Origin: Gammaproteobacteria bacterium
Lineage (GTDB): Bacteria; Pseudomonadota; Gammaproteobacteria; GCA-002705445; GCA-002716945
Assembly (NCBI GenBank): GCA_038142325.1
Contig: JAYQJW010000002.1
Span: 256,001 to 320,000, forward strand
Direction of reading: 5' to 3'
DNA length: 64,000 nt
The position numbers and the translations under genes are program-made. Below are positions 1-64,000 of this stretch, one piece after another. Numbering within the stretch: the first letter of the stretch is position 1; each line of letters starts with the position of its first letter. The notes beneath the pieces were generated by a model. That model had not been told where the DNA came from and ran no database searches. It saw only the letters and a program-made list of their open reading frames with translations.

Positions 1-1
1 C

Positions 2-1777
2 GAAGCTAGATACTGGGGCAAAGATATGAAAATCATTGTTGCAGAAAAAGCAAACATAGACAGAAGCGGAGCTGTTGCACAAGGCTTATATGCAATTAAC
101 TGCTACATGGGCATGCAATGGGGTGAAAATGCTCCAGAAGACCATGTTAGATATGCAAGAAATGACCTAATGGGTATGGTGCGTGAGGATTTAGCTTACG
201 ACATGGCTCGTCATGTAGATTCAGCTGTTCATATGTTTGAAGAGTGGGGACTACCACTAATGAGAAATAAAGAAACTGGCCGTTATCAAAGAGAGGGCAA
301 GTGGCAAATTATGATTCATGGTGAGAGTTACAAACCTATTGTTGCAGAGGCTGCAAAAAAATCTGCAGATAAGATTTACAACAGAGTAATGGTTACTCAT
401 TTATTAATGGACGAAGCTAAAGAAAACAGAATTGGCGGAGCGTGTGGTTTTAACATGCGTACTGGTGAATTCCATGTGTTTAGAGCTAAGGCTGTAGTGT
501 GTGCTGCTGGTGGAGCTTCACATATCTTCAAACCAAGATCTGTTGGTGAGGGTATGGGACGTACATGGTATGCACCATGGAGTAACGGTTCTGCATATGC
601 ACTACCTATTGCGGTTGGTGCAAAAATGACTCAAATGGAAAACAGAATTGTATTAACTCGTTTTAAAGACGGTTATGGTCCTGTTGGAGCATACTTCCTT
701 CATTTAAAAACTTATACACAAAATGCTGCCGGTGAGAATTATGAAAAAAAATGGTATGACAATACTAAAGCGATTGTTGGTGAATATTTAGATCATGTAC
801 CTACTCCTACATGTCTAAGAAACCACGCCTTCATTCAAGAAACTATTCATGGCGGTGGCCCTATCCATATGGTGACAATGGAAGCCTTCCAAGATCCACA
901 TTTAGAGGAAATCGGTTGGGAAAACTTTCTAGGAATGACAGTTGGACAAGCTGTTGTATGGGCTGCGCAAGATATTGATCCTAAATATCAAAATCCTGAA
1001 TTAACAACCTCTGAACCATATGTAATGGGTTCTCATGCGACATGTTCAGGTGCGTGGTGTAGTGGTCCTGAGGATTTATCTCCACCAGAATACTTCTGGG
1101 GATATAATCGTATGATGACAGTCGATGGTTTGTTTGCTGCAGGCGATGCTGCCGGTGGAACTGCCCATGCCTTCTCTTCAGGTTCATTTACTGAGGGAAG
1201 ACTATGTGCTAAAGCTGCGGTCAAATATATTAAAGATCAAAAAGCTGTTGGTATCAGAGTATCAGACAGTCAGATAGAAAAATTCAAAGAAGAAGTGTAC
1301 AAACCACTTGAGAATTATACTGTTGGACGTAATGAGATTACAGCTGGTACTGTATCACCTAGTTATTTACTTCCTATTCAAGGTCTGCAACGTCTCCAAA
1401 AAATTATGGATGATTATGCAGGTGGAATTGGAACAAATTATATGACTAATGGAAACATGCTTAAAAGAGGTCTTCAGTTGTTAGATACATTAACTGAGGA
1501 TCTTGAAAAAATTGGTGCTGAAGATTATCACCAGTTAATGAGAGCATGGGAATTAAAACATAGAACTTTAGTTTCTCAATGTGTTTGTGAGCACACACTG
1601 TTCCGTGAAGAAACACGTTGGCCTGGTTATTATTATCGTGGTGATTTCCTAAAACTAGATGATGATAATTGGCATTGTTTAACAGTCTCTAGAAGAGATC
1701 CAAAAACTGGTAAATTTACTTGTGAAAAAGCACCGCTTTATCACATTGTAGACGAAGAGACTGAAAAAGTTTCCTGA
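2..1777 (+). CDS. aprA: Adenylylsulfate (APS) reductase alpha subunit, 5'-truncated by window edge
   Basis: Frame open from position 2 (EARYWGKDMKIIVAEKANIDRSGAVAQGLYAINCYMG); motifs WQIMIHGESYKPIVAEAA, GEGMGRTWYAPW, RFKDGYGPVGAYFL, SSGSFTEGR, ETRWPGYYYRGD. Confidence 0.97.
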   Translation, partial: EARYWGKDMKIIVAEKANIDRSGAVAQGLYAINCYMGMQWGENAPEDHVRYARNDLMGMVREDLAYDMARHVDSAVHMFEEWGLPLMRNKETGRYQREGKWQIMIHGESYKPIVAEAAKKSADKIYNRVMVTHLLMDEAKENRIGGACGFNMRTGEFHVFRAKAVVCAAGGASHIFKPRSVGEGMGRTWYAPWSNGSAYALPIAVGAKMTQMENRIVLTRFKDGYGPVGAYFLHLKTYTQNAAGENYEKKWYDNTKAIVGEYLDHVPTPTCLRNHAFIQETIHGGGPIHMVTMEAFQDPHLEEIGWENFLGMTVGQAVVWAAQDIDPKYQNPELTTSEPYVMGSHATCSGAWCSGPEDLSPPEYFWGYNRMMTVDGLFAAGDAAGGTAHAFSSGSFTEGRLCAKAAVKYIKDQKAVGIRVSDSQIEKFKEEVYKPLENYTVGRNEITAGTVSPSYLLPIQGLQRLQKIMDDYAGGIGTNYMTNGNMLKRGLQLLDTLTEDLEKIGAEDYHQLMRAWELKHRTLVSQCVCEHTLFREETRWPGYYYRGDFLKLDDDNWHCLTVSRRDPKTGKFTCEKAPLYHIVDEETEKVS

Positions 1778-1779
1778 TA

Positions 1780-2133
1780 ATGGCTAAGCTTTTAGAGCTA
1801 ACTGATCAGGAGATTATAGATATTGCAAACCCACTGTGGGAAGACTTAATTAGAACTTCTAATAACAAAGACTACGGTGGGTTTACAAAAAACTTCTCAA
1901 AAAAAATGTTAATGGGGGCTGACGAGGTAACCCTCGGAAAGCAATGGGCTAATAGCCCTATACTCGCAAAATTATCTCCTGAATTTGAAGCCTTAGGTTG
2001 TCTCAAGAGAGATGAATATGTAACCGTGATATTCAAACAAGTTAGTGAGAGTGTTCCTGGCGAATATCTTGGAAGACTTGTCTTGGGAATGCAAGATGAT
2101 GATGTAAAAATTTATGGCTGCACTATTTTTTAA
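1780..2133 (+). CDS. Conserved hypothetical protein, 117 aa, 2 nt after aprA
   Basis: Clean ORF in operon-like spacing; no family recognised with certainty. Confidence 0.8.
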   Translation: MAKLLELTDQEIIDIANPLWEDLIRTSNNKDYGGFTKNFSKKMLMGADEVTLGKQWANSPILAKLSPEFEALGCLKRDEYVTVIFKQVSESVPGEYLGRLVLGMQDDDVKIYGCTIF

Positions 2134-2139
2134 ATTTAT

Positions 2140-2661
2140 ATGCAAACAATTAAAAATATTACAGTTATCTCTGATACACATGGTGTCATAGACGAAGGTA
2201 TTATCCCACATCTTATAGATTCAGACATGATAGTTCATGCTGGAGATATCATGAGCACTGATATTATTAAAAAACTAAAAACTTATTCACAAAATGTCGT
2301 TACTGTAGCAGGTAATAATGATCTACCAGAAAGGTACAGTGACCCTCAAGACAAAGAAATTATATCTAAACTAAATAAGGTAGAACATTTTAAAATAGGT
2401 GAAGAGACCGTTACCGTTGAACATGGTGACAGGTTTGGACATCATCCATCTCATCACGAGCTAAGGAGCGCTTATCCTACATCAAAATTGATCATATACG
2501 GACATACTCATAATCAAGTATGTGATACATCAGAAACACCATGGATAATTAATCCGGGTGCTGCAGGGCATACTAGAAATAATGATGGTGGGCCATGTTA
2601 TATGAAAATTACAATTACCAATAATGATTGGAAAATTAAGCCTTATTGTCTTAAACAATGA
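2140..2661 (+). CDS. YfcE/YsnB-type metallophosphoesterase
   Basis: Calcineurin-like motifs SDTHG, HAGD, GNND, HG, GHTH, NPG. Confidence 0.92.
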   Translation: MQTIKNITVISDTHGVIDEGIIPHLIDSDMIVHAGDIMSTDIIKKLKTYSQNVVTVAGNNDLPERYSDPQDKEIISKLNKVEHFKIGEETVTVEHGDRFGHHPSHHELRSAYPTSKLIIYGHTHNQVCDTSETPWIINPGAAGHTRNNDGGPCYMKITITNNDWKIKPYCLKQ

Positions 2662-3566
2662 CTAATCAGACATTAACCATATTTGGTGGTTCAGGCTTCA
2701 TATCATCTGAGATAGTATTCAGATTATCAAAGCACTTCAAAGAAGTTAGAGTTCTAACCAGAAATATCGATAAGTGTAATCCCATCAAAGTTATTAAAAA
2801 TGTTGAAATATATTTATACGATCCACGTATTGTAAATACATTTTCAACACATCTTAAAGAATCTGATGTTGTTATTAATACTGTGGGCATACTTAATGAA
2901 GATAAAAACAATACCTTTCAAGATATACATTATAATTTTGTTAGATCTCTGTTGAATAAATCAAAAGAACATGGCGTCTCTAAATTTATACACCTTAGCG
3001 CACTAAATGCCAATCAAAATGGTCCTAGCATATATCTTCAAACCAAAGGACTTGCCGATGATTTTATTAAAAAGCAATCTACTAAAACATTTACAACGGT
3101 AATCTTTAGACCATCTATAGTGTTCGGTGATAAGGACAGTTTTTTTAATCGATTTAAAAAACTTTTACAAATATTCCCTATCTTTCCTCTAGCATGCCCA
3201 AACTCTAAATTTTCACCAATTTATGTTAAGGACTTGGTTAGTTTTATAGAAGAATCTGTTCTATCAGATATATATGACAACTCGATAAATAATGTGACTG
3301 GCCCTAAAAACTATACATTTTTAGAGTTGATTAATTTTATCCTCGCTGTGCTAGAAATTAAAAGAGTAATCATTCCACTCAATCACACTCTATCAAAGTT
3401 ACAAGCTATTGTATTTAATTATCTCCCAGGAAATATTTTTACTTTAGATAACTTTAAATCTCTTCAAATAGATAATATTTCATCTGATGGGCTTAAAGGC
3501 AAGTCAACAATTGAAAATATTGTTCCATCGTATTTAGTTAAAAATAATAATAAAATAAAGAAATAA
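2658..3566 (+). CDS. NAD(P)-binding epimerase/dehydratase, complex I NDUFA9-like family
   Basis: GGSGFIS Rossmann motif, HLSALNA, YLQTKG, RPSIVFG. Confidence 0.88.
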
Positions 3567-3588
3567 TATAAATAAACTCTTAAAGAAA

Positions 3589-4674
3589 ATGAAAACTTAT
3601 CTTGTCGGCGGTGCAGTTAGGGATAAATTATTAGGTATTGAACCTAAAGAGAGAGATTGGGTTGTGGTCGGCTCCTCTCCGGAAGAGATGAAATCTCAAG
3701 GGTATATACAAGTAGGTAAAGATTTTCCCGTATTTATTCATCCAAAAACTGGTGAAGAGTATGCGCTTGCGAGGACTGAGAGAAAATCAGGCCACGGTTA
3801 TACAGGTTTTGAGTTTAACATAAATCCATCTATTACCTTAGAAGAAGATTTAGAAAGAAGGGACCTTACTATTAATGCAATAGCAGAAGACGAAAAAGGA
3901 TTATTAATAGATCCGTTTAATGGGCAACAAGATATAAAAGATAAAAAGCTGAGGCATGTATCCAATGCATTTTCTGAAGATCCATTACGCGTACTTAGAG
4001 TATTGAGATTCAAGACTAATTTTCCTGATTTTGAAATCGTCCCAGAAACAGAAGATAAAATAAATGAAATCATATCCAGTGGTGAACTTGAGTATTTAAC
4101 AGGAGAGAGAATTTGGTTAGAAATGTATAAAACTAAAAGTATAGCCAACTTCTTGAAATATATAATTGATTATAAGTTAGGATTTTTATTTCCTGGTTTG
4201 TCTGAGATTACTCTAAATAATGCTGGCAGTGCTTCTAACTTTGAATCTAATAAATTACTCTCGACCTCTTATATGATTTCAAAATTCGAAGATAATATAG
4301 ATTTATTATGTGACAAAATAAAAGTACCAAATGAATATAGAGAATTAGCAATTATGATATATCAGCACATGGGCAATCTTCTTGATTATAAAGTTTCAAA
4401 TTCTGATGACTATGACAATCTTTTAAGTTTAATAAAGAAACTTGATATTAGGAAAAAAGAGAGGATGAATAATTTTTTTAAGATAGCTAAGGCGTTGGCT
4501 TTTAATACCTCTACAAATATTGATTTTTTTACATCATTAATTTCAAAAATTGATAAATATAGATTAGGCTCGGAACACAAATCAAAAAATAATCTAGAAA
4601 TAAAAAAAATTATAGATAATGAGCATAAAGAATTAGTCCAAGATCACATAAGAGAATATTTAGATAATCAGTAA
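3589..4674 (+). CDS. cca: tRNA nucleotidyltransferase (CCA-adding), short form
   Basis: [58 protein letters not shown]. Confidence 0.95.
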
Positions 4675-5424
4675 AGCTGTTCCTAGGATAATTCTATAAA
4701 TTATATATGGAGAAAAAGTTACTTTATTAATTGTTGAAATAAATAATTTAATAGTTAAATAGGAGAAGACAAATGAAAGTAAAAATCCTAAGATATAATC
4801 TTTCACTATAATAACTTCATTTGTACTCAATAACTCTACTGTTTGGTAGGTTGATGCCATAAAAATAGCAGGTATTGACAAAAGAAAAGATATTCTAATA
4901 GAATCTTTTCTTGTGAAACCAACTAGCAATGCTGCTGTGATAACAACACCAGACCTAGATACACCAGGCATTATTGCAAGGGCCTGCATAAGTCCAATAA
5001 AAAACATGAGACTGTATGAGCAGTTAATTATTTTTTTGCTCTCCTTTCTATTTTTATCTACAAAAAATAGAGCTAGAGCGAATATTATAGTCATTATTGC
5101 TATTGGTTGAACGTTTCTCATGTAGAGAGAAACATAATCAATGAATATTACTCCAATAATAGGTAAAGGTATCGAGGCAAATATCATCAGCTTCAAATAG
5201 TGTCTACCATCATCAGTCATAACAAAGATTTTTTTTATTTCATCCTTGAAATAGATCAATATCGCCAATAAAGATCCAGCATGTAATGCAATATCAAATC
5301 CTAGCCCTTGATCAGGAAAATTACTAAGTTCAGATAATAAGACTAGATGTGAGCTACTTGATATTGGTAAAAACTCTGTCACCCCTTGGATGAAGGATAA
5401 TATAATTATATTTATTATTTCCAT
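4660..5424 (-). CDS. uppP: Undecaprenyl-diphosphate phosphatase
   Basis: [36 protein letters not shown]. Confidence 0.96.
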
Positions 5425-6506
5425 TACAATTTCATTATGTCGTTTTTAATAAAATTCTTATTAGAGACACTTTTTACATTCTTTCCAGCAATTAATACTT
5501 TAAATATTTCACCCATCTGATTGGGCATAATTAATTTTTTAATTGACGTTAATTCACCTATATTTTTTATGTCAATATCATCAAGAATATCATAACTCAG
5601 TAAGTAATTAGCTTGACTCATAAACGCATAAGGAGACCACTTGTTATATTCTAATATGTTTTTAAGGTATGAAAAGTTCACAAAGGAGCTTACATCCTTC
5701 TCACCAATATCTTCTAACGGATCAAAATCGGATAAATGATCTTTAATACATGCTATAGTCCCGTGTATCCTATCATCGATATACAGCTCATTTGCAGAAT
5801 AACCGTAGTCAAAAATTAGAAAATAAGCCTTGTCAATGTATCTACTAATATTATTGATTATGTCATATTGTGCTCGACTAAACTCAAACAAGTAATTATC
5901 TACTAGTTCACTGGGTAGCGACAGGTATTTAGCTTGTATCTCTGAGAATAGATCATATTCCTTCCATGATATTTTAAATTCATCATTGACATAAGCCTTA
6001 TGGAATAAATTGTTCTTATGTTTAATAATATCAGTTGGAATACAGTCGAATAATTCATTAGTTATAATAAATGCTTCGCTTGGTAAGTCTTCATATTTAT
6101 TAATCCAAATAAAATCTACAGATCCTCCTAGTTCAAGAGCATCTATCACTTTCTTTTGTATTTTTGTTAACTTGGATGACTTCTCTAAGAAATAATATCT
6201 TTTTGGTAGACATTCTTTCTTTTTCAAATACAGAATCAAATCTCTCGCCAGCTCAGCATTACCAGCTCCAAACTCTAAAATATTAATAATCTTTTCCTCA
6301 TTAGAAACTCTGATAAAATTTTTTGCGATGCAATGAGAAAAATGTTTGGAAACTAATGGGGAAGTTATAAAGTGACCATCTTTGCCTATCACTTGGTCTT
6401 TTTCATAAAGACCGTAATCTTTATCAAAGAGAATTATTTCCATATATTCTGAGAAACTTATATTTTTATCTTTCTTTATTCTTAATTTTAGTTTCTCTCT
6501 CAACAA
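5424..6506 (-). CDS. SAM-dependent methyltransferase, MidA/NDUFAF7 family
   Basis: ISFSEYM..L, HFITSP, EFGAGNAELA, NELFDCIP, DYGY, MGEIFKVL. Confidence 0.9.
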   Translation of the reverse strand: MLREKLKLRIKKDKNISFSEYMEIILFDKDYGLYEKDQVIGKDGHFITSPLVSKHFSHCIAKNFIRVSNEEKIINILEFGAGNAELARDLILYLKKKECLPKRYYFLEKSSKLTKIQKKVIDALELGGSVDFIWINKYEDLPSEAFIITNELFDCIPTDIIKHKNNLFHKAYVNDEFKISWKEYDLFSEIQAKYLSLPSELVDNYLFEFSRAQYDIINNISRYIDKAYFLIFDYGYSANELYIDDRIHGTIACIKDHLSDFDPLEDIGEKDVSSFVNFSYLKNILEYNKWSPYAFMSQANYLLSYDILDDIDIKNIGELTSIKKLIMPNQMGEIFKVLIAGKNVKSVSNKNFIKNDIMKL

Positions 6507-6575
6507 ATCTAGCCTCTTCTAATAATTACTTTACAATTAGTATAAATTAATTTTAGATTATGTAATTATATATCA

Positions 6576-7310
6576 ATGATGAATAAAGTCGTATTAATTA
6601 CTGGTGGGGCGAGAAGAATAGGTGCGGAAACTGCAAACTATCTCCATTCAAAAGGGATGAATATTTTGATAACTTACAGTAAGTCTGCTAGTGCAGCAAG
6701 AGCACTGAGAAAGTCATTGAATTCTAAACGAGAAAAATCTTGTGAGATATATAGAGTAGAGTTTAAATCTAACTTGAATTATAAGAATGTTGCGAATGAT
6801 ATTTTAAAAATATTTGGTCGAATAGATTATCTTATTAACAATGCATCTAAATTTTATCCAACTAAAATTAACGATGTCTCAGAGAAAGTATGGCTTGATA
6901 CTATTGATACAAATATAAAAGCGCCATTATTTTTATCAAAATATTTGTTTATAGAATTAAAGAAAAGAAAAGGGGCTATCATCAACATTATCGATATTCA
7001 TGTGGAACCACCACTTAAAGATCATATTATTTACAACATTAGCAAAGCTGGTTTGCTTGCACTCACAAGATCTCTTGCAAAAGATCTAGCGCCACATATC
7101 AGAGTAAACGGAGTTTCTCCAGGAGCTATCATGTGGCCGGAGAGTGATTCAAGCAAGAAGAAAAAACTAGATATTATAAGTAAAATACCAATGAGATCAA
7201 CTGGAGAGCCTTTGGATATTGCCAAAACTGTTTACTTTCTATTAGAAGAAAGCCCATACATCACAGGTCAAAATATTAATGTTGATGGCGGAAGACGTCT
7301 TAATATGTAG
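6576..7310 (+). CDS. folM: Pteridine reductase (FolM/PTR1-like short-chain dehydrogenase)
   Basis: TGGARRIG, LINNASKFYPT, YNISK, VNGVSPGAI, ITGQNINVDGG; adjacent to folK/folB. Confidence 0.85.
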   Translation: MMNKVVLITGGARRIGAETANYLHSKGMNILITYSKSASAARALRKSLNSKREKSCEIYRVEFKSNLNYKNVANDILKIFGRIDYLINNASKFYPTKINDVSEKVWLDTIDTNIKAPLFLSKYLFIELKKRKGAIINIIDIHVEPPLKDHIIYNISKAGLLALTRSLAKDLAPHIRVNGVSPGAIMWPESDSSKKKKLDIISKIPMRSTGEPLDIAKTVYFLLEESPYITGQNINVDGGRRLNM

Positions 7311-7734
7311 TCATAGCGGTAGTTGAAATTAAATACAAGCTTATGCATAAAATTCCAGTTACAGGTATTCTCAACTTGATGTAGTATTCCATAGGAAAAT
7401 ATCCTTTCAATGTTACATATAAATCGATAATTAGCTGTATAAGAAGCAGAAGAATTATCGCACTTAAAATCGATACTTGATTGAATTCAAATAAATTTAA
7501 TAAAAGAATTACCATTGAGAGTAAACTTGGCAAGAAGCCATGAAGCTCAAGGAATATATTATTTTTATTAAAATCCCAATTATATGCACCAATAAAAGTA
7601 TAGATAATACATGCCATATAGATGGCAATGTCATTTACAAATTCTGTCTTGAAATGCCCTAAAAAATATAAATCAATAATTAAGTAAATAAAAGGTATTA
7701 GCCCTGAATAGGAAATTAAGTATTTTATATTCAT
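7300..7734 (-). CDS. Multi-pass membrane protein, DUF3429-like
   Basis: LISYSGLIPF, IYTFIGAYNW, YIKLRIPVT pattern; four hydrophobic segments. Confidence 0.7.
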   Translation of the reverse strand: MNIKYLISYSGLIPFIYLIIDLYFLGHFKTEFVNDIAIYMACIIYTFIGAYNWDFNKNNIFLELHGFLPSLLSMVILLLNLFEFNQVSILSAIILLLLIQLIIDLYVTLKGYFPMEYYIKLRIPVTGILCISLYLISTTAMTTY

Positions 7735-8237
7735 TACTTAAATCTAAAATTAATTTTTTTAATGATCATTTTCTGATATCTCGTATCAGACAACATGGTA
7801 TTATGTGTCTTTTTTGTTATTGGGTGGATAAACCCAGGTTCCAAATCATAAAGAGGGCGTAGAACGAAATCAAACTTTATAATTTCAGATCTTGGTATGT
7901 TTCTACTATCATCGATTAGATCATCATAGTATAGAATATCTATATCAAGAGTTCTCGAGCTAAATTTTACTTCATCAGCATGTCTGCCGTTTAACTCTTC
8001 TATTTCATTTAATTTAGTTTTTAATGATATTACATCTAATGTTGTTTCAAAATATGCTGCTAAATTATAAAAATTTGGACCACTAAAGCCCATTGAAGAT
8101 GTTTCATAAACTGGAGAAAGTTTTATTACATTAAAACAATTTTTTAACGCTTTTAGACATTGGTTGATATGTAAAATAGGTTCGATATTGCTACCAATGC
8201 CTACGAATACTTTATGGATCTTTTCTATATCGTTCAA
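7734..8237 (-). CDS. folK: 2-amino-4-hydroxy-6-hydroxymethyldihydropteridine diphosphokinase
   Basis: GIGSNI, SPVYET, FYNLA, SRTLDIDIL, FVLRPL. Confidence 0.95.
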   Translation of the reverse strand: MNDIEKIHKVFVGIGSNIEPILHINQCLKALKNCFNVIKLSPVYETSSMGFSGPNFYNLAAYFETTLDVISLKTKLNEIEELNGRHADEVKFSSRTLDIDILYYDDLIDDSRNIPRSEIIKFDFVLRPLYDLEPGFIHPITKKTHNTMLSDTRYQKMIIKKINFRFK

Positions 8238-8571
8238 TTATTACCCCAACTTCTTTTGACCCTGTAACTGCACCAGGTTTACTAAATCTACCCTTAATAT
8301 AATTAACATTAAATTTATCAAATATTAATTTTACAGATTCTTCTGCAAGCGCTTCAATTAATTGAAATTCACTATCTCCGATAAATGATTTGAGTGTCTT
8401 TGAAACTGCTTTATAATCAACGGTATCGTCAATTACATCACTATTTGAAGCGTTACTTATGTCGGTACCTAGTTCCAGATCAATACAAACAAACTGTTTA
8501 ATTTTTCTTTCCCAGTCATAAATACCAATAACTGTTTCTATACAAAGCTCTTTTATAAATACAATATCCAT
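8212..8571 (-). CDS. folB: Dihydroneopterin aldolase
   Basis: DIVFIKEL, IGIYDWER, VDY, LIEALAE, KPGAV, VGVIIER. Confidence 0.96.
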   Translation of the reverse strand: MDIVFIKELCIETVIGIYDWERKIKQFVCIDLELGTDISNASNSDVIDDTVDYKAVSKTLKSFIGDSEFQLIEALAEESVKLIFDKFNVNYIKGRFSKPGAVTGSKEVGVIIERYRKDP

Positions 8572-8647
8572 ATTATTCTCTCTTTTTTGACGGTATTCAG
8601 TATTGTATCTGATTAGGTTTCTGATATCATTACTGAGTTACGAAATC

Positions 8648-8875
8648 ATGTCTAAAATCTGCGATATAACAAAAAAAAGGGTTATGGTAGGAAATAACGT
8701 CTCACACGCGAAAAATCGCACAAGACGTACATTTGAACCTAATCTTCACTCGCACAGACTTTGGTCAGAAAAACAAAATAAGTTCATTAAACTTACTTTG
8801 TCAAATAAAGGTCTAAGAATAGTTAACAAACTAGGTTTAGATCAAGCATTATCAAAATTCGGTCTAGAACGATGA
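8648..8875 (+). CDS. rpmB: 50S ribosomal protein L28 (start moved to ATG 8648)
   Basis: [33 protein letters not shown]. Confidence 0.97.
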
Positions 8876-9027
8876 GAGATAAGATAAAACTAGTTTCATC
8901 AGCTGGTACAGGACATTTTTATACTACAACAAAAAACAAGAAAACTATGCCAGATAAGATGGAGATTAAGAAGTTTGACCCTGTAGTGAGAAAATACGTT
9001 ATTTACTCTGAAAAGAAAATCAAATAA
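8872..9027 (+). CDS. rpmG: 50S ribosomal protein L33 (not in ORF track)
   Basis: Hand translation [51 protein letters not shown]; ATGA overlap with rpmB. Confidence 0.97.
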
Positions 9028-10171
9028 CTTTATAACTCTTTAGTCTAATAAGAAAATCATCAACGGCTTCGTTGCCGTGACTTTTAGCTTCTTCAATCCA
9101 ATTGTTTAATATCTCAATGAAATTCTCATGTTTTACTTCTCTGGAGTGTAAAAGCTCGTGAAGTTTATTTTTGAGATTATATATAGTATTGAGTTTGATA
9201 TTACTAGCGAGATATTTATTAACAATTGTTTCTTCATTTTGATTTAGTCTATTAGGATGATCAGCTAATAATTTAAATGAAAGTTTAAACTTTTCTTTTT
9301 TATAAATAGGTTTTAATACTTTATGTGTAAAATCTGTAATTACAGCTAATTTTGATTGAAGTAATGATTGAGTAATAATTTTAGAATCAGTATTTTCTGT
9401 TTCTTGAATAATCGGCTTAGGCGCTAAGCGTTTTACAGAACATAATTTTAAAAAACCAAAAATTTTGATATACATCCATCCAATGTCAAACTCCCAAGGC
9501 CTCAGTGAAAATTTAGCTGCAGTTGGATACGCATGGTGATTATTATGTAACTCCTCACCACCGATAATTATTCCTATTGGTGACATGTTAGTTGAATCAT
9601 CATTTGTATTATAATTTCTGTATCCCCAGTAATGACCTGCGCCGTTAATTCCGCCTGCTGCAAATATTGGAGTCCACATCATTTGGATTGACCAAATAAT
9701 AATACCAACAGTACCAAACATAATAATGTTGAGGATAAATAGAATGAGTATTCCAAGATTATTTCTTCCAGTATATAGTTTCTTCTCTATCCAATCATTC
9801 GGGCAATTCTGAGAGTATTTCTCTATAGTTTCCTTATTATTTTTTTCTTTATGGTATAGGTCTGCACCTTGGAACAAAACCTTATTTATTCCATAGACAG
9901 CAGGACTATGAGGATCATTTTCTGTTTCCACTTTGGCATGATGTTTTCTGTGAATTGCAACCCAGTCTGCTGTTCTCATTGATGTAGTTAGCCACAACCA
10001 AAATCTAAAAAAATGAGATAAGATTGGATGAATAGTTATCGCTGAGTGACAAACTCCTCTGTGAAGATAGAGAGTTATAGCTACAATGGTTATATGTGTG
10101 ACAGCAAGAGTGTAGAGAACGTATTCAAGCGTGCTAAATGGTATAATTCCGTTGATGAAAATGTCTATCAT
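9020..10171 (-). CDS. desA: Delta-9 acyl-CoA/lipid desaturase
   Basis: His boxes HRGVCH, HRKHH, HNNHH; WEFDIGW. Confidence 0.92.
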
Positions 10172-10226
10172 ATCTATATTATTAGTTCCTTATGTTAACA
10201 AGAAAAAATTTTATATCCAAATCATT

Positions 10227-11078
10227 ATGCCTGAATTACCAGAAGTTGAAACAGTAAAATTACTAGTAGATAAGCGAGTTTGTAATAAAAGGATTAAAAA
10301 AATTAAGGTTTTGAACCCAAAACTACGCTGGCCTATTGATATTAGCAACATGGATAAACTAAAAAATAAATCAATCAAACAAGTTACAAGAAGGGGTAAA
10401 TATATATTACTTGAGATTGATGACTCATCTCAAGTGTTGATCATACACTTAGGTATGACAGGCGTTATAAGATTTACTGACACAAAGAGATTCACTAGAC
10501 AAAAGCATGATCATTTATTGATATTTTTTGATGATTTTATTTTAGTTTATAATGACACTAGAAAATTTGGTTCAATACATATAACTAAAGATATTAGTAA
10601 TATGTTTTTATTAAGAGATCTCGGGCTCGAACCGCTGTCAATTGAATTCACTGATCAATACCTACTTAATATAGCAAAATCCAGAAAATGCACTGTTAAG
10701 GATTTAATTATGAACCAAAGAGTAGTGGTAGGAGTAGGTAATATATATGCAACAGAATCATTGTTTTTGTCAAAAATAAATCCAGCAATTTGTGCGAATG
10801 AAATAAAAAAAAATCAGTATAAAAAATTGGTTCAAAACATAAAACTAGTTCTTTCAAAATCAATTAAAATGGGCGGGTCAACTATAAAAGACTTTGTAAA
10901 TGCAGAAGGTAAACCAGGATACTTTTCACAAAAGCTTTTGGTGTATCAAAAAAAATATTGTCCTATTCACAAGAAGCATTCACTGAGTAGTATTAAAATC
11001 TCAGGACGCTCTTCTTTTTATTGCAGTAAATGCCAACCTCTCTATTTAAGAGCCAATATCAGTCCTGTAAAAAATTAA
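10227..11078 (+). CDS. mutM: Formamidopyrimidine-DNA glycosylase (start at MPELPEVE)
   Basis: PELPEVET, RRGKY, HLGMTG, DTRKFG, GVGNIYATE, GGSTIKDF. Confidence 0.96.
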   Translation: MPELPEVETVKLLVDKRVCNKRIKKIKVLNPKLRWPIDISNMDKLKNKSIKQVTRRGKYILLEIDDSSQVLIIHLGMTGVIRFTDTKRFTRQKHDHLLIFFDDFILVYNDTRKFGSIHITKDISNMFLLRDLGLEPLSIEFTDQYLLNIAKSRKCTVKDLIMNQRVVVGVGNIYATESLFLSKINPAICANEIKKNQYKKLVQNIKLVLSKSIKMGGSTIKDFVNAEGKPGYFSQKLLVYQKKYCPIHKKHSLSSIKISGRSSFYCSKCQPLYLRANISPVKN

Positions 11079-12389
11079 TGATGGATCTACATCTTTGAGT
11101 TCAGCATCTTTATATGCTTTTATTTTTTTTATATTCTCATAAGCTAAATCAATTGATTCTTCTTTAGTTTCACAACATACATTTACAGATAGTATTCTTC
11201 CTCCCGTAACTTTAAATGATCCATTACTAATCTTTGGGCCTGCATGAAAAATTTTGAGGTTTTCAGTTTCTTTTATATCAGATAAGTCTAGATAAAAATC
11301 TTTTTCAGGATTTGTTGGATAACCTTTTGCTGCCAAAACAACAGTACAACTGAACCCACTATATTCTTTATTATCTATAAAAGTAAGATTGAAGTTATCT
11401 GGATATTTAGAATTATCAAAGCCTATTAGGTCTAAAAAGTCGATGTCATTTTTGTGTAAGTACATCAAAATACTTTGAGTCTCGGGATCTCCCATTCTGC
11501 AATTATATTCAAGAAGATATGGCTTATCATTGTCTGCAGAAATCATTAAACCTAAATATAAAAACCCATTATATTTACTATTACTATTGGAAAGACTGTT
11601 TATTGCCACTATAGTCTTGATAAGAATCTTTTCAATTTCTATATTTAAAGCATAAACATCATTTTTTTTATATGAACAAAAAGGATGAGTGATAGAGCCC
11701 ATACCGCCTGTGTTAGGTCCTGAGTTATACTCATCTCGAGATTTATAATCTTTAATCCATGGAAGACCAATACTATTTTTAGAAGCATTGGGATTACATA
11801 TGTATATAGAAGAAAGCTCTATACCTCTTATAAAATCCTCAATTATAATTTTATCGCCTGATTTGAGTAACTTCGAAATTGATTCTCTTGCCTCGTCTAA
11901 CGTATTACAAATATCTACACCCTTTCCAGCAGCCAATCCATCATATTTAACCACTAGTGGTGATTTTTTTGTCTCTAAATATTTTATCGCTCTGGTAGCG
12001 TCATCAAATTCTTTATAATCTGCAGTTGGTAATTTGTTACTGCTCATAAAATTTTTCGAGAATACTTTTGACCCTTCAAGCTGCGCGAAAAACTTTTTTG
12101 GACCAAATATATTCAAGTTATTTTCCTCAAACAAATCACTTAGACCTTCAACTAATGGAACTTCTGGACCAACTATCGTTAGATCTATGTCATTCTCGAT
12201 AGCAAATTCTAATACTTTCTTATGATCATTTATGTTTACGTCAATATTGAATACATTTTTTTCTGATAATGTACCTGCATTTCCTGGCATAACGAAAATT
12301 TTATCAATTTCTCGTTTTGACTTAGATATTATCCATGCGAGAGCATGTTCTCTACCTCCAGAGCCAATTATTAAAACCTTTAATCCCAT
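11046..12389 (-). CDS. purD: Phosphoribosylamine-glycine ligase
   Basis: GSGGREHAL, VGPEVPL, LEGSK, DGLAAGKGV, GPNTGGMG, EYNCRMGDPETQ, YRTDIG. Confidence 0.97.
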   Translation of the reverse strand: MGLKVLIIGSGGREHALAWIISKSKREIDKIFVMPGNAGTLSEKNVFNIDVNINDHKKVLEFAIENDIDLTIVGPEVPLVEGLSDLFEENNLNIFGPKKFFAQLEGSKVFSKNFMSSNKLPTADYKEFDDATRAIKYLETKKSPLVVKYDGLAAGKGVDICNTLDEARESISKLLKSGDKIIIEDFIRGIELSSIYICNPNASKNSIGLPWIKDYKSRDEYNSGPNTGGMGSITHPFCSYKKNDVYALNIEIEKILIKTIVAINSLSNSNSKYNGFLYLGLMISADNDKPYLLEYNCRMGDPETQSILMYLHKNDIDFLDLIGFDNSKYPDNFNLTFIDNKEYSGFSCTVVLAAKGYPTNPEKDFYLDLSDIKETENLKIFHAGPKISNGSFKVTGGRILSVNVCCETKEESIDLAYENIKKIKAYKDAELKDVDPSLIFYRTDIGS

Positions 12390-13936
12390 CAGTGTTTGAA
12401 GACTCTTGTACTAGTGAAACACATAGCTATTTTGTGTTTATTAGCAACATCAATAATTTTTTTATCATTCATGGACCCGCCAGGCTGAATTATAGCTGAT
12501 ACGCCAATCTTCTTTGCTAAATCAACATTATCTCTGAAAGGAAAAAAAGCCTCTGAAGCCATAATGGAACCTTTTAGCGAAATCTTTTCTTTTTTTGACT
12601 TGTTATAAGCAATATTTGTTGAATCAATTCTGCTCATTTGACCAGCACCTATAGCTAACGTTTTATTATTTTTTACAAATACAATCGAATTTGATTTTAC
12701 GTATCGTGAAACTTTAAATGCAAAAAGCATATCAGCTAGTTGTTGAGCAGTTGGTTTTTTCTTTGTAACAACTTTAAGGTTATTTTTTGATAATATCTTT
12801 TCATCCTTTTCTTGAATTAAAAGCTTATCTCTAAGTAATTTTGTTTCATAAATTTTATCTTTATTACTTTTCAGTTTAATTTGTAATAATCTAATATTTG
12901 GCTTTTTCTTAATAACGTCTAGTGATTTTTTGTCAAATGAGGGTGCAGCAATAACTTCTACAAACTGTCTGTTTATAATTTTTTCTACAAGTTTAGAAGA
13001 AACTTTTTTATTGAAAGTAATTATCCCTCCAAACGCAGAAGTTGGATCAGTTTTATATGCATAGTCATATGCTTTATCAAGAGTGCTTGTACATGCTACC
13101 CCACATGGGTTCGCATGTTTGACAATCACACACGAAGGTTCTCTGAATTGTTCAACGCATGAAAATGCACTTTCTGTATCAACTAAATTATTAAAGGATA
13201 ATGATTTACCAGATAGCTGACTATATTCAAATCTAGTAAGCATAGGAGTATTAACTTGATATAGTTTTGCTTTTTGATGAGGGTTTTCCCCATATCTTAG
13301 TTCAGATAGTTCACCAGCATTCAAAGAAAGGTTATCCTGTGATAATAAATCTAAATTCTTTGGTTCTTTTTTTAAATAAGAGGAAATCATTGAGTCATAT
13401 TTTGAAATTAAAGTGAATACTTTTGCAGCTAAGTAGCGTCTGGTTGATAGTTTTACTTTGCCATTGGTTTCAATTTCGTCAAGAATTTTTGAATAATCAG
13501 ATGGCTGAGTTAAAACTGTTACACGCTGATGATTTTTAGCAGATGCTCTCAACAAAGTTGGTCCACCAATATCAATATTCTCAATTGCATCGCTGAAAGA
13601 ACAATTTTTATTAGCAATGGTCTTCTCGAAAGGATATAAATTAACGACAACCATATCTATAAGAGAATATTTTGAGTCTTTTAAGTCTTTTAAGTCCTTT
13701 TCTGACTTAGCTAATATCCCTGCATGTATTGTAGGATGCAAAGTTTTGACACGACCTTCTAATATTTCTTCAAATTGCGTAAATTTTGATATTGGAATAA
13801 TATTTATACCTTTATCCTCAAGATATTTAGCTGTGCCACCTGTAGATATAATTGTGTAATCGTTTTTAACTAATTGTGAGGCAAATGAATCTATATCTGT
13901 TTTGTCAGATACACTTATAAGAGCAATTTTTTTCAT
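12389..13936 (-). CDS. purH: Bifunctional AICAR transformylase/IMP cyclohydrolase
   Basis: ALISVSDK, GRVKTLHP, ENIDIGGP, LRYGENPHQ, KHANPCG, IGAGQMSR, IIQPGGS. Confidence 0.98.
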   Translation of the reverse strand: MKKIALISVSDKTDIDSFASQLVKNDYTIISTGGTAKYLEDKGINIIPISKFTQFEEILEGRVKTLHPTIHAGILAKSEKDLKDLKDSKYSLIDMVVVNLYPFEKTIANKNCSFSDAIENIDIGGPTLLRASAKNHQRVTVLTQPSDYSKILDEIETNGKVKLSTRRYLAAKVFTLISKYDSMISSYLKKEPKNLDLLSQDNLSLNAGELSELRYGENPHQKAKLYQVNTPMLTRFEYSQLSGKSLSFNNLVDTESAFSCVEQFREPSCVIVKHANPCGVACTSTLDKAYDYAYKTDPTSAFGGIITFNKKVSSKLVEKIINRQFVEVIAAPSFDKKSLDVIKKKPNIRLLQIKLKSNKDKIYETKLLRDKLLIQEKDEKILSKNNLKVVTKKKPTAQQLADMLFAFKVSRYVKSNSIVFVKNNKTLAIGAGQMSRIDSTNIAYNKSKKEKISLKGSIMASEAFFPFRDNVDLAKKIGVSAIIQPGGSMNDKKIIDVANKHKIAMCFTSTRVFKH

Positions 13937-14202
13937 TTAATTTTTAGGTTGTACTCTTTTATACGCTTAATTAGTGTTCCACGACTAATTCCTAGAAAGT
14001 CTGCTGATTTGGTGACATTTCCATTACATGTTTCAAGGACGGTATCAATCAATGTTTTTTCTGTATCATTCAAAAATAGGCTGTGCATGTTAGATTTACT
14101 ACCGTTTCCATTCATATTCTTAATAAATGTTTTAACTTCTTTTTTTACCACGGAACTTAAGTTGCTGCTGGACAAATTTTTGACTATTCTATTTTTTTTC
14201 AT
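13933..14202 (-). CDS. fis: Fis family DNA-binding protein
   Basis: C-terminal HTH GNVTKSADFLGISRGTLIKRIKEY; canonical position upstream of purH. Confidence 0.88.
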   Translation of the reverse strand: MKKNRIVKNLSSSNLSSVVKKEVKTFIKNMNGNGSKSNMHSLFLNDTEKTLIDTVLETCNGNVTKSADFLGISRGTLIKRIKEYNLKIK

Positions 14203-14284
14203 CTTTGATTAAATATTGAAATTACCCCTGAATGAATAATATTACAATCAAAGCTCTTAACGATAAAGACTATTTAGTAAAAAA

Positions 14285-15631
14285 CTAATTATTTTTTATA
14301 TATTTGGTGAGAGTATTAATTGAATACTCTCCTTTTGAGAAGAAATCAGTACGAAGTAACTTTTTATGTAGCTCAATATTTGTCTTAACACCATTTATTA
14401 CTGTCTCGCTTAATGCCTGATACATTTTCTCTATGGCAAGCTCTCTTGTTTTTGCATAAGTAATTAATTTCGCTAACAAGGAATCATAGTAGGGTGGAAC
14501 TGAATAACCGCTATAAACATGAGTATCAATCCTTACGCCAGGGCCTCCAGGAGCATGAAAACTCTCTATTTTGCCTGGTGAGGGGATAAACGTTTTTGGA
14601 TCTTCAGCATTTATTCTACATTCAATCGCATGCCCCTTAAGAGTTATATCTTCTTGTTTAATACTTAATTTTTCTCCAGAAGCAACTCTGATTTGTTCAC
14701 TAATTAGATCAGTGTTTGTTACAAGTTCAGTTACTGGATGTTCGACTTGTATCCTAGTATTCATTTCTATAAAGCTAAATTGCCCATCTTGATATAGAAA
14801 TTCAAACGTGCCTGCTCCTGTATACCCTAGTTTGACACATGCTTCTGCACAAATAGCACCTATTTTATCAATCTCCTTACGCTCTATACCACATGCTTGA
14901 GTTTCTTCGATTATTTTTTGATTTCTTCTTTCCATTGAGCAATCTCTCTCACCAAAATGTACCGCATTACCATGCTCATCACTCATGATTTGTATTTCTA
15001 TGTGCCTAGGATTATCAAAATACTTTTCAAAGTAGAGATCACCGTTACCAAATGCATTTTTTGCTTCTGTTCTTACCAAATTCATACTGTTAGAAAGTTC
15101 TGATTTTTTTTCAACAATCATCATACCTCTTCCACCGCCACCATGTATTGCCTTAAGCATTATGGGATAACCAATTTCGTCAACTTTTTTGAGCATTTGT
15201 TTGTCTGGCTCAACAGGCAAGACGCCATCATATCCAGGAATACATGGTACTCCAAAGTCTTTCATAGTTTTCTTAGCCTTGATTTTGTCACCCATTTTAT
15301 TTAACACTTTACTTGAGGGACCTATAAACTTAAAACCATTAGTTTCGATAATTTCAGCAAACATTTCTGATTCAGATAGGAATCCATATCCAGGATGAAT
15401 AGCATCAGCATTAGTCAGTTCAGCAGCACTTATTATTGATGGCATGTTTAAATAACTTTCTTTAGGATTAGGCCCGCCTATACACACTGATTCATCAGCT
15501 AGTTTCACATGAGCAAGCTGTCTATCTGCTGTTGAATGAACAGCTACTGTTTTTATACCCAGGTTTTTACATGCTCTTAAAATCCTAAGAGCAATTTCTC
15601 CTCTATTTGCTATAAGTACTTTATTAATCAT
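14285..15631 (-). CDS. accC: Acetyl-CoA carboxylase biotin carboxylase
   Basis: [49 protein letters not shown]. Confidence 0.98.
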
Positions 15632-16083
15632 TCGATGACAAATAGCGGTTGATCGAATTCGACAGGTTCAGCATTGTTTACAAGTATCTCTATAATTTTT
15701 CCATCACTTTCTGCTTGAACCTGATTCATCATTTTCATTGCTTCAAGAATACACAACGTATCACCTTTCTTTACTGTTTGTCCTATTGTTACAAATGGTT
15801 TTGATTCTGGAGAGGCTGACGCATAAAAAGTTCCTACCATAGGTGAATTCACAGTATTTCTATTTTCTGTTGGAGCACTTGGTTGCGTATCTGACTTTAC
15901 AGGTTGTTGAGCAGTAGCTTGAATTTGTGGTTGAGGTTGCTGAATAACTTGCTGTACAGGCATAGATGAAATCGATGTATTCCTAGATAATTTTATTGAC
16001 TCTTCACCTTCCTTAACTTCTATTTCAGCAATACCACTTTCTTCTAAAAGCTCCATAAGTTTTTTAATTTTTCTTAGATCCAT
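15628..16083 (-). CDS. accB: Acetyl-CoA carboxylase biotin carboxyl carrier protein
   Basis: [24 protein letters not shown]. Confidence 0.98.
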
Positions 16084-16085
16084 AA

Positions 16086-16517
16086 TTAACCTCTTTTGAT
16101 AATTGATAGCAATGCAAATTCATAACCGATGACACCAAATCCTGTGATTAGGCCTTGGCTAATATCTGACAAGAATGATTTTTTCCTGAATTCTTCTCTG
16201 CTGTAAATATTTGAAATATGAATTTCAATAAATGGAATATTTACGCCTAAGAAAGCATCTCTGAGGGCAATACTTGTGTGTGTAAAAGCACCAGGGTTTA
16301 TTATGATATAATTGATATTGTTCTTTGCAGCTTTGTGAAGTTGGTCAATCAAATCGGTTTCTGAATTGGATTGGTAAAAACTTATATTGATATTATTTTC
16401 TTTAGCTATACTCTGGAGTCTACCTTCAACATCTTTTAGTGTGTCAGTTCCATATACTTCAGGCTCTCTTGTTCCTAGTAGATTTAAATTTGGCCCATTT
16501 AATACAAGTATGTTCAT
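16086..16517 (-). CDS. aroQ: Type II 3-dehydroquinate dehydratase
   Basis: [38 protein letters not shown]. Confidence 0.98.
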
Positions 16518-16578
16518 TTATGTGAATTTAATTGATTTTGGGTGATATTATACGAAATTTGGAGAAATTTGAAGTATT

Positions 16579-18333
16579 TTATGATTTTTTTAATAATCTA
16601 AGAACTTCAAGAAAATTTTCAGATTCCATAAAACCAACAACTCTTGCCGACTCTATCTCATTACCATTTTGATCATAGAACAACAGAGCAGGAGGACCGA
16701 AGATTTTCAAATTTTTTAGGTATTCAGAATGTTCTTCCGTAGTTTGAGTTATATCTAATTTGATAAGCTTGAATTCATTAAGAATATTACTCACCTTTTG
16801 GTTACTGAATGTATATTTTTCTAATTCTTTGCAAGCTACACACCAATCTGCGTATAAATCAACCATGATCAACTTATCACTGTTTGTAAGCTCTTTATTA
16901 AGATTTTCTATTGTTTTGACTTCAATAAATTTTACGCTTTGATTTTTTTGTATAAAACTTGTAATTGGGTCATAGTAAGTATTATTTTTAATCCCATAGA
17001 TCTGCATCAAGAAATAGAATAATGAAACAATCGAGAGAGTATATCCGATTGTTTTAGACAAAAAGCTTTTAAAAAGCTTATACGATTTAGATAAAACAAT
17101 AACAAATATGATTGCAGAGATGGACCAAAGGTATGCCGCTAATTCCATTGATACTATCCTTTCAAGAAGCCATACTGATACAAACACAAATAACATACCA
17201 AAAAAGTAATTAACTAATTCTAAGTAAGGACCTATTTTGGAAATCAGTTTTGTAGTACTAGAACCAAGAATAATCAATGGCGTTCCCATACCTAATCCTA
17301 GAAAAAATAGAGCAAGACCACCAACAAAGGCATCACCAGTTGCTGCTATATAAATAAGAGCTCCTATGAGTGGCGCTGTGACACATGGTCCAACTATGAG
17401 AGCTGATAAGACTCCCATCACAGCCACATCTTTAACACCTCCAGATTTCTGTTTATTGCTAATGTTTGTCATCAGTGTTTGAATTGATTTTGGCATTTGA
17501 ATGTCAAAAAATTTAAACATAGCAAGAGCAAAGATAAAAAATAACAAAGATATAAAGCCTAAGACATACGGGTTTTGTAAACTCGCTTGGATATTTGTCC
17601 CAGATGATGCCACAACTATTCCTGCTAGAGCATAAGTTAGCGACATGCTAATGACATATATAGATGAGAGAGTTATCGATCTTTTTTGACTAACGTTACC
17701 TTGTCCTGCAATGATACCTGTAAGGATTGGCACCATTGGTAACACACATGGGGTGAAAGCTAACAAAAGACCAGCCAAGTAAAAGATAAATATATTATAG
17801 ATTAATGAATTTATATTTAATGATTCACTGATTGCATTCTGGCTTTCAAAAAAAGATACTTTTTTTAGGTTGCTAGAAGCCAGCTTTTTTTTTACTTTGA
17901 TAGTTTTAAAAACTGGTGGATAACACAGCCCTGCATCAGCACATCCCTGATACTTAATTTTCAAATCTATGTAATCATTAACGTTATTCTCTAAATAGAC
18001 GTCTGCTTCTGTGGAATTATAATAAATATCAACTTCACCAAAAAATTCGTCAGTCTTTTTCTTACCATCAGGCATTTCTACTTTTTTTATTTTATTCTGC
18101 TGATCAAGCGATTCGAATTCAAACATACCCATATATAAGTAATAACCGGGATGTATGTTCCAATTTATGTTTACCTGTTTTTCATTAATCAATTCATATG
18201 AAACAACGAAGGCCTCATCCGGAGATAAAAATTCGGGTTGAGTTTTAGGTAAGTCAGACGCTAGAGCAGTATTTACTAAAAGCGCACTAAATAAGATTAT
18301 TATGTGATGAAATTTATTTTGCACGTACTTCAT
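16579..18333 (-). CDS. dsbD: Thiol:disulfide interchange protein DsbD
   Basis: QGCADAGLCYPP, FTPCVLPM, GPCVTAPL, ADWCVAC. Confidence 0.96.
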   Translation of the reverse strand: MKYVQNKFHHIIILFSALLVNTALASDLPKTQPEFLSPDEAFVVSYELINEKQVNINWNIHPGYYLYMGMFEFESLDQQNKIKKVEMPDGKKKTDEFFGEVDIYYNSTEADVYLENNVNDYIDLKIKYQGCADAGLCYPPVFKTIKVKKKLASSNLKKVSFFESQNAISESLNINSLIYNIFIFYLAGLLLAFTPCVLPMVPILTGIIAGQGNVSQKRSITLSSIYVISMSLTYALAGIVVASSGTNIQASLQNPYVLGFISLLFFIFALAMFKFFDIQMPKSIQTLMTNISNKQKSGGVKDVAVMGVLSALIVGPCVTAPLIGALIYIAATGDAFVGGLALFFLGLGMGTPLIILGSSTTKLISKIGPYLELVNYFFGMLFVFVSVWLLERIVSMELAAYLWSISAIIFVIVLSKSYKLFKSFLSKTIGYTLSIVSLFYFLMQIYGIKNNTYYDPITSFIQKNQSVKFIEVKTIENLNKELTNSDKLIMVDLYADWCVACKELEKYTFSNQKVSNILNEFKLIKLDITQTTEEHSEYLKNLKIFGPPALLFYDQNGNEIESARVVGFMESENFLEVLRLLKKS

Positions 18334-18640
18334 TTTTCAACCATCTAAGATATTTACTACTTCCATTTGATATTTCTATTGATATTATTTCAGGGGTCTT
18401 ATAGTTATGCAATTCTTCTATCACTCTCTCAACCTCACTAAATCTATCCGAGGTTGTTTTTGCGTGTATTAATACTTCTTCATCTTTAACTAATTTGTCG
18501 TCATAACAATACATGCTTAAGTTGGTTGGATACAGATTTACACATGCAGCCAACCTCTTTTTAATTAATGTTTCAGCAATTATCTCAGAAATATGTTTTT
18601 TATTTGTATGAGTTTGAACAATTATATACTCATTTGCCAT
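18314..18640 (-). CDS. cutA: Divalent-cation tolerance protein CutA (start at MANEY)
   Basis: KRLAACVN, EVLIHAKT, LHNYKTPEII, YLRWL; cutA-dsbD order. Confidence 0.93.
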   Translation of the reverse strand: MANEYIIVQTHTNKKHISEIIAETLIKKRLAACVNLYPTNLSMYCYDDKLVKDEEVLIHAKTTSDRFSEVERVIEELHNYKTPEIISIEISNGSSKYLRWLKNEVRAK

Positions 18641-18651
18641 ATACTTTACCC

Positions 18652-19050
18652 ATGAAACTATCAAAATTTGCTCTATATTTACTCCCTGTAATTGAATTAA
18701 TCATGTTTATTGAAATAGGTTCAATAATTGGAAGTTTGTATGTCATATTATCAATTCTCATCACTGCATTTCTAGGTTACTACTTAATCAAACAAAAATT
18801 AAGAAACTTAGGCATTAGTCTCTTCAGCTTGAACAATTTGAATAATATTTACTCTGAATATGCTTCAAGCATGTATTCACTTCTAGGCGGTATTTTGCTT
18901 ATTATTCCAGGATATATAACTGACACTGCAGGACTAATTCTGATGCTTCCAGTATTTAGACCAAAACTATCCTCATTTTTTGAGTCAAAATACAATAAAA
19001 AAGGCAATAAAACCAACATAATTGACGGGGATTATCGAGATAGTGATTAG
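18652..19050 (+). CDS. fxsA: FxsA family membrane protein
   Basis: LPVIEL, GGILLIIPGYITDTAGL, IIDGDY; conserved position before groES. Confidence 0.9.
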   Translation: MKLSKFALYLLPVIELIMFIEIGSIIGSLYVILSILITAFLGYYLIKQKLRNLGISLFSLNNLNNIYSEYASSMYSLLGGILLIIPGYITDTAGLILMLPVFRPKLSSFFESKYNKKGNKTNIIDGDYRDSD

Positions 19051-19065
19051 ATTATAAGATATTTC

Positions 19066-19091
19066 CTTGAAATTATTATCATAGTCCATAT
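19066..19091 (+). promoter_or_regulatory. Sigma-32 (RpoH)-type heat-shock promoter of groESL
   Basis: CTTGAAA (19066-19072) then 13 nt then CCATAT (19086-19091). Confidence 0.7.
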
Positions 19092-19093
19092 CA

Positions 19094-19120
19094 TTAGCAG
19101 TCTAAGGGTTAGAGTGCTAA
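19094..19120 (+). promoter_or_regulatory. CIRCE operator (HrcA binding site)
   Basis: TTAGCAGTC-N9-GAGTGCTAA; one mismatch to TTAGCACTC-N9-GAGTGCTAA. Confidence 0.9.
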
Positions 19121-19145
19121 CTGCAAATTTAAGAGAGGTAAATAC

Positions 19146-19436
19146 ATGAATATAAGACCTTTGCATGATCGCGTGATCGTAAGAAGAAAAGAAGAAGAAA
19201 AAACATCTCCTGGAGGAATAGTAATCCCTGACAGTGCGACTGAAAAACCAGTAAAAGGTGAAATAGTGGCTGTTGGTAAGGGCAAAATTTTGGAAAACGG
19301 TGAAATTAGGCCTCTAGATGTAAAAGAAGGGGATCAAATTCTGTTCGGCAAATACTCAGGAACAGAGATAACCATAGACGGTGAAGAGATGTTGGTCATG
19401 CGTGAAGATGACATCACAGCGATTATAACTAATTAA
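19146..19436 (+). CDS. groES: Co-chaperonin GroES
   Basis: [33 protein letters not shown]. Confidence 0.99.
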
Positions 19437-19448
19437 TTTCAGAGGTAA

Positions 19449-21121
<1,673 letters not shown>

Positions 21122-21150
21122 CTCCGTACTTAATCACTAAATCAAAAATT

Positions 21151-21182
21151 ACAAAGCCTCTTTTACAGAGGCTTTGTTTTTT
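21151..21182 (+). terminator. Rho-independent terminator of groESL
   Basis: ACAAAGCCTCT-TTTAC-AGAGGCTTTGT followed by T-run. Confidence 0.9.
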
Positions 21183-21219
21183 CCCATTTCTGTAATATTT
21201 AAATGCTACAATTAATTTA

Positions 21220-22869
21220 ATGAACAAAACTTGGTTGAAACAATACCCCAACAGTCTAGATGCAAACCTTGAAGAGTTAGATAATGATTCAATCACTGAT
21301 CTGCTAGATTCTGCATCTTACAAGTTTTCAAACAACATAGCTTTTTCATCCTTAAATACTGACTTAAGTTATAAAATGTTAAATCTTCTGTCAAAAAGAT
21401 TAGCAGCCTACATGCAATATCTAGGTATCAGTAAACACACCAGAGTTGCAATTATGCTACCAAACTTATTAACTTATCCAGTGTCATTATTCGCCACATA
21501 CTTTTGCGGAGGCACTGTCATCAACATAAACCCTTTATACAAAACTAGAGAAATTGAGCATGTGCTCAAAGACTCAGGTGCAGAATATATTTTTGTTTTA
21601 GATAAATTTTATAACGAGCTTGAACCATGTATAGATAATTCAAAACTCAAGGGTGTGATAGTTTGTAAAATAACAGATCTACTTAGTCCATTAATGAAAC
21701 TACTTGTATCTGGAGTTATGCTTTACAAAAGAGAGCGAATCAAAATTAAAAGAAAAAAAGGTATTATTTATTTTAGTGATATAGTTTCAAACAATTTTAG
21801 TTACACAGATGTCCAAACTGATTTAGATGACACAGCATTACTTCAATACACAGGCGGTACGACTGGTAAGTCAAAAGCTGCATTGTTAACACACAGAAAT
21901 CTACTATCAAACATTCAGCAAGTGCACAATTGGATTAAACCTCATATAACAGAAGGAAAAGAGATTATTATCACTGCATTGCCTTTGTATCATATATTTT
22001 CTTTCACTGTGAATTGTTTGACTTTCTTAAAAATTGGATCTGAGAATGTTCTAATTGCTAATCCGAGAGATTTAAAATCATTTCTAAAAGTTTTAGAGAA
22101 AAAGAAATTTACAGTCTTGACCGGTGTGAATACATTATTTAATCTATTAATGACTAGCAGTAGATTTAAAAAAATTAACTTTAATAACTTTAAAGTTACT
22201 GTCGGCGGAGGTATGGCAGTTCTTAGCGAGACTGCAAAAAAATGGAAAAAAATAACCGGAACTAATATTACACAAGGATATGGTCTTACAGAAACATCAC
22301 CTGTTGTAACGATTAATAAAATTGATGATTCATATAATGGCTCTATTGGAATTCCATTACAATCAACTGATGTAAAAATTATTGATGAAAACGGGAATAA
22401 GTTACAGGTTGGTCAAGAAGGAGAATTATGTGTTAAAGGACCACAGGTCATGTCAGGGTATCTAAATGATTCATCTAATAAGTCACAAAACTTTACATCA
22501 GATAATTATTTTAAAACTGGAGATATAGCTGTCATAAATACAGATGGATTTTTGAAAATAGTAGATAGGAAAAAAGATATGATAATATCTTCAGGATACA
22601 ATGTGTACCCTAATGAGGTTGAAGATTTTTTAGGTAGCCATGAAGATGTAATTGAAGCTGGCGTTATTGGAGTTAATGATAAAAATAGGGGCGAAGCTAT
22701 TAAAGCATTCATCGTTTCATCTAATAATAAACTTACCGCTCAAGAGATAATTAGTTATTGCAAAGCAGGATTAACAGAATATAAAGTTCCTAAATCTGTA
22801 GTTTTTCTAGATGAACTGCCAAAGACTAATGTAGGAAAAATTTTAAGAAGAGAACTAAGAAACTTATAG
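21220..22869 (+). CDS. fadD: Long-chain fatty acid-CoA ligase
   Basis: LQYTGGTTGKSK, QGYGLTETSP, FKTGDIA, VDRKKDMI, LPKTNVGKILRREL. Confidence 0.93.
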   Translation: MNKTWLKQYPNSLDANLEELDNDSITDLLDSASYKFSNNIAFSSLNTDLSYKMLNLLSKRLAAYMQYLGISKHTRVAIMLPNLLTYPVSLFATYFCGGTVININPLYKTREIEHVLKDSGAEYIFVLDKFYNELEPCIDNSKLKGVIVCKITDLLSPLMKLLVSGVMLYKRERIKIKRKKGIIYFSDIVSNNFSYTDVQTDLDDTALLQYTGGTTGKSKAALLTHRNLLSNIQQVHNWIKPHITEGKEIIITALPLYHIFSFTVNCLTFLKIGSENVLIANPRDLKSFLKVLEKKKFTVLTGVNTLFNLLMTSSRFKKINFNNFKVTVGGGMAVLSETAKKWKKITGTNITQGYGLTETSPVVTINKIDDSYNGSIGIPLQSTDVKIIDENGNKLQVGQEGELCVKGPQVMSGYLNDSSNKSQNFTSDNYFKTGDIAVINTDGFLKIVDRKKDMIISSGYNVYPNEVEDFLGSHEDVIEAGVIGVNDKNRGEAIKAFIVSSNNKLTAQEIISYCKAGLTEYKVPKSVVFLDELPKTNVGKILRRELRNL

Positions 22870-23913
22870 CTTCTTTTCAAATAACATCAAATGATCTACA
22901 ACGGGCTTTATACCGATGCTCTCATTGAGAGCATGATTATGATGGCTGGGAGTATAACAAAAAACTTTTTGTTTATCTTGAAGTTCAAGCTCATATAAAA
23001 AATCTGATCCATAAAATACTTTATCGATGACTTTTGCAGACTCTGTAGAATCATCGTCATGAATGATATCATCAGGCCTTAAAAGAAGATAAACGTCAGA
23101 ATCTTTTTCAAAATCTTGTGTATTTCCAAATATTGTACCTAATGATGTTTCTATATGATTAGCATCTATTATTTTTGCTTTGAGGTAACTTGTTATACCA
23201 AAGAAATTAGCAATTTCTCTAGATGTGGGTTTATGATAAATGTTATATGGTGTATCAAATTGTGAAATTTTTCCATCACTTAAGAAAGCTATTTTGTCGC
23301 ACATAGTGAAAGCCTCCTTTGGATTATGAGTTATTAGTATTGCCGTTGTTTTCTCATTCTTTAATGTATTTTTGATATCATTCATCAGTGTCTCTTTTAA
23401 CTCTTCGTCTAGGGCACTAAAAGGTTCATCAAGTAATAAAATAGATGGCTTCGGCGCTATTGCACGTGCTATAGCTACCCTTTGTTGTTGTCCTCCAGAA
23501 ATTTGATGTGGATATCTGTCTGCAATAGAGGAAATATTTAACATTTCTTCAAGCTTTGTGGATCTCATATTTTGGTTTTTTTTATTATCTTTGTGAAGAC
23601 CAAAACAGATATTCTCTCTTACAGTTAGATGTGGAAATAAAGCCAAGTCCTGAAAAATAACACCTATGTTTCTTTTATCAACATTAACGAAATTTTTATT
23701 ATCCTCTACCGTTATATCATCAATTTTAATTGTACCTGAAGAAATTCTATTAAACCCTGCAATTGATCGAATAAGAGACGTCTTCCCCGACGCACTTGAA
23801 CCCATCAAAGAAATTATTTCGCCATCATTTACTTTTAGATCTACACCAGATAGTACAACTTGACCATCAAATATAATTTTAACATCATCAAGCTGTAATT
23901 TATTTCTTGTCAT
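22864..23913 (-). CDS. fbpC: Fe(III) ABC transporter ATP-binding subunit
   Basis: Walker A GSSASGKTS, FQDLALFPHL, ISGGQQQRVAIARA, LLDEPFSALD. Confidence 0.9.
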   Translation of the reverse strand: MTRNKLQLDDVKIIFDGQVVLSGVDLKVNDGEIISLMGSSASGKTSLIRSIAGFNRISSGTIKIDDITVEDNKNFVNVDKRNIGVIFQDLALFPHLTVRENICFGLHKDNKKNQNMRSTKLEEMLNISSIADRYPHQISGGQQQRVAIARAIAPKPSILLLDEPFSALDEELKETLMNDIKNTLKNEKTTAILITHNPKEAFTMCDKIAFLSDGKISQFDTPYNIYHKPTSREIANFFGITSYLKAKIIDANHIETSLGTIFGNTQDFEKDSDVYLLLRPDDIIHDDDSTESAKVIDKVFYGSDFLYELELQDKQKVFCYTPSHHNHALNESIGIKPVVDHLMLFEKKL

Positions 23914-25525
23914 ATTTTATTAAACCTTTCGTTAATATTATAACTGGTATAAGACAAATCAAGATTAAAAATAACCCCGGAACACCCATGTATAACAGAT
24001 TTTCAGATTCTGATAATTCGTAAAGATATGTTGGCAGTGTATTAAAATTAAATGGTCTCAGTATTAGAGTTACAGGCAATTCTTTAAGTATATCGACTAA
24101 AACTAAAATTCCTGCAGTATATATACTTGGCAATAATATTGGTAAATGGACCTTGAATAGGGTTTGTAATCTAGTCAAGCCAAATCCTAAGGATACTAAG
24201 TCATAGCTTTTAGAAATTTTATTTAAGCCTGAATCAAATGTTTTGAGAGAAATTGTTGAGAATCTTATAAGATAAGCAGTGATCAACAAAATGAATGTAC
24301 CAGTAAAAATAGATCCCGGTTCAAGATTAAAAATGGTAGGTAATGTATTCTCAAGAAAGCTTATCGGCCCTATAACAGCAACCGCTAAAACCACTCCTGG
24401 AATTGCATATCCTACTGAAAGAACTTTTGACATGCTAACATTAAATAAACTCTTTTTGCTTCTTGTTAAATAAGCAACATTTATTGTAAAGGTTATTATC
24501 ACCAATGATGCTACTAATGCTACTGAAATACTTGATGTGAAATAAGATTAAAAATAAAATTTATATCAACCTCATTCAACGAATAAGCTGCCCAATATAA
24601 CAACTGCATTACAGGTATTATAAATCCTAATAAAATAACTAAAGTACAAAATGAGCTAAAGGCATAACTAAATTTTTTATCTACTTTATCTTTTTCCATT
24701 GGACTGATTTTGGTAACAGGATTATTAAATTTCCTAGCCCCTCTTTGTATATTGCTCAAAATAAATTATCAAAAATACCAATATCAAAAGCATTGATGAT
24801 AAATAAAAAGAGCTGTTTTCGTCACCAAGTACATACCAAGACCTAAAGATACCAGTTGCAAAAGTTGCTACCCCAAAATATTTTACTGTAGCGTATTCCG
24901 CAAGAGTTTCCATTATGACAAAACTTACCCCTGCTATAATTGCTGGTCTGATTATGGGCAATCCAATTTTTTTAAGTTTTTCATACTCACTTAACCCCAT
25001 TGACTCCCCAATTTCAAAAATACTTTTGCTATGAGTAGCTAGGGCAGGTAGACATAACAGGTAAACATATGGATAGAGACTTATACTTAAAATAAATATT
25101 GCACCATAAATATTCTTAACGTCATACAGGTCATATATATAACGACCAGAGTTATAAAAAAAGTCAAAAAAGTTAAATAATAAACCTGAGGTTTCATTCA
25201 AACCGGCGTATATATATCCATTTACATACGCAGGTATTGCCATGGGTAGTATGACTAGCCATTTAAATACATTTACCCCTGGAAAACTATACATGCTGAT
25301 TATCCACGCAAGCGTTACCCCAATAAATATAGTGATTGCAGCAACAGAAATAACAATAATTAAAGAGTTTTTTACGTAGTCGAATAGAAGATAATTCTTT
25401 ATATGTATCCAAGTATCACTTGTTTCAGCAAATATATTTATAAAAACATAAAATATAGGCACAATAAAAATTACTAAGAATACAGTGAGTATTAAAAAAT
25501 TGAGTCGCTCTAGATATTGATACAA
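23900..25525 (-). CDS. fbpB: Fe(III) ABC transporter permease, split into three ORFs by single-base indels (~24744, ~24541)
   Basis: LPMAIPAYV, LYPYVYL, METLAEY, GYAIPGVVLAV, KELPVTLILRPFNFNTL; frames rejoin with +1/-1 corrections. Confidence 0.9.
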
Positions 25526-25531
25526 GATTAT

Positions 25532-26554
25532 TTATTTCCAACCTGATTTATCAAAAATAATACCAGCCTTATCATTAAGGTTTCCGAGAGTTGATAGGTT
25601 CATTTTGTCCATTTTAAATGGATAGCCCCACGATTTAACAACATCAGAAATTTTTATGTTTTGCCTGATTGGATATTCATGATTTTTCTTTGCATATATC
25701 TCTTGTGCTTTATCACTTGCTAAAAATTCAATTAATTTTATTGCATTCTTGGTATTTCTTGAATGTTTAGTCACAAGAGCCCCGCTAATATTTATGTGAG
25801 ATCCTCTTCCATTTTGGTTCGGAAAAACTATTTTTATTTGTTTTGCATATTTCCTTTCACTTTCTTTGCTGGATGTCATCCATTTGCCAAGATAATAAGT
25901 ATTTGCAAGCGTTACATCACATTTACCTAAAACTACGGCAGTCATTTGAGATCTATCATTACCTTTAGGTTCTCTAGAAAAATTACTAACAACATCAGAC
26001 GACCATTTTTGAGCAAACTTCTCACCTTTATGATGTATCAGCGAACTCATGAGAGATTGATTATAAATATTACTTGATGATCTTATGCAAACCCTTCCTT
26101 TTAGTTTTGGTGAAGCTAAATCCTCATATTGTGATATTACTGTAGGATTAATTTTATTTGGATTATACATAATCACTCTTGAACGTATGGACAATCCATA
26201 CCAATGGTTTTCAATATCTCTTAGATGCGAGGGTATGAGCACATCAAGTTTTTCTGAATATATTTTTTTAGAAATTCCCTTAGTTTTTGCTAAATGTAGA
26301 TTTCCAGCATCTACGGTCAATAAAACATCTGCAGGACTAGATTTGCCTTCATCAATAATTTTCTTAATAAGCACTTTACTCTTTGCGCTTAAAATATTTA
26401 CCTTTATGCCAGTGTTATCTGTAAAAGTATCCATCAAAGGTTTTATCAGATACTCTTTTCTAGCAGAATAAACATTAACTTCATCCGCTACCGATTGATT
26501 AGGTGGCAGTAAAATTACAAGTAAACTAATTGTAAAAATATACTTAAAATTCAT
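25532..26554 (-). CDS. fbpA: Fe(III) ABC transporter periplasmic binding protein (FutA/FbpA type)
   Basis: Signal peptide, EVNVYSAR, SPADVLLTVDAGNL, RSSSNIYNQSL, ANTYY. Confidence 0.93.
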   Translation of the reverse strand: MNFKYIFTISLLVILLPPNQSVADEVNVYSARKEYLIKPLMDTFTDNTGIKVNILSAKSKVLIKKIIDEGKSSPADVLLTVDAGNLHLAKTKGISKKIYSEKLDVLIPSHLRDIENHWYGLSIRSRVIMYNPNKINPTVISQYEDLASPKLKGRVCIRSSSNIYNQSLMSSLIHHKGEKFAQKWSSDVVSNFSREPKGNDRSQMTAVVLGKCDVTLANTYYLGKWMTSSKESERKYAKQIKIVFPNQNGRGSHINISGALVTKHSRNTKNAIKLIEFLASDKAQEIYAKKNHEYPIRQNIKISDVVKSWGYPFKMDKMNLSTLGNLNDKAGIIFDKSGWK

Positions 26555-26568
26555 AAGATTACACTAAT

Positions 26569-26587
26569 AAGAATGATTATCATTATC
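26569..26587 (-). promoter_or_regulatory. Fur box upstream of fbpA
   Basis: Minus strand GATAATGATAATCATTCTT, 17/19 to GATAATGATAATCATTATC. Confidence 0.88.
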
Positions 26588-26711
26588 ACGAATTAAGTAA
26601 GTATTTTCAAGTAATTTAGTTGTCTAATGTTACCAATTCCATGTCTACAATTTCCCAATTATCAAATACATGATATAGTTTTCATCTATAACTCATAGCA
26701 AGGATTTTCAA

Positions 26712-27641
26712 ATGATAATGTCTGACCTGAAAGGTAAAATATGGATGGATGGTGAATTCATAGATTGGTCAGATGCTAAAGTACATATTCTAACTCATAC
26801 ACTTCACTATGGGACTGGTGTATTTGAAGGCGTAAGAGCATATGAGACAACTAGTGGCCCAGCAATATTTAGGCTTAATGATCATACTAAAAGACTTTAC
26901 TCATCTGCAGAACTTATTGGCATGGAAATACCGTTTAGTGAGAGTGAGCTTAACAAGGCTCAAACAGATGTTGTAATGATTAATAACTTAGATAATGCTT
27001 ATATAAGACCAATGTGTTTTTATGGATCTGAAGGAATGGGATTAAGAGCTGATAATTTAAAAGTTCATGCATGTATAGCTGCCTGGGATTGGGGTTCATA
27101 CCTTGGGGAAGACAAAATTAGAAACGGCATAAAAGTGAAGGTAACCGATTTCCCTAAAAGATCTGAAAAAAGCATGTTACATAAGGCAAAAGCTTCAGGT
27201 AACTATTTATACTCTATGTTAGCACTAAAAGATGCTCTCAACTCCGGATATGATGAAGCCCTAATACTTGATATCAATGAGAATGTAAACGAAGGGTCAG
27301 GTGAAAATTTTTTCATGATTAAAAACAATAAAATTTATACCCCCAAGGATGAAACAGTCTTAAACGGGATAACAAGACAGACAATTATGAAAATTGCTAC
27401 AGACTTAAATTATGAAGTGATTGAGAAAGATATATCTGTCAGCGAAGCTAAAGAATCTGATGAAGCTTTTTTTACTGGAACTGCTGCGGAGGTAACCCCT
27501 ATTATACAAATAGATGATGTCAAAATAAGCAATGGTACACCAGGCGATATCACAAAAAAAATACAAGAAATTTACTTCAATTTGATAAGAGGAAAAGTTC
27601 CAGAATATTCATATTGGTTAACACAAGTTAATAATGTTTAA
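26712..27641 (+). CDS. ilvE: Branched-chain amino acid aminotransferase
   Basis: HTLHYGTGVFEGVRAY, YIRP, KASGNY, EGSGEN, GITR, TGTAAEVTP. Confidence 0.97.
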   Translation: MIMSDLKGKIWMDGEFIDWSDAKVHILTHTLHYGTGVFEGVRAYETTSGPAIFRLNDHTKRLYSSAELIGMEIPFSESELNKAQTDVVMINNLDNAYIRPMCFYGSEGMGLRADNLKVHACIAAWDWGSYLGEDKIRNGIKVKVTDFPKRSEKSMLHKAKASGNYLYSMLALKDALNSGYDEALILDINENVNEGSGENFFMIKNNKIYTPKDETVLNGITRQTIMKIATDLNYEVIEKDISVSEAKESDEAFFTGTAAEVTPIIQIDDVKISNGTPGDITKKIQEIYFNLIRGKVPEYSYWLTQVNNV

Positions 27642-28563
27642 GAAAACAAAAATTCTAGTTATTGGAGATATCATGTTAGATAAATATAGCCATGGCTCTG
27701 TCAATAGAATATCTCCAGAAGCACCCGTACCAATTGTCGATATAAAAAAAACTATCTACAAACCTGGTGGAGCCTCAAATGTTGCTAAAAATCTATCTGC
27801 ATTAGGTTTACAGGTGACGCTGACAGGTATTACTGGAGATGATCCTGAATTAAAGGAACTAATTAAAGTTCTCAGACATACAAACATTAAGTTTGATCCA
27901 GTAAAGGATTTATCTATTAGAACAACTCTTAAATCTAGAATTATAGGAAATGATCAACATTTAATTAGACTTGATCATGAAGATAAAAATAAATCTAATA
28001 TGCAGGACATTTTACTTAAGAAAGCTCTAAAGCATGTTAGTTCTTCTGATTTAGTAATTTTATCAGATTATGATAAAGGTTCTGTTAAACCGATTGCAAA
28101 AGAAATTATCGAATATGCAAATACAAGAAACATCAAAGTAATTATTGATCCTAAAGGATCGGATTATTCTATGTATGAGGGTGCATTTTTGATAAAACCT
28201 AATGAACATGAATTCCAAATTGTGGCTGGTAAAGCTAATAACAAGAGAGATATGATAGCTAGAGGAAAACAACTCAAGAAGAAGCTTAATATTAATGCAT
28301 TATTATTAACTCTCGGTAAAAGCGGCATGATTCTATTTGACGATAGTAAAACAATAACTTTCCCGACTCTACAAAAAGAGGTTTATGATGTCACCGGTGC
28401 TGGGGATACAGTAATATCTGTTCTTGCAGCATCTATTTCATCAAATAAAACACTTAAAAAATCTTGTGAGCTAGCAAATATTGCGGCTGGACTATCAATT
28501 CAACACCTTGGTACAGTAAGTGTCAGCAAAGCAGACTTAAGTAATGCAATTAAAAAATCCTAA
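27634..28563 (+). CDS. rfaE1: D-glycero-beta-D-manno-heptose 7-phosphate kinase (HldE kinase domain)
   Basis: GDIMLDKY, RISPEAPVP, SDYDKG, IDPKG, DVTGAGDTV. Confidence 0.93.
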   Translation: MFKKTKILVIGDIMLDKYSHGSVNRISPEAPVPIVDIKKTIYKPGGASNVAKNLSALGLQVTLTGITGDDPELKELIKVLRHTNIKFDPVKDLSIRTTLKSRIIGNDQHLIRLDHEDKNKSNMQDILLKKALKHVSSSDLVILSDYDKGSVKPIAKEIIEYANTRNIKVIIDPKGSDYSMYEGAFLIKPNEHEFQIVAGKANNKRDMIARGKQLKKKLNINALLLTLGKSGMILFDDSKTITFPTLQKEVYDVTGAGDTVISVLAASISSNKTLKKSCELANIAAGLSIQHLGTVSVSKADLSNAIKKS

Positions 28564-29038
28564 ACTTATTAATAATCTAAACGATCTAGAGAAAATTGTT
28601 CAGCGTGATCAGAGTAATAATAAGCAAATTGTTTTTACTAATGGCTGCTTTGATATAATCCATCCTGGCCATATCTATATATTGGAGCAAGCAAAATCAA
28701 AAGGAGATATCCTTTTAGTAGGGCTTAATTCAGATAAATCTGTCCAAAGACTAAAATCATCTTTAAGACCTGTATGTTCTCAGTTTGATAGAGCTTATGT
28801 CCTATCTGGATTATCAACAGTCGATTATATCTTCATATTTGATGAGGATACGCCAGAAAAGCTCATTCAAACGATTTGTCCTGATGTTCTTGTCAAAGGT
28901 AAAGACTATATTGGTAAATTTATAGCCGGGGAAGATTTTATGCTTAGAAATAATAAAAGAGTAGAGCTTGTAGATATGATAGATAGTAAATCTACATCAA
29001 GCATTATAGATAAAATTGCTAAAGAAAATCCTTCATAA
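28544..29038 (+). CDS. rfaE2: D-glycero-beta-D-manno-heptose 1-phosphate adenylyltransferase (HldE C-terminal domain)
   Basis: FTNGCFDIIHPGH, GLNSDKSV, FDEDTP, PDVLVKGKDY, STSSII. Confidence 0.93.
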   Translation: MQLKNPKLINNLNDLEKIVQRDQSNNKQIVFTNGCFDIIHPGHIYILEQAKSKGDILLVGLNSDKSVQRLKSSLRPVCSQFDRAYVLSGLSTVDYIFIFDEDTPEKLIQTICPDVLVKGKDYIGKFIAGEDFMLRNNKRVELVDMIDSKSTSSIIDKIAKENPS

Positions 29039-30038
29039 CTTTTTTAATCTGTGCTTTAACATCATCTATCTTGATTAATTTCATTGCTTCACGATTTCTG
29101 ACTCTCTCTCCCCATTTAACATTTTCTATTTTTTTGTCTAAGAATGTTTCTAAAGCTTGAGGATATTTATTGATTGTATATTCAAGTTTGCAATAAGGTC
29201 CTGTTCTAAGAGGGTTTGATGTTGCATACAATCCAATTACTGGTAGATCTATCATTCTAGCCATATGTAATGTTCCTGAATCAGGTCCAATATAAAATTG
29301 ACTTTTATTAAGTATAGACAACATTTCAAGTAGTGAAGTTTTATTAATCAAATTAATTATTGATTGATTATTATCAAGTGCACTTTCTATTTGATTAGAC
29401 TTTTCTTGACTGGTTTTACCGAGCAACACAGTATTTAATGAATACTCATTTTTGCAATATTCTGATAACGTTAGAAAATTATCAAAATCCCATTCCCTGA
29501 AATTGTTGTTTCTGATACTCGTGAAAGGATTAATAGCAATAAATGGTACACTTTCATTTAAAATTTTATTTATTAAATTATTTTTATCATTAGATAAGAG
29601 TTCATCAATTTTCCAATCTAAAAACTTATCTTTGATATTAATCTTTTCTAGAAATTTAAAAAAATGATCTAATACATGATTAGCATCTGTTTCAATTTCA
29701 TTAAAAGTAACATCTATTCTACCTTTAATAATATTAGCAATTAATTTTGATCTTAAGGATTTTTGCATATGAAACACTACATCAAAGTTCTGATCTTTAA
29801 AATAACTTCGTAATTTCATAATAGAATTAATTGTGTCATTTTTATCAATCACAACAAAATTTATATTACTTAGATTTTTTACAAGTTCATATTCAACTTT
29901 CCCTATAACCCAAGTTATAGTTGGATCCTTATATTTCTTTTGAAGAGTAGATATTATTGGAATTACATGTGTCACATCTCCAATAGAAGATAATCTTAGA
30001 ATACAGATTGATATTGATGTATTATTTTCATTAACCAT
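29019..30038 (-). CDS. GT9 family LPS heptosyltransferase (WaaC/OpsX-like)
   Basis: ILRLSSIGDVTH, GPDSGTLHMA, GLYATSNPLRTGPY. Confidence 0.9.
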   Translation of the reverse strand: MVNENNTSISICILRLSSIGDVTHVIPIISTLQKKYKDPTITWVIGKVEYELVKNLSNINFVVIDKNDTINSIMKLRSYFKDQNFDVVFHMQKSLRSKLIANIIKGRIDVTFNEIETDANHVLDHFFKFLEKINIKDKFLDWKIDELLSNDKNNLINKILNESVPFIAINPFTSIRNNNFREWDFDNFLTLSEYCKNEYSLNTVLLGKTSQEKSNQIESALDNNQSIINLINKTSLLEMLSILNKSQFYIGPDSGTLHMARMIDLPVIGLYATSNPLRTGPYCKLEYTINKYPQALETFLDKKIENVKWGERVRNREAMKLIKIDDVKAQIKKVMKDFL

Positions 30039-30764
30039 ATGATAAAAACAAAGTTCGGGTCAATTGTCTCACATAAATTTAATAATCAGTATATCTGTTA
30101 CAGTTCATCTATCCAACCTATACTTAAAGAGAGAATTTTATCAGCAAATGATTCTGATGAATTTAGATTATCTAACAACTCCAATTTTCTTGACTTAAAT
30201 AATGGATTTATTAAAAAACATTTCTGGAGAAAAGGCGCTATGTCATTTTTAAATGACAACTATTTTTTTTATGGCTTAAAGCAAACGCGCCCTGTAAGAG
30301 AACTTATAAATTACATTGATTATTCATACATTATCAGCAGCTCTAAGAGTGATACTGTGAATAGAATTGAAGCATGCAGCCCAGTATTTTCTTGTATTAA
30401 AAAAACATATTTATTTTATAGTGGTGATATCGTATTGTCTAAAATAAAAGGGGATACTATTGATAAAGTGCTTAATGAAGGTTATTGCGATGAGGAGTTC
30501 GTTAATAGCTTAGCACTATGTTTTCAATTTTTATTTAGTAATGGCGTGTACAATTCAGACATGAATCTAAAAAATATTTTATTTAACAAAACTACTGGTA
30601 AATTCTCTTTTATAGATTTTGACAAATTAAAAATTAATCTAAATAAGAAAAATAATAAATCACTAACTCTGGGGGTGGTGAGTAAATTTGAGAAATCTAT
30701 ACAAAAACATAATTTATTAAATAGCTTCGATATTAAAAAGTTTAAGAAAAATCTTATGATTTAA
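30039..30764 (+). CDS. Kdo kinase-like (KdkA family) LPS kinase
   Basis: KHFWRKG, TRPVREL, SDMNLKNIL, IDFDK; flanked by GT9 and waaA. Confidence 0.75.
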   Translation: MIKTKFGSIVSHKFNNQYICYSSSIQPILKERILSANDSDEFRLSNNSNFLDLNNGFIKKHFWRKGAMSFLNDNYFFYGLKQTRPVRELINYIDYSYIISSSKSDTVNRIEACSPVFSCIKKTYLFYSGDIVLSKIKGDTIDKVLNEGYCDEEFVNSLALCFQFLFSNGVYNSDMNLKNILFNKTTGKFSFIDFDKLKINLNKKNNKSLTLGVVSKFEKSIQKHNLLNSFDIKKFKKNLMI

Positions 30765-31979
30765 TATGCTGTTCTATCTTAGACATATAATCATTGATAA
30801 TGGAGGTTTTAGATAAAGCTAAATCTCTCGCATTTTTTTCAAAAATTACTCGTTTGGATTTTGACCTGAATAATTTTTCAAAAATGTTTTTAAGCATTTC
30901 TGGCTTCTGACACATTATTAATGCATTATTTTTCAAGAACTCTTCAGTTTCTTCAATAAAATTATACATAAAAGGTCCAACAATTATTGCTTTAGAATGG
31001 ATAGCGGCTTCAATAAATGAATGACCACCTACGTCAACAAATGATCCTCCAAAAATAGTAAATTCAGAGTATTTAATTAAATTATCCATCTCACCCACTG
31101 TATCAGCTATATATATTTGTGTGGAATTTCTAACCTTTTCATTCTTGCTTCTTATCGCAATGTTTATTCCAGATAATGGAATATCGGATAATATATCACC
31201 AAGCCTATCAGGATGCCTCGGCGCAATAACTAAAAGATATTTATTAGATTTTAGTTTCAACCATTCCTTAATTATTATAATTTCTTCTCTATGATGTGAA
31301 GATGCTAAGAGGACATATTTCTTATCAATCAATTTCTGGGAAACATTATCCTCACTTATAAGAGAGTGCTTGATATTACCTACAGTGCTTATCTTTGATT
31401 CATCAATATATTTCAAAAATGACTTCATATCATTATCTGATTTGCAGTAAATATGATCTACTTTATTGAGAGTATCTTTATAAAGACCTTTAGACACTAT
31501 GCCTAATAATCCAGTCGGTGGATTAAATCTTGCATTTATTGTGATAATGTTTGTCTTATTTTTTTTACAATGGTTATAAAGATTTGGCCAAATTTCTGTC
31601 TCTACAACGATGAGTAAATTTGCTGACAACGAACTAATAAATCTTTTTGTGGCAAAATAAAAATCAAAAGGAAGATAACAATGATCAACATGACTGAGTT
31701 TGGATTCATCAAAAACATATTTAGATGATGGTGTATTTGATGTAATTATGATGCTTTTATCATCCTTTGCAGCCAGACGTTGTGCTACTTTAACTAGCTA
31801 TCTTCATTTCTCCTAACGAAGCAGCATGTATCCAAATTGAATATTTTTTGGACAGCCTTGTCCCAAATATTTTATGAGAAAGATATTTTAATTTGACAGA
31901 ATTTTTTAAGTGAATAAAAAAATAATTTGATGAGTATGAATGGTGAAATTAAATATAAGAATAGATTATATCTAAACAT
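30754..31979 (-). CDS. waaA: Kdo transferase, with a +1 indel near 31795
   Basis: Upstream frame WIHAASLGE, then YLPFD, ETEIWPNL, APRHPDR, DTVGEM, GGSFVDVGGHS; start ATG overlaps tolC stop. Confidence 0.92.
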
Positions 31980-33286
31980 TACCAAACAAGATAAGTATTC
32001 ACTTTCCTTAGTGAAGACATATCTAACTCATTCAGAAGGTATTTGATAGTCATCTCGCTAAAAACATAATCCATCATAACGTTCTTAGCATCTGATAATG
32101 ATTCGAGATACATTGTCTTAGTTTCAAGGACTTGAGTATCTGAGTATATTCCTTTATCAAAGCCAAGTTGTGCGTTTTCATATTTTTTAAGATTAGTTTT
32201 TAGTATCTGAAGCGCAGTATGATATTGTTTTTTGCTTAAGTTATATCTATTCAAATTATCAATTATGTCTTTTCGAACCGTTCTCTTAGAGTTCTTATGC
32301 TCCAGACGAGCCTTTTCATAATTCATCCTTGCTTCTTTAATCTTGGATGATTGATAACCCCCTTTGAAGATAGGAAAATTTAAAACTATTGATAATGTAG
32401 AATCCTCTCTAGTAGTAGCACCGAACTGAGAACCGCCTTGTGTAAGATCTAAATAGTCATACTCAGCTACTAAATCAATTGTTGGATAGTGACGAGATTT
32501 TTGGGATGCAATTTCATTCCTATTGATATTAATATTTTCTCTAGACATATTAACCATGAAGTTTCTAGAGTATGCCTTGCTTAAGAGTTGATCCAAAACA
32601 TATTCCCGATGATTAATTTTAGTAAGCTTTATATCATTAATATCATTTAATTCTTTACCTGAAAAAATAAAAACTTCATTTTTTATTTCAGTAAGACTGT
32701 TTTCACTTAAAGACACATCATTCTGTGATATTTCAAAATTGTTTCTAATTTTTTGAAAATCTTCAAGCGTAATGCTTCCATTTCGAAATAACTTCTCTGA
32801 TGCATTGTATTTTGATTTATTGAGATCTCTCTTAGCTTGATTCAGCTCTACTAAATTTTTGTATTTGATAAGATTAAAATAATTTCTTACTGATTCCAAA
32901 ATTAATATAGAACTTGCATTATCTTTGCTTATTTCACTTTGCTTTATAGAATTTTTTGCCTTTTTTATTTCATCAAAAACATAAAGATGAATCAGAGGTT
33001 GTCTGATTGTGAGATTATACGTATCTCTATCATAATCTGCTGGATCAAAAGAACCTGAGGATTCATATCTTTCAATTGTCGTTTCACTAGCTTGTGCTCT
33101 AAAGTCAACTTCCGGATATACGGATGATCTTGTTTGTTTTAACGACTCATTAGCTATATTTAGATCAATTGTATTGTTCAATATATTAATATTATGTTGT
33201 CTTGCACGATCGTATAGATCAATGAGATCAGTTGCATGAACATCAATTACGAATATAGCTAGTAATAAAAATATTTTTTTCATCAA
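31979..33286 (-). CDS. tolC: TolC family outer membrane channel
   Basis: Signal peptide, YPEVDF, IRQPL, HYPTIDL, FPIFKGG; tolC-waaA order. Confidence 0.9.
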   Translation of the reverse strand: MMKKIFLLLAIFVIDVHATDLIDLYDRARQHNINILNNTIDLNIANESLKQTRSSVYPEVDFRAQASETTIERYESSGSFDPADYDRDTYNLTIRQPLIHLYVFDEIKKAKNSIKQSEISKDNASSILILESVRNYFNLIKYKNLVELNQAKRDLNKSKYNASEKLFRNGSITLEDFQKIRNNFEISQNDVSLSENSLTEIKNEVFIFSGKELNDINDIKLTKINHREYVLDQLLSKAYSRNFMVNMSRENININRNEIASQKSRHYPTIDLVAEYDYLDLTQGGSQFGATTREDSTLSIVLNFPIFKGGYQSSKIKEARMNYEKARLEHKNSKRTVRKDIIDNLNRYNLSKKQYHTALQILKTNLKKYENAQLGFDKGIYSDTQVLETKTMYLESLSDAKNVMMDYVFSEMTIKYLLNELDMSSLRKVNTYLVW

Positions 33287-33600
33287 TACTTTTCCATTGT
33301 GGGATCAACATCATCAGACCATTTTGCAATTCCACCAGTTAGATTATACAAATTTTTTACACCATTTTGTTCAAGAAAAATAGCAACAGTTCTGCTTCTA
33401 ATTCCATGATGACAGACAATAACATATTCATTACTATCATTAAATAAGTTGATTGAATCTGGAATTTTACCCATGGGTATATGTGTACTGTTTTCAATAT
33501 GACATTTGTCAAATTCCCATTCTTCACGTACATCTATCAGCTTAATAACTGGATTTGAATCCATCATTTTTTTTATTTCTACAGGTGATTTTTCTTGCAT
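33283..33600 (-). CDS. Rhodanese-like sulfurtransferase
   Basis: LIDVREEWE, CHHGIRS, NLTGGIAKW. Confidence 0.93.
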   Translation of the reverse strand: MQEKSPVEIKKMMDSNPVIKLIDVREEWEFDKCHIENSTHIPMGKIPDSINLFNDSNEYVIVCHHGIRSRTVAIFLEQNGVKNLYNLTGGIAKWSDDVDPTMEKY

Positions 33601-33735
33601 TATTTACCTACTTACCATTAGTTTTGTGATGTTACTATATTTTATGTTTCTGTGTAACTATTTCTTGTTTATTCAAGCATAATTACATCTGTTAACATCA
33701 TTGTTGAGCTGTTTGTGTTAATATAATTCTATTAG

Positions 33736-35442
<1,707 letters not shown>

Positions 35443-36720
35443 TTATTTTTGTGAGGCCATAAGTGCTTGGTCAAGGTCATCTAATATATCATCAATATTT
35501 TCTAATCCAATTGATAGTCTAACGAGATCTTCAGGAACACCTGCGGCTTTAAGCTCATCTTTAGATAATTGTCTATGTGTTGTACTTGCAGGATGACAAG
35601 CAAGTGATTTTGCATCGCCAATATTAACTAGTCTAGTAATAAGTTTAAGGTTATCAATAAACAAACCTCCTTTTTTCATGCCGCCCTTAATACCAAAACT
35701 TAGAACACTAGATGCTCTGCCGTTCATTAATTTTTTAGTGAGCTCATATTCATTGTGTGATTCAAGTCCAGGATAATTAACCCAAGTTACACATTTATGA
35801 TTCTCTAAAAATTCTGAAACTTTAGTAGCATTTTCACAGTGTCTATCCATTCTCACTGGAAGTGATTCAATGCCTTGAAGAATCATAAAACTATTAAATG
35901 GTGATATTGCTGCACCCATATTTCTAAGCGGTACAACTCGAGCTGCACCAATAAATGCCGCATCACCCATAGCTTCTGTAAATACTACGCCATGATAAGA
36001 CATGTCGGGCGTATTTAGTCTTTTGAATTTGTTTTTATGTTTTGCCCAAGGAAATTTTCCAGAGTCAACTATTATTCCTCCTATGGTTGTACCATGTCCA
36101 CCCATGTATTTTGTCAATGAGTGTACAACTATGTCTGCACCATGCTCGATAGGTCTGAATAAATATGGTGATGGAACGGTATTATCTACTATAAGCGGAA
36201 TGTTATGTTTATGTGCAACACGTGCGATCTCAGGAATATCGACAACATTAGCAGCTAGGTTCCCAATTGATTCACAAAATATTGCCTTTGTTTTTTTGTC
36301 TATTAATTTCTCAAGACTTGGAATATCGTTGTAATCCCCAAATTTAACATCTACACCAAATCTTGGTAGTTGATGTGCAAAAAGAGTGTAGGTCCCTCCG
36401 TATAAGGTGCTGGTACTAATAATATTGTCGCCAGCTTCACAGATAGTCATGATGGCATATGTTGTAGCAGCAGATCCAGAAGCCAGTGCGAGCGCTCCTA
36501 TCCCGCCTTCCATAGCTGCAACTCTCTTTTCTAATACATCAGAAGTAGGGTTCATTATTCTGGTATATATATTACCTGCAACTTTGAGGTCAAATAAATC
36601 TGCACCATGCTGAGTATCATCAAAAGAGTAAGATGTTGTCTGATAAATAGGTACCGCTACAGTTTTTGTAGTTGGCTCCGGTGTATATCCACCATGGATT
36701 GCTATAGTCTCAAATTTCAT
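35443..36720 (-). CDS. metY: O-acetylhomoserine sulfhydrylase (start at MKFETIAIH)
   Basis: VPIYQTTSY, YTRIMNPT, HSLTKYMGGHG, NIGDAKSL, HPASTTH. Confidence 0.93.
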   Translation of the reverse strand: MKFETIAIHGGYTPEPTTKTVAVPIYQTTSYSFDDTQHGADLFDLKVAGNIYTRIMNPTSDVLEKRVAAMEGGIGALALASGSAATTYAIMTICEAGDNIISTSTLYGGTYTLFAHQLPRFGVDVKFGDYNDIPSLEKLIDKKTKAIFCESIGNLAANVVDIPEIARVAHKHNIPLIVDNTVPSPYLFRPIEHGADIVVHSLTKYMGGHGTTIGGIIVDSGKFPWAKHKNKFKRLNTPDMSYHGVVFTEAMGDAAFIGAARVVPLRNMGAAISPFNSFMILQGIESLPVRMDRHCENATKVSEFLENHKCVTWVNYPGLESHNEYELTKKLMNGRASSVLSFGIKGGMKKGGLFIDNLKLITRLVNIGDAKSLACHPASTTHRQLSKDELKAAGVPEDLVRLSIGLENIDDILDDLDQALMASQK

Positions 36721-36777
36721 TGTTGAACCCCTTAAGTATTTTTTTTCTATAAGTTTATAAGATAAAAGCATGATTAT

Positions 36778-37857
36778 CTATTGAAATATATCGTATTGTG
36801 GAGAATCATTCTGAATTTTTAGATTAAAACCTGTCCCGAGCAATCTGATTGGCTTTTCTATCTCAATTATGTTTTTTTTAAATAAATCATAGAATTGGTT
36901 TACATCAATCTTTGAACATTTTTTTTGTCTAGTTATAGTCTCAAAATCATTAAATTTAATTTTAATGAATATTTCTCTAACATCTCTTGATTGAATACTA
37001 CTCGCTTTGCATCTATCAATTAATTTTTTATAAAGAATTTTGATATGATTTTGGCATGAATTTATATCAATTAGATCATCAATAAAAGTGTCCTCAACAC
37101 TAATACTTTTTCTTATTTTATTTGTTTCTATCTCTCTATTATCTATCCCTCTAATAAGATCAAATAATGTATTGCCATATGACCCAAAAATATTAATAAG
37201 TTCATCCCTAGACATTCGATACATATCTTTGCAGACTTCCATTTTTAAACTTTTGCACTTCTTGAAATTTACTTTACCAATACCTGGTATTGCTTTTAAA
37301 TTTACGTTCCTTATGAATGTTTCAATTTCACTATCATCAACCGTGAATTGACCATTAGGTTTTTTCCAATTAGAGCATATTTTTGCTATTAGTTTATTTG
37401 AGGATATGCCGGCTGACGCAGTTATACCAAAATCTTGATAAATACATTGACGTATTTCCCTGGCCATTTCCTCTGGATTACCTCTGCAGTAATTTGAAGT
37501 CGTTACATCCAAGTATGCTTCATCAATTGAAACTGGTTCAATTTTTTTTGAGTAGCATTTAAAGATTTTGAAAATATCTTTTGAACCTTTTCTGTATTTA
37601 TCAATATCAACAGGAAGTATGATTAGGCTATTACATAATTCTAAAGCCTTTTTTGTTGACATAGCTGAGTGAATGCCATATTTTCTTGCTACATAATTAC
37701 AAGTAGTTAAAACACCTCGTTGTGAAGCTTTGCCTCCAACCGCTACAGGTTTATTTATTAAATGAGGCTTGTCTTTGATTTCAAGTGAAGCAAAAAAACT
37801 ATCCATATCTACATGGATTATTTTTTTTGATTTCCAGATTTTATTTTTTTGATTCAC
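36778..37857 (-). CDS. dinB: DNA polymerase IV
   Basis: IIHVDMDSFFAS, CNYVARKYGIHSAM, SIDEAYLD, KPNG, IRLLG. Confidence 0.96.
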   Translation of the reverse strand: MNQKNKIWKSKKIIHVDMDSFFASLEIKDKPHLINKPVAVGGKASQRGVLTTCNYVARKYGIHSAMSTKKALELCNSLIILPVDIDKYRKGSKDIFKIFKCYSKKIEPVSIDEAYLDVTTSNYCRGNPEEMAREIRQCIYQDFGITASAGISSNKLIAKICSNWKKPNGQFTVDDSEIETFIRNVNLKAIPGIGKVNFKKCKSLKMEVCKDMYRMSRDELINIFGSYGNTLFDLIRGIDNREIETNKIRKSISVEDTFIDDLIDINSCQNHIKILYKKLIDRCKASSIQSRDVREIFIKIKFNDFETITRQKKCSKIDVNQFYDLFKKNIIEIEKPIRLLGTGFNLKIQNDSPQYDIFQ

Positions 37858-38071
37858 CTAAGGTTGATGCTTTGATTGTTAAAGCATGAATTTCACCAGT
37901 TTTAATATATTCATCAACAATAGCATAAATCATTTTATGTCTGTCTATAGTAGATTTTCCATTAAATGCTTCACTGATTATATTTACAGTGTATTTAGAA
38001 TCAGATCCATCGACATTCAAACTGTCATATTTTAAGTTCTGTTCAATTAAGCTAGATATTTTTTCTTTCAC
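37841..38071 (-). CDS. BolA family protein
   Basis: SEAFNGKSTIDRHKMIY, IHALTIKA. Confidence 0.9.
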   Translation of the reverse strand: MKEKISSLIEQNLKYDSLNVDGSDSKYTVNIISEAFNGKSTIDRHKMIYAIVDEYIKTGEIHALTIKASTLGESKK

Positions 38072-38074
38072 AGT

Positions 38075-38509
38075 TTATTTCTCCCATAATTCTGGATTTG
38101 CCCAATTTTTGTTATTTAGCCAATCAGGATTATCCTTGTATGATGATATTTCATAAATGAAAACTTGAAATAAATTATCATCTGAAGGTCCATAGTACTT
38201 ATATCCATATGAAAATAATGTGCTCTCAGTTGCTGTTTGATTGTCACCAAAAGCTGAATCATTAATCAATAAGAGCATAACATCACTTGCGCCGTAGTTA
38301 TATTTCAAAATCGTTTGATTAGACAGGCCTTTTGAATCTGTTATTAATAAAAGTAATTCATCATCTGATAGAGGATTTTTTATGATATTCTCCAACGATT
38401 CCATAACTTTAAATGAACTTATATCACAGAAATTCTTAATGCTTGTGTGGTCCATGGATGTGAATAATTTCACAGATGATTTCTTTTTCAAATATTCATT
38501 AATATTCAT
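38075..38509 (-). CDS. Conserved hypothetical protein (DUF6231-like C-terminus)
   Basis: C-terminal YKDNPDWLNNKNWANPELW motif. Confidence 0.7.
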   Translation of the reverse strand: MNINEYLKKKSSVKLFTSMDHTSIKNFCDISSFKVMESLENIIKNPLSDDELLLLITDSKGLSNQTILKYNYGASDVMLLLINDSAFGDNQTATESTLFSYGYKYYGPSDDNLFQVFIYEISSYKDNPDWLNNKNWANPELWEK

Positions 38510-39171
38510 TTTTTGCCATCAATTAAATGAAATTTAACTGTTTTTGATTTGTACGTATTAATAATATCAAAACTCTTATAATCATTTGAATTTATATACT
38601 CTTTTACAATAATCTTACTATTAACTCTTTTAATAGTCTCGTCAATAATATCTTGATTATGCTGCGTGCTATTTTCAGCTATCTTTCTTAAAAACTGTTC
38701 TTTTTTTGAGGGTAATGCACTTTTGTTAACATTAAACATAAAATCAAAATAAAGATAATCAAATTGAAAAGCTGTATCTCTAATAAAACTTAAACAGTCT
38801 CCAAGTCGCATACTGATATCATTGAAAATTGATTTGACATTTTTATCAATAATTCTTGCTTTTGCATCTTTGAGCAGCCTTATTATTAGAGGATTTTTTT
38901 CAATCATAGTTACATTATTTCCGAGCGAGGACATAATTGCAGAGTCTTTACAAAACCCTCCTGTACAATCGAGAATTTTTAAATTATCTTTTTTTAATAT
39001 TTTATTCAGAGGATGATTTCTACTATTTTTCAATATTTCTGAATATTCATCAAAAGAAAGAATGAATTTTACATTGGACTTATTGTCCTTCAGTTGCAAT
39101 CCTTTTTTTGTCTTGTTGAGAGTTAGATTATGAAGACTTGTTAAATAACTATCGCTAATTATATTAGTCAT
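38506..39171 (-). CDS. rsmJ: RsmJ-like 16S rRNA methyltransferase
   Basis: ILDCTGGFCKDS, EKNPLI, YFDFMF, KSALPSK, IIVKE. Confidence 0.75.
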   Translation of the reverse strand: MTNIISDSYLTSLHNLTLNKTKKGLQLKDNKSNVKFILSFDEYSEILKNSRNHPLNKILKKDNLKILDCTGGFCKDSAIMSSLGNNVTMIEKNPLIIRLLKDAKARIIDKNVKSIFNDISMRLGDCLSFIRDTAFQFDYLYFDFMFNVNKSALPSKKEQFLRKIAENSTQHNQDIIDETIKRVNSKIIVKEYINSNDYKSFDIINTYKSKTVKFHLIDGKK

Positions 39172-39183
39172 TCTGAAACCCGA

Positions 39184-39642
39184 TTAACCAATATTAAATT
39201 TTCTCCTGACATATCTAAGAGCAAAAAATATGAGCGGCCAGAGAAATGCGTTCATAAACGAACCAATTAATATAGCTTGATATTCAATAGTCTTGCCAAT
39301 GATAATGTATGCCCAGACGAGAAGGTGTTGTTTGACAATAATGAGGAAAAATATGACAAAAGATTGTTGAGCTATAGTCATATACCTAAGAGAGTTATAT
39401 AAACGAAGTACAATATAAATTAAAATAACATAAAAAAGGGATGATATACCTAAAACTTGACCAAGAACAATGTCAACTAGAAACCCTAATACGAAGGCAA
39501 GAAATAATTTATTAATCGAGGGAATAGCGATTGCCCAGTATATTAATACTAAGAGAATCCATTCTGGTGAGTAATAGCCCAGGGGTAATGTTATAAGTGA
39601 TACAAACAGGCTTAAAAGTATTGTTAGTAGTATTAATATCAT
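39184..39642 (-). CDS. mreD: Rod shape-determining protein MreD
   Basis: PEWILLVLIYW, GFLVDIVLGQVLG; follows mreC. Confidence 0.92.
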   Translation of the reverse strand: MILILLTILLSLFVSLITLPLGYYSPEWILLVLIYWAIAIPSINKLFLAFVLGFLVDIVLGQVLGISSLFYVILIYIVLRLYNSLRYMTIAQQSFVIFFLIIVKQHLLVWAYIIIGKTIEYQAILIGSFMNAFLWPLIFFALRYVRRKFNIG

Positions 39643-40466
39643 TTGATTTTACTTGGTATAATTGCTTCTGAAATCTTTTCAACCTTCTCTATAGGGTCAA
39701 TGATTGCTTGAATGAAGCGTTCACCATCGTTTTTAATTACATCTTTGACTCTTCCTATTTTTAAAGATGGGATGAACCTATTTGCTTGACCAGATGTAAT
39801 GATTAAGTCGCCAGTTTTTATATCAGAATCATTAGGTAGAAATGGAACTTCTAATAGATTATCCTCTGCTCCACCTTTTACAATGATTTGTTGGCCTGTT
39901 CGACCAATCTTTGCAGGTACATTGCTATTACTATCTGTTATAAGTAATACCTTGCTGGTATACATATTAACTTCTACAATTTGTCCAAGTAGACCATTTA
40001 CCCCCATAACAGTTTGTCCCACTATCAAGTCATAATTTGATCCAACGTTAATTTGAATTGATTTCTTATTTGGTATTACGTTAGTCTCGGTAATCTCAGC
40101 AATTTTTATATTTTTTATTTCATTGTCATGGTTTTGTCTTATTCCTCTTAGTCGTGAAACTTGACTCTCCAAAACATCTAACCTTTGAAGATTGATTTTC
40201 ATCGATATATTCTCTTTCTCCAGCCTTTCTATTTCTTCTTTTAATTCAGCGATAGTCTCCTTCTCAACCATAAATGAAGAGAAGAACATTGATGGTGTTC
40301 TAGCAAGATATTGGATAGGGTTGATTATAAAATCATTTATATAAATTCTTATATAGTTTGAATTTGAGTATTTAATATCTAGAACGATACTAGATATGGA
40401 TAAGGTGATTAAGAAAATTAGTAGGTAAAAGTTAGTAACACTTTTCTTAAAAGTTAGAGAAGACAC
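39639..40466 (-). CDS. mreC: Rod shape-determining protein MreC
   Basis: TM plus coiled coil, GLLGQIVEV, SKVLLITD, GDLIITSG. Confidence 0.92.
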   Translation of the reverse strand: MSSLTFKKSVTNFYLLIFLITLSISSIVLDIKYSNSNYIRIYINDFIINPIQYLARTPSMFFSSFMVEKETIAELKEEIERLEKENISMKINLQRLDVLESQVSRLRGIRQNHDNEIKNIKIAEITETNVIPNKKSIQINVGSNYDLIVGQTVMGVNGLLGQIVEVNMYTSKVLLITDSNSNVPAKIGRTGQQIIVKGGAEDNLLEVPFLPNDSDIKTGDLIITSGQANRFIPSLKIGRVKDVIKNDGERFIQAIIDPIEKVEKISEAIIPSKIK

Positions 40467-40468
40467 GG

Positions 40469-42947
<2,479 letters not shown>

Positions 42948-42949
42948 AA

Positions 42950-44398
42950 TTATTTTCCCGGTTCCATTAAATGCCAATCTGTTTCTTTTTGGTAAAGGTG
43001 AGAAATTCTTAGGATGTTCTCTTCATCAAAATGTTTACCAATAATTTGAAGACCAAGGGGCATATTTTCTTTAAAGCCCATTGGAATAGAGATTGCTGGT
43101 AGGCCAGCAAGATTTGTACTAACCGTGTATACATCTGATAAGTACATTGCAATTGGGTCATTCATTTTCTCACCAATCTTAAATGCAATATCTGGTGTTG
43201 TTGGCCCCAGTATTAAATCTACTTCTTTATATGCATTACTAAAATCTTGAGCAATAAGATTTCTTACCTTTTGAGCTTTAAGATAGTATGCATCATAATA
43301 ACCAGCTGAAAGAGCATATGTCCCGACTAATATTCTTCTTTTTACCTCTTTACCAAAACCTTCAGATCTAGAGTTTCTATATAGATCCTCAAGATTTGTT
43401 GATTTGTTGGATCTGTGCCCATATCTCACTCCATCAAATCTAGACAAATTTGATGAACATTCAGCGGGAGCAACAACTTGATAAGCTGACACGCCTAGGC
43501 TTGTATATTTAAGGTTAATTGTTTTAATTTTGCATCCGATTTTTTCAAAAATTTTAATCGAGTCATAAAATGATTCTTTGACATCATCATTCAGGTCTTT
43601 TATAAATTCTTCTGGAATGCCAATTATGTAATCTCTTTTTCCATTCTCTTCACAATATGTTTTATAATCTGGCACCTCAACATCAGAACTCGTTGAGTCC
43701 TTTTTGTCATGCCCTGAAATCTCTTTAAGTAAAGTCGCTGCATCTAGAGCATCTGTAGTAAATAACCCTGCTTGATCTAAACTTGAGGCAAATGCAATCA
43801 TTCCGAATCTTGACACCCTTCCATATGTTGGTTTAAGACCACATATTCCACAAAGAGAAGCGGGTTGTCGAATAGATCCACCTGTATCAGTTCCGGTTGA
43901 GCATGGAGCCATTCTAGCTGCAACAACTGATGCTGAACCACCAGAAGAACCTCCAGGGACATAATCAGTATTCCATGGATTTCTCACCGGGCCATAAAAA
44001 CTTGTCTCATTGGAAGAGCCCATTGCAAATTCATCCATATTAGTTTTTCCAAGCATAATAGTTCCTGCATCATTAAGTTTTTTGATTACAGTTGCATCAT
44101 AAGGACTGATAAAATTATCAAGCATTTTTGAGCCACAGGTTGTCTTAACACCTTTAGTACAAAAGATATCTTTTTGAGCAATTGGTAAACCCGATAAAGG
44201 TCTAAACTTATTATTAGATATTTCATCATCAATTGATTTAGCTTTTGCTAAAGCGATTTCTTCTGTTAATGTTATGAAACAGTTAAATTCATCATTATTT
44301 TTCTTGATTAAACTAAAGTAATGATTTGTAATTTCAGTAGCACTTACTTTCTTATCTCTAACTGCAGTTAAAATTTCATTTACGGAATTTAGTTTCAT
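42950..44398 (-). CDS. gatA: Asp/Glu-tRNA amidotransferase subunit A
   Basis: [46 protein letters not shown]. Confidence 0.98.
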
Positions 44399-44682
44399 AT
44401 TAATCTATAATTTTTAGGAACAATGTAATAGCCGTCTTTTACTTTAGAAGAGTCATTTTGATTTTCGGTTCTGTTGATTGCATCATCTGATTTATCATCT
44501 CTGAGCGGTTGACTAAAGTCTAGTGGATGTGCCATAGGCGCCATATCTTCAGTCGGTGCAGCATCTATGTCGCTAATCAACTTTAATATACTTTTTAAGT
44601 TTGTTTTGAGCTCTTCAATATCATCATCCGGAATGGTAAGTTTCGACAGATGAGTTAATTTTTTTATTGTATCATTATCCAT
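44395..44682 (-). CDS. gatC: Asp/Glu-tRNA amidotransferase subunit C
   Basis: PMAHPL, PLRDD, GYYIVPK; precedes gatA (last codons likely shifted by an extra A: VPKIID*). Confidence 0.9.
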   Translation of the reverse strand: MDNDTIKKLTHLSKLTIPDDDIEELKTNLKSILKLISDIDAAPTEDMAPMAHPLDFSQPLRDDKSDDAINRTENQNDSSKVKDGYYIVPKNYRLI

Positions 44683-45544
44683 TTTCTTTATGTGATGAAG
44701 CGAATCTTGGCATCATATTATAGTCCATGTGGATAGATATGTCTGTAAAATCATTTAACTCTAATAGAGAAATAATTGCTTTAGATTGATCGATTCCGAA
44801 TTCTAAAATTAACGCCCCACCTTTACTAAGAGCTTCAGGAGATGATTCTACTATATTTCTTATAGCATCTAGTCCATCTTTCCCCGAATAGAGGGCAGTA
44901 TGCGGCTCATTGTCAGAAACACTACCTTCGACACGATTATCATTAATAGCAATGTATGGAGGATTGCTAAAAACAAAATCTAATGTATGACTCCCAAACG
45001 GTTTTAGCCAATCACCACATATTAATTCGATGTTATTAAAATTACATAACGCCAAATTCTTTTTCGCTACATTAATAGCAGTTTTGTAGAAATCGCTGAG
45101 AATAATTTTCCATTCTGGTCTTTCATTAGCAACTGTTATACCCACACAGCCCGAGCCACAACCTGCATCTAAAAAAACACATCTACCTCTCTTTTTGTAT
45201 ATTTCATCACCTTGATGAAGTAAATGTTCTATTATGCTCTCTGTTTCAGATCTTGGTATTAATACATTCTCATCAACATAAAATTCATGTTTATAAAATT
45301 TATGTTTCTTTAATATGTATGATAGAGGAACACCATCATTCCTTTTTTTTAAAATATCTTTGATTTGAGCTCTTAAACGTTCTGTAATCTCGGGTATATA
45401 GTCTGAATATAGTTTTGTCTTTTCGTAGTCCATTACATAACTGAAAATTTCTTCAGCTTCAATTTTACATTGCAGGTAAGTTTGGGAAGTAGTTTGTTCG
45501 AGGAACTAAACTGCATCTTTAAATGCATCGAAAGTTTTCATCAT
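44675..45544 (-). CDS. prmC: Release factor glutamine methyltransferase; full frame from ATG 45544 contains TAG at codon 13
   Basis: GVPLSYIL, VLIPRSETE, LDAGCGSGC, SNPPYI, EPHTALYSGKDGL; ATGA overlap with prfA stop. Confidence 0.93.
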
Positions 45545-46599
45545 TTCCTAGATTCTTCAATTAATGAATCTATTAATGGTTCAATATTCCCTTCTATAAG
45601 CTGATCAAGTTTGTATAACGTAAGGTTAATTCTATGGTCCGTCACTCTCCCTTGGGGAAAATTGTAAGTTCTTATTCTTTCTGATCTGTCTCCTGAGCCA
45701 ATTTGTTTTTTCCTGCTTTCATCAGTATCTTTTTTTTGTTTTTCTTGTTCGGCTGACAACAATCTAGAGTGCAAATACTCTAGCGCTTTAGCTTTGTTTT
45801 TATGTTGAGATCGATCATCTTGACACTCAGATACTATCCCTGTTGGAAGATGTGTAATTCTAACAGCTGAATCTGTTTTATTAACATGCTGTCCTCCAGC
45901 CCCAGATGCGCGATATGTGTCTATTCTTAAATCTGCAGGATTAATCTCTATATCATCAACTTGATCAACTATAGGAAGAACTGCTACAGTTGATGCTGAT
46001 GTGTGAACTCTGCCCTGTGTTTCTGTATCCGGAACTCTTTGGACTCGATGCGTTCCTGATTCAAACTTAAGAAAACTATATACATTATTGCCCATTACTT
46101 TATAAATTATTTCTTTGAATCCTCCATGATCACTTACGTTGCTGTTTATAATCTCTACACTCCATTTATTTTTTTCTGCGAACTTAGCGTACATCTTAAA
46201 AAGATCGCCAGCAAATATAGCAGCCTCTTCACCACCAGTTCCTGCTCTAATTTCCATATAGATATCTCTTGAGTCATTAGGATCTTTCTCGATTGTTGCT
46301 TCAATAATCTTTAATTCAACTTGTTTAAGCTCCTTCTCATATCCATCTAGTTCATCTCTTGCAATGGCTATCATTTCTTTATCATCATCATTTAAAAGCT
46401 CTTGTGTTTCAGATATTGATTTTTCGATATGAAGAAATTTTTGAAAAAGTTTTACACTTTGTTCTAACTTCGAAAGCTCTTGATTTAGAGACTTCATTTT
46501 TGTTTGATCTGAGTATATTTCAGGTGTGCTTAATTTTTGCGTTATACTTTTGTAACTTGAGAGATTTTTCTCAAGCTTTGATCGTAAATCAGGGGTCAT
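45541..46599 (-). CDS. prfA: Peptide chain release factor 1
   Basis: EIRAGTGGEEA, RVPDTETQGRVHTS (PxT), GAGGQHVN, RSERIRTYNFPQ. Confidence 0.98.
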   Translation of the reverse strand: MTPDLRSKLEKNLSSYKSITQKLSTPEIYSDQTKMKSLNQELSKLEQSVKLFQKFLHIEKSISETQELLNDDDKEMIAIARDELDGYEKELKQVELKIIEATIEKDPNDSRDIYMEIRAGTGGEEAAIFAGDLFKMYAKFAEKNKWSVEIINSNVSDHGGFKEIIYKVMGNNVYSFLKFESGTHRVQRVPDTETQGRVHTSASTVAVLPIVDQVDDIEINPADLRIDTYRASGAGGQHVNKTDSAVRITHLPTGIVSECQDDRSQHKNKAKALEYLHSRLLSAEQEKQKKDTDESRKKQIGSGDRSERIRTYNFPQGRVTDHRINLTLYKLDQLIEGNIEPLIDSLIEESRK

Positions 46600-47839
46600 T
46601 AGTTTTCCTTGAAGAGGTTATTGAGTTTATTTATCTTATCTTCGTCAAGGTGAGGATATAGTTCTTTTAGTTTTAATGTTGTCTCATGAGCAAGCTTATT
46701 CTTAAGCGATTCTGATACATAATCAATAACAACGTTTACATCTTCAGAATTTTTTATCATTCGTTTAGCTTTTATAACTATTCCATTGGTAATATCATCT
46801 ACATAATCTCTATAATTTTTAATTATCTCAGCACTACTATTTTCTGCTAACCAATTTTTATACTCAACAATTTTAAATTTGATGATTTCTTCAGCTTCTT
46901 TAATAGATTTCTCTCTAATTTTATAATTCTTTTCTATAATCTCTCCTAAATCATCAATAGTATATAGATAGACATTATTAAGGTTTTTAATTTGTGACTC
47001 TACATCTCTAGGCACGCCTAAATCTATAATCACCATTGAGGTATTGTTTCTTTTTTCTAATGCATTTTCTATATTACCTTTACCAATTAATGGAAGTGAG
47101 CTGGATGTAGATGTAATGATGATGTCGAAATCATGAATGATGTTCGACAAGCTGTTCAAATTAGAATATCTACAATTATTATCAACTGCCAACTTCTTTC
47201 CTTTTTCTTCTTTTCTATTACAAATAGTTATTTCATGAACATTATTTGATTTAAGATATTTTAAAGCTAGTTGTGTCATTTCTCCTGCACCTATTAACAA
47301 ACATTTTTTTTCATCAACTGCTGAAAATATTTTCTTTATAAGCAGTATTGATGTGTACATGAATGAAATAGCATTACCACCAATGTCGGTGTTAGTTCTT
47401 ACATTCTTTGCAACAGAGAATGAGTATTCAAAAAGTCTTTTTAGTTTACTGTCTACTGTTTTATTCTCTAACGCAATTTTGTAAGCACTTTTTACCTGAC
47501 CAAGTACTTCGTTTTCACCTATAACCATTGAATCTAAGCCCGCAACAACTCTAAATAAATGTTTTATGGCATCTTCTTCCTCATATGAATATAAATATTT
47601 TGAAAACGACTTATATTCTTTTTCACTGAGAAGCCAGTTTTTTATATCAACGATGCCAGACTGACTTTCAACATAAATTTCTGTTCTGTTACAGGTAGAC
47701 ACAACAATAACCTCCGATATTTGCTCATTTTTTTTATACGACGGAGCAACAGGGAGATAGTATCTCCAGTGAAAGAGAATTTCTCTCTAACTTCGATACT
47801 AGCTGATTTATGATTAAGCCCTAATATTGATATGGTCAT
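46599..47839 (-). CDS. hemA: Glutamyl-tRNA reductase, frameshifted in T-run 47728-47735
   Basis: GLNHKSASIEVREK, STCNRTE, GLDSMVIGENEVLGQVK, IGAGEM, DLGVPRD. Confidence 0.96.
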
Positions 47840-47883
47840 TTATGTTTACCTAATTAGAAATTAGCATGTGCTATTATACATCT

Positions 47884-49602
47884 ATGGCAACAAATATAAA
47901 ATTAATGGCAGTTATCTTATTGATATTTCTAGTGTCTTGTAGCAGTCAAAATTCGTCTGAATCTTCAAAAAATATGAGCAAAGCGCCATATTCAGATGTA
48001 GATTCAAATTTCAAATACAATTCCATATACAATAAATTAGTTGTTGAATTATCACTTCATAAAAATAAGGATGATGAAGCTTTAGAGACTTTTACTTCAA
48101 ACATAAAATATTTCAACGAAGAAAGTGTTTTCTTACGCATGGTTAACAAAGCTCGTGATATGAGAAAATTTGATTACGTAAATAAAATCTCTTCAAGATG
48201 GCTTCAAGTTGACCCCTTAAATGTATCTGCACATAAGATTGCATTTTCTAATAATCTAGAAACGTCAAGTTATGATCAGGCAACCTATCATTTTGAATTT
48301 TTATTTAATGCTTACAAAGAAAACAATAATAAATCATATATTAATATAGAGGATATATTATCTAGAAATATTATTGTTAGTAACATCATTGAATTCTTTG
48401 AGATGAACATAAAACATTATGATAGCGATGAGTTACTATTTCATTACGTTGATATTCTTCAAAAAAATGATTTAGATAATATTGTAATCCCATACTTAAA
48501 TAAGACTAGTTATGAAAACAATAGAATTATCTCAAGAAAGTATTCAAATTCATTGGCCAAACTTAATAGAACTGAGGAAGCAATAAATGTTCTCGAAAAT
48601 TATATTGCCACATCAACCATTACAGACAGGGAGGCTTTATATGACTTGTTAGGATTATATTTGCAAAAGAAAGACACAGAAATGATTGATGAGCTTGTGA
48701 GAAAATTAGTTAATATTGATCCCGAAGACAGTGACTTTATGTTCAGACTAGCATTGTTGTGTTTTGATAAAAATAATTTTGATTTTGCTGAGAAATATTT
48801 CAATATTTTATTATCAAAATCATATGCTCCAGACAATATTAACTTTTTCCTGGGTCAAATTGACTTTAATAATGGACGTTATCAAGAAGCACTTCGCCAT
48901 TATGAAAAAATTCAACAAGGAACATTTATAAATACTAAACTATTGAATGTAGCTAGAGCACTTTCTCGACAATACGGTACATCCCAAGCAGTATCTTATC
49001 TTGAGGAGGAAGTGAAAATAAAAACAAAAAATGATCTTTTAAATTTACTATCTCTAAAGTTATCTATCTATCAAGAACCATATGACATAAATAAAGTTAT
49101 TGATTTAAGCAATGAAATTATCAAATTATTTCCAAGAAATGAACGTGCTCTTTACACGCGTGCACTTGCATATGAAAAGAATGGCGATATTGAGAATATG
49201 ATGAAAGATTTTGAAATGATGATTGATGCTGATCCATATAATTCTGTAGCATTAAATGCCTATGGTTACAGCCTTTCTCTTCACAAGAAAAAGTTAGATT
49301 ATGCTGAAAAACTTATCCGAAGAGCAATAGAAGTTGATCCAGGTAATGCAGCTATATTAGATAGTCTCGCGTGGGTTCTTTATCTCAAAGGTTCATACGA
49401 AAAAGCTTATAACTACTCAAAGCTTGCATACAGCAAAGATCAAGACCCAGAGATTGTTAGTCACTACTATAAGATATTATTAAAAAATGGTTATGCTGAT
49501 GAGGCTCAAAAAATCCTACAAAAATCTATCAAAGATAATCCAAACAATGAGCATTTGCTAAATCTTTTAAATCACATAAATAATGAATCAGCTCAGTTGT
49601 AA
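47884..49602 (+). CDS. TPR-repeat lipoprotein (conserved gene divergent from hemA)
   Basis: Lipobox LVSC, ALNAYGYSL, AAILDSLAWVLY, DPEIVSHY. Confidence 0.85.
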   Translation: MATNIKLMAVILLIFLVSCSSQNSSESSKNMSKAPYSDVDSNFKYNSIYNKLVVELSLHKNKDDEALETFTSNIKYFNEESVFLRMVNKARDMRKFDYVNKISSRWLQVDPLNVSAHKIAFSNNLETSSYDQATYHFEFLFNAYKENNNKSYINIEDILSRNIIVSNIIEFFEMNIKHYDSDELLFHYVDILQKNDLDNIVIPYLNKTSYENNRIISRKYSNSLAKLNRTEEAINVLENYIATSTITDREALYDLLGLYLQKKDTEMIDELVRKLVNIDPEDSDFMFRLALLCFDKNNFDFAEKYFNILLSKSYAPDNINFFLGQIDFNNGRYQEALRHYEKIQQGTFINTKLLNVARALSRQYGTSQAVSYLEEEVKIKTKNDLLNLLSLKLSIYQEPYDINKVIDLSNEIIKLFPRNERALYTRALAYEKNGDIENMMKDFEMMIDADPYNSVALNAYGYSLSLHKKKLDYAEKLIRRAIEVDPGNAAILDSLAWVLYLKGSYEKAYNYSKLAYSKDQDPEIVSHYYKILLKNGYADEAQKILQKSIKDNPNNEHLLNLLNHINNESAQL

Positions 49603-50408
49603 TTCATATGCAAAACTAAACCTTTGTTTACATGTATTAGATAAGCGTAAAGATGGATTTCATAATATTCAAAGTATATTTCAGCCGATAGATTTAAGTG
49701 ATCAGCTCACTTTCAAATTAAAAGATGAGGTAATAATAGAATTAAAAACTAATTCTAATGATCTTAATATAAGTAATAATCTCATCACGAAAGCTTATAA
49801 TTTATTACATCGAAGATTTCAGTTTTCAGCATGGACTAGAAATTACCCTTCATAAAAATATACCTATTGGAGCGGGACTTGGAGGGGGTAGTTCTAATGC
49901 TGCCTGTACTTTGTTAGCAATGGATAGAATATTTAATCTAAACATTCCTAAAAACCAACTTATATCATACGCAGAAGAACTAGGTTCAGATGTGCCATTT
50001 TTCATTTATAATAATCCCATGATAGTTTCAGGGAGGGGGGAGAAGCTAAAAAAGGTATCTTTGCCAAGGAAATTCTTTGTTTTGATTTTATCTGATATTT
50101 CTATTTCGACTGGCGATATCTTTAATTGCCTTAATTCAACACACTATTCACGACCCATTGATGATTTGAAATTAATTAGCTCGACTACAAACTGTTTTGA
50201 GTCATTGGTAATGAGCAAATACCCTCAACTATTGGAGACAAAATATTGGCTTTCCTCCTTTGGTAAGGTTAGAATGTCCGGTACGGGAAGCACGCTATAC
50301 ATTGAATTTGATAGTTACGAAAGTGCTAGAGAAGCTGATAAGGAAATTGGAAAAAGATACAAATCAAAAATGGTGAGTAGTCTTGATTCATATGATATTT
50401 TTTCTTAA
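49583..50408 (+). CDS. ispE: 4-diphosphocytidyl-2-C-methyl-D-erythritol kinase, +1 indel near 49825
   Basis: AKLNLCLHV, DGFHNIQSIF; corrected frame KNIPIGAGLGGGSSNAA, LGSDVPFF, RMSGTGS. Confidence 0.95.
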
Positions 50409-50413
50409 TAATT

Positions 50414-50485
50414 TGGGGTGTAGCCAAGCGGTAAGGCAGCGGGTTTTGATCCCGTCATTCGGAGGTTCGAATCCTTCCACCCCAG
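50414..50485 (+). tRNA. tRNA-Gln(TTG), CCA not encoded
   Basis: TGGGGTG/CACCCCA acceptor stem, anticodon arm GCGGG-TTTTGAT-CCCGT, T-arm GGAGG-TTCGAAT-CCTTC; canonical ispE-tRNA-Gln-prs position. Confidence 0.97.
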
Positions 50486-50500
50486 ATTTTCAGGTGATTT

Positions 50501-51454
50501 ATGGTTGATATAAAATCCACAATGATCTTTTCAGGTAATGCCAATAAGCCTTTAGCTAAAATGGTTGCTCAAAATTTAGGTATGACTCTTGGTAAAGCTT
50601 CTGTAAAAACATTCAGCGATGGTGAAATATCAGTCGAAATAGAAGAAAACGTCAGAGGACAAGATGTCTATATAATCCAACCGCTTTGTGATCCTGTAAA
50701 CAACAATCTCATGGAAGTGTTAATAATGGCAGATGCTTTGAAGCGTTCCTCAGTAGAGAGAATTTCCGTGGTACTTCCATATTTTGGATATTCTCGCCAG
50801 GATAGAAGAGCGAGATCTGCTAGGGTACCTATAACTGCAAAAGTTGTTGCTAATATGCTTACAGTTATGGGAGTTGAAAGATTATTAACTATTGACTTAC
50901 ATGCTGATCAGATACAAGGTTTTTTTGATATTCCAGTTGATAATGTCTATGCAACACCACTTTTCCTAGCTGACATTCATAAGCAAAATTATGACAACTT
51001 AATAGTAGTCTCTCCTGATGTTGGAGGAGTAGTTCGTGCAAGAGCTCTAGCAAAACAACTCAATTGCGATTTAGCAATTGTTGATAAAAGAAGACCTGAG
51101 GCTAATGTTTCAGAAGTAATGCAAATCATTGGCGATATTAAAGGTAAATGCTGCATAATTGTTGATGATATTTGTGATACCGCTGGAACTTTATGTCATG
51201 CTGCTGATGCACTGAAAGATGAGGGCGCATCATCTGTATATGCCTACATCACCCATCCAATTTTTTCAGGTAAGGCAGATCAAAATATTAAAGAATCAAC
51301 AATAGATGGTATCATTGTGACAGATACCATTAAATTATCTAAAAAAATTGCCGATACAGGCAAAATAAGACAGATAACTGTCTCAGAAATGCTAGCCGAA
51401 ACTCTTAGACGAATTGATAATAAAGAATCTGTTAGTTCACTTTTTGTAGAATAA
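50501..51454 (+). CDS. prs: Ribose-phosphate pyrophosphokinase
   Basis: [50 protein letters not shown]. Confidence 0.98.
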
Positions 51455-51481
51455 GAGTATAATCCATCTGAAAAATAAATT

Positions 51482-52172
51482 ATGACTACACAATACGAAC
51501 TTCAAGCGACTGAAAGAGATACCATAGGGTCTTCTAGCTCTAAAAAAATTAGAAGAGATAATGGTATACCTGCTGTTATTTATGGAGCTAAAGCTAGCAA
51601 CAGCATAACTCTTGATGCAAATGAAGTTTCGAAAAAAATAAGAGACACCGGATTTTACAGCAATGTTATTCAGCTTAAAATTGGTAAAAAAACTGTTGAT
51701 GTTATTTTGAAAGATCTACAAAGAGATCCAAGAAAATCCTCTATCACTCATATGGATTTCTTAGCTATTGATAAGAACAAAGCGGTTGTGGTCAACGTTC
51801 CAATTATGTTTGTCAATGAAGAAACTTGTGCCGGCGTAAAACTAGGTGGAGGCAAATTATCTCATATTCAAACACAGCTTGAAGTTTCTTGTTTACCAAA
51901 AGATATTCCAGAAAGCATAGAGATTGATGTTGCTGATCTAGAACTCGGTCACAGTGTACACTTGTCAGAAATTAAACTTCCAGCAAATGTTAACTCATGC
52001 TGTTGCTGTTGATGAAGAACATGATTCGCCAATTATAAGTTGTTATGAACCTAGAGCTGAAAAAGAAGAAAGTTGTAGAAGCTGCTGCAGATGATAGCGT
52101 GAACAAAAAGAGAGCTCTGAAGATAAAAAGGATGCAGAAGCATCCCCTGATGATAAAGCTGATAATAAATAA
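51482..52172 (+). CDS. rplY: 50S ribosomal protein L25/Ctc with acidic tail; several indels after ~51990
   Basis: IPAVIYG, DLQRDP, HMDF, GVKLGGG, CLPKDIPE; shifted frames give HAVDEEHDSPIISCYEPRAEKEE...DDKADNK*. Confidence 0.92.
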
Positions 52173-52183
52173 TTTCCACTCAA

Positions 52184-52783
52184 ATGATACCAACAAACAA
52201 TCCTCCATTATTGATTGTAGGTCTTGGTAATCCAGATTCTAAATTTCTTAACACTCGCCACAATATCGGTTTTTGGTTTATTGATTCTCTAATTGAACGC
52301 CTAAATGTTTCATTTATTGATAATCTTAAAAAAGGTTATTTAGACGTTCATTATGAATTAGGTTCTAGAAGCCTAAAATTTTTAAAAGCAATGACCTTTA
52401 TTAATGACAGTGGTACACCGTTAAATAAATTTATAAAAAATACCAATATATTACCAGAGCAAATTATTGTAGCTTACGATGATTTAGATCTATTGCCTGG
52501 ACAAGTTAGATTAAAATTCTCTGGTGGCAGTGGAGGGCATAATGGCATCAAAGACATCATAGAAAAACTTGGAACTAAAGATTTTTGGAGACTAAAAATT
52601 GGTATAGGGAAACCACAACATAAAGATGAAGTTATATCTTATGTACTTGGAAAACCATCGCCTGAGGATAAAAATAATATTAAATCAAGCATTGATGATA
52701 TTTTGAATTATTCAGAGGAACTTATGTCAGGTGATTATTCAAGTTTCATGAATAAAATTAATGGTGTAAAAAATGGGATTTAA
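52184..52783 (+). CDS. pth: Peptidyl-tRNA hydrolase
   Basis: LIVGLGNP, TRHNIGF, YDDLDL, GGHNGIK, RLKIGIG. Confidence 0.97.
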   Translation: MIPTNNPPLLIVGLGNPDSKFLNTRHNIGFWFIDSLIERLNVSFIDNLKKGYLDVHYELGSRSLKFLKAMTFINDSGTPLNKFIKNTNILPEQIIVAYDDLDLLPGQVRLKFSGGSGGHNGIKDIIEKLGTKDFWRLKIGIGKPQHKDEVISYVLGKPSPEDKNNIKSSIDDILNYSEELMSGDYSSFMNKINGVKNGI

Positions 52784-53849
52784 ATGTGGTCTTGTTGGGA
52801 TGCCAAATGTTGGTAAATCCTCAATTTTTAATTTATTAACCTCTCAAAAAATAGATGCTAAAAATTTTCCTTTCTGCACCATTGATCCAAACGTAGCCAC
52901 AGTAGAAGTACCGGATGAAAGACTAGACAAGTTATCAGATTTGAATTCATCAAAAAGTAAAGTTAATGCAGTCATTGAATTTGTAGATATTGCAGGACTA
53001 ATAAAAGGCGCATCAAAGGGTGAGGGTTTAGGAAATGATTTTTTAACCCACATCAGAAATACTGATGCAATAGCACATGTTGTTAGATTTTTTGTTGATG
53101 ACGACATCATACATGTTAATGGCCAACCCAATCCAACTTCTGATTTTGATGATATTAATTCTGAGTTAATACTATCTGATATATCAACCCTTGAGAATTT
53201 AACAAAGAGAGTTACAAAAAGTAAATCGAGCGAGAAAGAAAAGTCGTCTTTACTAGAAGAAGTAAACACAGCTATTGAAATACTTAATGATAATAAGTTT
53301 TTAAATTCAAATAATCTAAAAAAAGTAAAAGAAGCATTTCCTGATATAAAAATGTTAACCCAAAAACCTATGTTTGTTATCGCAAATATTAATGAAGATA
53401 CAAATAAAGAGGATGTTGAATTATTTAAAAACAATCTTCCAAACAATATTGTGCTAGTTGATATGAATGTAAAAATAGAAACAGATTTAAATGAGTTGTC
53501 TGATGAAGAAAAGATAGAGTTTATGAAGGAATTTAATATTTCTGAATCAGCATTATCTAAAATTATAAAAACAGGATACAGTTTGTTAGATTTAAAAACA
53601 TTTTTTACTTCTGGTGAGAAGGAATCAAGAGCATGGGCTGCAAAAAAGTATTTCAATGCATATGAATGTTCGGGTATCATACATACTGATATCCAAAAAG
53701 GATTTATAAGGGCTGAAACAGTATCTTATGATGACTACATTATTAGCGGTAGTGAGCTGGCTTCAAAAGCTAATGGTGTTTGGAGACAAGAAGGAAAAGA
53801 TTATGTTGTTAATGAAGGTGATGTAATCTATTTTAGATTTAATGTTTAA
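52773..53849 (+). CDS. ychF: Redox-regulated ATPase YchF
   Basis: GLVGMPNVGKS, NFPFCTIDPN, DIAGLIKGASKGEGLGN, IHTDIQKGFIRAE, FRFNV. Confidence 0.98.
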   Translation: MGFKCGLVGMPNVGKSSIFNLLTSQKIDAKNFPFCTIDPNVATVEVPDERLDKLSDLNSSKSKVNAVIEFVDIAGLIKGASKGEGLGNDFLTHIRNTDAIAHVVRFFVDDDIIHVNGQPNPTSDFDDINSELILSDISTLENLTKRVTKSKSSEKEKSSLLEEVNTAIEILNDNKFLNSNNLKKVKEAFPDIKMLTQKPMFVIANINEDTNKEDVELFKNNLPNNIVLVDMNVKIETDLNELSDEEKIEFMKEFNISESALSKIIKTGYSLLDLKTFFTSGEKESRAWAAKKYFNAYECSGIIHTDIQKGFIRAETVSYDDYIISGSELASKANGVWRQEGKDYVVNEGDVIYFRFNV

Positions 53850-53916
53850 GGTCATGTAGCTCAGTTGGTTAGAGCACAGCACTCATAACGCTGCGGTCGG
53901 TGGTTCAAGTCCACCC
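53850..53916 (+). tRNA. Elongator tRNA-Met(CAT), 3' acceptor strand missing
   Basis: GGTCATG-TAGCTCAGTTGGTTAGAGC-A-CAGCA-CTCATAA-CGCTG-CGGTC-GGTGG-TTCAAGT-CCACC-C then TTAGAA instead of ATGACCA. Confidence 0.88.
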
Positions 53917-54099
53917 TTAGAATATCGGTATGTGATGTTTCAAAAAATTTACTGCAACGACACCAGCAATACCCTCATTCTCAGCTTTATAAATTGGGAA
54001 TTTCTTTGATATTGTTTTCTGTATTTCTGTAGATGTAGTTATTTATATCAAACAGTTCAATATCAGAGACCGAAGTAAGTTATGGAAATTCCAATATTT

Positions 54100-54644
54100 C
54101 AATATTCATTAACTTTGAGATTATCCAACCATAAAATGTTTTTCTGTATTCTGTAGTGCAAACAATACCGAAGTAGGAAATTCAACACCAATATTATCAT
54201 TTTCATTCATTTGGCAATAGTGCGCTTGCTGGATAACACGCAACATTTATTACTACAATTTTAGATGCATAAGAAAAAATATCTTTTAAAACTGACTGTA
54301 CATCAGCGATGAATATGTGTTCCAGTACATCAAAGTTAAGAACTGCATCTGAGACCACTCTTTCATCAATATTTCTAGCAGGTTCATATCTATTTACCTT
54401 TTCCAAACAGTAAAACTCTTTTGCAGATTTACCTGAGGTATCAAATCCTTTCATATTCCAATCAGAACCGCCGCAACCATAATCAGAACAGATTTCACAT
54501 TTATAAATGCAGAATTAATATGATCCCTGTAATATCTCGATTCAAAATCAGAAAAGGCATCATTAACCTTTTCACCACTATGTCTCATGTAGCCATTATT
54601 ATAGATTTATATAACAGTAGCTCTTCACCCTTTTTACTCAACAT
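54100..54644 (-). pseudogene. Fragmented class I SAM-dependent methyltransferase (lower boundary approximate)
   Basis: Frames stitch to MLSKKGEELL..NNGYMRHSGEKVNDAFSDFESRYY..KSVL/DYGCGGSDW..FDVLEHIF..VINVACYPASALLPN; many small deletions. Confidence 0.7.
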
Positions 54645-54748
54645 AATTTATAAGATAACTATGGCAGCATATTTTTACAACTTAAAATGCGAATAGGAAT
54701 GGGAATAGAGATATTTTGATTACCCATATATAGCTATAAATAGTGACA

Positions 54749-54768
54749 TTCTGTTTCACCCATGTCCA
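54749..54768 (+). repeat. Degenerate copy of the tRNA-Met 3' end (attR-like)
   Basis: TTCTGTTTCACCCATGTCCA vs expected TTCAAGTCCACCCATGACCA, 15/20 ungapped, 11/12 over the last 12 nt. Confidence 0.55.
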
Positions 54769-54782
54769 CTAAACTTCTATTT

Positions 54783-56171
54783 TCAGGCAATTTTTAAAGC
54801 ACTTCTTCTGAACTTTAATTTTTTCTCTATATGTTTAATCAGTAGTGACGCTATATCCTTTTGGCTTACTGATTCAATACCCTCTAAACCAGGTGAGGAA
54901 TTAACCTCTAAAACTAGTGGTCCACGATTTGAGTTGATGATATCAACTCCAGCTACATCAAGATTAAGTGCTTTGCATGCTTTAACAGCAAGCGCTCTGA
55001 TTCTTTTTGAAATAATGATTTTTTCTGCAGTACCACCAAGATGCATGTTAGCTCTGAATTCACCAGCTGCTGCAATTCTTTTATATGCACTTATCACTCT
55101 TCCACCTAATATAAAACACCTTATGTCTTGGCCAGAAGATTCTTTAATAAACTCTTGAACAAGTAAGTTTGCTTTTAGAGCTTTAAAACCGTTGATTACA
55201 GATTGAGCAGCTTTTTTAGTTTCAGCTAAAACAACACCTCTTCCTTGAGCACTCTCTAAAAGTTTCACTATAAGCGGAGATCCGCCTACCATATCTATAA
55301 GCTCGTCAGTCTCTACTGGAGAGTTGGCAAATCCTGTAACTGGGATATCAATATTCATCTCTTGTAAGCACTGTAGAGAATAAAGTTTATCACGTGAATT
55401 TCTAATCGCATCAGAATTGTTTAGACAAAATATATTCATAGATTGAAAATGTCTAATTAAAGAACATCCGTAGAATGTTTGACTAGGTCGTATCCTTGGT
55501 ATAACTGCATCTATATTATTTATAACTTCGCCACCTCTATAATGAATTTGTGGGAATTTATTATCTAGTTTTATGTAGCATTGCTTAATATTTAAAAAGG
55601 ACATTTTATGACCAGCTTTCTCACCAGCTTCGATGATTCTTCTGTTGCTATATAATGCAGGATTACTTGCTAAAAGAGCAATATGAAGACCTGATTTTTT
55701 TATTGTTTGTCTTTTATATAATCTTGAGATTGTTTTTTCTGTCTTATCTCCTTGAAGTAACTTTGAGTTTGGGTCGATTAATACGTCTTGGTTAATTGCT
55801 TCTCTGCCTATGAGCATTTTATAACCCATTGAACTTCTATTAGAGAGCGTTAGCTCAATCTCCCAAATTTGTTTACCAACTCTGATTGTTGTAGCTATAA
55901 CATATCTCATCTGTTTATCACCGAACGAGCTTTTTATTAACCTTTTATCTTTTTGAGGGGCAACACAATGGACACATATGTTTTTGTTATCTAATGGATA
56001 TACATCAAATGAGACATAGTCCTGACCATCTTTCTCAAATGATTTGATGTTGACCGCATGAATAGATGATGTTGTAGCACCCGTATCAATACGAGCTTTT
56101 ATTGCAGGTACATCAAGTTCTGGTAACGTACACCACTCCTCTGCGCTCATTATGAATTTTTTTCTAGCCAT
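54783..56171 (-). CDS. rimK: RimK-family ATP-grasp glutamate ligase with N-terminal retropepsin-like (RimB-type) protease domain
   Basis: N-term EWCTLPEL, KARIDTGATTSSIHA, MLIGR; C-term DAVIPRI, RDKLYSLQ, QGRGVVLAET, EFRANMHLGG, EVNSSPGLEGIE. Confidence 0.92.
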   Translation of the reverse strand: MARKKFIMSAEEWCTLPELDVPAIKARIDTGATTSSIHAVNIKSFEKDGQDYVSFDVYPLDNKNICVHCVAPQKDKRLIKSSFGDKQMRYVIATTIRVGKQIWEIELTLSNRSSMGYKMLIGREAINQDVLIDPNSKLLQGDKTEKTISRLYKRQTIKKSGLHIALLASNPALYSNRRIIEAGEKAGHKMSFLNIKQCYIKLDNKFPQIHYRGGEVINNIDAVIPRIRPSQTFYGCSLIRHFQSMNIFCLNNSDAIRNSRDKLYSLQCLQEMNIDIPVTGFANSPVETDELIDMVGGSPLIVKLLESAQGRGVVLAETKKAAQSVINGFKALKANLLVQEFIKESSGQDIRCFILGGRVISAYKRIAAAGEFRANMHLGGTAEKIIISKRIRALAVKACKALNLDVAGVDIINSNRGPLVLEVNSSPGLEGIESVSQKDIASLLIKHIEKKLKFRRSALKIA

Positions 56172-56242
56172 TTATTTCAAGATTATATAAGAATAATTTC
56201 ATCTGACTACATAAAAAAATTAAAATATATTAAACTATTCTT

Positions 56243-56675
56243 ATGAGACAAATCTCCTTAATTGTGTTGATGACTTTCTTATTTGCATTAAATGCTTTTT
56301 CATATTCTCGTTATTCTAGTAATGAATCAAATCAAGAAAAAAAAAGTTTTCTTCATTACGCCGAGCAATGGCGAGGTTGTCACAAGTCCTTTTAGAGTTG
56401 AATTTGGGATAGAGTGGATGGAAATTGTTCCTGCTGGTGTAGATAAACCAATGTCTGGACACCACCATTTATTAATAAATCTTAAAAAACTTCCCAATAT
56501 GAAAATGCCAATTCCTGCAGATAAAAATCATTTACATTTTGGTAAAGGCCAAACTGAAACACAATTGGAATTGCCTAAAGGTAAGCATACATTACAACTC
56601 CTTCTGGGAAATCACCTTCATATACCTCATGATAAGCCACTCATATCTGAGAAGATTGAGATAACAGTAGAATAG
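56243..56675 (+). CDS. DUF4399-like His-rich periplasmic protein; signal peptide frame offset by an extra A at 56337-56345
   Basis: MRQISLIVLMTFLFALNAFS signal; VFFITP.NG, GHHHLLI, HLHFGKGQTE, GKHTLQLLLGNHLHIPH. Confidence 0.85.
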
Positions 56676-56692
56676 TTATTATAGTAAATTGA

Positions 56693-56854
56693 TTAATCTT
56701 TTAATCTTTTGAATGTGAAGACCCATTCGCGGTAATCATTACAATAATTAATAGTCACCAATTCCCACCCTTCTTCACCCATACTTGAGCTTTCTTCAAC
56801 TGCAATCCTCAGACCACCGGTTGATGTAAATGTTTTATATTCCCATTTAGTCAT
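56693..56854 (-). CDS. DUF4177-like small protein, 53 aa (not in ORF track)
   Basis: MTKWEYKTF...MGEEGWELVTI...FTFKRL; AAGGA upstream. Confidence 0.75.
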   Translation of the reverse strand: MTKWEYKTFTSTGGLRIAVEESSSMGEEGWELVTINYCNDYREWVFTFKRLKD

Positions 56855-56881
56855 AATCTATATTCCTTATTCTTAATTAAA

Positions 56882-56983
56882 TTATATAACAAGTGAAATT
56901 ATATATACTCCAAGATATGCAAAGATAGTCAAAACAATAATTGCTATTATTATTCCTTTAAGAATTTTAATAAAATCAGACAA
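56882..56983 (-). CDS. Putative 33-aa single-TM microprotein
   Basis: TTG start 2 nt after the upstream stop, AAGGA RBS; LSDFIKILKGIIIAIIVLTIFAYLGVYIISLVI. Confidence 0.45.
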   Translation of the reverse strand: MSDFIKILKGIIIAIIVLTIFAYLGVYIISLVI

Positions 56984-56985
56984 GA

Positions 56986-57132
56986 CTATTCCTTTAATCT
57001 TGGATAATCATTCTCTGTCATTTCCTCATCGCATGAAGGCTTGAGATAATCTTTGACAATTTGCTCAGCTTTTTCCTTTTCTTTGATTTTTTTATCTATC
57101 GATTCGATTTTATTGTCTTCAGACTGATTCAT
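56986..57132 (-). CDS. Putative 48-aa charged microprotein
   Basis: ATGA overlap with csoR stop; MNQSEDNKIESIDKKIKEKEKAEQIVKDYLKPSCDEEMTENDYPRLKE. Confidence 0.55.
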   Translation of the reverse strand: MNQSEDNKIESIDKKIKEKEKAEQIVKDYLKPSCDEEMTENDYPRLKE

Positions 57133-57392
57133 TTGTTAACTAGTTTAATTAATTCTTCTATTTTAGTGTTCAGCTCACTTTTATTTTTAAACGACTGCTT
57201 TATACAAGACTCAGTGTGTTTATTGAGTACTTTAGACTCAACTCTTACTAATGCAGATTTCACAGCTTTAATTTGATTCAGTATATCGATACAATATTTT
57301 CCATCTTCAATCATCTTAATTACGCCCCTTACTTGACCTTCAATTCTTTTAAGAGATGCTAATTGTTCTTTATGAGAAGGGTGATGTGACAT
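57129..57392 (-). CDS. csoR: CsoR/RcnR family metal-sensing repressor (start MSHHPSH)
   Basis: LKRIEGQVRGVIKMIE, YCIDILNQIKAVKSAL, HTESCI: Cys-His-Cys ligand set. Confidence 0.92.
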   Translation of the reverse strand: MSHHPSHKEQLASLKRIEGQVRGVIKMIEDGKYCIDILNQIKAVKSALVRVESKVLNKHTESCIKQSFKNKSELNTKIEELIKLVNK

Positions 57393-57393
57393 T

Positions 57394-57771
57394 TTATAAA
57401 TAGATAGGGAGAATGTATGTGAAGAAGCTTGCAAAAATGAAAATAGCTGCTGAAATATTGTAAATTTTAGAAGTCCTTTTTCTAGTCTTAAGACATGCAT
57501 CTTTTAATAAAGGATCTACCGGACATGGAAGAAGTTCAGCTTTTTTTATCAAAACTCCAGCCACGATTAAAAGAATTAGAGTAAAGATAGATATATAGAC
57601 TTTGTATTGCGATATTACAATAAGTTGAGGAATGGTATTAACTATTGATACGAATGTCGCTCCTGCACCAAGCGTAACAAACAGTGCTGGTAAAGCGCAG
57701 CATATTAAGGTTGATGATGACGCTAACAGAGTGAATAAACCAAGCCTGGATGAGTTTTCTTTTAATTTCAT
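57394..57771 (-). CDS. MerT-like heavy-metal membrane transporter
   Basis: TM1 vicinal Cys pair LICCALPALFVTLG; second Cys pair CPVDPLLKDAC; three TM segments. Confidence 0.8.
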   Translation of the reverse strand: MKLKENSSRLGLFTLLASSSTLICCALPALFVTLGAGATFVSIVNTIPQLIVISQYKVYISIFTLILLIVAGVLIKKAELLPCPVDPLLKDACLKTRKRTSKIYNISAAIFIFASFFTYILPIYL

Positions 57772-58172
57772 GTTATTTTTTTAAGAATCATACCTGTAGC
57801 TGATTGACCATTTGATAAAAAGATATTTTTAATTTCTCCAAAATCAACCTTCTTAGCATTATCATAAGCTACTAAAACCTTACCTTTCTCTAAGCTAACG
57901 AGCACTTTTTTTACTAACTTATCATCATAAAAGGTCTTCTCGATTCCTCTAGCACAAAAATCGCATACCATTCCATTTACATCTATGATTACTACTTGAG
58001 AAGTGCCTAAATCAGCAATAAACTCATTATATATTTTTTGATCAAGGACAGTCTTAGATCCATCTACGCCTGTCATATTATTATGTTTATGAGAACCATG
58101 ATCATGCGGGTTATCCATTGCATGCAAGCTACCAGTAAACAAAAATATAAAAGCTAAAAATATTTTATACAT
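57768..58172 (-). CDS. Periplasmic heavy-metal-associated (HMA, MerP/CopZ-like) protein
   Basis: Signal peptide, His/Met linker PHDHGSHKHNNM, GMVCDFCARGIEK. Confidence 0.88.
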   Translation of the reverse strand: MYKIFLAFIFLFTGSLHAMDNPHDHGSHKHNNMTGVDGSKTVLDQKIYNEFIADLGTSQVVIIDVNGMVCDFCARGIEKTFYDDKLVKKVLVSLEKGKVLVAYDNAKKVDFGEIKNIFLSNGQSATGMILKKIT

Positions 58173-58186
58173 ATATATCTCCTAAA

Positions 58187-58792
58187 TTAAAATCTCTTCA
58201 TAAAGTGTAAGTCCCAATGGGAGTTTTTTGTACCCAATTCTAAAAGAAAATCACCTTTAAACAATTTCAAAAATGGGTAGGTATCCCATTCATTATTTAA
58301 TGTGTCTTTTTTAGTTTTAATCATAATCCATGTATGTAATTCATTATAATCTCCTAAATACGGTGCAGCGCCTAATTGCAATTCATATTCTGAGAAATCT
58401 TTCGATACTGTATGCTTATTAATAGCTGAAAATGAGGAGAAGTATCTTCTCGTCTCCCAATCACCATGTATTCCATAGTAAAAATCTTCACTTTTTTTAG
58501 TAGATATAGCACCTGTTAAATACAAATTTCTTTGTGATGATTTTGTATTCTTTCTATCTAAAAGATAAGTTGATCTAATATTAATATATTGATCATTAAA
58601 ATATCTGTCATTGATATATTCTGCACCAACTGAATAAAGATAAGATGGAGAGTAGTGATAGTAATAAGAGGACATCATAGAATTTGATTTATACATTAAT
58701 GTAGAGCCGCCAGACCATGAAATAGGTCGGGATTCTACAAAAGCTGTCGTAATTAAAAGTGACAACGTAATTAATAATTTTATTATACCCAT
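58187..58792 (-). CDS. Putative outer-membrane beta-barrel protein
   Basis: Signal peptide, alternating aromatic-rich strands, DWETRRY, APYLGDYNELHTW, terminal Phe (HFMKRF). Confidence 0.72.
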   Translation of the reverse strand: MGIIKLLITLSLLITTAFVESRPISWSGGSTLMYKSNSMMSSYYYHYSPSYLYSVGAEYINDRYFNDQYINIRSTYLLDRKNTKSSQRNLYLTGAISTKKSEDFYYGIHGDWETRRYFSSFSAINKHTVSKDFSEYELQLGAAPYLGDYNELHTWIMIKTKKDTLNNEWDTYPFLKLFKGDFLLELGTKNSHWDLHFMKRF

Positions 58793-58802
58793 ATGGGGTA
58801 TA
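58784..58802. promoter_or_regulatory. CsoR-type operator
   Basis: Perfect 7-5-7 inverted repeat TATACCC-ATATG-GGGTATA with C/G tracts, at the head of the csoR-containing operon. Confidence 0.8.
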
Positions 58803-58853
58803 TTAATAATTAATTTTATTAATACAAGTATTGATTATTCAAATAATCTATAT

Positions 58854-58872
58854 GATAATGATTCTCATTATC
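58854..58872 (+). promoter_or_regulatory. Fur box
   Basis: GATAATGATTCTCATTATC, 17/19 to consensus, 4 nt before ORF 58877. Confidence 0.88.
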
Positions 58873-58876
58873 AGAA

Positions 58877-59257
58877 ATGGAGAAAGATATGAAAAATGTA
58901 ATTGTGTTAGCGCTTGCTTTATTTGTTGGACAAACATTAGCAGGAGATTATAACTATGTAGGTTCTGAACATGAAATGAAGTTAAAAGATGGTACATATG
59001 AAAAAACTAAGCAAAGAATTGTAATTGGACGAAGTATAAAGATAAATAATTATCAAACTTTTGCTGAAGTTGGATTTGGTGAGGATATAACTGAGGGGCA
59101 ATCAATCGGCCAAGGTGCTGATTATGATTATTATAAAGTTGGTTTTAAAACAAAATATTTTGATGCACTTGATGTAAAAGTTCATTTTGAAAGTAAGTTA
59201 AATACTTATGGCAAAGATGATAATGAGCTACAAATAAATACAAAGTATAAATTTTAA
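58877..59257 (+). CDS. Small outer-membrane beta-barrel/porin-like protein (likely start ATG 58889 with GGAG RBS)
   Basis: Signal MKNVIVLALALFVGQTLA, amphipathic strands, C-terminal INTKYKF. Confidence 0.72.
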   Translation: MEKDMKNVIVLALALFVGQTLAGDYNYVGSEHEMKLKDGTYEKTKQRIVIGRSIKINNYQTFAEVGFGEDITEGQSIGQGADYDYYKVGFKTKYFDALDVKVHFESKLNTYGKDDNELQINTKYKF

Positions 59258-59317
59258 TTCTTATAATGCATAGATCATGATTGTAGATTATGACTATGCA
59301 ATTTATACTTCTTTTAA

Positions 59318-59506
59318 ATGCCTGATATAGTTTTATATTTGATTCTTGCTGCAATTGCTGCTTTGGTTGTTACTGATTTGTACAAGTTTTTGAATAATTG
59401 GATAAGTAATCCAAAAATGTCATTAGAATTACTTAAGGCTAATCCTTTTGGAAGTGTAATCTTTCCATTGGTTCTAATAATTATCTGGTTCATCGTTTTT
59501 GGATAG
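59318..59506 (+). CDS. Small two-TM hypothetical protein
   Basis: 62 aa with two hydrophobic segments. Confidence 0.6.
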   Translation: MPDIVLYLILAAIAALVVTDLYKFLNNWISNPKMSLELLKANPFGSVIFPLVLIIIWFIVFG

Positions 59507-59520
59507 TTGATAAAAACTCA

Positions 59521-59634
59521 ATGGCAGAAAAGGATAAATCTAAAAAAATAATCATGCTAGAAGTATTGAAGCTGATTGTGATAGGAATATCACTAGTCGG
59601 TCTATCCACCATTATTTTGATATCCATCAAATAA
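59521..59634 (+). CDS. Putative 37-aa single-TM microprotein
   Basis: MAEKDKSKKIIMLEVLKLIVIGISLVGLSTIILISIK, 14 nt after the previous ORF. Confidence 0.45.
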   Translation: MAEKDKSKKIIMLEVLKLIVIGISLVGLSTIILISIK

Positions 59635-59780
59635 AAATACTAGTCTTTATAGTATGTATGTGCTGCTAGTAGTAACACCAAGAAACCTATCACGAACTGA
59701 TATACATAGAATGCGATTAAGCTAAATATCACTAAGATGACTGCCTTTTTTTCTCTGGACATGTATTGTAGTATATACCT

Positions 59781-60008
59781 ATGTTTGAACAGCATGAACA
59801 CAAACATGATGACCACTGTCATCATGATGAGCATGAGATTGCTACAGATGTACAAGTCTGTCATCAATGCGGCAAAGTTCACTCAGTATTTTTTATTAAA
59901 GAACACCACTGTTTAGAAGAAACATTATCAACAAAATTAATAATTCTTCTTGAACAAACTCATAAAAACTTTTTTTCTACTCGAGCTCCACCATATTCAG
60001 TTAATTAA
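59781..60008 (+). CDS. His/Cys-rich upstream ORF with CxxC and C-terminal RAPP (DUF2946/CruR-like arrest peptide)
   Basis: 12 His, 4 Cys (CHQC), ends FFSTRAPPYSVN; 30 nt upstream of a TonB-dependent receptor. Confidence 0.75.
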   Translation: MFEQHEHKHDDHCHHDEHEIATDVQVCHQCGKVHSVFFIKEHHCLEETLSTKLIILLEQTHKNFFSTRAPPYSVN

Positions 60009-60038
60009 ACGTTTTAATTAACCTAAAAAGGAGCAAAA

Positions 60039-62005
60039 ATGAACATTTTTAAAAATGCGCTATTTTTAGCGTTTGTCGTCATATCTCATGCGCATGCAGA
60101 GGATATGACACCTATTGAAATTCAGTCATCCATATTGTCTAACACGGTGACTGAAAATCAAAATACTGTAACCATAATACCCGGCGTAGATATTGAATCA
60201 TCACAATCTATCGGTACAAACTTGAGGAGTATTCCTGGAGTATCGAATTCTGATTATGGCACATCAGTTGGGCAGCCAGTGATTAGGGGACTTGGAGGTA
60301 GTAGAGTAAAAGTACTATCTAATAATAACTATGTAAGTGATTTGAGTTTTTTAGCGCTGATCATCCTGTTATGTTAAACATCAACCATGCTTCTCATATT
60401 GAGGTAATCAAAGGACCAACATCACTATTTAATCATAGCGGTAATACAGGTGGCGTAGTCAATGTAATTACAGATTCATCTACAAATAAGTTATATAGTG
60501 AGGAGAAAATAAGCTTTGGTAGGTCTTACGATACAGTAAGCGAAGGTTATTCAAATAATTTTCTTCTAAAAAAGAATATAAATGATCTTGCTGTGTATAT
60601 ATCTCATGATAAAAGGGATTATTTTAAATATGATTTATCTGAGGGATCATTTTTTGAAGAAGGAACAGAGGTGCGTACACTCAATAACTCTGATTATGCA
60701 GACAAGAGCTCAACAATCGGATTGTCTATGATTAAAGATTGGGGATATTTCAATTTTTCTTTTATTAATAATAAAGGAACATATGGAATAGCATATCATG
60801 CTGAAGAGGAGGAGGAAGAAGAGGAAGAAGGGGAACATAGAATTTACAGCGCTCATAAGTCGGACACATATAATTTTATTGGAAGATTAGATAATCTAAG
60901 CTTTGCTAATTCTCTTGATTTTTCTGTAAGCAACACTAACGCTCACATTAAAGAGCATGAAGAAGATGGAACTTTTAAGGTTATGAATAATAACTCTACT
61001 GCATATAATTTAAAGTTTAATTTTGACTCGGTAAATCAAGAACGAAGATTATTATTGAACTATGAACATGCTAAGTCACCATTTTCTAGTAATGCATACG
61101 TACCAAAATCTGAGAGTTTCAACAGATCTTTGGCTTATTATTCTGAAGCAAGCTTATCTAATATGAATATTGCATATGCTCTTAGGTATGATTTCAATGA
61201 AAGATTAACATCAACCAAGAATTATGAAGACTCTGCAATTAGTTTTTCAGCAAATACTGCTCAACAAATTAATGATAGCTTGTCTTACAACTTAGGCTTT
61301 TCTCATGTCTCTAGAAGTCCTAATATGGCTGAGCTATTTGCAGACGGTAAACACGGCCCTACAAATAGATATGAAAAGGGAAATAGTTCTCTTGAAAGAG
61401 AAGTATCAAACAATATCGATATAGGATTAAATTTCAAACATGGAATTTCTAGCATAGATTTATCCTTGTTTAGAAATGACATCAAAGACTTTATTTATTT
61501 ACGAGATTTAGGCACGACCTTATATGACGGAGAACACCAGGATGCTGATTGGTCTCAAAAAGATGCCGTATTTCAAGGTTATGAAGTTTCATATACAAGA
61601 CCATTTACTTTGGGGGATAGAGATTTGTATCTAACTCTTAGTAGAGATGATATTTCTGCAGTCTTTGATAATGATACGTACGTACCTAGAATACCAAGTG
61701 CTAAAAATACAATAGGTCTAACACTATTGGGTGACAAGAATGAGAAGTATTCAATGAGCTTGATTTATGCAGAAAGCCAAAAAGATTTCTCTTCTATTGA
61801 GACCTCGACAAATTCTTATGTAGATCTTGCAGTCAAGTATACTAATAAAATTAGATTGGGTGATAAACAAGATCTTAATGTCATGCTTTATGGTAATAAC
61901 TTATTGGACAAGACAAGAAGAAATCATGCATCTTTTGTAAAAGCACATGTTCCACTTCCAGCAACAAGCTTTGGTTTTAATGTTTCGTTAGATTATAAGT
62001 TTTAG
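60039..62005 (+). CDS. TonB-dependent receptor, ZnuD-like; frameshift in T-run 60347-60352
   Basis: AAGGAG RBS, signal peptide, plug IPGVS..GQPVIRGLGGSRVKVL..SDLSFFSADH, IEVIKGP, RSPNMAELFADGKH, NNLLD..RNHASFVK, terminal YKF. Confidence 0.9.
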
Positions 62006-62020
62006 TAATCTTGTGCATTC

Positions 62021-62056
62021 TGGCTATGTTTAGAGATTCTTCTCTAGACATAGCTA
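62021..62056 (+). terminator. 16-bp stem-loop after the receptor gene (possible terminator/stabiliser; no U-tract on +)
   Basis: TGGCTATGTTTAGAGA-TTCT-TCTCTAGACATAGCTA with two G-U pairs. Confidence 0.55.
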
Positions 62057-62087
62057 AACAATGGATTATTTAAGCTATAATTAAGAC

Positions 62088-62462
62088 ATGGATACTTTTA
62101 AACTCATATTATTATTTTTTATAGCCTCGATATTGACTGTTCAAACAAACATTTCCTTGCTTGCAAAAGAAAAAGAATACACGCGAAAAGATATTTTAGT
62201 ATGTTCCGCTTATCATTTCAGAGCAAAACTTAATAATCAGTATTCAATGAAACAAAAATACGATTACCATAGTGAATACTTTGAAGCTCTTCAGAAGAAG
62301 TTTCTTGAGGAAAACCAACAATCATCTTTGTCTGATTATATATTATCAATTACAAGTATTATGGAATCATGGTCTTACATTGCTCAAGAGCATAATAGAA
62401 ATTATGCAAATAATAAAATTGAATCTGAATTTGGAAAATTATGTAACACGATTTTAAAATAG
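62088..62462 (+). CDS. Secreted helical hypothetical protein
   Basis: Signal peptide, two Cys (CSAYH ... KLCN). Confidence 0.7.
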   Translation: MDTFKLILLFFIASILTVQTNISLLAKEKEYTRKDILVCSAYHFRAKLNNQYSMKQKYDYHSEYFEALQKKFLEENQQSSLSDYILSITSIMESWSYIAQEHNRNYANNKIESEFGKLCNTILK

Positions 62463-62468
62463 TTTTTC

Positions 62469-62645
62469 TTATTTCTTTATTTTTTTCGTACCACCGTATT
62501 GGTAATTTGATGAAAACTTAATTTTTATCTCAGCGAGACACTTTTGGCATAAAAATACCCATTCCTTTTTATTATCATATCTACATCTAAATAGTGCTGT
62601 AGAGCTCTGCGAGCAGTGATGACACACTTTATTGCCTTTCACCAT
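62469..62645 (-). CDS. 58-aa zinc-ribbon-like protein (not in ORF track)
   Basis: MVKGNKVCHHCSQSSTALFRCRYDNKKEWVFLCQKC...YQYGGTKKIKK; two CxxC. Confidence 0.7.
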   Translation of the reverse strand: MVKGNKVCHHCSQSSTALFRCRYDNKKEWVFLCQKCLAEIKIKFSSNYQYGGTKKIKK

Positions 62646-62652
62646 ATTTCTC

Positions 62653-62841
62653 TCAAGGAGCTAAATTCATAGCAAGTATAAGCCCAAGTATGCTACTAAC
62701 TACCCAAAATAAAAACAAAAAAGCTAATATGTCAGCTAATGTTTTGTATTGATAATTGACGATATCTTTTAAATAAATAGGCCTCAATATGAAGTAGACA
62801 ATCAAAACTGATAATAAACTTATAAGAGATATTTGGCTCAT
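62653..62841 (-). CDS. Small two-TM hypothetical protein
   Basis: 62 aa, two hydrophobic segments, 7 nt upstream of the zinc-ribbon ORF. Confidence 0.6.
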   Translation of the reverse strand: MSQISLISLLSVLIVYFILRPIYLKDIVNYQYKTLADILAFLFLFWVVSSILGLILAMNLAP

Positions 62842-62963
62842 TTATCAATGATATCAAGAAAACAAAAGCCTGCATACAAACGTCAAATACTAAGTATTAT
62901 TACGAAGTTCCTGTTAAAATCTTATTGTTTTTATTAATTATAATTTAGTATATATTCTAGACA

Positions 62964-63086
62964 ATGTTTGATTACGCACCTTATATATTCTGGGCATACT
63001 TTTTAGTTCTAGTACCAATGGTATTAGTAGTATTTATTTTAATATATAAAGGCAGACAGATAAAAAAACAAATTTCGAATAAATAA
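62964..63086 (+). CDS. ccmD: Heme exporter protein CcmD (not in ORF track)
   Basis: MFDYAPYIFWAY + TM + basic tail; 8 nt before ccmE. Confidence 0.8.
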   Translation: MFDYAPYIFWAYFLVLVPMVLVVFILIYKGRQIKKQISNK

Positions 63087-63094
63087 GGAATCCC

Positions 63095-63550
63095 ATGAAA
63101 AAAAGATCAGCTAGAATCTACTATGTTTCTTTCTTGCTCATAATATTAGGTTTTGTTTTGTATTTATTTATAAATACATTTAATGATAATTTGCTCTATT
63201 ATCGCAGTCCTACTCAACTGGTAAATGGCAATTTCCCTGATAACTATATATTCAGAATAGGAGGTATGGTCGAAGAGGGTTCTTTGATAAGAGAAAGCGG
63301 CACTAAGAAAGTATCTTTCAATGTTACAGATTTTGATAATAAGGTTACAGTTAAATATGATGGAATATTACCTGATTTGTTTAGAGAAGGTCAGGGTGTT
63401 GTTATAAGAGGGCATCTAGAAAAAGATTATTTCGTAGCTGAAGAGGTTTTAGCTAAACATGATGAAACATACATGCCTCCTGAAGTACAAGAATCTCTTG
63501 GTTTGAGTGAAGAGAGTAAATCTAAGACGATTAAAAGTATTAAAGAATGA
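63095..63550 (+). CDS. ccmE: Cytochrome c maturation heme chaperone
   Basis: RIGGMV, YDGILPDLFREGQGVV, EVLAKHDETYMPPEV. Confidence 0.97.
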   Translation: MKKRSARIYYVSFLLIILGFVLYLFINTFNDNLLYYRSPTQLVNGNFPDNYIFRIGGMVEEGSLIRESGTKKVSFNVTDFDNKVTVKYDGILPDLFREGQGVVIRGHLEKDYFVAEEVLAKHDETYMPPEVQESLGLSEESKSKTIKSIKE

Positions 63551-64000
63551 TTATAGATATTGGTTATATTGGTTATTTTCTTCTTTTGATAGGATTAATG
63601 AACTGCATCATTCTTTTGACTCCTAAGCTTGTTAGTGATTTAAATATTTCTAGTGAAATATTATTTTCTGCATCTAAAGCGCATTTTCCTATAATATTAT
63701 TATCTTTTTTATGTCTGATTGTTACATTTGTTGGAGAAGACTATTCGCTAGACTATGTAGCTAAGAATTCAAATTCGAATTTACCCTTGATATATAAGAT
63801 CTCAGCTGCATGGGCAGGTCACGAAGGGTCAATGCTCTTATGGTGTGTTGTCTCAAGTTTTTGGATGTTTCTTGCAAGCTATTATAGTAAAAACCTCTCT
63901 AAGAGTTTAAGAGTTAATTTCTTAGCTATTATGGGCTTACTTAATCTTGGCTTTTTACTTTTTGTTGTTGCTACATCAAATCCATTTGATAGAAATATGA
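63547..64000 (+). CDS. ccmF: Heme lyase CcmF, 3'-truncated by window edge
   Basis: ATGA overlap with ccmE; DYSLDYVAKNSNSNLPLIYKISAAWAGHEGSMLLW, TSNPF. Confidence 0.95.
   Translation, partial: MIIDIGYIGYFLLLIGLMNCIILLTPKLVSDLNISSEILFSASKAHFPIILLSFLCLIVTFVGEDYSLDYVAKNSNSNLPLIYKISAAWAGHEGSMLLWCVVSSFWMFLASYYSKNLSKSLRVNFLAIMGLLNLGFLLFVVATSNPFDRNM

Follow-up and report, generated by a model that had tools for sequence, protein, structure and literature searches.

What is the function of a 75-residue open reading frame, rich in His and Cys and ending in an RAPP motif, that lies directly ahead of a ZnuD-like TonB-dependent receptor in a gammaproteobacterium? The stretch of DNA analysed here (the window) comprises 64,000 nucleotides of contig JAYQJW010000002.1. 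Metal-responsive arrest leaders have been demonstrated only for copper, and according to Roy et al. no Cu or Zn riboswitch has been described. The original prediction for this locus was that a cluster of His residues senses metal and releases ribosome stalling at RAPP; it contained neither a hairpin masking the Shine-Dalgarno (SD) sequence, nor a leaderless start, nor a zinc-finger-like core. The present analysis makes it fairly probable that the leader is a translational OFF-switch of a metal importer, most likely one for zinc. The leader probably turns on a zinc-type outer-membrane importer under metal scarcity. Unlike its copper-sensing relatives, it is unexported and carries a predicted zinc-finger-like module positioned to fold inside the ribosome.

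The leader gene

As seen in Table 1, all features of the locus lie on the forward strand. The predicted reading frame, the positions of its His residues and of CHQC, HHC and RAPP, and the 30-nt gap to the receptor were all borne out by the sequence. The product contains 12 His and 4 Cys within 75 residues; 7 of the His lie among residues 1-18, CHQC occupies residues 27-30 and HHC residues 42-44. The predicted P-site codon, Pro70, is found at 59988-59990 and the predicted A-site codon, Pro71, at 59991-59993. The receptor ATG at 60039 lies 30 nt past the leader stop in the assembly; the contigs from the two DNA runs put this distance at 29 nt.

Table 1. Positions of the leader, the receptor and their signals in the window
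Feature	Position	Strand	Remarks
Putative -10 hexamer TAGTAT	59769..59774	+	6 nt before leader ATG; contains in-frame TAG
Leader gene (uORF), 75 aa	59781..60008	+	no signal or TM segment
His-rich N-terminal segment H5-H18	59793..59834	+	length and His count variable
Conserved core C27-x2-C30-G-K-x-H34-S-x2-F-I-x2-H42-x-C44	59859..59912	+	candidate sensor, from invariance and models
RAPP codons (residues 68-71)	59982..59993	+	4 residues ahead of stop; stall register per PMC12992588
GCUCC in Ala-Pro codons, anti-SD arm	59985..59989	+	predicted pairing with GGAGC 60030-60034
10-bp AU-rich hairpin over leader stop codon	60000..60022	+	inner part of RBS-masking structure
Receptor Shine-Dalgarno AAGGAG	60028..60033	+	from sequence
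ZnuD-like TonB-dependent receptor	60039..62005	+	two ORFs (60039-60377, 60371-62005) through one-base assembly error

The predicted lack of an export signal was confirmed. The 19-residue Kyte-Doolittle mean of the leader reaches just 0.58, so that no transmembrane or signal segment is present, and its maximum among 49 homologs is 0.83. The in-frame TAG upstream of the leader ATG (59769-59771) is genuine: the contig of run X1 across 59659-59798 matches the assembly except at 59753 and keeps the TAG, as do the relatives L002 and L038. These observations rule out the suspicion that the TAG is a sequencing error hiding a TM-bearing DUF2946 protein. An upstream frameshift giving a hydrophobic N-terminus was also ruled out; stop codons interrupt the other frames, and no indel occurs in 59635-60024 in either DNA run. 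Among loci with the same leader type (type A, defined below), the upstream frame is open and can read hydrophobic in L003, L004, L008, L010, L125 and L134; in L001, L002, L005 and L007 a stop closes it within 3-8 codons. On account of this closure the open frames are read as T-rich promoter DNA; an eroded signal may be the alternative in some type A loci.

The 75-residue frame is a conserved gene. Purifying selection on its core was observed in all 8 computed pairs, with pN far below pS, and nowhere in the gene is this selection stronger than on the Cys/His core (pN 0.00-0.25 versus pS 0.32-1.13). The RNA runs X15 and X16 gave short contigs, all inside the receptor, which leave the leader uncovered and are uninformative on its expression. 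Over the whole genome, R[AG]PP is found in 4 of 13,407 stop-to-stop segments of at least 30 aa. The motif lies at most 4 residues from the stop in 2 of these 4 segments, and both precede a TonB-dependent receptor. The second RAPP leader of the genome heads a copper-type receptor.

Conservation and distribution

A RAPP leader ahead of ZnuD-like receptors had been expected to be conserved, and an R[A/G/S/D]PP leader is indeed present in all 27 family loci, which were retrieved via the receptor alone. The leader exists in one copy per genome, always ahead of the ZnuD-like receptor. The Arg and both Pro residues of RxPP are found in 49 of 49 homologs, and the second position is only A, G, S or D in family loci, homologs and metagenome loci. 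In ApdA and ApdP, G at this position keeps arrest fully, and S and D keep it partly (PMC12992588); the natural variants of the leader are thus the substitutions tolerated there, which supports the arrest reading. A CxxC-to-RxPP spacing of 37 is shared by 59 of the 60 homologs having both motifs (65 matches in all) and by all 44 such metagenome loci, for which neither RxPP nor the spacing was among the search patterns. The receptor lies directly downstream of the leader in 43 of 45 metagenome loci.

One family and one receptor are associated with three leader types: exported (type B), signal-deleted (type C) and rebuilt (type A), the leader of the window belonging to type A. The CxxC-to-motif spacing is 43-45 in types B and C versus 37 in type A, and the three types before one receptor constitute a natural comparative series. 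An HMM scan of 1.84 billion representatives gave no credible relative beyond the clade. Clade members account for 10 of its 14 matches; the remaining 4 are weak (E 7e-6 to 6e-4) and unrelated, three being CxxCG-only matches and P0068 the fourth. No match to the leader was found in Pfam, NCBIfam or Rfam. When type A was compared with one type B leader by HHalign, the RAPP end alone was matched, and descent of the type A core from type B is therefore unsupported. In a larger reading, the type A leader arose in one marine genus, replaced an exported CruR-like sensor with a tether about 7 residues shorter, and is the only visible zinc-responsive regulator of its lineage after the loss of Zur; taken jointly, these steps are proposed tentatively, as possible rather than probable.

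Transcription start and masking of the receptor Shine-Dalgarno

In 23 of 27 family loci a TAnnnT hexamer stands 4-8 nt ahead of the start codon chosen, compared with 16% of random ATGs; in this tally the start offsets of L034, which also has a -10-like hexamer, and of L018, which carries an N, are off by one. A -10-like hexamer is also seen in 40 of 42 closed metagenome loci, and a leader SD is absent in 27 of 27 family loci. From these signals the transcript looks leaderless, starting at the leader ATG. Against such a start, the promoter scan returned a single match (59756-59785), which overlaps the leader ATG, and no convincing -35 box was found at canonical spacing.

The receptor, for its part, has an SD-like sequence ahead of it in all family loci but one (26 of 27), versus 78 of 596 long ORFs genome-wide. 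This SD is predicted to be paired in 26 of the 27 loci (unpaired probability at most 0.33). L017 is without any masking, and the SD of L027 pairs downstream. The spacer between leader stop and receptor is 27-41 nt in type A, and 3 of the 8 pairs in the hairpin consensus are changed on both sides. Over the 27 loci, the median cost of opening the ribosome binding site (RBS) is 12.3 kcal/mol when free and 5.9 with a stalled ribosome footprint; in the window it falls from 10.0 to 3.6 kcal/mol. Only ribosome positions up to about 12 nt from the RAPP register lower the cost, and the drop is at least 3 kcal/mol in all 43 foldable metagenome loci. A stalled ribosome is thus computed to unmask the receptor SD. 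Against a background of 78 SD-bearing genes, the masking lies above the 95th percentile in 19 of 27 loci, the hairpin of the window being modest (91st percentile); 21 of the 27 loci outscore shuffles of their own upstream arm, and 6 do not.

The receptor, its metal and Zur

In the assembly, the receptor is interrupted by a frameshift in a T run near 60346. Both DNA runs carry an extra T, and the receptor is uninterrupted in L002 and further relatives; the frameshift is an assembly error, and a pseudogene is ruled out. The best structural match of the receptor is ZnuD 4RDR (E 4e-17). Its best HMM is NF038289, to which the intact L002 copy scores 202.8 bits versus a cut-off of 950, and the receptor is therefore termed ZnuD-like only.

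No Zur box was seen upstream of the leader-receptor pair, in agreement with the original prediction, which further suggested that the leader may replace control by a transcription factor. The latter suggestion fits the family, where no Zur-like gene was found in any of the 27 genomes searched, but does not extend beyond it, where 15 of the 20 leader-bearing genomes encode Zur. Of the genomes outside the family, 24 carry Zur and 11 do not; the leader is present in 15 of the former and 5 of the latter. Elsewhere in the class, 20 of 37 ZnuD-like loci are headed by an exported version of the leader; among these 20 loci, 6 stand behind a Zur-like box (at most 2 mismatches) and 3 adjoin a divergent zur. 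Additionally, none of the 37 family genomes yielded ZnuA, and no ZIP, NRAMP or CorA was found in the genome of the window; this lack of a visible inner-membrane route for zinc tells against the switch as proposed.

If metal is sensed, zinc is the likeliest ligand, with a somewhat better than even expectation. It is favoured by the structural and HMM matches of the receptor to ZnuD, by the Zur-like boxes and zur genes near the exported relatives, by the copper-type receptor having a RAPP leader of its own, and by the absence of any HypB/UreG/CobW or NicO match in the genome of the window. Moreover, Cys3His-type sites favour Zn. The same arrest-and-unmask switch could instead respond to another metal (Cu(I) via the Cys pair, Co, Ni or Mn) or to the redox state of the Cys residues. 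Such a sensor would agree with CxxC being the proven Cu sensor of CruR, with a CsoR/HMA cluster 1 kb upstream on the opposite strand, and with a receptor that is merely ZnuD-like in genomes where ZnuA, ZIP and Zur were not found; the points just given for zinc tell against it, and we regard it as rather unlikely.

The Cys/His core and the His-rich tail

The His cluster had been proposed as the sensor, and this part of the prediction is not retained. The type A leaders share an invariant core, C-x2-C-G-x2-H-x3-F-I-x2-H, in which C27, C30, H34 and H42 are found in 49 of 49 homologs; C44 is found in 48 of 49. In the same 49 homologs the N-terminal His residues vary from 2 to 12 (median 6), lie 22-41 residues ahead of CxxC and hold no invariant position. 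The variable His run is therefore probably not the main sensor, and the tail is probably merely accessory, gathering metal.

In two AlphaFold models (pTM 0.38 and 0.29), a strand-strand-helix arrangement spans residues 24 to 41 or beyond, and the core appears as a beta-beta-alpha zinc-finger-like fold. The pol eta UBZ finger aligned to the leader model over 31 of 31 residues (rmsd 1.5, Z 2.7). No match in the fold searches reached significance (the best Foldseek E values were 1.1 and 1.8, and VIA Z did not exceed 2.9), the weak matches being mostly zinc fingers; the His spacing of the core is unlike that of a classical C2H2 finger. H42, H43 and C44 sit 28, 27 and 26 residues ahead of Pro70. 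For the ADR1a zinc finger, Zn-dependent release of SecM arrest was seen at a tether L of 24-26, within a range of about 20-30 (PMC4571824), and the last ligands of the predicted finger lie close to this distance.

An improbable alternative is that the N-terminal His cluster, outside the tunnel, is the sensor after all and folds with CxxC to exert the pull, H42 and C44 being secondary. All homologs have a His-rich N-terminus, and the signal-less type C leaders retain a His run and CxxC at a spacing of 44-45 without the H-x-C motif. However, the invariance lies in the core and not in the His run, both models leave the His-rich segment disordered (pLDDT about 40-46), and the shift of CxxC from 43-45 to 37 coincides with the gain of H-x-C in one and the same type.

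Proposed mechanism

In the mechanism that we infer, a leaderless mRNA would begin at the leader ATG. In the absence of metal, the ribosome would stall with Pro70 and Pro71 in the P and A sites, as in tested RAPP peptides, and its footprint is computed to cover the 5' arm of the SD-masking structure, allowing the receptor to be translated. In the presence of metal, Zn2+ would be bound by C27 and C30 of the nascent chain and by two of H34, H42, H43 and C44; a small beta-beta-alpha finger would then fold in the tunnel vestibule, pull the chain and free the stall. The ribosome would terminate, the hairpin re-form and the receptor be turned OFF, and Rho may afterwards clear the untranslated mRNA (a rho gene is present in the genome). 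As the leader has no export signal, the pulling force would not come from Sec and the metal would be read in the cytoplasm. Two further observations weigh against this mechanism: because the leader stop codon lies within the hairpin arm, a terminating ribosome opens the hairpin as well, and the switch would depend on how long the ribosome dwells there; and RDPP, which keeps arrest only partly in tested peptides, is found in 15 of 44 metagenome loci.

It is highly improbable that sensing disappeared together with the signal peptide and that the leader is now a constitutive translational coupler, in which stalling or termination keeps the hairpin open so that the receptor is always made. In favour of a coupler are the stop codon in the hairpin arm, the frequency of the weaker RDPP variants and the loss of Zur and ZnuA from the family. 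A coupler, however, needs neither the strong purifying selection on the core nor the fixed spacing of 37. That the product works as a buffer or chaperone, a small metal-binding protein of the cytoplasm, with RAPP and hairpin incidental, is hardly credible in spite of its His and Cys content and modelled folded core, given that RAPP, which proteomes strongly avoid (PMC12992588), is invariant here, that the RBS masking is tuned to the RAPP register, and that the gene is single-copy and always before the receptor.

For the OFF-switch, the lack of an export signal removes Sec pull as the explanation of metal-released RAPP arrest. If the proposal is true, a streamlined marine genome of 1 Mb controls zinc uptake without a transcription factor.

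Comparison with known systems

The closest known system is CruR of Bordetella pertussis (Bp2923, DUF2946/PF11162; PMC9426467), whose arrest was demonstrated in PMC12992588. Both leaders have CxxC, carry RAPP a few residues from the stop and come first in order, followed by the gene for a TonB-dependent metal transporter. The CxxC-to-RAPP spacing is about 45 in CruR, conserved within 1-2 residues, versus 37 here; an export signal is present in over 95% of DUF2946 members and absent from the leader, which has the additional conserved H34, H42 and C44. CruR has an intergenic region of 162 nt with demonstrated Rho termination and a copper receptor, whereas the leader has 29-30 nt with predicted SD masking, a ZnuD-like receptor and an apparently leaderless mRNA. 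Cytoplasmic rather than periplasmic sensing had been put forward as a novelty; Roy et al. 2022 already modelled CruR as sensing cytoplasmic Cu and demonstrated that the CruR signal peptide can be dispensed with. Neither by HMM nor by spacing is the leader a DUF2946 member: it did not match PF11162 at E up to 5, and no match occurred genome-wide at E up to 1. Five exported relatives fall below the PF11162 cut-off (E 1e-4 to 0.05), and in the ESM Atlas a 25%-DUF2946 cluster ranked 17 at 0.91.

In CutF of Rhodobacter capsulatus (bioRxiv 10.1101/2025.02.05.636593), a stalled ribosome melts an SD-shielding stem-loop, as is computed for the leader. CutF requires a signal sequence and periplasmic Cu, whereas the leader is without secretion; CutF uses CxxxC and a PPP stall motif instead of CxxC and RAPP. 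Metal induces stalling in CutF and turns a detoxifying oxidase ON, whereas it is predicted to release stalling in the leader.

ApcA, ApdA and ApdP (PMC12992588) also have R-[A/G]-P-P near the C-terminus, with an Arg that is irreplaceable there and invariant in the leader. They use a signal or TM segment to monitor pulling by Sec or YidC, and the genes under their control are secDF/yidC, whereas the leader has no localisation signal and no such gene. The ADR1a-SecM construct (PMC4571824) is artificial, with a C2H2 finger and the SecM motif, whereas the finger-like fold and zinc dependence of the leader are predicted; in both, a small zinc finger, predicted in the case of the leader, lies about 24-28 residues ahead of the arrest site. 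If the finger model is true, folding inside the tunnel, for which engineered constructs have until now been the only demonstration, serves in this leader as a natural ligand sensor.

The leader and its genomic setting

The 75-aa reading frame ahead of the ZnuD-like TonB-dependent receptor is a real, conserved regulatory leader of the CruR/CutF kind. Its sequence agrees with the original prediction as to length, histidines (7 His within 18 residues), CHQC (residues 27-30), HHC (42-44), RAPP (68-71) and the absence of a signal or transmembrane segment; no hydrophobic segment is present. The in-frame TAG at 59769 is genuine, and a read error is ruled out, as the codon is unchanged in the contig assembled from DNA run X1 and in loci L002 and L038. 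L038, a contig of 5.8 kb with 96% identity across the leader region, belongs to a MAG titled Flavobacteriales and is probably misbinned there.

The window's own assembly (G000) is 1.1 Mb in size, with 32% GC and 98% completeness. Of 10 records with close copies of the stretch, nine carry the title Gammaproteobacteria or 'bacterium'; the runs in which it occurs are for the most part marine or estuarine. R[AG]PP occurs in only 4 of the 13,407 open segments of at least 30 aa in G000; 2 of these have it near the stop codon, both ahead of a TonB-dependent receptor. The receptor frame is broken in the window by a missing T at 60346, which is present in both DNA runs. The best structural match of the receptor is ZnuD (4RDR, E 4e-17), and the intact L002 copy best matches NF038289 at 202.8 of 950 bits, below the cut-off. 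Among the neighboring features, the break in the L25/Ctc-like ORF is probably another one-base assembly error, and the divergent cluster about 1 kb upstream probably serves metal efflux or trafficking.

Leader, pairing elements and accompanying features (window positions unless prefixed)
Feature	Position	Strand	Description
Leader ORF	59781-60008	+	75 aa
Pairing over the receptor Shine-Dalgarno (SD)	GCUCC 59985-59989 with GGAGC 60030-60034	+	predicted; 10-bp hairpin 60000-60022 between
Type C leaders (L013, L014, L016, L027, L032, L035, L037)			second signal-less form; His run, CxCxxC, hydrophobic stretch, RSPP
Poly-Glu/His tract HAEEEEEEEEEGEH	~60795-60836		receptor loop; possible metal-gathering loop
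L25/Ctc-like ORF	51482-52230		abrupt end NVNSCCCC; acidic tail goes on in another frame
Divergent cluster	57129-58792	-	CsoR/RcnR-family repressor (PF02583), membrane protein, HMA-domain protein, unannotated 201-aa protein
Small beta-barrel protein	58877-59257		Phage_OMP PF24653 match, E 1e-9; cellular surroundings
Second RAPP leader of G000	C7:16152-16541 (L053:653-1045)		130 aa; signal-like N-terminus, CVCC

Conservation and leader types

The receptor N-terminus was detected in 27 of the 37 family genomes (related genomes of the order). All 27 loci, picked by receptor alone, carry an RxPP leader ending 28-88 nt upstream. These leaders can be divided into 3 types. Type A, to which the window's leader belongs, comprises 10 loci, all from the window's genus; it is without a hydrophobic segment and has the core CxxCGKxHSxxFIxxHxC, and CxxC is separated from RxPP by 37 residues. 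Type B (10 loci from four genera, among them the window's genus with a single locus) combines a hydrophobic N-terminal segment with a His run and with CxxC at a spacing of 43-44. Type C (7 loci from four genera) lacks the N-terminal segment, keeps the His run and CxCxxC at a spacing of 44-45, and aligns as type B minus the signal. A tree was built from 23 full-length receptors, with 4 short or broken ones excluded; type A forms a single group on it with weak support (65/23). A single type C clade is rejected on this tree (p-AU 0.0003), so loss or exchange of the signal happened at least twice.

The type A profile matched 65 protein clusters and 47 metagenome loci, and 10 of the 37 genomes of the order, all from one genus; no credible distant relatives were found in the profile search. 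C27, C30, G31, H34, F38, I39, H42, L49, R68, P70 and P71 are invariant across 49 aligned homologs and C44 is present in 48, an invariance that is partly circular since the search profile contains these motifs; the 27 receptor-selected loci are free of this. The His cluster had been proposed as the main sensor, but the His run ranges from 2 to 12 across the 49 homologs and the invariance sits in C27/C30/H34/H42 instead. At motif position 2 only A, G, S and D occur, and according to PMC12992588 (section 7) each of them preserves arrest, fully or in part, in ApdA/ApdP. In all 8 pairs pN is well below pS, with its minimum in the core.

Predicted RNA switch at the receptor

An SD sequence precedes the receptor in 26 of the 27 loci, while the genome-wide figure is just 78 of 596 long ORFs. 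Structure prediction pairs the receptor SD in 26 of 27 loci, where its unpaired probability does not exceed 0.33; the final codons of the leader are the partner in most loci. L017 (genome G017) has an 88-nt leader-receptor spacer with an extra palindrome and is the sole family locus with its SD predicted free. When the 30 nt that a stalled ribosome would cover around the P-site Pro are blocked, the median opening cost over the 27 loci falls from 12.3 to 5.9 kcal/mol, and that of the window from 10.0 to 3.6 kcal/mol; a ribosome shifted 21-30 nt earlier gives no comparable drop. The masking exceeds the 95th percentile of SD-bearing genes in 19 of 27 loci, and 21 of 27 score above shuffled versions of the hairpin arm, with L017, L027, L033 and L035 clearly failing and L004 and L007 marginal. 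A drop of at least 3 kcal/mol was also seen in all 43 foldable metagenome loci, which together with the family loci are kin and not independent samples. In the inner stem, both partners have changed at 3 of 8 pairs across a gapped 10-sequence alignment, which is weak evidence by itself. The stop codon sits inside the hairpin arm, so termination would briefly open the stem too.

The second RAPP leader of G000 has the same SD-masking fold, its last codons pairing with the receptor SD. Downstream of it lie a copper-type TonB receptor, whose best match is TIGR01778 (E 1.6e-63), and an ExbB/MotA-like gene; like the window's receptor, this one is divided between reading frames in the assembly.

Start of the leader

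No SD was found before the leader in any of the 27 family loci. A TAnnnT hexamer lies 4-8 nt ahead of the start in 23 of 27, where the start codon in L008-L011 was chosen partly by hexamer presence, and exactly 6 nt ahead of the ATG in L001-L007. It is also found in 40 of 42 closed metagenome loci compared to 16% of random ATGs (of the 47 loci, 2 escaped the search pattern and 3 lack a closed 5' end). This fits a leaderless leader mRNA, and the TAG at 59769 would be explained as part of a -10-like hexamer, TAGTAT. No good -35 box was found upstream of the leader. In 141 of the 596 long ORFs of G000, a -10-like hexamer stands 4-8 nt ahead of the first ATG; leaderless initiation may be frequent across the lineage.

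Metal and Zur context

G000 has two Fur-family genes, with best matches to Fur and Irr. The Zur model separated the genomes cleanly: 24 of 35 outside genomes matched at E 4e-26 or below, and none of the 27 family genomes searched had a Zur-like gene (family best 6e-11). As originally noted, no convincing Zur box stands upstream; 26 of 27 family loci are without a Zur-like box of fewer than 3 mismatches, by a consensus taken in part from PMC4176598. The further suggestion that the leader replaces Zur did not hold as a rule, as 15 of 20 leader-bearing genomes outside the family also have Zur, and the leader usually adds rather than replaces.

These 20 are from 37 ZnuD-like comparison loci of a 301-genome class sample (genomes G028 and G075 lie outside the set; L022 of G028 has no RxPP leader of this kind). 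All 20 RxPP leaders have a hydrophobic N-terminus; in this sample signal-less forms are seen only in the window's family. Exported RxPP leaders with His runs and without CxxC precede ZnuD-like receptors in L059, L062, L066, L072 and L085. Six of the 20 lie behind a Zur-like box and 3 adjoin a divergent zur, and this gene context ties the leader-receptor pair to zinc. Nickel and cobalt, the other metals first proposed, are argued against by the absence from G000 of matches to CobW/HypB/UreG and NicO. ZnuA was not found in any of the 37 family genomes, and ZIP, NRAMP and CorA have no match in G000, which counts against a simple zinc story. The full mechanism, a leader-receptor switch with a zinc or zinc-like response, is inferred with moderate confidence.

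Proposed sensor core and comparison with known systems

AlphaFold was run with 10 and with 49 sequences (pLDDT 69 and 63, pTM 0.38 and 0.29); both models have strands at residues 24-26 and 33-35, a helix that begins at 36 and a disordered stretch over residues 1-20. Fold searches (Foldseek, VIA) gave no significant match. The weak Foldseek rows are mostly zinc fingers (Sgf73, UBZ, C2H2, TRAF), and VIA placed the pol eta UBZ finger on residues 22-54 (rmsd 1.5, Z 2.7) amid many helical chance hits. If Pro70 occupies the P site, C44, H43 and H42 are 26, 27 and 28 residues away from it and CxxC 40-43. According to Nilsson et al. (PMC4571824), the ADR1a finger releases SecM arrest with Zn2+ only, folding in the vestibule when the tether is roughly 20-30 residues long and peaking at 24-26. 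Tether lengths are counted slightly differently (domain end to last Pro), so the agreement is a rough one. H34, H42 and C44 were gained together with the change in spacing from 44 to 37, suggesting that the sensor may have been rebuilt and tuned to fold deeper in the tunnel.

The general architecture of such leaders is already known and widespread. CruR arrest has been demonstrated, and RAPP uORFs precede TonB receptors across Gram-negatives, nearly all signal-bearing, as Fujiwara et al. 2025 (PMC12992588) describe. A cytoplasmic site had been put forward as a novelty against periplasmic copper sensing by CruR; however, Roy et al. 2022 (PMC9426467) already place CruR sensing in the cytoplasm, with a dispensable signal peptide, and report an export signal in over 95% of DUF2946 proteins. 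No zinc-responsive RAPP leader was found in the literature searched, with most subscription papers outside its reach. What is new here is the natural loss of export, an apparently rebuilt Cys/His module at an in-tunnel folding distance, a probably leaderless start and a Zur-less background. The leader would share the way of working of CruR but is not a DUF2946 protein, having no HMM match, a spacing of 37 and no signal. It is wired like CutF, with a predicted stem-loop over the SD, the mechanism described by Ozturk et al. (bioRxiv 2025.02.05.636593).
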